NCBI GenBank assembly: GCA_964016885.1 | Contig: OZ024742.1 | Span: 107,880,001 to 107,944,000, forward strand | Direction of reading: 5' to 3' | Origin: Eledone cirrhosa | Lineage: Eukaryota | DNA length: 64,000 nt | Shown here: positions 1 through 64,000 of the stretch, piece by piece | How positions within the stretch are numbered: position 1 is the first letter of the stretch | Layout: each line of letters opens with the position of its first letter | Program-made: the position numbers and the translations under genes | Notes under the pieces: generated by a model | Told to the model about the DNA's origin: nothing | Databases searched by the model: none | What the model saw: the letters and a program-made list of their open reading frames with translations, nothing else

Positions 1-161
1 GTTTTGACAGCTAGATCCGAACAGCTAGATCCAAAACTGTTTGGATCTAGCTGGTAAACGCATGATAAACGAACAGAGAAGATACAGATGTATGAATTGA
101 CAAGCGAAATCTACAATAGGGTACTTTAGAGGTAGTAGTTGAGGGATGAATTAACTTTTAT

Positions 162-266
162 GAAATACTTCGGAGGACTGATTATCAAGTGATAACGCAC
201 ATGGTTTTCCGTTCCTAGCTACCCATGTGCGTTATCACTTGATAATCAGTCCTCCGAAGTATTTCG
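162..266. repeat. 43-bp perfect inverted repeat with 19-nt spacer
   Basis: gaaatacttcggaggactgattatcaagtgataacgcacatgg (162-204) and its reverse complement (224-266). Confidence 0.85.
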
Positions 267-804
267 AGGTGAAACATGCTAATTTTCTGGATACCTGCCG
301 ATGACCACAGAAATTGGAATCTTTCACTTTTTTAAATTATCGTTGCGAAACTTATTTGGGTTTTGAAATTTAAATTTGTCTGCGGAACAGGTTTGGATTT
401 TGAAATTTAAATTTGTCCGGGTATCACGGTTATTACCAATATGGGTTTGTTTTTATTGATTTATTATTTTAAATCGAGACAGGCAAACTGTATTAATTTA
501 ATTAGTATTTTTCAATCTAGCTAACTTGGCCATTTACAATACAAACACTAATATGTCTATACTGGTGTTTATCATATATTAATTTATATTAACTTGTATT
601 TCACGGCTCAGAAATGCTTCTTTCTTTGAGCTAATTAATTGTAGAAGACTGTTTGAGTTTATAACTCTAAATATAATATAGTATATATATATATATAGTT
701 TCCATTTGTTTAATATCGTATATCTACTCCAAAACTTGTTGAGTGCTTTATATCAGTTATAAAATATTTACTCGTTGTAACCCAACAATTTTAAATAAAA
801 CTTT

Positions 805-867
<63 letters not shown>

Positions 868-885
868 GTGTATATATATATATAA

Positions 886-925
<40 letters not shown>

Positions 926-954
926 GTATATATATATATATATGTATATATATG

Positions 955-1290
955 TATTGTTATACTTTGGGAGGGTCATGTTGCCAATAAGAAACACACG
1001 CAACAGTTGCTTTAACTTTAATTTATTATAAATTTTATAAATTTTGTAAATATAAATTTCTGGTTGGTTGGTTCCACAACCGGATGGTTGTTCATATATT
1101 GTCAAAGTCCTTTCGTCACACATTCTGTGACCTCTTCAGTGACTAGGGATTATTTTCTTTGTTTTATGCCTCGCCTTTGTTCTGTCCTACGCCATCTTGT
1201 TTTTGTGTGTTGTGTGCTTAGTTTGCGCATGTGTTACATCCGGGTGTCTGTGTGTGTTTTTATTTGTTTATTTATTTGTTTATTTACATG
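955..1290. repeat. Diverged fragment related to the terminal repeat of the PLE at 41357-43352
   Basis: Shares attgttatactt(t)gggagggtcat, ctacgccat and tttgcgcatg blocks with 41416-41800 in the same order. Confidence 0.5.
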
Positions 1291-1431
1291 TTACTAGTTA
1301 GTTGTCTGTTCTATGTGTGCGTGTTTTCATTTTGACCTTAATTATAAGTTGTGATGTTGCTATTCCATTCATGTTTTCTATTTAATTTTGGTTGGAGTTC
1401 ATTTATGCCTCTGATTTGTCTAAGCATTGCG

Positions 1432-5422
<3,991 letters not shown>

Positions 5423-5503
5423 TATACCTCAATGTACCAAGGATTACACACATTTTCCAATATGCATATATATATACATATATACATATATATATATATA
5501 TAC

Positions 5504-5551
<48 letters not shown>

Positions 5552-5554
<3 letters not shown>

Positions 5555-5740
5555 CAAGTAAAACCCCGACGGCTGAGCTCAAGCCGTTTCGACGGCTAAT
5601 TCTGTACTCAATTAGCCGTCGAAACGGCTTGAGCTCAGCCGTCGGGGTCTTACTTGTTCTTATTACCCACTCTACTACCCTAAGTATTGAGTACTTTGGT
5701 GCGTTATGGTCCACCTGGTTCCTTACCACATTTCCTTCGT

Positions 5741-5741
<1 letters not shown>
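5552..5741 (+). repeat. Short repeat family A copy with 50-bp fold-back palindrome and HHR 3' half
   Basis: Arms 5552-5601 and 5610-5659. Contains GAAA-cggcttgagctcagccg-TC-ggggtc. The tail tacccactctactac...ggttccttaccaca.ttccttcgtta is shared with the copies at 6324, 7003, 27177 and 52697. Confidence 0.8.
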
Positions 5742-5798
<57 letters not shown>

Positions 5799-5819
5799 CA
5801 CATATATATATACACACAC

Positions 5820-5854
<35 letters not shown>

Positions 5855-6003
5855 TATATATATATATACATACACACACACACACATATATATATACACA
5901 CACACACACATACACACACATATATATACACACACACACACACATACACACACATATATATACACACACACACACACACATATATACACACACACACGCA
6001 CAC

Positions 6004-6106
<103 letters not shown>

Positions 6107-6125
6107 TATATACATATATATATAC

Positions 6126-6310
<185 letters not shown>

Positions 6311-6323
6311 TACATATATATAC

Positions 6324-6470
6324 CTGAACGTTCAGATCTAGCTGTCGAAACGGCCGGAGCTGAGCCTTCGGGGTCCTGAGTCTTTTCCTAATACCCACTC
6401 TACTACTCCAAGTATCGAGTACTCTGGTGCGTTATGAACCACCTGGTTCTTTACCACACTTCCTTTGTAT
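6324..6470 (+). repeat. Family A copy
   Basis: gtcgaaacggccggagctgagcc...tacccactctactac...ggttctttaccacacttcc, embedded in (TA)n. Confidence 0.75.
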
Positions 6471-6521
6471 ATACACACATATATATATATATATACATAC
6501 ACACACATATATATATATATA

Positions 6522-6694
6522 TATTGGTAAACGGAATAGAAAATGCTGACAAATTGTTCACAGTTGAAAAATGGTTTAATTAGGAATAAAAGAGTATTAG
6601 TGATTGTATGGGTTAGTATTCAGTTGTGGTTTTAAGTTTTTAAGTTTTTACCTTAAAACTGTGAACAATTTGTCAGCATTTTCTATTCCGTTTA

Positions 6695-6700
<6 letters not shown>
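6522..6700. repeat. 44-bp perfect inverted repeat (MITE-like or fold-back mini-element) inside (TA)n
   Basis: tattggtaaacggaatagaaaatgctgacaaattgttcacagtt (6522-6565) and its reverse complement (6657-6700). Confidence 0.85.
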
Positions 6701-6768
<68 letters not shown>

Positions 6769-6934
6769 CGAGTGCGTGGGTGTGTGGGTGTGTGTGTGTA
6801 TGTATGCAAATGCCAAACAGAAATAACAAAGCAAACAACACAGTACAATGAAGAAATATGTTATTAGTTTTACGCTTGATATAGTAGGAAAAGAGTCTTA
6901 ACATTTCGGACGCTAATCATTCACCAGAAGAAAG

Positions 6935-7002
<68 letters not shown>

Positions 7003-7160
7003 GTAAATGTATGACCCGGACGCACAGCTGACGCCGTTTCGACGGGTTGAGCTCTGCCGTCGGGGTCATACATTTCCCTATTACCCACTCTACTACCCTA
7101 AATATTGAGTACTCTGGTGCATAATGGTCCATGTGGTTCCTTACCACAACTCCTTCGTTA
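7003..7160 (+). repeat. Family A copy with short fold-back
   Basis: aaatgtatgaccc...gccgtttcgacgg...gccgtcggggtcatacattt followed by the family A tail. Confidence 0.7.
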
Positions 7161-7178
7161 TATACATATATATACACT

Positions 7179-7255
<77 letters not shown>

Positions 7256-7257
<2 letters not shown>

Positions 7258-9005
7258 GGTGGCTGCCAACTCGTTTACGAGTACGGCCACTACTTTATAT
7301 CCATGTAGGGGAACCCCTACTGATGCGCTGAACGAGTGTGACTTTTTAGTCCAGCCAGCGACTTGAAAACTCTAGTACAAACACTACACCTGTGACAATT
7401 ATTGACACATAGTGCTGGGCCCATGGTACCATGTGATGACAAGTGCAGAGAGATCTCCAGATATAAAGCAATGCCTGTGCCGTGAAGCTTTTATAGTGAG
7501 CAAAGGCACTGCGCAAAGCCAGTCCCACTCTCTTAACCAAGATGATATTTACTAAAAAGAACACGTCAACATCATTGGATACCATCAGGGTTGCAGGTGC
7601 TATATCAGAGTTTTCCTTCTCCTAGAATTCTGCCTTGACAAAGGCTAAGGGGTCATCTCTCCCGGAATACATACATACATACATACATACAAACATACAT
7701 ACATACATACATACATGCATACATACATACATACATACATACAAGCATGCATGCATACATACATACATACATACATACATGCATGCATGTATGCATGGTG
7801 GCTGCCAACTCGTTTTCGAGTACGGCCACTACTTTATATCCATGTAGGAGAACCCCTACCGATGCGCTGAACGAGTGTGACTTTTTAGTCCAGCCAGCGA
7901 CTTGAAAACTCTGGTACAAACACTACACTTGTGACAATTACTGACACATAGTGCTGGGCCCATGGTACCATGTGACGACAAGTGCAGAGAGATCTCCAGA
8001 TATAAAGCAATGCCTGTGCCGTGAAGCTTTTATAGTGAGCAAAGGCACTGCACAAAGCCAGTCCCACTCTCTTAACCAAGATGATATTTACCAAAAAGAA
8101 GAACAAGTCAACATCATTGGATACCATCAGGGTTGCAGGTGTTATATCAGAGTTTTCCTTCTCCTAGAATTCTGCCTTGACAAAGGCTAAGGGGTCATCT
8201 CTCCCGGTGATTTTGGATGGCCATTGACTCTTAAGAGCTCCTTTGCCCTTTGACAGGTTTTGTTTTTAGTCCTGCAGGATGTCCAAAGTCACCCTCCTCA
8301 CCAAGAAACCTTGGTGGGGTTGCCAGTTTAGTCGCCAACGACCCGACCATGGGACAGGTTGTACTGGGATACATGTTACCAGTAGCACCAACTGGTGACC
8401 TGACATACATACATACATGCATACAAACATGCATGCATACATACATACATACATGCATACATGGTGGCTGCCAATTCGTTTTCGAGTACGGCCACTACTT
8501 TATATCCACGTAAGAGAACCCCTACCGATACGCTGAACGAGTGTGACGTTTTAGTCCAGCCAGCGACTTGAAAACTCTGGTACAAACACTACACTTGTGA
8601 CAATTATTGACACATAGTGCTGGGCTCATGTTACCATATGACAAGTGTAGAGAGATCTCCAGATATAAAGCAATGCCTGTGCCGTGAAGCTTTTATAGTG
8701 AGCAAAGGCACTGCACAAAGCCATTCTCACTCTCTTAACCAAGATGATATTTACCAAAAAGAAGAACAAGTCAACATCATTGGATACCATCAGGGTTGCA
8801 GGTGTTATATCAGAGTTTTCCTCCTCCTAGAATTCTGCCTTGACAAAAGCTAAGGGGTCATCTCTCCTGGTGATTTTGGATGGCCATTGACTCTTAAGAG
8901 CTTCTTTGGCCTTTGACAGGTTTTTTTTTGTCCTGCAGGATGTCCAAAGTCACCCTCCTCACCAAGGAACCTGACCATGAGACAGGTTATACTGGGATAC
9001 ATGTT
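7256..9005 (-). mobile_element. Three stacked copies (7256-7665, 7795-8404, 8461-9005) of a ~600-bp non-autonomous RTE-derived element with (TATG)n tail
   Basis: The 5' part has RTE 5'-UTR-like motifs (ggcgactaaactggcaacccca, taggagaaggaaaactctgat). The 3' part encodes a C2H2 remnant, [23 protein letters not shown]. Copies have variable 5' truncation and a fixed 3' end cagccaccat followed by microsatellite. Confidence 0.75.
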
Positions 9006-9050
9006 ATATATATATATATGTTATATATATATATACATACACACACACAC

Positions 9051-9134
<84 letters not shown>

Positions 9135-10729
9135 TAAAATACAAATATTAATAACATAGATGTTCTTTTGATCAATTATATTTTATTATACATATGTTAG
9201 TGGTACAACAGTACGTTCTCATCAGACAAAATATAATGATACATGACATACCCTGAGATGTTAAATGGTTAAGATTTAATCAAGGTAGTGATTAACCTAT
9301 GAGAAAACTCTACATTTATACTCTAATAATGAGAAAATGCGAAAACGTAATAAATTCAATAGAGAATGTATGAGTAAGAAAAACGTTGCTTAATGTAACA
9401 GTTATAGAGATTTTAAAATGTGGGATACTACAAATTATGGTTATCGAGGAAGACATCTCTGGAATTATAATATTATTACAGTTTATGAAGGCAACTGATA
9501 GATGCTTAAAGAGAGGGAGAGATAAAGGGGAGTAATTCATGCAGAAATTTTTTTTCCCCCTAAGGATTAAACGATTAAGTTTCAAAATATTTAATTTATG
9601 TTATTTAAGGGTGACGAATCAAAATTTTGAGTTTTTAAAAGTTGATGGTTATTTATATTTATTAATTTTATAAATTTAATAAATTTCTTAAAAAGTGTTA
9701 CATTTCTAAAATTCTGAATTTAATGAAAACAAAGTTAAAGGATTCACTTGGCTCGAGAAAGGAAAATTTACATTGTTGAATATTCACTTAAAATGTAATC
9801 TTTAACAAAAAATACCTGTAAGAGTGTCAACATTTTCGGTATGTAAAGCTTATGAAGTACTTATTGTTAGAAATATTGAAAAATTTATTGTCAAGTAGAT
9901 ACAGTGTTTAAAGTGTAATGATTAACGCATGGTTTTCAGCCATATATATATATATACATATATATGTGTGCAATTATCGTAATAAATTAATATTTATTAT
10001 ATTATATTAAATCACTATATTAGTTCTACCTTCATGGGAGGAAAGAACTCTAAATAATAAATGTGTTATTGTACAATATACACGTATCTATATTTGCACA
10101 AACTATATATAGCGTTAAACCGAAACGGTAATTATGATTAAGTTATTGTACACCATAGATATAGATGCAAGAAACCAAAAGCTGAGATATACGTGACTAA
10201 TAATATGATTATGTTATACAATATACACATAATTGCAAAAAAAAAAAAAAAATTTGGTATAGAGAGATATACTAAATATTAATGAGACAGCATACTTTTG
10301 GTGAATGATAACGATTATAATCTTATATAATATATTCAAACATGCGAACGTTAAATACATACATATATATAAAAGAATGTAAACGCATGAATGATTTACA
10401 ATTCAAAATAAGGTCCGTAAAAATTTACAGGTTGGATGTTTGAACTATATTTAAAACATAGATAGAAAAATAAAGGTAGAGAAATAACGGTATGTATCAA
10501 AGTTAATAATATTATGTTATGTGTATCAAGGTGTCAGCGTGTTATTAAACAAGTGTCATTCAATCAAACGTTATTTCTTCTATAGATAGTTATAAGATAA
10601 AGCAATATTACAGGCCATCAAGATTTTCAACTGTTGATTATGTAGGTCTAACTCTTTAATATATATATATATATACACACACACATATATATTTATACCA
10701 TTAACAGTAGCACTTAAATAGCTTGGTTC

Positions 10730-10793
<64 letters not shown>

Positions 10794-10797
10794 TAAG

Positions 10798-10839
10798 CGT
10801 CACAGGTAACGGATAAAATCCAGAAACGCATGTCTGGCG
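10798..10839 (+). ncRNA. Degenerate type-I hammerhead fold (duplicate at 14782-14823)
   Basis: Stem I cgtca/tggcg, core CAGGTAA (3 changes from CTGATGA), stem II ggat-aaa-atcc, then GAAA-cgcatg-TC. Confidence 0.45.
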
Positions 10840-11164
10840 TTTTCAAACGGTTACTGAGAGGAGTGGTGACACGATTACACCTTTAAACAGTCATAGCGTG
10901 CGTCATATATGTTTATTATATATACACGCATTGTATATTCCTTCAAACGGCTTCTCATATAAACCACGCTGTGTTAGTACTACTGCTTATTAATCTTAGC
11001 CGGTCAAGCTCACGCTACATGCTAATGAGCATCCCCAGCTTATTCTTGACACAGTACCGCGTAGGTAAACATCAACGATGAAGAATAAAAATTCAGAAAC
11101 AACTGTCTCACCTTCTCACATGACTACTGATATAAACAGAGACAGACACACAGACAGGCAGTCT

Positions 11165-11241
<77 letters not shown>

Positions 11242-11243
<2 letters not shown>

Positions 11244-12991
11244 GGTGGCTGCCAACTCGTTTACGAGTACGGCCACTACTTTATATCCATGTAGGGGAAC
11301 CCCTACTGATGCGCTGAACGAGTGTGACTTTTTAGTCCAGCCAGCGACTTGAAAACTCTAGTACAAACACTACACCTGTGACAATTATTGACACATAGTG
11401 CTGGGCCCATGGTACCATGTGATGACAAGTGCAGAGAGATCTCCAGATATAAAGCAATGCCTGTGCCGTGAAGCTTTTATAGTGAGCAAAGGCACTGCGC
11501 AAAGCCAGTCCCACTCTCTTAACCAAGATGATATTTACTAAAAAGAACACGTCAACATCATTGGATACCATCAGGGTTGCAGGTGCTATATCAGAGTTTT
11601 CCTTCTCCTAGAATTCTGCCTTGACAAAGGCTAAGGGGTCATCTCTCCCGGAATACATACATACATACATACATACAAACATACATACATACATACATAC
11701 ATGCATACATACATACATACATACATACAAGCATGCATGCATACATACATACATACATACATACATGCATGCATGTATGCATGGTGGCTGCCAACTCGTT
11801 TTCGAGTACGGCCACTACTTTATATCCATGTAGGAGAACCCCTACCGATGCGCTGAACGAGTGTGACTTTTTAGTCCAGCCAGCGACTTGAAAACTCTGG
11901 TACAAACACTACACTTGTGACAATTACTGACACATAGTGCTGGGCCCATGGTACCATGTGACGACAAGTGCAGAGAGATCTCCAGATATAAAGCAATGCC
12001 TGTGCCGTGAAGCTTTTATAGTGAGCAAAGGCACTGCACAAAGCCAGTCCCACTCTCTTAACCAAGATGATATTTACCAAAAAGAAGAACAAGTCAACAT
12101 CATTGGATACCATCAGGGTTGCAGGTGTTATATCAGAGTTTTCCTTCTCCTAGAATTCTGCCTTGACAAAGGCTAAGGGGTCATCTCTCCCGGTGATTTT
12201 GGATGGCCATTGACTCTTAAGAGCTCCTTTGCCCTTTGACAGGTTTTGTTTTTAGTCCTGCAGGATGTCCAAAGTCACCCTCCTCACCAAGAAACCTTGG
12301 TGGGGTTGCCAGTTTAGTCGCCAACGACCCGACCATGGGACAGGTTGTACTGGGATACATGTTACCAGTAGCACCAACTGGTGACCTGACATACATACAT
12401 ACATGCATACAAACATGCATGCATACATACATACATACATGCATACATGGTGGCTGCCAATTCGTTTTCGAGTACGGCCACTACTTTATATCCACGTAAG
12501 AGAACCCCTACCGATACGCTGAACGAGTGTGACGTTTTAGTCCAGCCAGCGACTTGAAAACTCTGGTACAAACACTACACTTGTGACAATTATTGACACA
12601 TAGTGCTGGGCTCATGTTACCATATGACAAGTGTAGAGAGATCTCCAGATATAAAGCAATGCCTGTGCCGTGAAGCTTTTATAGTGAGCAAAGGCACTGC
12701 ACAAAGCCATTCTCACTCTCTTAACCAAGATGATATTTACCAAAAAGAAGAACAAGTCAACATCATTGGATACCATCAGGGTTGCAGGTGTTATATCAGA
12801 GTTTTCCTCCTCCTAGAATTCTGCCTTGACAAAAGCTAAGGGGTCATCTCTCCTGGTGATTTTGGATGGCCATTGACTCTTAAGAGCTTCTTTGGCCTTT
12901 GACAGGTTTTTTTTTGTCCTGCAGGATGTCCAAAGTCACCCTCCTCACCAAGGAACCTGACCATGAGACAGGTTATACTGGGATACATGTT
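11242..12991 (-). mobile_element. Duplicated copy of the three stacked RTE-derived elements
   Basis: Same sequence as 7256-9005, inside the 3.99-kb duplication. Confidence 0.75.
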
Positions 12992-13036
12992 ATATATATA
13001 TATATGTTATATATATATATACATACACACACACAC

Positions 13037-13122
<86 letters not shown>

Positions 13123-14717
13123 TAAAATACAAATATTAATAACATAGATGTTCTTTTGATCAATTATATTTTATTATACATATGTTAGTGGTACAACAGT
13201 ACGTTCTCATCAGACAAAATATAATGATACATGACATACCCTGAGATGTTAAATGGTTAAGATTTAATCAAGGTAGTGATTAACCTATGAGAAAACTCTA
13301 CATTTATACTCTAATAATGAGAAAATGCGAAAACGTAATAAATTCAATAGAGAATGTATGAGTAAGAAAAACGTTGCTTAATGTAACAGTTATAGAGATT
13401 TTAAAATGTGGGATACTACAAATTATGGTTATCGAGGAAGACATCTCTGGAATTATAATATTATTACAGTTTATGAAGGCAACTGATAGATGCTTAAAGA
13501 GAGGGAGAGATAAAGGGGAGTAATTCATGCAGAAATTTTTTTTCCCCCTAAGGATTAAACGATTAAGTTTCAAAATATTTAATTTATGTTATTTAAGGGT
13601 GACGAATCAAAATTTTGAGTTTTTAAAAGTTGATGGTTATTTATATTTATTAATTTTATAAATTTAATAAATTTCTTAAAAAGTGTTACATTTCTAAAAT
13701 TCTGAATTTAATGAAAACAAAGTTAAAGGATTCACTTGGCTCGAGAAAGGAAAATTTACATTGTTGAATATTCACTTAAAATGTAATCTTTAACAAAAAA
13801 TACCTGTAAGAGTGTCAACATTTTCGGTATGTAAAGCTTATGAAGTACTTATTGTTAGAAATATTGAAAAATTTATTGTCAAGTAGATACAGTGTTTAAA
13901 GTGTAATGATTAACGCATGGTTTTCAGCCATATATATATATATACATATATATGTGTGCAATTATCGTAATAAATTAATATTTATTATATTATATTAAAT
14001 CACTATATTAGTTCTACCTTCATGGGAGGAAAGAACTCTAAATAATAAATGTGTTATTGTACAATATACACGTATCTATATTTGCACAAACTATATATAG
14101 CGTTAAACCGAAACGGTAATTATGATTAAGTTATTGTACACCATAGATATAGATGCAAGAAACCAAAAGCTGAGATATACGTGACTAATAATATGATTAT
14201 GTTATACAATATACACATAATTGCAAAAAAAAAAAAAAAATTTGGTATAGAGAGATATACTAAATATTAATGAGACAGCATACTTTTGGTGAATGATAAC
14301 GATTATAATCTTATATAATATATTCAAACATGCGAACGTTAAATACATACATATATATAAAAGAATGTAAACGCATGAATGATTTACAATTCAAAATAAG
14401 GTCCGTAAAAATTTACAGGTTGGATGTTTGAACTATATTTAAAACATAGATAGAAAAATAAAGGTAGAGAAATAACGGTATGTATCAAAGTTAATAATAT
14501 TATGTTATGTGTATCAAGGTGTCAGCGTGTTATTAAACAAGTGTCATTCAATCAAACGTTATTTCTTCTATAGATAGTTATAAGATAAAGCAATATTACA
14601 GGCCATCAAGATTTTCAACTGTTGATTATGTAGGTCTAACTCTTTAATATATATATATATATACACACACACATATATATTTATACCATTAACAGTAGCA
14701 CTTAAATAGCTTGGTTC

Positions 14718-14777
<60 letters not shown>

Positions 14778-15148
14778 TAAGCGTCACAGGTAACGGATAA
14801 AATCCAGAAACGCATGTCTGGCGTTTTCAAACGGTTACTGAGAGGAGTGGTGACACGATTACACCTTTAAACAGTCATAGCGTGCGTCATATATGTTTAT
14901 TATATATACACGCATTGTATATTCCTTCAAACGGCTTCTCATATAAACCACGCTGTGTTAGTACTACTGCTTATTAATCTTAGCCGGTCAAGCTCACGCT
15001 ACATGCTAATGAGCATCCCCAGCTTATTCTTGACACAGTACCGCGTAGGTAAACATCAACGATGAAGAATAAAAATTCAGAAACAACTGTCTCACCTTCT
15101 CACATGACTACTGATATAAACAGAGACAGACACACAGACAGGCAGTCT

Positions 15149-15249
<101 letters not shown>

Positions 15250-17289
15250 CCAAATAACCCGATATATTTACAACTCTGTCTTTATCTTCTCCCCAAATAT
15301 TCTGAAAGTAATAAATTTTAATTCCCGTCCTAATTTCATAAGCTTCAAGGACAACACAATTCATTGTAACAACTCTAACCTGCAATAAATACGGATTTGG
15401 AGATGTAAAATCTCGACTGGCTTTCTCCAATGTCGCAACAGTTACTGTTATTCCATTAATATTCGTATCTTAACAGCATGTCTTGGCCAGAAATACACAC
15501 GTGGAATTCTATGATGTTATATTATCAGTATTACTGACTGTCTTTCAGTCAATCAACATTTGTATACTGAGCTTTTAAGCTAAGACAAACACTTTATCAC
15601 TCAAGCAATCATAGAATAGTTGTCAGAACGAAATTTAATTTCCGAATCGTTTCCTTTTAGATGTATGTTATCGAAAGTAGATGTTTAGCAATGATAAAAC
15701 ACTGGACTTATCTCTCTATTGCAACAAAGCCCCAAGGTAAACATTGGATCTCATCAATACTGAAAGTATGCCAGATATTTCAACTGTGCTCCTCAATATC
15801 TCGTCCACATTTATCGAAAATAGATGTTTAGCTAAGATAGAACATTAAACTTATTGCCTCTCTGTTGTAACAACACCTCAAAATAAACGTTGGTTTTCAT
15901 GGACATTGAAAGGTTGCCGGATAATTTGACTGTGTTTCTTAGTGTCTCAGCTGCATTTGATTTAAAATTCACAGCCATAACAATTGCAAGATTAAACTAT
16001 TTAATGATGAATATGACATCCGCCGGGGTATTACAGACAAGATTCGGCCTTTAACACTCGATGGAGCTGTAAGAGAAGCGTCCTGACACATGGCGTGGGT
16101 CGAGAATTTAAAACCTGGCGGATATCATCCGTCTGCAGGTTTGAACACAGCCAATTTCTCTCATAGAAGAAAGAGAAAAAGCGGGAATGGATCATTGGGC
16201 AAGTGCTTAGCAAAGAACTGAATGAAATATAATCGGATTTACAAACGTATCTGGTTTAAATGCCGAAACGTTTAATTATTTTGAAGTGGCTGCATTATTT
16301 TAGTATCTTCGTGTACACATGTCTCTAACAAATACACTGATTTTCCACGTACCGTTTTACATTTATAAAAAAACAAGTGAAACTCATGTTTGTGTTCTTA
16401 TTTTCAGAATAACCCCCTACAAAATATAACAATATCTGTTTCAACAGACGATCTCACATAAACAAATAAACTAATAATTTAACTTTCTCTTATCCCCATT
16501 TGATAACAACTTATTACTCAGACATTCACAATCCCATCATTCAAATGTATTAATTATTAATTTTTATTTAGTCTAGCAAAACAAGCTTTAAAAGAATTCA
16601 AAATTATCATGACTATGTATCGCTCTCTAGACAATGGAAGTAGCTAGAGTTACTTCCCGTTGACTTTCTAGAACATTCCTTAAAACTTCCGTTCCAGGGA
16701 TTATAAAAGAGGGAGCAAAAAGCGTTCTTCCTCTTTTGCCGGTCAACCCTAAAACTGACAACATCGAGCGCAAGCATGTTAAACTTTTTCCAACCACATC
16801 TTATAATTCAGGATTATACCTTGTCATGCCACGAGGTACATTTGGTTACCACATTTGTAATACACGGACTACAATAATTGCAAGTTATTTTGATACTTAT
16901 TTTGAGAAACTCGTCATGCCTCAGTTATTACTTCAAATGTAGAGAGAGATAATTCTCACAAAAAAGAAATTGTATGAAAATTCTTCTATTAAATTTAGTA
17001 GTTGGGATTCGGTGGTACTTACTGGAGTGAGTAACCCTGGGACCAACTCACTAAAACTACATTACATTATAAATTATATTTTCTCGAATACTGCAATTAT
17101 TCACAATGATCACTAATAAAGTTACTTTAAACATTTGAATTAAGAAACTTGTTTGAAGATATTTTTGCTAAATCCTTACATGATGGGAAGAGTTAATCTA
17201 CTGTATCTGTAATATTCCTCCATAAACCTTTTCTTTCATTTCTGTCTATGTGTTGTGGAAAGTTTGTTTGATTGTCTCTTAAATATTTC

Positions 17290-17645
17290 TTCTGGACACG
17301 ACATGAATGGGTGTTAAGGAGTTTGCTTCACTGTCAATGGCTCCTGGGTTCGATCCCACGGCGTGACAATTTAGGCAAGTGTTATATACTATATCCTCAC
17401 GTTGACTCATGCCTTGTGAATGAAACTGTGTGGATGAAATCATTTGAAAGCCCACCAGGTGGACTCTACTTTTAATTCAAAGGACTAGTCTTGTCATACA
17501 CTCTGTCATGCCGAATCTCCCTGAGCTTTATATTATGGTTATACATATCTGTGAAATGCTGAGACACATACACATCCATTTCACGAGCATGCTGTCCGTT
17601 GATCGAACAAATGTAACATGCACCGTCAAGACCAACGGAGGTCCA
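17290..17645 (+). mobile_element. Decayed tRNA-derived SINE
   Basis: B-box-like ggttcgatccc. The body (ttgtcatacactctgtcatgccgaatctccctgag...gttgatcg) resembles 33985-34260 and 54380-54570. Confidence 0.55.
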
Positions 17646-18560
17646 ATCCAAGTATTTCTATGTCTGCCTTTGAAGTAAATCACCAATCAAGCGTGCTATT
17701 ACCATGGCACTCAATTGATCTTAATTTCATCAAGGTTATCTTGCCGCCGTTTCATTAATCAGCTCAGAACCTCAATTATTTTCTCTGGGGAAATACGGTG
17801 AAGGCCACCGACTGTGATTTTCTTTCTAATTACCAACATCGTAATGTTTCTATGGATATTTGCTTATTTACATATATGCACATATATGTAAATACATATA
17901 GATATGTGTTTATATTCATACATACATTCATACATACATACATACATGCATACATACATATATACATTCATACACACACACACACACACATACATACATG
18001 TATACATTTATACATACATATATGATGATGATTATGCATACATTTATACATACATATATGATGACTCGATTTCGAGTAATGCCAGCGCTTGATACTTAAT
18101 CATGAGCACCACGGACGTGGCTTTTTAGTCCTGCTAGGGACTTGCCTATGGCCAGCAATATATCAAGCGATGGCAGTGCTTGATAGGCTCTTCTAAGTTT
18201 CTTGCTTTTCACCCCACCACAGGTACGTTGCTCTTCTCAGGACTTATTCCTATACCAAGAAAGACTGTTCTATTTTACCGTATTTTTCGTCGTGTTTTGT
18301 CATATTGCAATCTCATGTGCGCTAGAGAGAGTGACACTAATTTCAAAGCACCGAAATCATAGTGATCCGCAGTAGTTAAATGAGGAGTAAGGGATTTTGA
18401 ATTTTATTTATTATTACTTTATCCAACACAGGTCTATTATATTTCTATCTAAAAATTAAAACATTGAAGCACACTACCGCAGTATTTGGCTTACGAGTGA
18501 GGGATATATTCATGTATTTTTCTTCTTTGGTCATGTCACGTGCTATACATGCTTATATAT

Positions 18561-18646
<86 letters not shown>

Positions 18647-18649
18647 TTA

Positions 18650-18770
18650 TGGTTTGAGTTCAAATCCCGCCGAGGTTAACTTTGCCTTTCATCCTTACAG
18701 GGTCGATAAAATAAAGTACCAGTAATAAACTGGCATAATTGCTGGCCTTGTGCCAAAAGTAGAAACAATT
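18650..18770 (+). mobile_element. Nin/Deu-domain SINE fragment
   Basis: gagttcaaatcccgccgaggttaactttgcctttcatccttacagggtcgataaaataaagtaccag is a B-box plus Nin core. Confidence 0.75.
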
Positions 18771-18894
18771 ATAAGAAAGTGATTGAAGTATATTGAAATA
18801 TATATCTTGAGCTGTTTTTAGAGACAAGACATATGTTTGATTTTGTATCATTCATGACACCCTTTACTTTGAAAGTAATAATAATAATAATAAT

Positions 18895-18935
<41 letters not shown>

Positions 18936-19376
18936 GGTGGTAGTGGTAAAAACTCTCAGGAGAGTTGGACAGCTGAAGTTCTTCAGAGAAGAGCCCTCCC
19001 CTCCCCATCAAGAGCTTCGGCGCCTATATATAAATAAATATAGTATGGGTAACTGTAACAATGGTCATTCCATAGCTGATACTATCTGACGGCCGCAATT
19101 CTTGGCAGATGTAGCAACGTGAAATAAACCATTTTGCTCGAGTAGCACGCGTGATACGGCATGGTAATCGAACCCAGGATATTATTAATGTGAATTCCAC
19201 CCCCTAAATCCCTAGTCCACGTGTCTTCACTGACCCATAGATGTAGGTAATTTTAAAGTTGACAGCATAAGAACATAAATATAAAAATGGAATAATGGAA
19301 TATATTTACAACTGTCTCCGTTGTTCTTCTAATCACATAAAAAAGTAAGTATACATTGAAAAATATATCACAATAC

Positions 19377-19572
19377 CTTTGAATGGTGTTATTAAGTATA
19401 TTATCCAGGTAATGTCCCCACACCTTGCCTCCAGCAGCAGCAGCTATCATGTAATCCAATAAAATATTCCATCCTACCACAAAACCACAGAGTTCACCGA
19501 CTGTCACGTAGCTGTAGAAATATGCAGCTCCTGACCGTGGAAGTCGAGCCGAGAATTCACTGTAACACAGAC
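19377..19572 (-). CDS. Next coding exon of the same SLC7A/CAT-like transporter (TM3 region)
   Basis: Translates (G)[64 protein letters not shown], matching CAT [37 protein letters not shown]. Acceptor tttcag, donor gtattg. Its phase-1 start joins the 32721 donor in frame. Confidence 0.94.
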
Positions 19573-20865
19573 CTGAAATTACGAATAGATTTACGAAATT
19601 ATATCCAAAATACACCATCTTGATATGTATATAAATATATATTTGTTCTTCAAATTGTTATAGTTATATTACAGTTCATATTTCATATTAAACGTTCTTT
19701 CTCTTACTCTACTTTGATAAATGGTTTAACATGATATATTTTTTATTTTCTTTCAATTCGTTGAAATATTTTTTTTATTGTTCACACATTATTTATAATT
19801 TTATGCATATTTTGTCCACCACGTACCTTCTTTTATCTTTCACTCTTTGCTTATCTTATTTTAAAGTCTGACGTGGTTTAATCATAAGTTCCTTCGATTG
19901 ATTTTACCTATACATACATGCGATTTATAAGTAATCTTAATACCTTCAGTCATTAGACCACGGCCATACACATCACCTTGATTTAGTCGATCACATCGTC
20001 CCCGGTATTTAATTTTCTCAAGACAGGTTATATTTTATCTATCTCATTTCTGTCAAACAGCTAAGTTACGGGTAACAGATGCAAACATATATATGGACAC
20101 ACACATGTAGCTTTCTACCCGGTGTTTTAAACATTTCGTAACCATATTTCTAATAAAATGTACTACCTATGGTTTTTAAATCATTTTAAAAATAACAATT
20201 ATTAAGCTGGCGTCGAACTTGACAAAGATTCTTATATAAAACATTGACGGATGATTTTTTTTAGATACATATAGGAACTATAGGGACTTAGAAACAGTTT
20301 TATATTGTAGAACCAGTGACGGCATCAGGTGGTTTTGTGTGAAATAGGTTAATGATTTTAGGTCTGTGGTTAATATGGCTAAAGTATCAGTCATCACTGA
20401 ATTGGGAAATAGCACTTAGTTTAATAATCGTTATAAGCTTAAATATGCATTTTACTCCTATAAGAACGGTTAATTTTATATACTGCTTTTGATGCCGTAT
20501 AGGACCCCCGTACATATAGAACCCATCCATGGACATATAAAGTCCCCAGACATATAAGACCACCAGATATAAATAATTACCAGGCATATAAGATGATCCT
20601 TCCCCATTTCAGTAGGGAAAAAACTCCAAACATTAGCCTACTAGATATTTCAAATTCACATATATTTATTTCTGAGGCATAATTCATATATGCCATGACA
20701 TACAGTAGCTGCATATATTAAGTTCTCTGATACATTAGAACCCTGGAATTAATGTCTTCCTTTCATCAATACTATAATTTCTGCTTTAAAGTCCCGTTCT
20801 CACTATCGTTTTTATTTCCTCTCTAGAAATTTAGTAACATACCAGTAAACATACTCTACATGCAA

Positions 20866-21010
20866 GTAAGGCGGCAAATTATCAGGGTCATTAAGGTGTC
20901 AAATTAAGTACTTGGATAATTGTTCTGGATCACTGCAATCTGAATTTTAATCCTGCCGAAGTCGACCTTACCTTTCATCCTTTCGAAATCGATAAATAAA
21001 TTACTTGCCC
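20866..21010 (+). mobile_element. Decayed Nin-domain SINE
   Basis: tcctgccgaagtcgaccttacctttcatcctttcgaaatcgataaa. Confidence 0.6.
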
Positions 21011-22994
21011 GGAGTCGAGGAATTGACGGAATTGTTAAATAATTGGACAGGATGCTTTGCGGTATTTAAAATTTTATAAACAACATACCAGCAGCCATAC
21101 TCTATATAGTAATGAACTGCATCAATCATTTTAACATTGTTTAGTGCTTACTCACATTCGAGAGTCTGTGAAGTAACTACATAGACGTTGACGTTGACAA
21201 CCACAAACATTAGATGACGATGGAAATGGTCATGAGAATATTGTCGTGCTAGGATTGCTGCTATAAATAGTTACCTCTTCAACTAGCAATTTTGCCATTC
21301 TGATAAGAATATAGAATCTCGTGTTGATTTAGAGAATGAAAAGGGCTGTAATCTACAATTAGACACAAGTTCCATTCTCAACACAATAAATTACAGATAT
21401 AAACACAACAGCCACAAGGGATTTGTCGTTACGATCAATACAATAATCACACAAATACAAATATCAACAAATAAAATAAAATAAGACTGTGGAAATATGA
21501 CAGCTAAGCTCCTGGGAAACAGCAAATCAAGATTTTATTGTCGGAAAAAAAGTATTTACTCATGTCACTTCACGAAAGAACGGTGGATTATAAATAATTG
21601 CATTTCTTCCAATGGAAGAAAGCTTTGGTGCTAGAGAAACAATATAATTTTTAGAAATATATGGATTACACACACAGGCCCACACAAACGCACACACACG
21701 CATGCACATACACACGCACACGCACACGCACATGCACACGCGCAGCACAGCACAGGAAACTAAGTAGAACCGAAGGTGGGGAAAATGGGCTTAAGGAATT
21801 AATAGTTATAAATATTTCTATGGAATAATTCCTTCGAATACGAAAATAAAATATTATAGAACAATATATTTCAATTTACACTTCATAATCAATTTCAACA
21901 TTTTCGAAATTAAAGTATTGTTACAGACCTTAACACATATATAGCTTAAAATGTATTCCATTAATCAGGTTGGAAACTTTAGAAATAAAATAATTTGCTA
22001 TTCTCAAAATCTGAAATAATATCCTTTACTTTCTCTGTTTATATAAATCCCAGTTTTAAACTGAAAGCATAGTGGGACCGTTCTTAAGAGATATTTTCGG
22101 TTATATTTAGTTGTTGTTTTTGATTAAATGGAATTTTACTGTTTTAAAGTGTGAAACATTATAAACATTCGTATAACGTTCATTTTCTTGATCAAAGCCA
22201 ACGAAATGTTTACACCGTGAAGGTATACATATAGCTATAGTTTTTGTAAGTTTATATTTCGCTAGCAATATTTTCTTATTTGTAAAAATTCACCCCATAC
22301 CCAAAGTACCTTCTATGGATTCTTCTTTCACTGAAAAAGCAAAATGCGATTGTTGGTATGAATGGATTAACTGTACAATAACACTTAATACAAAACATAT
22401 ACAGAAAACAATAGATTTATAACATTAATGTGGGAGAATTTCGTTATGTTTGGTCAAGTTATAAAAAGAAAATGAATTTATGTAATCGTTCACATTTAAA
22501 AGGTCCGCTCTGTGTATTGATTTCATTGTGACACGGAACAACACCTTCGTTAAAAAAGAGGAGTAAAAAAGGTTAAACATAATAAGCTTAGAGAATTAAT
22601 ATTATTTTAAATAGTGATACCAAGGACAAATCAATCGAGAATATTAACCCTCACCTGAGCGTATTTCTAATGAAATACATTCTAATTCAATTAATTAATG
22701 AAGAATATTGAGGGATGTACTAAATTAGTAATTATTTCTTTACTAAAATAGTAGCTTAACTTATGTTGGTTTTTAAATATAAAAATTATACTCGAATAAT
22801 TTATTTTAAATAGGAGTCCTTTAAAATGGGTTGTTTTGTTTAATAGAACTAGTGCCTGATTTGGCCGGTTTTGTGTCAAAAGAGTTCACTTGTTCAAAGA
22901 CGCCTCTAACATATTTACTCTGATTAAACTGATTAAACATTGCGACTGCAAACCTAAAATATATTTAGTTTCCTTGTCCTGATATTACTTCGTA

Positions 22995-23332
22995 ATAAGA
23001 AGCCTTCCTTCACACCTAAGAGAGACGTTCAAGGTTGAGCCGCTACTTCTCCGAATTGAGAGATCATAGCTCCGATACTATGGGCATATAGTTAGAATGT
23101 TTCAGAAAAGAATCGCTGAACAGATTTTACGGGCAAAACGAACCGGCAGGAGACCTAAGGGCATACGCCAAGCAAGATGGTTGGATAACATCCATGAGTT
23201 TGGCTAGTCTCGCTTAGGGGATCCAGCCGGATCAGTGGGAGACGATTGGACCTGCTGGAAAAAGCGTTTGAATATTCTGTCCGCACGACCCCCCGCCCCC
23301 AGGAATAAGTTGGCGAAAAAGAAGAAGAACTC
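22995..23332 (+). mobile_element. RTE-clade LINE 3' fragment
   Basis: Translates ~VEPLLLRIERS*LRYYGHIVRMFQKRIAEQILRAKRTGRRPKGIRQARWLDNI, the RTE LRWYGHV.RM...G.R.RGRP..RW motif. Ends in (aag)n. Confidence 0.8.
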
Positions 23333-23408
23333 CTGATATGAGGTAGAAAATAAATTTAGTAACCCATAGACACGCCGCTCTTCCATTACATTATACGGTT
23401 ATCTATCA

Positions 23409-23478
<70 letters not shown>

Positions 23479-23644
23479 CAAAATGGCTCACTAAACACAC
23501 ACGTGTTTTCCTTCTGTAAACATGTATTTGTTTCGTTTCCTTTCTTAAATTTGTCTCCTATTTCTTCTTTTGTCTCTTATTCTGTTTTCCTGTGAGATTA
23601 AGCGTTAGACTAATATATAACATCTCTGTACTGTATATATATAT

Positions 23645-23859
<215 letters not shown>

Positions 23860-24075
23860 AATATACATATATATATATATATACACACACACATATATAT
23901 ATATGTATATAAAATATGTAGTTTAGAAAGCCACAACAATGCAGATGGGAAATCTCGAGGTAAGAAGAGAGTGAGAAATAGGAGAAAAGTGAAAATTGAG
24001 AGAAACGAAAAAGGAAAACAAAACAAAGGTACATATTTTACATATTTCACAATGCTTCAAGCAAACTTTAACACC

Positions 24076-25246
<1,171 letters not shown>

Positions 25247-25444
25247 CGGGTGAAACATATCTTTGGATTTGTACGTGTGTTATATAGTTATAGAGGTATT
25301 TATTTACGCTTTAATTTATATTTTTAATTATCGTGTCTATAGTCTGCCTTTCATCGGTTATAGATTCCATAAACTGGTGGTTTTGCTCCTGTTTTATTGA
25401 TAACGCACTGTATATCGATCTCTGGTGTGTTACCTTTTCAACAT

Positions 25445-25536
<92 letters not shown>

Positions 25537-25547
25537 TATATATATAT

Positions 25548-25593
<46 letters not shown>

Positions 25594-25595
<2 letters not shown>

Positions 25596-26164
25596 GGTGG
25601 CTGCCTACTCGTTTTCGAGTACGGCCACTACTCCATATCCATGTAGGAGAACCCCTACCGATGCGCTGACCGAGTGTGACTTTTTAGTCCAGCCAGCGAC
25701 TTGAAAACTCTGGTACAAATACTACACATGTGACAATTATTGATACATAGTGCTGGGCCCATGGTACCATGTGACGACAAGTGCAGAGAGATCTCCAGAT
25801 ATAAAGCAATGCCTGTGTCGTGAAGCTTTTATAGTGAGGAAAGGCACTGCACAAAGCCAGTACCACTCTCTTAACCAAGATGATATTTACCAAAAAGAAG
25901 AACAAGTTAACATCATTGGATACCATCAGGGTTTCAGGTGTTATATCAGAGTTTTCCTTCTCCTAGAATTCTACCTTGACAAAGGCTAAGGGGTCATCTC
26001 TCCCGTTAATTTTGGATGGCCATTGACTCTTAAGAGCTCCTTTACCCTTTGACAGGTTTTATTTTTAGTCCTGCAGGATGTCCAAAGTCACCCTCCTCAC
26101 CAAGAAACCTTGGTGGGGTTGCCAGTTTAGTCGCCAACGACCCAACCATGGGACAGGTTGTACT
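25594..26164 (-). mobile_element. Non-autonomous RTE-derived element copy
   Basis: Highly similar to 7795-8404 by eye; flanked by (TA)n. Confidence 0.78.
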
Positions 26165-26169
26165 GATAC

Positions 26170-26337
<168 letters not shown>

Positions 26338-27126
26338 ATACTCTGGTGGTTGTTATATGTAACAGTGTACAGAAAATATCAACTGAATGAGAGCTTAATA
26401 CAATTTATGAGAGCCGAGCGTATTTTCTGCAGGGTGTCCCCAGCGAATTCGCAATCATCGAATTGCTTCGCGCGTGCATGCGTGTGTACGTTTGTGAGAG
26501 TGCGTATGTGTGTTTGTATGTTATTATGTGCGTATGTTTGTTTGTATGTTATTATGTGCGTGTGTGGATTTGTACGCATGCGCGTCTAACTTTTATTCTT
26601 GTACATTACGGTTGAGTGAAATTGAAATTTGTGACAAGAATGGCTACATACATATTAGTTGTTTTAAAATAATATTTTAAAGCGATGAATCGTATCCGAT
26701 TCCCTGCTTCGAATATCTGACAGTATATTTTGTTATATCACAAGAAAATGGAGGGACAGAGAGAACTTATAACGGTTCACTGACTCCTGTTTCTCCGAGT
26801 ATATTCTAGAATTAGGAATGTGTATTTTGATTTATTACAAGAGAAGAAAAAAACAGAGAGATAGAGGAGTTATAACGTGTTGGATGTCTTATATAAAGTA
26901 AACTAAAATAAAATTGAATATTTTCGTAGGTAGAGATAATGTGTGAAACAAAATTCATTGCAGCAGATTTTAAATTTATATACGTGCTGGGGAGAATCTC
27001 AAATAAATATTCCCCTTTTTCCTTTCAATATACTGCTTAATATTAAGTTATTATTATTCCAACATAATCTTGTTCTTCATAATACTCTTTGTTTTCATTT
27101 GTTTCTTTCTCTTATAAGACCCCCTT

Positions 27127-27176
<50 letters not shown>

Positions 27177-27179
<3 letters not shown>

Positions 27180-27364
27180 CGAAGGAAATGTGGTAAGGAA
27201 CCAGGTGGACCATAACGCACCAAAGTACTCAATACTTGAGGTAGTAGAGTGGGTAATAGGAACCAGTAAGACCCCGACAGCTGAGCTCAAGCCGTTTCGA
27301 CGGCTAATTCGAGAATTAGCCGTCGAAACGGCTTGAGCTCAGCTGTCGGGGTCTTACTGGTTCC
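27177..27364 (-). repeat. Family A copy with perfect 52-bp palindrome
   Basis: Arms 27259-27310 and 27313-27364 around a 2-nt centre. The family A tail is reversed at 27177-27258. Confidence 0.85.
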
Positions 27365-27507
27365 GCCTCCGTGGTATTTTCTTCGTGGTTATAAGAGGCT
27401 TAGCTCTGTTTCTCGACCGTTATATCGCGTGACTATCTCCCCCTCCGCCTTTTGGGATTCTTTCTCACGTCGTGTAGACGCGTTCTTGAGACTAGTAAAA
27501 TGAGGTA

Positions 27508-27595
27508 TCCTCTTGATAAGTTGGCAGACCTCGCAAGGACTCTATATCTTTGATATATTGTTTTTGTTTATGCCACGAAACTACGTAGTCGAGGA
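27508..27595 (+). ncRNA. Type-I hammerhead ribozyme, U3-A8 core variant
   Basis: tcctc-TTGATAA-gttggca...tgccac-GAAA-ctacgtag-TC-gagga. Stem I tcctc/gagga, palindromic stem III, GUC triplet ending at 27590. Confidence 0.75.
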
Positions 27596-28099
27596 ATTTA
27601 GGAGCAGTTTAGGTATGATACATTTTATTACTAATTATATCTAAATGTTTCTTATCTCTTCATAATGTATTTTTAACTCTGATACTGGTTCAGTCTGGTT
27701 CAAACTGAATTGGTCTGTCCCAGTCATTCATTGAGCAACATCGGTGAAGTTGGCACCCTTAACTCACAGTTGGGTGCGGATGCATTCATGTATATATGTG
27801 TGTGTCCGCATGTATCTGTGTGTTTCTAAATATATTAATAACTCCCTCTGGTCGAGCAATCTTTGAAGTGTGGGGACAACTGGAAAGCTTCCATTACTCA
27901 TACTTCTCGCCTTCTTCACTACCTCTTCTGCGGCCTCGATATGAATACCCCCCTCCGCCTCCGTGGTATTTTCTTCGTGGTTATAAGAGGCTTAGCTCTG
28001 TTTCTCGACCGTTATATCGCGTGACTATCTCCCCCTCCGCCTTTTGGGATTCTTTCTCACGTCGTGTAGACGCGTTCTTGAGACTAGTAAAATAAGGTA

Positions 28100-28187
28100 T
28101 CCTCTTGATAAGTTGGCAGACCTCGCAAGGACTCTATATCTTTGATATATTGTTTTTGTTTATGCCACGAAACTACGTAGTCGAGGA
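28100..28187 (+). ncRNA. Type-I hammerhead ribozyme, U3-A8 core variant (second unit)
   Basis: Same fold as 27508; GUC ends at 28182. Confidence 0.75.
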
Positions 28188-28308
28188 ATTTAGGAGCAGT
28201 TTAGGTATGATACATTTTATTACTAATTATATCTAAATGTTTCTTATCTCTTCATAATGTATATATATATATATACACACATATATATATATATACATAT
28301 ATACACAC

Positions 28309-28339
<31 letters not shown>

Positions 28340-28398
28340 CATATATATATATACATATATATATACATATATATATATACATATATATATATATACAC

Positions 28399-28429
<31 letters not shown>

Positions 28430-28469
28430 CACATATATATATATATATACACATATATATATATGCACA

Positions 28470-28501
<32 letters not shown>

Positions 28502-28617
28502 CATATATATATATATAAAACATGAGAAGAAAGAAGAATACTGCGTGGTTGCACATGGGTTACATATGATAAAAATAGTACATATATATATATATACATT
28601 TATATATATACATATAT

Positions 28618-29580
28618 CGAGTTTATATAATTATTACATAATTATTGGAAAACTCAAAATACGGACGAAACCATGGTAGAGGTATTTAAATGTATTCTAT
28701 TTTCTCCTAGTTTATTTTACTCCTAATTCTGTTTAGTTGACTATATCTGGGCGATTACGCTGTCGAAATATTCGATAAATATTCCGCTACGACCGACGCG
28801 AAGCGATAGTTTCGGTTATTTGCCTGGTCTATTCGATTTTTTATATGGTTAATTATGCTAATTGGGAGAGGAAATAGTATATATTTAACTTGTGATTCTA
28901 TAGACATGTTTTATGATATATAGCTCTGATTGTTTAATTTATTAATTTTTCATTGAGCCATAAAGTGACCAGTTGCAAAACACGTATATGTATATGTATG
29001 TATATATATATGTAAACTTTTATATGTAATAATCTCCCATTAGGTTGAGATACAAATTTGGCTGTATTGTGCTGTGCTTTCTAGCAAAAATGCCACCAGT
29101 CGTAAGCAACTACCACACCCCTTCCAACCTGACCGCGACTACGTCACGATTTTTAGCCATTTTGAAATGAATTTCTTGGCGCGATCACTTTGGAAAATTT
29201 AGTGTCTAGGTAAGAGCGAGCTTCGTGATGAATCCGGCGCTCGAGTTTATATAATTATTACATAATTATTGGAAAACTCAAAATACGGACGAAACCATGG
29301 TAGAGGTATTTAAATGTATTCTATTTTCTCCTAGTTTATTTTACTCCTAATTCTGTTTAGTTCACTATATCTGGGCGATTACGCTGTCGAAATATTCGAT
29401 AAATATTCCGCTACGGCCGACGCGAAGCGCTAGTTTCGGTTATTTGTCGGAGATTTCTTCATAGAAGCCTCATTCGTATAGCCTGGTCTATTCGATTTTT
29501 TATATGGTTAATTATGTTAATTGTGAGAGGAAATAGTATATATTTTATCTTGTGATTCTATAGACATGTTTTATGACATA
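28618..29580 (+). repeat. Family D direct repeat (~620-bp period)
   Basis: gagtttatataattattacataattattggaaaactc...ttctatagacatgttttatga occurs at 28619-28917 and at 29243-29577; the second copy has a ~35-nt insertion. Confidence 0.85.
29221..29306 (+). ncRNA. Type-I hammerhead fold with long stem II, C3G mutated
   Basis: cttc-GTGATGA-atccg..gagttt..aaactc..cggac-GAAA-ccatgg-TA-gagg. Confidence 0.6.
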
Positions 29581-29586
29581 TATATA

Positions 29587-29644
<58 letters not shown>

Positions 29645-29645
<1 letters not shown>

Positions 29646-29758
29646 GTTGTAATAAAATGAAAACGAAATTTCATTTCTCACTCTTAGTACGGCACTTACT
29701 TAAATGTAAGTATGTATGTATACGTACATACATATATGTATACAGACGTACAGTAGCA

Positions 29759-29824
<66 letters not shown>

Positions 29825-30259
29825 TACATACAGGTACACATACATATATGTACGCATCAGTTTAGCAGACGCTTATTATAGCACCCGCTTTGTTCGTTTG
29901 TAAACAAACTGAACAGCCTGAATTTATGCCGCACGGTGTTAAGGCAACCACGTCACCTTTTTGTTCAACACTGACACAGGAACGATGTACTAGTTTCAAG
30001 CTTGTTAGCTATCATCAGCACCGTATACCCATCTGCCAGATAGTTGAACGTTCGAAAGTATATACTTTCCTTATGAAAATTAACGGCTGAGCAGCCTAAT
30101 TTGCATATCGAGTGAGTTAAATCGGTCAGGCGCACCGAAACGATGAGTTGTAATAAAATGAAAACTAAATTTCATTTCTCACTCTTAGTACGGCACTTAC
30201 TTAAATGTAAGTATGTATGTATACGTACATACATATATGTATACAGACGTACAGTAGCA

Positions 30260-30305
<46 letters not shown>

Positions 30306-30740
30306 TACATACAGGTACACATACATATATGTACGCATCAGTTTAGCAGACGCTTATTATAGCACCCGCTGTGTTCGTTTGTAAACAAACTGAACAGCCT
30401 GAATTTATGCCGCACGGTGTTAAGGCAACCACGTCACCTTTTTGTTCAACACTGACACAGGAACGATGTACTAGTTTCAAGCTTGTTAGCTATCATCAGC
30501 ACCGTATACCCATCTGCCAGATAGTTGAACGTTCGAAAGTATATACTTTCCTTATGAAAATTAACGGCTGAGCAGCCTAATTTGCATATCGAGTGAGTTA
30601 AATCGGTCAGGCGCACCGAAACGATGAGCTGTAATAAAATGAAAACTAAATTTCATTTCTCACTCTTAGTACGGCACTTACTTAAATGTAAGTATGTATG
30701 TATACGTACATACATATATGTATACAGACGTACAGTAGCA

Positions 30741-30806
<66 letters not shown>

Positions 30807-31126
30807 TACATACAGGTACACATACATATATGTACGCATCAGTTTAGCAGACGCTTATTATAGCACCCGCTGTGTTCGTTTGTAAACAAACTGAACAGCC
30901 TGAATTTATGCCGCACGGTGTTAAGGCAACCACGTCACCTTTTTGTTCAACACTGACACAGGAACGATGTACTAGTTTCAAGCTTGTTAGCTATCATCAG
31001 CACCGTATACCCATCTGCCAGACATAAATTCAGGCTGTTCAGTTTGTTTACAAACGAACAAAGCGGGTGCTATAATAAGCGTCTGCTAAACTGATGCGTA
31101 CATATATGTATGTGTACCTGTATGTA

Positions 31127-31194
<68 letters not shown>

Positions 31195-31244
31195 TGCTAC
31201 TGTACGTCTGTATACATATATGTATGTACGTATACATACATACT

Positions 31245-31250
<6 letters not shown>
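29645..31250 (+). repeat. Family C tandem array (~2.8 units of 481-501 bp) followed by an inverted partial copy
   Basis: Unit starts at ~29645, ~30146 and ~30627. 31024-31250 is the reverse complement of ~30685-30911. Confidence 0.88.
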
Positions 31251-31323
<73 letters not shown>

Positions 31324-31324
31324 T

Positions 31325-31441
<117 letters not shown>

Positions 31442-31532
31442 TATTTTTATCATATGTAACCCATGTGCAACCACGCAGTAAACACACACACACATATATA
31501 TATCTTTATATACATAATACATACATACATAC

Positions 31533-31866
<334 letters not shown>

Positions 31867-31928
31867 TGTGTGTGTGTGTGTATTTGTGTTTATGTCTATG
31901 TGAGCCTGTACATTTCTCTCTCCATATA

Positions 31929-32015
<87 letters not shown>

Positions 32016-32149
32016 GGCGATTCTTGTTGAAATAACCTCAAATTTTCACAGAATGTATAGAAACAGATCAAGATTTTATATTTAATGTTTTATATTTTTC
32101 TCTTTTCAGGTTGAGAAATGCCGTTCACTTCCAAAGAAAAGTCATTTTG

Positions 32150-32593
32150 CGTCTCATTTTTTCCGTTTATCGTTTTCGGTACCCTGGCCGATTAACTCAC
32201 TCGATATGCAAATTAGGCTGCTCAGCCGTTAATATGCATAAGGAAAGTATATACTTTGAGACGTTCAATCATCTGGCAGGAAGGTATACGTTGCTGACGA
32301 TAGCTAATAAGCTTGAAACTAGTACAGCGTTCCTTTGTCAGTGTTGAACAAATGAGCAACGATGGTTGCTAGACACTGTACGGCTTAATTCGGGATGTTT
32401 GTTTACAAACAAACCGAGCATTATAATAAATGTTCGGTGAATCCATACGTACATATATATATGTGTGCATGTATGTATATATATATACATACTACTGTAC
32501 GTCTGTATACATATATGTATGTACGTATACATACTTATATTTAAGTAACAGCCGTACTAAGAGTGAGAAAGGAAATTTCGTTTCATTTTTTCC

Positions 32594-32595
<2 letters not shown>
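32150..32595 (-). repeat. Diverged inverted family C copy
   Basis: taactcactcgatatgcaaattaggctgctcagccgttaa...taagagtgagaaaggaaatttcgtttcattt. Confidence 0.8.
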
Positions 32596-32671
<76 letters not shown>

Positions 32672-32720
32672 GTGTGTGTGCGTGTGTGCGTGTAGGGGGT
32701 GTATGATGCATTGTACTCAC

Positions 32721-32840
32721 CAGATAAAAGAGCAGCAACACCAGCAATAAGTACAGATATCACCACGGATGGTCCGGCTTGATGATGAGCCACGTGACAT
32801 ATGATCACGTAAATACCAATACCCAGCGTGCTCCCAACAC
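32721..32840 (-). CDS. Coding exon of a cationic amino acid transporter (SLC7A1-4/CAT-like, APC superfamily), TM1-TM2 region
   Basis: Translates (G)VGSTLGIGIYVIICHVAHHQAGPSVVISVLIAGVAALLS(G), matching the CAT motif GVGSTLGAGVYV...AGPAVVISFLIA. Acceptor ctttttgcag, donor gtgagt, 120 nt, phase 1-1. Confidence 0.93.
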
Positions 32841-33984
32841 CTGCAAAAAGATAAATAACAGTTTGAATACTCTTGAACAATCTATAGTTCAACTAAACTA
32901 AGACCGATGTAATCGAATTTCCTCTTCCCCCAAATTGCTGGCTTTCTGCCAATGCTAGAAAGAATTACTATTTCCAAATTCTTCCTTAATTTCAAAATTA
33001 TTTAAAAATCACAAGCAATGTCTTTCGTTAAAAACATGGTAATGATAGGGATAAAGAGTTTATAGTTAACTAAAAAATCTCCCATCATATTTTTATGTCG
33101 GAACCTTTATGTTCCAAACACCAGCTTAATAATGAGAAAGTTGATTTTTTAAAATATATTTGAAATAATTCATTAGAACTATATTAAAGAAAAACGTTAA
33201 AGTAATCTCAATTCGCAGAAGAAAATACATGAAATCTCTTTCTTTCTCTTTCTCCATTCATATTTTCTTCTGATTTGTTTTTTCTTTTAAATCCATTTAA
33301 AAAAAAAAGAAAAAATAATACCACAAATTCTGAAATATGTTGCTGCTTTTCAGAACTCCTGTTCTGGCACTACAATCTTATCTACCGAATGAAATTGAAA
33401 GTATAATCTCAATCTTTAACATAATGAATCAAGTTCGACAGTTATACTTTAAACAACCTTAGCTACGGAACGAAATCGAAGATATAACCTAATCGAAATG
33501 TTTAACATGATAAAATAAATGCTATAGATTTAACAAACTTGACTATGCAACATAAACGAAAGCATTATAGAATTATTTAATATACTGAAACAATGTTATA
33601 TAGATCGATAAATGCATGCATCAAAATAGAAACATGTACATTTATAATACGTAAAATTCCCACGAGTCTCGTAAATATAAATTAAACGCCTAATCTGTTA
33701 TATCTATGATTTTATTTCAGTTTTAAATAACTTTTCTTCGAATTATGCTTTTCCACAAATATTAACTAAATATACTGACATGCAACCCTCCCCCCTCTCA
33801 CACACACATACAGAAGCTCCGCCACACACAAACTCGCGCAAACACACTTGTACACACGCTGGCACATACAACTCTATCTTAATATTCCAACTCGATTTTG
33901 AATTGGCATTTTCAGTCTGTTAACCTAACATAACAATCCTGTATTTATCATTCTATTATTTGTCGCCGCCGCCTTACTTCTTCA

Positions 33985-34260
33985 TGTAGGAAGGCACGTC
34001 GCTTAGTGATAAATGTATTCGGGTCACGATAGTAAAGTCGTGAGTTCGATTCCTGGACCGGGTGGTGCGTTGTGTTCTTGAGCCAGACACTTTATTTCAC
34101 ATTGTTCCAGTCCATTTAGCACGATAAAAGTGTTGTGTCTGTAACATCCTTGTTACACTGACTGTCCTTGAGAATTACGTTAGGTTTACATGTAACTATG
34201 GAATGACCCCGCCAAATGCTCTCTAATTTCATGAGCATATCCTTATGTTGATCGATGTAT
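33985..34260 (+). mobile_element. tRNA-derived SINE with CORE/Meta-like body
   Basis: A-box-like gcttagtg, B-box gagttcgattcc, then ttgtgttcttgagccagacactttatttcacattgttccagtcc. Confidence 0.7.
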
Positions 34261-34311
34261 AATTCAGAATGGTACTCCGAGGGGGATCGGATATATATAT
34301 ATATATATATA

Positions 34312-34782
34312 AAATTAAAAGATCGGATGCCATAATAAGGTTTATTTAAAACTCCGTTATACATATTTCATTGAGGACTATTAGTTATGATACCCTGAGC
34401 TCAGACGGCAAAACCTTTAAAAACTTGAAAATATTGAAAGTTCCGAAAAAAATCAAAAAATCATTAAATTAAAAAAAAATCCAAAAACTTCCTCGAAAAG
34501 AATTTCTGTTCTTGATACAGGGAAACGCGGCCGAACGCATTATGTTATTTTCGCCCCTCCCCACCTTTTATCAAGAAAACATTTTTTTCGAGGAAGTTTT
34601 GTCATTTTTCTTTAAAATTTAAAGATTGTTTTTTTTTTTTTACCTTTCAATATTCTCAAGTTTTTTAAGTTTTGCCGTCTGATGAGCTCAGGCTATCGTA
34701 ACTGATAGTCCTCAGTAAAATATGTATAACGGAGTTTTAAATAAATCTGAATCAACTGAATATGGCCTCCGAACATTTAATA
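34312..34782. repeat. ~200-bp imperfect inverted repeat containing a decayed hammerhead
   Basis: Arms 34312-34517 and 34569-34782. The plus arm (34675-34732) reads ccgt-CTGATGA-long stem II-AAAA-tatgTA-taacgg. The other arm keeps GAAA but has lost TGA from the core. Confidence 0.75.
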
Positions 34783-35576
34783 ATATATAATGATCTGGTT
34801 TGCACAATTTATACATGTTATTGAGCGCTTCTTTTTATCTACTTCACGACCGACCGACCATAATATGGTTCGAACATCCCTGGTCGGTTAACCCCATATT
34901 GTAATATATATATAACTTTCTAATTTTATCAATAACTGTCCTTTATATAGAATTCTATGAATATATATCTTTTTCTCGATGTAGTTTAGATATTACTCTC
35001 AGATGAAACATCCACGCATAAATGTTCCCAAGAGAAATACATAGTCGTTTCATCGGTCACCAATGCCACGTGATGTGATTGTAATTACGTTTCACAAATT
35101 ATATTGCTTCCATTAAACCTCAATGCAATGTTAATTATTTCGGTTTCGGTCTACCTTTAGTACATAAATATACATACAGAGATATTTACGACATCGTTAA
35201 AGTCAGTTGAATGTGACTTCTGAAGAGATAGGCGTGTCAAGAATTCAACACGAAGACATTTACGTAAGGAAAAAAATAAAATTCAGATTCTTTAGTTGAA
35301 GAATCCAGACAGATTCAGCCATACTGGTGTAGTGTAGTCTCTATTACAGGATAAATTGCCAAATAATTAATATCTGCAATGTTAATGATGCAATTTTTAT
35401 GTTCCTTTAATAACGCAGAAAACTGATTCTACAAGGAAACAATGAAAGGCGCCGAAGGGTCCAAGGAAACATTTCCATAGGTCTTTCCATTGCTCAAGCT
35501 ATCTGACGGCTTTAACAACTTGCTGGCGGAGCAACTTGAAATAAATGCTTTGCTCACGTACACCCCCCCCCCATCC

Positions 35577-35621
<45 letters not shown>

Positions 35622-35770
35622 TGTATATATATATATATGTATGTATATATATAAATATATATGTATATATATATATATATGGATATATATATATATATGG
35701 ATGTATATGTATATATATATATATATATATAATATATATATATATGGATGTATATATATATATATATGTA

Positions 35771-35810
<40 letters not shown>

Positions 35811-36402
35811 GTTTTAATATAGATGAGATTCCACAGGACTAGAACTGTTTCATTCTTTAGAAATCATCAGGAATCTGGGTATCAAAAAATAAATATGGTA
35901 TTTATAGGTCTCTTCGGGTGGTAGGAGAGGGTAGGGAGTGGGATGGGTAGAGGTCATTGGTTGATAGAAAAGGGAATTCATTAAAAGCTAATTCTTTAAG
36001 GCTATAATTTATATTTAGAGTAACAAAGGCAGAAAGAATTCTATAAACAAGTTCAGAATGGGGAGCTACTCCTTATTTTTATGTTTCTCTTAAGCTAACA
36101 ATGCCTATATTTCAGGTGTCTATAAGATCGTTGGGGGTCAGTCATGGTTGATGGATTTAAAGAAAAGGGAAATTCTTTAAAAGCTAATTCTTTAAGGTTC
36201 TACTTAGTGACAAAGGCCTAGAGAATTCTATAGACCAGTTCAAAATATTGAGTGCATATCATACCATTACCTTCAAATTTCTCTTAAACTATATTCCAAA
36301 AGTCAACAGACACATTCATAAACACACACACTCACACAGACACTCGCGCGCACCCCCCCAACACACATATATATATATACATATATATACATATACACAC
36401 AT

Positions 36403-36420
<18 letters not shown>
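35811..36420 (-). repeat. PLE-pLTR-like repeat, inverted partner of 48330-48920
   Basis: Reverse-complement match over ~600 bp. Contains an HHR at 35826-35876 whose triplet is GUG. Confidence 0.85.
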
Positions 36421-36471
<51 letters not shown>

Positions 36472-36489
36472 TAAATTCATATATATATC

Positions 36490-37367
36490 TGCTTCTCCCC
36501 TTCTCACTTCCTCCCGTTTGTAGTGGGGTCTTTTCTTGCTCACATCTCACTCACGCCGCACGGTCTGTATTCTCTCGCCCATGAAATCCACACAGCTAAA
36601 GCTGATCGGACTCCCATGTGCTTGTTTTTTCCTATCTTTGCGTTGCTATCCTACTATGTTTGTTTACTTGTCTCGCTCGCTTTACGCGATTTGCTTGTCC
36701 CAATAGCTTTATTTAGCTATTGCTCGTACCAACCGGAGGTATATGATTTTTAAAGCGATGAAATACCAATGAAGGTTGGAAAATCACTGACGAAGGACTA
36801 TTTTTTATCACATGTAACCCATGTGCAACCACGCAGTATTCTTCTCATGTTTTTTATATATATTTTCCTCAGCTGCGTTTGTCTGTTTCTCTCTTACTGC
36901 TTCCCCGCTCTCTCTGTTTCTCTCACCTTCTTTCGCCCCCTCTGTCAGTTACACTTTCTCTCGACTGACCTCTTCCTCGCACTTCCACTCACTTACTCTC
37001 TGCTTCTCCCCTTCTCACTTCCTCTCGTTTGGCCTGTAGTGGGGTATTTTCTTGCTCACATCTCACTCACGCCGCACGGTCTGTATTCTCTCGCCCATGA
37101 AATCCACACAGCTAAAGCTGATCGGACTCCCATGTGCTTGTTTTTTCCTATCTTTGCGTTGCTATCCTACTATGTTTGTTTACTTGTCTCGCTCGCTTTA
37201 CGCGATTTACTTGTCCCAATAGCTTTATTTAGCTATTGCTCGCACAAACCGGAGGTATATGATTTTTAAAGCGATGAAATATCAATGAAGGTTGGAAAAT
37301 CACTGACGAAGGACTATTTTCATCATATGTAACCCATGTGCAACCACACGTAGTATTCTTTCTTCTC

Positions 37368-37372
<5 letters not shown>
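36490..37372. repeat. Tandem direct repeat, ~516-bp period
   Basis: ttcttgctcacatctcactcacgccgcacgg...cactgacgaaggactatttt...atgtaacccatgtgcaaccac occurs twice. The last motif also appears at 28520-28580 (-) and 31440-31480. Confidence 0.85.
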
Positions 37373-37451
<79 letters not shown>

Positions 37452-37550
37452 TATATATATATACATACATATACACACACATACACACATGTGTACACAT
37501 ATACACACATATACACATACACACACACATATATATATATACATATATAT

Positions 37551-37581
<31 letters not shown>

Positions 37582-38048
37582 CACATATCCATATATACAC
37601 ACACATATATATATATACACACATACACACACACACACATATATATATATACACACATACACACACATATACATACATATACATACATACACACATACAT
37701 ATATATACACACATATATATACATATATACACATATACACACGTATGCATATATACATATATATACATATATACATATATATATATATATACGCATACAC
37801 AGACATACACACATACATACATACACATACATATATACATATACACACGTATGCATATATACATATATATACATATATACATATATACATATATATATAT
37901 ATATACACATACACAGACATACACACATACATACATACACATACATATATACATATATATATATACACATACATATATATACACATATCCATACATACAT
38001 ATACACATATATACATACGTTAATGACCCGACCACGTATATATATACA

Positions 38049-39928
38049 TACTCACATAACCATAGTGGCCGTAATTCAGGTTGAGGAGGGGTGGGGTGGG
38101 GTGGGATGGAGGTCGAGGGGCTAAAAGGAGGAAATCGTTTTTAGCCATCGGGCATTAACACTGGCTTAAGGTATTTGAAAGTTGCAACGTTCTTGTGCAT
38201 GCAGTTCGGGCAGTGTTCAGAGAGTTTGTTCAGTAGCGGGCCCTTGGCCAATAAAATTTCATAGCTCTATGAGATACAAAGGTCGCAGCCCTTGTGTTAT
38301 CCGTTGTAAGAGCGCGCTTTCTGGAGTATTTTCCATTTAAGCGCGAAGGGGGTGGAGTTCCTTTTGAGGTCCCAAACATAGGAGGCGAGTGTTGTCTGGT
38401 TTGATTTGTCCGGTCTTCTGAAGGAGTGGGTATGGGCCTACCAACTGGTCTTAAAGTTATTGGAAGTCATGCCGATGTAAGTCTTTTTGTTATTGCAATC
38501 ATCGGTGCCTGAGATGACATCGCATTTGTATACGATATCATTTGTCAGGCATTTGTTTTCAAGTGGGCAGGCTTCCTTATTTAGGCAATTACACACGGCC
38601 CCAGTCCGCGGATTGGGTTCGTTGGTGGTTGTCTTATTAAATTTTTTAGAAATGTGGTTTGCTATATTCCTAGCTAGGTTAGGTGTGGTGGAGTAGGAGA
38701 GTCTTATTGTGTTCTTATTAAAGATGGTGTAGTACCTATGTTGTATGGGGAAGTGTGTTTTCAGCAAAGGGAAGAAAATCCTAGCTATCGGTGTAGAGAC
38801 CTCTCTATTGAAGGGAGGGTTGTACCAGCTAATCTGCCTATGCCTATTCCTCGTCTGCAATCTTGCGGTGGTTTCTAGGTAGGTTATCTTTTCTTTAAAT
38901 CCGCTGCGGGCGAGGGCGTCATTGTAGTAGGAGACAGAGGCGTTAAAAATATCTTCGTTGGCAGAGAGGCCAGAGATTCTAATAGAGACGCTTTTTATTA
39001 AGTTATCAGTGATGTTTTTGGGGTGGTTAGAATTAACATTAATATATCTAAGGGACTCGTTAGGTTTGTGGTACGGGTAATAGAGGGAAGTATCTATATC
39101 GAGAGTGACATCTAAGAAGTTGGCCCTAGTCATATTAGATTCTATAGTTATACTAAATCCTAGATTACAGAAGAACGAGCTTAATTTTCTCCGAAACCCA
39201 TCGGAGGTTCTGGGGCTAACCTTGTGCAGGGCGAAGAGGCCGTCGTCTCGGTATAAACCTCCGGTTAGGCCGGTAAAGAGGTTCTTCAGGTGATGTAAAA
39301 TGTACAGGCCCACAAGGTCACTAATTTCAGCCGAGTCACTCGCTCCCATGATGACGTCAAATGGGGTCTGAGACTTCTTGTTGATCCAGTAAGATCCATC
39401 GTGGTATAGAAAGGTCTTACGGGCGTGGAGGATAACAACTTGCTCAGCATCGGTAATGGTGGTAAAATTCCTGGCAAAGGTAATTGCGTCCTTCAAGAGG
39501 GGCTCCGAGATAGAAGCATAGTAGTTTTCTATGTCGAGTTGCAGGAAGCGAGTGTGGCGTTTGTCGGGTAATTCTTGGAACCAGGATATTGTCTCAGATG
39601 TTCTGTTCCAGAGTGGGAGTGGTGAGACAGCCCGCAATGATGCTAGAACTCTAACTAGGATCTTCTTACTGATAGAGCCGATGTCTGAACGAGTGGGGTT
39701 GATAAGTCTGACTGATGGTTTGTTGAGGAAATTTTATTCGCCAAGGGCCCGCAACTGAACAAACTCTCTGAACACTGCCCGAACTGCATGCACAAGGACT
39801 TTGCAACTTTCAAATACCTTAAGCCGGTGTTAATGCCCGATGGCTAAAAACGACTTCCTCATTTTAGCACCTCTACCTCCTCCCCCCCCCCCTCAACCTG
39901 AAATACGGCCACTATGGTTATGTGAGTA
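38049..39928 (-). mobile_element. 5'-truncated PLE (RT and GIY-YIG, Naiad-like) with ~200-bp inverted 3' end
   Basis: ORF 38438-39637 has FLQLDIENYY, FDVIMGASDSAEISDLVGLYIL, GGLYRDDGL, NFLDVTLD, WYNPPF, CNCLNKEACPLENKCL..IVYKC...TYIGMT. It continues past a stop to CDLC..LLNK..C.H. Arms 38049-38250 and 39740-39928 are inverted. Confidence 0.92.
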
Positions 39929-40231
39929 CCTCTTACCTATCTGCATTTTCTGCCTGTAGAGCTGTTTTTATGTGCTGTGTATATGCGTATATTTATGAGT
40001 ACATATTTGTATATATATATATATATGTATGTATGTGTATGTATGTGTATGTGTGTGTATATGTATATATATATATGTATATATGTATATATATGTGTAT
40101 ATATATATGTATATGTATACATATATATATATATATATGTATATGTATACATATATATATATATATGTATATGCGTGTATATGTATATATATATATATAT
40201 GTATATATATGTATATATATATAATGTATAT

Positions 40232-40323
<92 letters not shown>

Positions 40324-40477
40324 TTGTGTGTATAAGTGTGTGTGTATATATATGTGTGTGTGTATATATGTATATGTGTGTATATGTATGTATTTTTGTA
40401 TGTGTGTATATGTGTATATACATGTATATGTATGTGTATGTATATGTGTATATATATGTGTATATATGTATATATAT

Positions 40478-40569
<92 letters not shown>

Positions 40570-41031
40570 GTGTATGTGTATATGTATGTATGTGTATGTA
40601 TGTATATGTGTATATATCTGTGTATGTATTTATTTTTTATATATATATGTATATATATATATATATGTATATGTATATATATGTGTGTATATATATATAT
40701 TTGTGTATGTGTGTATATGTGTGTATATATGTATATATATGTATATATGTATATATGTATGTATGTGTGTATATATGTATGTATATATATATATATATAT
40801 ATGTGTGTATATATATATATGTGTATATGTATGTATGTATATGTGTATATATATGTATGTGTATATATATATATATACACATATATACACATATATTCAC
40901 ATATATACATATATACATATATACAAATATATACACATATATACACATATATGTATATATGTATGTGTATGTATGTATGTATGTATGTATGTGAGTATGT
41001 CTGTGTATGTGTATATATATATATATGTATG

Positions 41032-41120
<89 letters not shown>

Positions 41121-41262
41121 ATATATGTATATATGCATACGTGTGTATATGTGTATATATATGTATATATATGTATATACATGTGTGTATATATATGTAT
41201 GTGTGTATGTATGTATATATATGTATGTGTTGTATGTATGTATATGTATGTATATGTGTGTG

Positions 41263-43471
<2,209 letters not shown>

Positions 43472-43533
43472 TATATATGTATATGTATATATATATATAT
43501 GTATGTATGTGTGTGTATATATATATGTGTGTG

Positions 43534-43605
<72 letters not shown>

Positions 43606-43677
43606 CGTGTATATTTATGTATATATATATGTGTATATATGTGTATATGTGTGTATATGTGTACATGTGTGTATATG

Positions 43678-43723
<46 letters not shown>

Positions 43724-43734
<11 letters not shown>

Positions 43735-46700
43735 GGATACTATTTATGGTTATGTATATATTAAAGTTTTTATAGTTTTGTATATTTTAAACCTTAAACA
43801 GTGAAGGTCAGTAATTTATTACTACCTTATTACCACTAAGATAAATAACTCAATGTAATAACATCAGTTGTTCTACAGAGCAGTTATATAGAATTCACAA
43901 GAATCAAAGCTATGTTCGAAGCATTTATTCACTTACATGTCACTCAACTGTACATCAATATATATATATATGTATCTGTATGTCTCTTGCGTCGGAAAGG
44001 AGGTCAATTACATATACAAACATTGAAAAATGCTCCGAAGAACCCAAGCCTAGGTTTGGATGAAACAATTGTAAGTGAATAAATGCTTTGAACATAGCTT
44101 TGATTCTTGTGAATTCTATATAACTGCTCTGTAGAACAACTGATGTTATTACATTGAGCTATTTATCTTACTGGTAATAAGGTAGTAATAAATTACTGAC
44201 CTTAAGTGTTTAAGGTTTAAAATATACATAACTATAAAAAGTTTAATATATACATAACCATAAATAGTATCCTGAATATTATTAACTGCTCCATACTGTT
44301 GAGCTAAAATACATTAAATTACCAGTATGCTGATCAAAGACCAACTTCCTATGTCAACCAAGAACATACCAATACCACCCAAAGATACATACGAGAAATT
44401 ATTGATCAATAGTGTCAACTCCTTTATCAATATTCCATTATGATAAAAAAAAATCTAACAAAATTGATGATACTAACAAATTCGACTCCTTCGGCTTTAA
44501 AACTTTTAGAAGGCCCCCTCACAACACACTACTAAACTCCTTTGAAAATGACCTAATAAAACTAGTTAAGAACATTAAATACAAAAAGCATCGTAATAGA
44601 AACAACACCTTCTTAAACAAACTTAACTCCTCTATTAATGGATTCAAAACAAGTAGTAAAATTATTGTGTATGCGGACAAAACTAATAACAAATACAGCC
44701 TAGATTATGATACATATAGAAAGTTTATATATAATGAACTACACAAGAGCTACAAGAAAACTACTCTGAAAAACCTAGAAGATATTAATTTAGAAGGCCG
44801 TAATATAGTGTCCAAACTGGGACTTCAGAGACATACACAACCATACACCCCAAACCCCCTTAGATTCTCTCTGAAGGACCATAAGGAGGATTTCATTAGT
44901 AACCCTTCGATTGTCTGACATTGGCATTACCAGTAAGAAAATTTTGGATAAAATCATCCCACAGATTAAACACAAAATATACCTTAAACAGTGGGGAAAT
45001 ACGGGTGAAGTTATTGAATGGTTTAAGGATATCAAGGAAAACAAAAATAAAAAATTTATTCAATTTGATATCAATTCATACTACACCTCTATTTCCCCTA
45101 TCCTATTAAATAAGGCACTAATTATGGCCATGAACAATAGTGACCTGACTAGACCCCAGATTGATGTCATACTTGCGGCCCGCAAAACCGTAATCACTTT
45201 TGAAGACCAGTTATGGACCCGCAAGGATAGGCATAACAACTTTGACATAACCATGGGATCTAGTGACTCGGCGCAGGTCACTGATTTAGTGGGCCTATAC
45301 CTACTAAACGAAATCCATAAGGACCTTCCATACCTCAACGGTGGTTTGTACCGCGACGATGCACTACTCCTTATAGACTATACAAATTTAATATAGAAAG
45401 AACTAGAAAACTATAACCTAAGTATCGCCATAGACAAAAACACTAAAAACGTTAAGTTCCTAGATGCCACCCTTTACCTAGACTCTAAGATATATACACC
45501 ATTCCATAAACCTAACGAAAAACTGATTTACGTAGATACCAAGTCTAACCACCCTAGATCAATATTAAACTCTATCTCTAAAGGAATATCCAATAGAATC
45601 TCTAATCTATCTTATGACGAAACGATATTCAACAAAAACTCACAATACTATAATCAGACATTAGCTAGATCATGACATAATAATGAGATCGAGTTCCTAC
45701 CTATAAAAACACATAGTTATAACATTATTTCGCACAATATGTCCATGAGGAAAAATAGTAATAAGAATAATAACCACACACACACTAGTACGAAGGGTGG
45801 CAACAAACGTAACTCACACCAGAGAGGACACCAAAATGCCATAAACGAAAACATCTCACCAGACATAAAAAATAAAAATAGAAGAAGAACTAATACATTT
45901 TTCAACCCCCCTTTCAATCTAAACATCTCTACCAACCTACCTAAGGCTTTCTTCTCACTCCTGGATAACAACTTCCCATCTGGCCACAAGTACCATAGTC
46001 TTATAAATAAAAACACCATTAAAATCTCCTACTCTACCACGCCTAGCATAGCATATCACATAGCTAGTAGCAATAAAAGAAAGATTAATACTTACTTTCA
46101 ACAAACTAAAACACAGCAGGGGGCAAACTTTCAAAACAACGTAATAGCTGCAAACCCTGATATCAATAGTAATAATAGTAATAACACTAGTGAAATCAAT
46201 AACACTGGGAGCGACAGCCCCCATAGCCATAATTCAATACCTAGCAACCAGACTTCTACTCAAGATAATAACCGGCAGGTTAACATCCTAAAAAATTGTA
46301 ACTGTAGATCTAATAGAACCTGCCCTTTAGATAAAAACTGCTTAATCAAGGACATCATATACTCATGCACCGTCAGAACTAGCAACTCTTCTGAAACCTA
46401 TATAGGCTCTACTTCGAACTGCTTCAAAACCAGATACAATTCACACCTCCATTCTTTCAAAAAACACAGTCTAGCCAACTATCACTATCTAGCTACATAC
46501 ACTATCTAAAAACTAGAAATAGATCTTATACACTTCAATGGGAAGTGATAGGTAAGGTGGCATCGTACAGACCACCTAATAGATTCTGTAACCTCTGTCT
46601 TCTAGAGACCCATACTATAATCTTCTCGAACCTTAACCTCCTTAATAAAAAATCGGAAGTATTTGCGTCGTGCCAGCACCGCTTCCGGCACTCCTTCCAA

Positions 46701-48317
46701 AACTTTAAACCCAATATATAACAATGTCAGACTTGAACCCATCACCGCTTCTAACACCACACCTCAAGGGCACGGCTTACACCACAACACTTCACTCTCT
46801 GATCCACCTTATCTCGACACAAATCATTCCATCTATCTATAACTTTATACCCTAGAAATATCCGCATAAACACCTACTTTTATTATAATTACTTTCAATT
46901 ACTTATAATTATGTAGTGATATAATACAGTCTATATAAACTTTAAATACTAGATACGGCAGTGAATTATATATGCAATTGTAATTAAATGTATGGAGTAA
47001 TAACATTGGATATATATAGGATTAATTTATTAACATAAGAGATCTGTCTAACTTATATGTAGGGTGCTGTAATGAATTATATGTGAATTATATAAGAATT
47101 ATATATGCAAGTATAACTTGATGGATAGATTAATGACATTGTAAATGAGGGATGTATTTGTCTGCCCTAGAGTTGTATTTGGTTTTGTCATGAAATCATC
47201 CATACGCTGCTCCATAACTTACCAGGGGTTATGTAGACAAAATTCTAATACGCCCTCTGATGTGTTTTGAGAGTAGACTGTATTTACAGTAAACTTTGAT
47301 ATAAAGATATGGCACTTTGTATGGGAAATTCAATTGTAGCACTATATAATAAGGAGTAATCAACTTACTATAGATACCTTTAGTACATTATGATAGAGTA
47401 GACTGTATTTAAAATTGAAAAATAGATATAAATATATATTATATAACCGTTTATATAAGGGACTCAATTGAGGCACCATATAATATATGTTAGAACAATG
47501 AATTTAGTTATGAGAATCAGCTAGTTACCTCCCCTTACGCATTAACTCCCCTTAATTACACACATACTTCCGGGTAATAAACCACTGTAAATTCTCGCAG
47601 CAGAAAGAACCTATTCTATAAATATGGATTAATTAACACTGAGCCTCAATACACTACAATAATTTAATTTAATGCATCAAACATTCACTACGGAATCATC
47701 GTTACTTATGTGATGGATGTAAAAATTTTAACTTACTTTTTCTGAATGTGAAAATGGTGGTGGATACGAAAACCATAACTTTCTTTTGCTTCTTTTTCTT
47801 TTTCTTTTTCTTTTTCTGCACACATACTGTTTTGATCTATACTAAAAATACCCTACCACTACAACCACCATAATACTCTTGCTTACCCGCTTAAAGTGCT
47901 TGCATTACATGTAACACCTTGCCACACAATAATCATATAAAAATGAGACACACTTGCACGCTCCATGTGTAACTAACGCATACACTACCTACTAGATCTG
48001 ACTATCAAACTATCCTCCTGCATTATCTGTGTTATCTGCCGAATGTATTTTAATTTTGATTTTGATTTTAATTTTGATTTTGATTTTGATCTTGAATTTG
48101 AATTGCTGTACAAAAATAGTATAGTATAATATATGTCACTCCACTGTACATCAATATATATATATATATGTATCTGTATGTCTCTTGCGTCGGAAAGGAG
48201 GTCAATTATGTGTACAAACATTGAAAAATGCTCCGAAGACCCCAAGCCTAGGTTTGGATGAAACAATTGTAAGTGAATAAATGCTTTGAACATATCTTTG
48301 ATTCTTGTGAATTCTCT
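43724..48317 (+). mobile_element. Near full-length decayed PLE (Naiad-like) with direct pLTRs and inverted 5' pLTR segment
   Basis: Coding remnant ~44351-46720: STKNIPIP, ADKTNNKY, FIQFDINSYYTSI, FDITMGSSDSAQVTDLVGLYLL, GGLYRDDAL, FFNPPF, CNCRSNRTCPLDKNCL, ETYIGST, CNLCLLE. Direct repeats 43940-44117 and 48135-48317. Inverted arms 43724-43938 and 44070-44283. Confidence 0.92.
44031..44077 (+). ncRNA. pLTR hammerhead fold (core CCGAAGA); second copy at 48229-48275
   Basis: tgct-CCGAAGA-acccaagcctaggtttggat-GAAA-caattg-TA-agtg, followed by aataaa. Confidence 0.6.
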
Positions 48318-48329
48318 CTATATATATGC

Positions 48330-48920
48330 GTGTATATGTGTGTATATGTGTGTATATGTATATATATGTATATATATATGTGTGTGTGTGGGTGCGCGCG
48401 AGTGTTTGTGAGTGTGTGTGTTTGTGAATGTGTCTGACTTTTGGAAGAGAAATTTGAAGGTAATGGTATGATATGCACTCAATATTTTGAACTGATCTAT
48501 AGAATTTTCTAGGCCTTTGTCACTAAGTAGAACCTTAAAGAATTAGCTTTTAAAGAATTTCCCGTTTCTTTAAATCCATCAACCTTGACTGACCCCCAAC
48601 GATCTTATAGACACCTGAAATATAGGCATTGTTAGCTTAAGAGAAACTTAAAAATAAGGAGTAGCACCCCATTCTGAACTTGTTTATAGAATTCTTTCTG
48701 CCTTTGTTACTCTAAATATAAATTATAGCTTTAAAGAATTAGCTTTTAATGAATTCCCTTTTCTATCAACCAATGACCTCTACCCATCCCACTCCCTACC
48801 CTCCCCTATCACCTGAAGAGACCTATAAATACCATATTTATTTTTTGATACCCAGATTCCTGATGATTTCTAAAGAATGAAACAGTTCTAGTCCTGTAGA
48901 ATCTCATCTATATTAAAACT
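48330..48920 (+). repeat. PLE-pLTR-like repeat carrying an intact hammerhead
   Basis: Inverted partner of 35811-36420. Confidence 0.85.
48854..48904 (+). ncRNA. Type-I hammerhead ribozyme with canonical core
   Basis: agattc-CTGATGA-tttctaaagaat-GAAA-cag ttctagtc ctg-TA-gaatct. Perfect 6-bp stem I, GUA triplet ending at 48898. Confidence 0.85.
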
Positions 48921-48986
48921 TTTATACTCTGCTATGTATTGAGCACTTTACTTACTGTGGTTACCTCCGATTCAACCCGGAATAAC

Positions 48987-50209
<1,223 letters not shown>

Positions 50210-50440
50210 GTGTGTGTCTGTGTTTGTGTGCATTACGGTTATTAGCACTCCATGCGGTTTCATGATTCGAATATTTAATATTAACAGATGTAGTGTTTGT
50301 TTCAAACATCTTATGGTTACATAATAGTGAATTATGTTATGTAACTGTAATTGGCTTTGAGCTGTTCATAAAGCGAAACATATACCATAGAAATAAAGTT
50401 CCGTTAAGCTGTAATTTGACTCTCCAAATTTTGTAATTTA

Positions 50441-50549
<109 letters not shown>

Positions 50550-51526
50550 TGCTTATGTCTTTTTGCGCGCGCGAGTGTATATGGTTGCATAACATCTTCC
50601 AATGAAGTTAATATAACTTACTTTATAATTATCTCTATAGAACGAGGAGATAAGTATTGTTAGTTTTTAGCCATGAATGTAGGTAACATTGCTTTCAGAG
50701 TCAATGTTGTAGAAATAATACTAAACGGCGAGGTGGCGAAAGTGAAAAGACCCGGGGTTAATGTTATAACTTAGTTAGATCTAAAGGTAAAAGAAGACAG
50801 AGGCAGCCATGTTGAGAAATATTAACGGAAACTGAGAAGATTATTGATTTCAAACCGGAAACACTTCTCTACGTTAATGCCAAAGGCAAAAAGAATATTT
50901 TATTAGTTTCGATGTTTCTAATACCAGCGCCGGAAATAAAAGCTTCACTTGATATGATATGTTTGTATATTTCTTTATTGTTTGTTTGTTTTCTTTTGTT
51001 CTATTTGTTGTTTTTATTGTCAAACCAAGCCAACTTGAAATAGTAATTCTTTCACGTCGTAATATGATGAAACTAGCAATGAAATAGTCAGAAAAGAAAT
51101 AAACTTGCCGTTATTTATTGAATGGCAATTCAAATATGTTCTCTATCACATACTTATATCTCTTATATCTTGATTACTTAAGACAGAGATATATTATTTA
51201 CTCAGTTCTTGTAAATATACCAGACAGATAGATGAAAGACAGGCTAGAGTTGCAGACTGGCGGACAATATGTTGGTATTATGTATGTATAGTCCCGTATT
51301 TCTCTATCAGAAACTTCTAATTATTTAAACAACCTAGTATGTAGTAAAAATAGACAACAAAGTGGTTGAGTCATTAGAAGTTGAGTCATTAGAACATCAG
51401 ATACAATGCCTTTGTGATATTCTTTCCGGCTCTCTGCGATGCATGTTTAAATCCTACCAATGTCAACTATGTCGTTCATCTTTTCAAGATCGACAAATAG
51501 AATACCATTCCAGTGCTGGGATCAAG

Positions 51527-51628
<102 letters not shown>

Positions 51629-51669
51629 CGCGCGTGCGTGCGTGCGTGTGTGTGTGTGTGTGTGTGTAA

Positions 51670-52610
51670 GAATCTCTATGGAAAATCCTCAAGCTCATCG
51701 GCGAGCCTCCCAAGATCACCACCCCGTTCCAAAGCAGTGCCGAGAGTTGTACGCAATGAACGTGACGGACTCCGACCGGTTCCCCCCAACAGCGGGGTCA
51801 GACAGGGCTGCGTGGCTGGCCCCGACTTCGTCAACTGTGTCATCGGCTATCTGATGACCAAAGTCTGTGAGAGAGTTTCTTGCGCTACCTTTGGGAACTA
51901 CCACCTTACCGACCTGGATTACACGGCTGATTCAGCACCCTATTCAGCATCTCAATCGATCAGCTCAGGGACGCATTCACCATATACCGAAAGGAATCGG
52001 CAAAGTTTGACCACCAGGTGAGCTGGGCGAGAGCCAAGCTGATGTATGTCAGTGATGATCCGGACCCCCCCCCCCCCCCTCGCTTCATATTGGACTCGAC
52101 AGTCACCAGCAATGGAGATCTGAACCCGGAGATCAACTGTTGGTGTGGTCTAGCCGCTGAGGTCATGCACTCCCTATTGAAACCCCTTGGGTGCCACTGC
52201 TCTATCTCCTAGAAGACGAAGCTCCGTATCTACAACACGTTGGTCTTCATCATTCTCTTCTATGTAGTAGAAACGTGGCCCCTCACAAAGACCCTGGAAA
52301 AGAGGATCAACGGTTTTGATAGCAGAGCTTTGAGGACCATCGAGAACATCAGATGATACCAACACGTTTCCATCAAAGAGTTGCGCGCGCGCATCAACTG
52401 ATACGGACACGTCCTTCACCTGCCGCCAGATCATCCTACTCGGGCCTTACTGGCGTTTGACACAGCAGCTACAGGCAGGATGTCATCAAGGAAGATCTCC
52501 AGAGTCTCGATGTCACATTGAATGATGCAGGGGGGCTGGCGCAGGACCGTCAGCAATGGTGGACACTAGTGAACCAGGTCGGCTCTACGCATGATGACGC
52601 CGCTGGGATC
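51670..52610 (+). mobile_element. Decayed RTE-clade LINE (RT to 3' end)
   Basis: SGVRQGCVAGPDFVNCVIGYLM...LTDLDYTAD, KTKLRIYNTLV..LFYVVETWPLTKTLEKRINGFDSRALRTI and YGHVLHLPPDHP, with stops and frameshifts. Confidence 0.88.
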
Positions 52611-52652
52611 ACTAACCTAAAACAACCCCAGTTTCTTTGAGCAAGAGCAAAA

Positions 52653-52696
<44 letters not shown>

Positions 52697-52699
<3 letters not shown>

Positions 52700-52773
52700 C
52701 GAAGGAGTTGTGGTAAGGAACCAGAAATAGCCGTCGAAATAGCTTGAGCTCTGCCGTCGAGGTCATACATTTT

Positions 52774-52776
<3 letters not shown>
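52697..52776. repeat. Short rearranged family A copy
   Basis: An inverted tail (aacgaaggagttgtggtaaggaacc) is fused to tagccgtcgaaa.agcttgagctctgccgtcga ggtcatacattt. Confidence 0.7.
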
Positions 52777-52830
<54 letters not shown>

Positions 52831-52921
52831 CAAAGAGAAACAAACAGAGGTACAAAAAGGAGACAGGATTACACTGGAGAAAAGAAAAAAGGTCAGAGAA
52901 AAGACACAAACACACCACGCA

Positions 52922-53019
<98 letters not shown>

Positions 53020-54379
53020 GTCTCAGTAGCGGGTGAGTAAACGTTACTGAAGATCAATGTTTATTATACATAAGCATTTACTTTCATATAAACTTATGTT
53101 AAACTTATGAAACATGCTACTGCTAATTAAACATCATTAACGTTTAAACTTACACAAGGAATTTATAAACAACCTGCGTATTCAAAGGTAAGGGAAATAA
53201 CTCATTGCTTCGATTACATTATATTGTAGTTAGTTGTCTAATCGATATTGATCATATGAAAGGTCAAGTTGACTACGCTGAATCTGGAAACCAGAACAGT
53301 GATATATAAAATGTAATATCAGACAATTAATATCTAGTCAACTAACTGTATCTCATCCTCAACCAATGAAGTGGAATAGACTCTGTATCAACGAAGAGTG
53401 CTCCAGTTGTTCGACCAAAGGAACAACGTCAACATTCACATATTCTTTCACTCTATATCATACCAAAATGATCATCCGATCATATTATTCGTCAGAGGAA
53501 GAAGAATATAAACGCCTGGAATCGAACTCACAAGATTTAGATCGTAAGCAAAACTCTACGCCACGCGCCTTCGCATCCTCTTTTACTCCATTTCGTAAAG
53601 AAATAGCTCATCCAATTGTATTATTCGCCAAAGAAAGAAGAATATAAATATCAGGAACCATTAAGACACACGCCTCCCCACTCCTCGGTAGTACACTATT
53701 ACTGAACGCTGAACGTGATTCGGTCAGTAATAAATATAATGTTAATGTCATATAATTAGATCGCTGATCAGTTTGGAGTGTTGTAGGAAAAATCTCTAAT
53801 TTCTCCTTCAACAAATCTTTCATTTTCCTTGCATTATCATGTTTTCTTCATTTGAAATGAATGCGTTGGTTGTATTATATTTGCAGAAATTCTTAGACAA
53901 TAAAGCAATAGTTAATAAACACACACTCACATACACACACAAACACAAAACGTAAACACTCACACACACACTCTCACTCACATACACAAACACACACACG
54001 CACATATATATATTTCATGTTCTGTTGCGGTATTAGAATTCATGAATCGAGTTATTTTCTAGTTTGCAAACAACTTTGACAGATATGAGGCAACATATTA
54101 CTGGCGTTAAGGAAACGAGGCAACGTCACAGTATTTGAATGGAAACGGTCAATATTTGAAGATAGAACGAAAGCAATATCTTTGAGTTCTAATTTGTCGA
54201 TATTATTGGGAGACTTTCATGTAGAATAATTCTGTTTTCTACTAACATCACCATTGCTTATATACTTGGAGATAGACATTTATGAGCTAAAGTTTCGATA
54301 TTTATAAATTGGTGCAGTGAATACTATTAAAACAATGCAGATGTGTGTATATATTTATTTGTGCATATGCTATGGATGT

Positions 54380-54567
54380 ATGTGTGGGAAGGTGCGTGGC
54401 TTATTGTTAGGGTGTTCGGCTCACAATCATATGAACCGTGGGTTCGATTCATAGATCAGGTGTCGCATTTTGTTCTTCAGCAAGACATTTTATTCCAATT
54501 GCTCCAGTCAACTCAGCTGGTAAAAGTGAGATGTATCTGTATTTCAAATGAAGCAGTTTTACCACAC
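54380..54567 (+). mobile_element. tRNA-derived SINE (same family as 33985)
   Basis: ggaaggtgcgtggctta...ggttcgattc...ttcagcaagacattttattccaattgctccagtcaactcagctg. Confidence 0.7.
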
Positions 54568-54807
54568 TGACTATGTTAGAAACCGACTCTCTCTCTATTG
54601 CCAAAAATTTATGAAATTATAAAACTAAAAGAACATACAATATATATATATATACATATATATATATATCTGTATGTATATTGATCATATATATCTGTAT
54701 GTATATATATAATATATATGTGTATATATATATATTGTATGTTCTTTTGGTTTTATAATTTCACAAATTTTTGCCAATAGAGAGAGAGTCGGTTTCTAAG
54801 ATAGTCA
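54568..54807. repeat. ~75-bp inverted repeat around a microsatellite spacer (MITE-like)
   Basis: tgactatgttagaaaccgactctctctctattg...aaagaacatacaata and its near-perfect reverse complement at 54732-54807. Confidence 0.8.
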
Positions 54808-55097
54808 CAAGACTCTCTCATTGGAATTTAAACAACATCAACTAGGTAGATATGTCTACATGTCTGCATGCATGCGTGTGTGTGCAGGTATGGATATTTT
54901 GTATGTGTAGATGTTTTGAGTTAGTGAAAATGCACATGCTTTGCATATGTACATGTGTACATACAGTTATTAGATGCAGAATTTTTGGAATGTTTTACAT
55001 ATTTTTGCTGTTTCATTAATGGATTTTACTTGTCATTTCCTAATTGTGTTCTTTCTGTTTCTTATGTATGGTTTTATAATTTCACAAATTTTTGCCA

Positions 55098-55128
<31 letters not shown>

Positions 55129-55444
55129 TGTATGTATGTATGTATGTATGTATGTATGTATGTATGTATGTATGTATGTATGTATGTATGTATGGATGTG
55201 TGTGTTTATGCTTATGTTTATGTGTGTGTGTTGATCAGTACACATTTGTTGAAAAATAACGTATCTTCCATCTATATTAGTATTTACTACATTTTTCTAA
55301 GACTTTTTTCTAGAAATATTATATTTTTCAGGTCTTTCTCCTGTTATAATTTAAAAACAATGCAGGGAAATCAGGTTAATAGGTTTGTTGTTCTTTTTCT
55401 TTTTATCCAGCTATAAACATATTCGTATGGATTATAGACATTGT

Positions 55445-55642
55445 CAATAATGATTTCTACTATAGGCACAAGACCAGCAATCTGGGGAGAGTGGAAAGTG
55501 CATTACTGGTACTTTATTTTATCCACCATGTAAGGATGAAAGGCAAAGTTAACCTCGGTGGGATTTGAACCCAAAACGTAAAGGGCCATAACTCTATGTT
55601 GCAAAGCGTGTTGTCTGACGCTCTACCGATACTGCCAATCCA
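55445..55642 (-). mobile_element. Nin/Deu-domain SINE
   Basis: The reverse complement reads ggttcaaatcccaccgaggttaactttgcctttcatccttacatggtggataaaataaagtaccag. Confidence 0.75.
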
Positions 55643-55784
55643 TTGTCAATAATGATGATAATGATGATGAGGAGGAGCAGGAGGTGGTAGGAGATTAGGA
55701 TGATGGAACTATTACTAGTATAAATATCGATACTGAGGCATCTTTTAATCCGACATCATAACGGCTCTACCAATTCACCGCTTT

Positions 55785-55842
<58 letters not shown>

Positions 55843-55966
55843 GTTAATATTGATAGAAATGTGAATTTCGCTGATAATAAATACGAACGGGGCGATGATA
55901 ATGATCGTCATAATTTCAATGCTATAGCGAGGGCGACATTAACAACGGCGTTCTATAACCTTCCAG

Positions 55967-56114
55967 CCATCCACAGACCACTAACCATTCCCATCCACAG
56001 ACCACTAACCATTCCCATCCACAGACCACTAACCATTCCCATCCACAGACCACTAACCATTCCCATCCACAGACCACTAACCATTCCCATCCACAGACCA
56101 GTAACCTTCCCCAT
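55967..56114. repeat. 24-bp minisatellite, ~6 copies
   Basis: (ccatccacagaccactaaccattc)n. Confidence 0.9.
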
Positions 56115-56834
56115 CGTTAGATTTCCATATGGTTTTCATCGAAGAATTTTTCCGCTTGACCTTTCAATTCTCAACATTGATTCTTTGGCTTAGAATTATC
56201 GAGGACCTGAGCGGCAGCGGTGGCAGACACGGTGCTGAAATATGTTGGTTTCTATGGAAGTAAATATCACCAGATCTCACATACAACACGGCGTCAAGGT
56301 ATTAATCAGATATGTGTGTGTGTGTGTGTGTGTGTGTGTTGAATATCCGTTGGTTCTTGCAATGAGTTTTCCAATTTTTTTTAATCATCGTAAAAGCATA
56401 GTCGTAAAATTGTGATGCAAGTGGCAAAGCATTACACAGGCACGTGTACCCTTAACGTACATTAAAAAAAATATAATTAGAAGCTTCCTCTATATTTTGA
56501 GTAGAGAAAATAGTCTAATAACAGTGCATATGAATACCCATAAAAAAGTATTAACACTTTATGCGAATTTTTCTCCATTTTAGGGGGTTTCATATGACTT
56601 GTTATAAGACTATTTTTAGATAACACATAAATGAATTTATTCAAAAGCAAAAAAACAAACCTTATTTAGTAAGAAAAAAAAAGGGGGGGGGGGAACAAAG
56701 GAAAGAAAGAATAGGGATATATAAAAAAAGAGAGACAGAAAGAAGAAAAAGAACGGGAAAGGGAAGGAGGATGACAAGAGACTATTTCTTGTAATCAAAA
56801 TACGGTGAAAGCCTCTCTCTCTCTCTCTCTCTCT

Positions 56835-56912
<78 letters not shown>

Positions 56913-57045
56913 AGAGCGAGTTTGAAATTAGAAATAGAAGTTTTCGCCGTACATGTACGTCAATACTCATCTTTTTCTATTTCTTTGAGGGTTCTAAACC
57001 CCATTATCAGGCTAAAATTTATTTAGTAAAAAAAGACGGCGAAAG

Positions 57046-57116
<71 letters not shown>

Positions 57117-57422
57117 GGGAAGTAAGGTTCTATACAAAACAGTGGTTATAGAGAAAAAGTGAAATTGGAAATAGCATGGAAAATATATTTAAGGGTCTGT
57201 TTTTCCTTCTTTATTTTTCTTCTCTTTGATTCGTCAAAGTGACATTATTGAAAAAATGAGAGGGACAATTCTTTTAAAAAAGTTTTATAATGTATATAAA
57301 GTATATAAAATATAACTCGTTTCGATGTATTAGTACTTTTTCAATAATGTCACTTTGACGAAAAGAAAAAAAAAGAAAAACGGACCCTTGTATATATTTT
57401 CCGTGCAATTTCCAATTTCACC

Positions 57423-57599
<177 letters not shown>

Positions 57600-58064
57600 C
57601 ACGAATAGGTAAAGCAATTAAGATTAAAAAAATGACCTCAAATACTTCGCGGTCCAAAGTGCAGTTTCGCCCTAAAGGCTAACTAAATATTTTAATAATA
57701 TATCATATCAGACTAGGAGAATTCGCTCTTCAGGGAACCTTCTCATATTAGGAGAAATTTATAGTGACCGCTACCACTGATGTTTTCGAAAGGGACACAC
57801 ACCACGTGGTATATAGTTCAAAAGAAGGGAAGTAACGGATAGACGGTTGGCAAGTAAACGTAGATGATAGAGATAGGAGTTCGTTTTAGCCCATTTCATT
57901 CGACCGTGAATGTAGTATAGAACAAATAACTGAAGCTACATATATACGTATATATATAAATTCAAAAGCGTATACACACATACAAAAAAGTATCCGTTAA
58001 TTACAATTATCTAGTTAATTCATTATTTGAACAAAAATTGTTCAATGAATTATATGTGTATATG

Positions 58065-58126
<62 letters not shown>

Positions 58127-58155
58127 TATATATATATGTATCTTCAATTATTTGT

Positions 58156-58238
<83 letters not shown>

Positions 58239-58738
58239 CCCTCAAACTCTACCTAATCCTTTTTCTTAAATAAATTAAATATCATCCAGCAAGAATTGCC
58301 TCCCCCTGCATATTAACTCTCTAAAAAGGGAAATCATATCAAACCTCAGTCCACCATTTGCCTCCATCATGGAATCATGGATCAACTAAGCACCCTTGCT
58401 ATATTAACACATTTTGTTCTGCTTAACTTCAAGAACTATGCCTGTAAATAACATTATTTTTTCTTTCACATTGACTTTTTATGCTCTACATCACGCCCGT
58501 TTTTTTTCCTTTTTCTTTTTTCTTTTCACTTCATAAACCTTGTTTGTAAATAACATTATTCTTTCTAAATAAATGCCATTGTTAAATAATAAATAAATCA
58601 ACTAATACCTTAACACTTCACACAAAGTAAAGTAAAACATTTCGTTTTAATCATTTTCTAACCCAGAAAAAAGAGAGAGAGAAATAAAAAAAGAAAAAAA
58701 TATATTTTTCTTCCTAATACTTGTCTCTTTTTCCCTGT

Positions 58739-58799
<61 letters not shown>

Positions 58800-59099
58800 G
58801 AGAGAGAGAAAGAGTCTACGGTGCTGAGATTGGGGCAACTACTAATCATGGGAGTACTCAATGCATGGAGAGATGCAGTGTGAGTATAGAGATATACCTT
58901 GATAGGGCTTGCTGAACACACAAACCAAAACCGCTTGGTGCCGCGGTCGGGATTTTACATATCTTTAGCTATCTGTCGGTCTGTCTGCCCCCCCCCCTCT
59001 CTCTCTGTATATATATATATACTTTTACGTGTTTCAGCCAGTACTAACGCAGACCACGACTTGCGGAATAGCCACAAGGCGAAGTCTTTCAGATCCTGA

Positions 59100-59382
59100 T
59101 TCACATCATGGCCCACTGCAGAAGTTATTGTTGCCAGAGACATATCCAGGTGTAGGGGATTATCCGGATTTTCGTGGAGAAATGTTTTCAATGACCTCTT
59201 GAAATTTATGTCTTCTTGCATTTTTGTATGATATGAAAGAGAGTAGGATCAGGTGAAATAGTTGTGCTGTAATGTGGTTATGGGTTGCGAGGTCGATTTT
59301 TGTAGAGGACAGATAGTACGGAGACCAAACTTTGGATAGATTCTAAAGTTGATGCCAACATTATTTGGGCAATGTTGACGGG

Positions 59383-59387
<5 letters not shown>
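59100..59387 (-). mobile_element. CR1/L2-group-like LINE 3' remnant
   Basis: HCPNNVGINFRIYPKFG...LQHNYFT and FKRSLKTFLHENPDNP resemble the LINE C-terminal FK..LD.FL..IPD.P motif. Confidence 0.5.
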
Positions 59388-59472
<85 letters not shown>

Positions 59473-60316
59473 AATATATATATGTGTATGCATGTATACA
59501 TACAATCATTTTGAATGAGACAATGAGATATGTGCTTGCTGAATTGAAGCATAAATGTCTAGGTGAATGTGTAGCATGATTTTAAATAGAGTGCAGTCAT
59601 TAAATTAGGAAGAAAAAATAGTGACTCTACTTTCCAAAGGAAAAGAACACACTAACGTAATGTTTTTGAGAAAAAAAAGAACAGTTTCGAAATGGTATCT
59701 GTCGTTTAAACTTGTATGATTTATAGTAGCTTCACTTCCCATATCTTTAAATGATGCTCTACTGGAAGAATTAAAAAAAAAAAAAACGTGTTACCAAGGC
59801 TGGTTGCGTTGATGTAACTTGTCTAGCACATTTATCGCGAGAAAATAGGAAATGGTGAACATGACAAGAACGAGGAGAAAGTAGATAAACTGTGTAATGG
59901 TGATCAATCTGTTGGGCTGCCACCCTCTCCCTTCTATCACTAACAACGTTCCACCTCAATAAAATTCTACTGAAATTGGTAAACTTTAGTTACTGGAGTA
60001 TTTCTATAAGCTTCAGGAAATCTAAAAAAATTCTTTCTTTTCTTTTCTTGCTGAAACTTTAACTAACAACTGTAATATAGAAGAATAAAAAATTCCTTTG
60101 CTTTACAAAAAAACAAACAAAAGAAATAGCAAAAATTAAAATACACAAATATAGAACATGTGTAGTGTCTTCCATTTCTACATATCTTCATTCTAAAATA
60201 AAGGAGAAATAATAAAAAGAAATACTTGTCCCGGGTAGGATGTCTGGTGATCGACAGAGCAATCAAATACATGGTTTCTGAAATATGAAATAAAGCTTTC
60301 CCACCTCTATCTGATT

Positions 60317-60371
<55 letters not shown>

Positions 60372-60454
60372 GGAGGTGAGTTTTATTGTAGTACAATAAA
60401 GCAATGCAGATATCGGATAAGAAGCACTCTACAGTTTGTAGGACTGGAGTATAC

Positions 60455-60787
60455 ATAATATAAGATCAAAAGATGGTTAAAGGAGTTCCATGTATTTTAT
60501 TATGCGCATTTCAAAAACAAACATCATCATGCAATAATATTTGTGTTTTCATCAGATAAAACAGGAGAACATGATATGAAGGGTAAAAAACACTTGTGGA
60601 TATTACACACACACACACTCCTCTAATATGTTGATTTAAAACTGCACTATCCACAAGTGTTTTTTAGCCTTCATATCATGTTCTCCTGTTTTATCTGATG
60701 AAAACACAAATATTATTGCATGATGATGTTTGTTTTTGAAATGCGCATAATAAAATACATGGAACTCCTTTAACCATCTTTTGATCT

Positions 60788-60797
<10 letters not shown>
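60455..60797. repeat. ~145-bp inverted repeat, each arm containing a hammerhead
   Basis: Arms ~60455-60600 and ~60650-60797. Confidence 0.88.
60689..60755 (+). ncRNA. Type-I hammerhead ribozyme (mirror copy at 60495-60561, minus strand)
   Basis: ttttat-CTGATGA-aaacacaaatatta..tgatgtttgttttt-GAAA-tgcgca-TA-ataaaa. Palindromic stem III, AUA triplet. Confidence 0.7.
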
Positions 60798-60874
<77 letters not shown>

Positions 60875-62130
60875 AGTAGTAGCACAACAGTTAGTTCACC
60901 ATACCGAGAACAATTGTTTCACCTCAGCGGATCTTCAGCTCGGACTGGTCATGGTTAAACGGAACAGCAAGAACAACCGTATGAACGCGCATTTGCAGAG
61001 ACGGTTACTTCACCCAAGCGATACAAAGCCACGGGAGAAAGGTGTAAGGGAGATAACTGCGAAAGTCCGGAAAAGATCTGATAAAAAATTAGAATGTTGC
61101 TGTTATTCAATCCGGAGCTTTGTAGTTATGCAAGAGGGTGTTTCCAGACGTGTGGACAACGTGAGGAGATTTCATTTCTTGAAATTAGGCAATCGCTATT
61201 GCGTAATCTCCTTAGAATATTTATCCTTTCTTCAATAAACAGTCCACAAGACGGATTGCCCCTTGCGTATGGATTGGACTTAGTGATGGCTTTCTATTGA
61301 ATGGAGTAGTCTATACCTGAGTCATTGAGGGACCATACGTGGCTCGCGAGTTTCGTGGATGATCGTTTGGCCGGGTACCTAAAGGTCGACTGATGGTTCA
61401 GGAAGCGGTCTTTAAATCGGCCCTCTGCCATATCCACATACGAGTTGACCTCCTGCGGTTGACTTGGTCGGTTGGAAGAGACCACAGCTTCATAAACTAC
61501 AGCGGGTGTGTTGCATTGCTGTTGAAGGGGACATGCTTCTGGCTTTCGGCAAGAGCATCTTAAAAGAAGATTTAACTTCTACCTTTAATGAGTTAGGACT
61601 TAGGATAACAGTAGCTACCAACCTCTCTAGCATAGATTTCTTAGACATTAATTTGACCTTCGCACACATACCTTCAGACCCTTCCATAAGCTAAACGAAA
61701 AACTAAATTACATACACAAGGACTCATTCCACGGTCCTACTGCTTTTAGAAACTTCGTAAATAATATCAGTACTAGAATCTCTAACCCCTCCTCTAATAA
61801 GGCTATTTTTGATAGAGCGGCACCCTACTATTACATGGCGTTATCTAACAGCGGCTTCTCGCAACCAATTACTTACTCCCCCACTAACAACAACAGCAAT
61901 AAGAAAAGAAATCGTAACAATAGACAAACTATCTGATTATCTCTTCCCTTCTCACTCAACGTTAAAACTAATGTAGGAACTTTTTTTTAGCCCTCTTAGA
62001 TAGACACTTTCCCATAGGTCACAAATACCGCTCCATCTTTAACAGACACAGAGTAAAACTAGGGTACTCCTGCGTTAAGAATATGAAGGCCCACATCACC
62101 AACAGTCCTAAGAACGGCACCCCATCAGTT
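60875..62130. mobile_element. Rearranged PLE remnant: minus-strand GIY-YIG plus 3' end joined to plus-strand RT C-terminal half
   Basis: Minus ~61130-61510: VYEAVV...SYVDMAEGRFKDRFLNHQSTFR..STKLASHVWSL..Y.I..NPY...SRNEISSRCPH. Plus ~61540-62110: [51 protein letters not shown]. Confidence 0.82.
60904..60943 (-). ncRNA. Minimal type-I hammerhead ribozyme in a PLE 3' region
   Basis: ccgag-CTGAAGA-tccgctgaggt-GAAA-caattg-TT-ctcgg. Perfect stem I, GUU triplet, ~200 nt downstream of a GIY-YIG remnant. Confidence 0.8.
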
Positions 62131-62189
62131 ATATATATATATATATGTATATATGTAAGCATATATGTATATATATATATATATATATA

Positions 62190-62257
<68 letters not shown>

Positions 62258-62279
62258 CTTACATATATATATACATACA

Positions 62280-64000
62280 AAACAACAACGTAACAACCGC
62301 CACCGCCGCATCCACCAACACCGAGCCACACCTCAATGATGCGACGCACCTGGTCACGGACCTAACCGGCATTCTCACGAGCGACGAGCTCAAACTCCTA
62401 CACCTCGGATCCAAGTTCATCGTCTCACAACGACTCGACGACAGACTCAAACTCGACATCGAGGCCAACTTTTGTCGAGCCGCTTACCAACTTAAATGGG
62501 TAACCGCCATCAACAGCGCCACAGAAAATAACAGCGCCCACGCAACCCACCCCAAGTTCCCCACTTACCACCCGACAACCCACTCCACCCCCACCCACCA
62601 ACCACGAACTCGACACTAAACTCATCAGGCTAAAACACTCCATCTCAGATATACTTCACAAACACACATGCACACGCACAACACACAACCTCACCAAATC
62701 TCAACTCACCACTCTCTCCAACTTGAAATCGAAGAAACTCATCTACCTCCCCTCCGACACCTGGCCCTCAAACACCTTGACGATAACAACCTCTAATCCA
62801 AGGTTACGGGAATCACTCCCGCGCAGATAGAGGAGCACATCAACGCCGCCTGGACCAACATCTGCGACCGGCGGAAGCTCCCGAGGAACAACAGACTACC
62901 CGCCTTCTACCACCTCGTGAAAACACACAAACAGGGACCCGACCTGAAGATCAGGCCCATTGCATCGAGCGTGGAAGGACCGCTCTACAAAATTTCATGG
63001 CTCCTAGCCAGAATACTCAAACCCATCTTAGACACCTTGTCGGGACACGTTAACAGCTCCGAGGAGGTGTTGGAGCGCCTGCATCAAATGGATCCCGACA
63101 CCAGAAAGGCTAACAGATATACCTTCAGCCTTGGTGTAGTCGCTCTCTACACCTCGGTCCCGGCACTCTCGGCCGTTAATATAATGATGGAACGCGTCCA
63201 ATCCACCGACCTACACTGCTTCGGGCTCACCACCACTGACATCCACCAACTCCTATCCATTGTCGTTGACAACACATACTTCGGATTCCTTGACCAAACA
63301 TACTAGCAAACCTCGGGACTGCCCATGGGCTCAAGCCTGTCGGGTGTGCTAGCGATCTCACACATGGACAGCCTCGAGCGCAAGGCACTCAATGCCTGCC
63401 ACCCCAACGCCGTCGCTTTTTTCTCAAGGTACGTGGACGATATCCTCATCCTCACATCTTCCCAAGACATGGTGAACAGAATCTATGAGACGTTCAACAA
63501 CACGGACGAGAACATTGATTTCAGTGTTGAACACCCCAGCGACGACGGGTCACTTGCCCTCCTCGACTTCCGAATCAACATCACGGAACAGGGAGGGATC
63601 CACTGCAACTTCTACCGAAAGGCAGCCTGCAGGGACCTGTTCGTCCAATACAAGTCCTCCCTCTCTAACAGTGCTAAAAGAGGATACATCACGAACGAGA
63701 TCACGCGAATTAAAAACAGATGCAGCGATCCCCCGAGTGGTGTCACTCATACCAAGCGATTTCTCGAAGTGCTGGAGACGAACGGGTATCCTGCCTCACT
63801 CACAAACAGAATAAGAGACACCAGACACAAGAGGCAGAGAAACACCCAAGGCAAGTGCTTCCTTAAAATACCACACCTGGGCGAGAATACCACCAACGCT
63901 ATCCGCAAGGCTATACGGAGGGAGGGCCTCGACATTCACCTGGCCCACTCGGGCCACTCCCTGCGAAGATGCCTCTCCAGGAAACCCGGGAAATCAACTG
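62280..64000 (+). mobile_element. Decayed PLE reverse transcriptase (Penelope/Poseidon-like), runs off the window end
   Basis: [76 protein letters not shown]...LALLDF, YRK, NGYP. In-frame stops. Confidence 0.9.

What the first reader, a model, noticed from the sequence alone, without database searches (positions are those of the whole stretch)
5552..5741. Independent insertions fold back at the putative hammerhead stem II
Seen: family A copies at 5552 and 27259 are both palindromes centred on gacggctaatt-loop-aattagccgtc, directly followed by GAAA-cggc..gc(c/t)g-TC-gggg (HHR stem III plus GUC). The expected 5' half (stem I and CUGANGA) is replaced by a mirror copy of the 3' half. The arms of each palindrome share copy-specific variants (gacggctga and acaagtaa here, gacagctga and accagtaa at 27259), so each fold-back formed separately. 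Inference: nascent cDNA snaps back on the ribozyme stem II hairpin and self-primes second-strand synthesis. This would be a concrete mechanism for PLE-type inverted termini and would also delete the catalytic core.
Basis: partly seen in the sequence, partly recalled or inferred. Interest (0 to 1): 0.75.

Follow-up and report, generated by a model that had tools for sequence, protein, structure and literature searches.

The report
Twin-primed Penelope stubs, not snap-back
These palindromes are two of many thousands of short head-to-head insertions of a Penelope-type jumping gene, and they likely form when both cut ends of the target DNA each start a copy of the element's RNA at two fixed sites and both copies run off the RNA's likely capped start, not by folding back on the ribozyme hairpin.

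Summary
The palindromes are real; the snap-back mechanism is not supported. They are 2 of at least 11,031 short insertions of a 3.6-kb Hydra-like Penelope element in (TA)n. Its full junction carries a hammerhead fold with a variant core, but the hairpin seen is a mirror copy, not stem II; the predicted stem II snap-back product has 0 copies. One arm ends at element position +61 and the other runs past it in 9,033 insertions, against 75 and 76 same-type pairs. 179 of 180 sampled arms stop between -5 and +8, inside loop II, often with an extra C (3,598 against 713 T). About 1,000 copies have a truncated long arm that cannot have templated the short one. The 'copy-specific' variants are subfamily alleles. 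Best reading: twin target priming, run-off at a capped start, end-joining; inferred, no RNA data. The scan reached this reading before on other DNA of this genome. A published reading of such palindromes is self-priming (PMC3846280).

The parts
5467..5551 (.). (TA)n target tract, left flank; inferred primer of the short cDNA
5552..5608 (-). Short (inverted) arm of copy 1: element +57 to +1 read as cDNA on the + strand; starts at the +61 site, runs to +1
5609..5609 (+). Extra C after +1, not templated by any upstream variant seen; inferred copy of a 5' cap
5610..5743 (+). Long (forward) arm of copy 1: element +8 to +141
5613..5648 (+). 3' half of the hammerhead fold: stem II 3' strand, GAAA (5621-5624), stem III, UC (5642-5643), stem I 3' strand; the 5' half is absent
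5661..5663 (+). TAT at +59..+61: fixed end of short arms, inferred priming site 1
5741..5743 (+). TAT at +139..+141: fixed end of long arms, inferred priming site 2
5744..6322 (.). (TA)n/(CA)n tract, right flank
27176..27310 (-). Long arm of copy 2: +7 to +141, ending in (TA)n
27312..27364 (+). Short arm of copy 2: +6 to +58; abuts non-TA sequence repeated near 27955
52696..52778 (.). Insertion whose arms do not overlap: +141 to +113 (minus) joined through a 4-base overlap to about +4 to +61 (plus); the short arm cannot be a copy of the long arm
7009..7161 (.). Older, diverged head-to-head copy (+51 to +14 inverted, +22 to +141 forward)
6324..6468 (+). Stub of sister family B starting at the homologous +1 region

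Best explanation
The palindromes are short insertions of a Penelope-like retrotransposon in (TA)n, likely made by twin target-primed reverse transcription: both cut target strands would prime on the element RNA, one at +61 and one at +141, both cDNAs would run off the likely capped RNA start inside hammerhead loop II, and their 3' ends would be joined head to head. Shown: the parent element, the two fixed ends used one each, the sharp 5' limit (-5 to +8), the extra C, the junction microhomologies and small templated insertions, and the absence of the stem II product. Inferred: cutting of both strands by the element's GIY-YIG nuclease, priming through TA/UAU pairing, a capped Pol II start at +1 with a second start near -4 (about 0.75), one RNA serving both primers (about 0.65), and microhomology-mediated end-joining. 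The RNA begun at +1 holds both priming sites in its 5' leader, so priming there gives ORF-less stubs, while priming on the read-through 3' copy gives long inverted-repeat insertions with an 80-base one-sided tail.
For: One end of each type: 9,033 mixed against 75 both-long and 76 both-short; 79 of 90 sampled short arms start at the +61 site and 79 of 90 long arms end at +141; 20 of 20 long pairs that I picked from the list have one end of each. Either arm can be the longer: short arm reaches further 5' in 28 of 90 stubs, long arm in 44, equal in 18; 8, 11 and 1 of 20 long pairs. 672 + 332 copies join a short arm to a long arm that starts downstream of about +35 (window 52696). Both arms complete to +1 in 3,286; 8 loci among the 100 rows listed carry the extra C on both arms (read by eye). 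Fewer than 3 unpaired bases at the apex in 45 of 90; a templated snap-back of the long cDNA is geometrically possible in 9 of 90. 5' limit: 179 of 180 arms; C 3,598 against T 713 after +1; an extra G at 5' junctions is read as cap copying in L1 (PMC9341517, passages). Family B stops at the homologous base although its loop differs. One RNA: arms differ at 2 or more subfamily sites in 2 of 83 mixed against 9 of 45 both-long loci (Fisher p 0.001), and truncated long arms start at +57..+62 in 36 of 84 (p 0.0003 against uniform). In vitro a Penelope-like protein cuts and extends both strands from two internal RNA sites that bound the tail (PMC11167929, parts 1-2 of 4 read).
Against: No RNA data show the start or the cap. 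The 5' limit is a window, not a point, and the 90-locus sample was limited to loops of at most 30 bases; about 5 of 50 listed longer-loop palindromes (of 851) read into natural upstream sequence past -5 (by eye). The A-runs after +1, which I first took for untemplated tails, are largely templated by the TTT of the commoner subfamilies. Part of the C excess could be blunt joins to the partner's C at +4/+5. Most stubs overlap fully, so a single RNA needs strand displacement, which is untested. The +57..+62 peak is not fully controlled for microhomology (23 of 51 without overlap). The both-long class is heterogeneous, and 6 of 45 share a rare variant in both arms (2 of 83 in the main class), so arm-to-arm copying does occur there. 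In PMC11167929 the two strands did not differ in start site. All samples are the first listed places on C1-C6, not random draws.
Confidence: 0.8

Rival explanations
1. One reading: one cDNA reads through loop II, snaps back on the stem II hairpin and self-primes the second strand.
For: The hammerhead fold with a 6-bp stem II exists at the junction and breakpoints lie in its loop. One such product is among 50 listed family B long-loop palindromes.
Against: 0 products in family A against more than 5,000 read-through copies; arms stop about 25 bases before the 5' strand of stem II; cannot give the fixed +61 end, non-overlapping arms or a longer short arm.
Confidence: 0.03
2. One cDNA primed at +141 runs to the RNA 5' end, folds back on 1-4 bases of its own end, copies itself to +61 and attaches to the other target end by TA microhomology; asymmetric apices come from later deletions. 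This is close to the self-priming reading of PMC3846280.
For: Arms are nearly always the same subfamily; long arm is more often the longer (44 against 28); several recurrent junctions fit a 1-base snap-back once an extra C is allowed.
Against: Extra C on the short arm (5 of 90, and copy 1) and on both arms needs a second free cDNA end; short arms keep the +58 end even when very short (292 matches, a mixed class); 76 insertions have two +61 ends; private variants are rarely shared (2 of 83; weak test).
Confidence: 0.1
3. Twin priming as in the best explanation but on two RNA molecules from the same source locus, or with a 5' limit set by something other than a capped start (RNA processing or a reverse-transcriptase stop).
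For: Full overlap of arms needs no strand displacement with two RNAs; the related protein is predicted to be a dimer (PMC11167929); mixed-subfamily arms exist (9 of 45 both-long).
Against: Two free RNAs give no simple reason for 98% one-of-each ends; long arms pile up at the second site; thousands of copies read through the loop, against a structural stop; the extra C fits a cap.
Confidence: 0.07

Closest known systems
Hydra clade of C-terminal-endonuclease Penelope-like elements (Craig et al. 2021, PMC8557442; passages, section 11 and supplement hits read)
   Same: RW[KR], DKT, CxCx5C, CxxC and CxH motifs, C-terminal GIY-YIG, (TA)n target, hammerhead fold, partial tandems, inverted 5'-truncated copy, one-sided tail.
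   Different: 3.59 kb with a 1.2-kb 3' region (Hydra generally under 3 kb); core U3:A8 or C3:A8, not canonical; tail 80 bases, not 30-40. The paper ascribes the tail to endonuclease resolution of the intermediate; here it maps to two cDNA start sites.
Poseidon element PAc in vitro (Frangieh et al. 2024, PMC11167929; parts 1-2 of 4 read)
   Same: Both strands cut and extended; two internal start sites bounding the tail; AT-rich target; ribozyme cleavage not needed.
   Different: No strand difference in start site seen, priming not homologous to target, and inverted products not explained in the parts read; here each end uses one site and both sites are TAT.
L1 twin priming (Ostertag and Kazazian 2001, seen as described in PMC12016303 passages; original not read)
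   Same: Two target-primed cDNAs of opposite orientation joined at their 3' ends.
   Different: In L1 a minority outcome (18-22%) with variable internal priming and short overlap (median 12 bp); here the rule, at two fixed internal sites, with full overlap to the RNA 5' end.
Adineta vaga Penelope palindromes (Arkhipova et al. 2013, PMC3846280; passages read)
   Same: Head-to-head inverted pLTRs with palindromic junction, tail, Inr-like motif in the pLTR.
   Different: Interpreted there as self-priming, possibly on an antisense template; the counts here favour two primers on a sense template.
PLE hammerheads (Cervera and de la Pena 2014, PMC4209133; parts 1-2 of 4 read)
   Same: Type I fold in the pLTR, G10.1-C11.1 pair, palindromic loop III, U3-A8 core variant reported in Schistosoma PLEs.
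   Different: Here a 31-33-base loop II holds the inferred transcription start and stem III is 4-6 bp.

Membership tests
Hydra-clade PLE | Single ORF with RT and C-terminal GIY-YIG nuclease | tested here: met
   YRDD and VIY..YIG in one 593-aa open frame; all three copies read are broken. Pfam gave 0 hits, so the call rests on motifs read by eye.
Hydra-clade PLE | RWK motif and DKT in place of DKG | tested here: met
   RWR and DKT translations.
Hydra-clade PLE | CxCx5C linker; CxxC and CxH around E and N | tested here: met
   read by eye.
Hydra-clade PLE | Insertion in (TA)n | tested here: met
Hydra-clade PLE | Canonical hammerhead in pLTR | tested here: inconclusive
   Fold present (z -1.09, not significant alone) with one compensatory stem II pair in family B; core is U3:A8 in 29 of 30 or C3:A8 in some.
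Hydra-clade PLE | Placement in the clade by RT phylogeny | not tested
   Reference proteins were only in a paper supplement, not held as sequences.
Type I hammerhead ribozyme (active) | Self-cleavage after UC (+41) | not testable with these tools
   5' ends at +41/+42 are 7 of 90 truncated long arms, not clearly enriched; one long arm starts at +41 (L180).
Type I hammerhead ribozyme (window stubs) | Stem I 5' strand and core upstream of stem II | tested here: not met
   Absent from both window copies; no hammerhead family among the 150 Rfam rows shown of 327.
L1-type twin priming | Two oppositely oriented, separately primed cDNAs | tested here: met
   By genomic signature only.
L1-type twin priming | Both primers on one RNA | tested here: inconclusive
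   concordance and +57..+62 peak favour it; two RNAs of one source not excluded.

The most novel reading that the evidence does not exclude
Penelope-like elements integrate by obligate, programmed twin priming: one protein dimer on one RNA uses two fixed, non-equivalent start sites, one for each target strand, with strand displacement and head-to-head joining. That single rule would explain inverted pLTRs, the one-sided tail and junction palindromes, and the stubs would be a genomic record of the capped start placed inside the ribozyme's loop II, so that only the 3' read-through copy can fold a ribozyme.
Probability: 0.55. Interest if true: 0.72.

Novelty: new variant of a known kind. Interest (0 to 1): 0.55.

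Why it matters
How Penelope-like elements form tandem and inverted termini is named as open in PMC8557442, and PMC3846280 reads junction palindromes as self-priming. Here about ten thousand independent insertions give countable signatures that favour two primers and argue against self-priming for this family, and they predict exact start sites (+61, +141), an RNA 5' end and a one-site-per-strand rule that an existing in vitro system could test. The structure itself (inverted copy plus tail) is known. My searches listed no paper stating the one-site-per-end rule, but most subscription papers, including the older Penelope reviews, were not searchable.

Tried and rejected
The repeat finder on the window was swamped by microsatellites. 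Rfam gave only microsatellite-driven miRNA hits in the rows shown. No RNA holder listed; not used as evidence. Logan contigs of three runs of one study show the family, (TA)n after +61 and short-arm joints to +49..+100, but none spans the stretch and they may be the source sample; only a weak argument against an assembly artefact. Pfam: 0 hits. One search was a self-comparison of no use. Rejected: untemplated A tails as evidence (one search missed the main subfamilies; some searches showed TTT upstream; only the runs longer than 3 need slippage). Rejected: HDV-like or type II/III hammerhead in the stub (no core on either strand of the unit by CTGANGA search). Rejected: palindrome copied as a unit (61 loops in 90). 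Rejected: ribozyme cleavage as the apex (the site is +41). Rows dropped: 6 of 90 loci with indels or truncated short arms, plus L167, a both-long locus. Supplements of PMC11167929 (figures S1, S2) were not seen and may bear on strand-specific start sites.

Full report
OBSERVATION. Both palindromes are in the window as described. Copy 1 reads (TA)n, inverted arm 5552-5608, one C, forward arm 5610-5743, (TA)n. Copy 2 lies on the minus strand at 27176-27364. The window is G000:C3:107880001-107944000 in a 3.0-Gb assembly. The pattern of two mirrored 12-mers up to 30 bases apart matches 11,031 places, the reversed control none; 851 more have 31-60 bases between (overlapping matches included). These are exact-match counts and so lower bounds.

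PARENT ELEMENT. Copies that continue past the stub led to a 3,591-base unit in tandem and inverted arrangement on C14. Its broken ORF shows RT and C-terminal GIY-YIG motifs, RWR, DKT, CxCx5C, CxxC and CxH, the features given for the Hydra clade (PMC8557442 section 11; supplement alignment by eye). I number from +1, the A of AGT[C/A]CAG. The stub is the first 141 bases of the unit.

THE HAMMERHEAD. Junction-spanning copies carry TACCCC, a core TTGATAA (28 of 30 in one subfamily) or TTGAGAA/CTGAGAA (other subfamilies), CGGCTA, a loop containing +1, TAGCCG, GAAA, stem III, UC and GGGGT. The minimum-energy fold of one copy is the three-way junction (z -1.09). Family B has a compensatory pair in stem II and a different loop that ends in TTAGTT. 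U3-A8 is a reported PLE core variant (PMC4209133).

TEST OF SNAP-BACK ON STEM II. The product would keep the natural loop behind a mirrored arm. Two patterns covering the subfamily loops seen found 0, while 475 and 4,601 copies read through the loop. Family B, with a 9-bp stem II, has one such product among 50 listed of 72 long-loop palindromes against 811 short-loop ones. The route is at most rare.

TWO FIXED ENDS. In 90 oriented loci (30, 60) 79 short arms start at the TAT of +59..+61 and 79 long arms end at the TAT of +139..+141. Genome-wide, with matched patterns: 9,033 mixed, 75 both long, 76 both short. Twenty long head-to-head pairs chosen from the list all have one end of each type, and the +61 arm reaches further 5' in 8. 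A copy of the first cDNA cannot outrun its template. At least 672 + 332 copies join a short arm to a long arm truncated downstream of about +35; 80 of 90 of the first class still start at the +61 site. The window holds one at 52696-52778.

THE APEX. With subfamily-specific upstream sequence, 179 of 180 arms end between -5 and +8. After +1 the commonest non-natural base is C: 9 of 12 junctions with an insert, 3,598 C against 713 T genome-wide. Copy 1 shows it on the short arm. An extra base of this kind is read as cap copying in L1 (PMC9341517). TCAGTC, TTAGTC, TTAGTT and TCATT[T/C] at +1 and -4 resemble the arthropod initiator consensus (recalled, not from a call); Penelope and Chlamys-3 start inside the pLTR (PMC2377424; PMC8557442). 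I first read the A-runs at the apex as untemplated tails; some searches showed that most subfamilies have TTT at -1..-3, so three A's are templated and only longer runs, up to about 30 on one arm and 12 on the other, need slippage. Junctions show 0-4 bases of overlap in 58 of 90 and inserts in 32; some inserts are repeated copies of flanking sequence, as in polymerase-theta end-joining or template jumping (recalled).

ARM VARIANTS. Arms share a haplotype in 74 of 84 pairs against 18.6 by random pairing. Two or more diagnostic differences occur in 2 of 83 mixed and 9 of 45 both-long loci; rare shared variants in 2 of 83 and 6 of 45. Truncated long arms start at +57..+62 in 36 of 84. This favours one RNA for the normal event and two RNAs, later recombination or arm-to-arm copying for the rare class.

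MECHANISM AND RIVALS. Best supported (0.8): both target strands prime, at +61 and +141, both cDNAs run off the RNA start in loop II and are end-joined. Single-cDNA fold-back at the 5' end with later deletion (0.1) fails on extra C's on the short arm or both arms. Two RNAs or a non-cap limit (0.07) stays open. Stem II snap-back 0.03. A local snap-back step inside the end-joining itself is not excluded.

KNOWN AND NEW. Inverted copies and one-sided tails are described for PLEs; two start sites and extension of both strands were shown in vitro; twin priming is known for L1. The self-priming reading of PMC3846280 does not fit this family. Earlier notes of this scan on other stretches of the same genome reached the same reading; I had stated it before the first look-up, and they are not independent support. 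The bioRxiv retrozyme preprint was seen only as four passages. Verdict: real feature, wrong mechanism, new variant of a known kind.

Noticed in passing
G000:C3:214146-214149 kb (L035, L012-L025): Tandem array of a 274-base deletion derivative (+1..+254 joined to -21..-1) lacking the 5' half of the hammerhead; it too has one +61 end and one inverted +140 end, which suggests a circular or multimeric RNA template.
   Followed up: partly
L180 (G000:C1:164621680-164626260): A unit-length arm whose 5' end falls at +41 of the upstream unit, the predicted cleavage site; a single case.
   Followed up: no
Family B, window 6324-6468 and 1-60: Sister family with 811 short-loop palindromes at the homologous +1 and 72 longer ones, most listed ones stopping near -10 to -15, perhaps a second start.
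   Followed up: partly
Junction-spanning copies, L367-L426: Core differs by subfamily: U3:A8 in most, C3:A8 in several of the CCTACTC subfamily; the core pair may be drifting.
   Followed up: partly
One search list: Many short arms skip the segment between the two AGCCGTC direct repeats around stem III, a possible template jump or later deletion.
   Followed up: no
window 27362-27900 and 27955 onward: The short arm of copy 2 abuts a segment repeated about 590 bases downstream instead of (TA)n; a local duplication or deletion.
   Followed up: no
G000:C14:25.09-25.11 and 25.39-25.41 Mb (L031-L034): A 99.6% identical block of at least 19.6 kb, 300 kb apart: recent segmental duplication or assembly duplicate; it also holds ORF pieces of a different Penelope-like family.
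   Followed up: no
window 1647-2360 / 4599-5312 and 35810-36285 / 48445-48920: Long inverted repeats (714 bases at 96%, 476 at 98%), possibly head-to-head insertions of other families.
   Followed up: no
L097:1581-1684: Predicted long-range helix between +66..+76 and about +160..+168 brackets the two priming sites (z -0.83); might bring them together.
   Followed up: no
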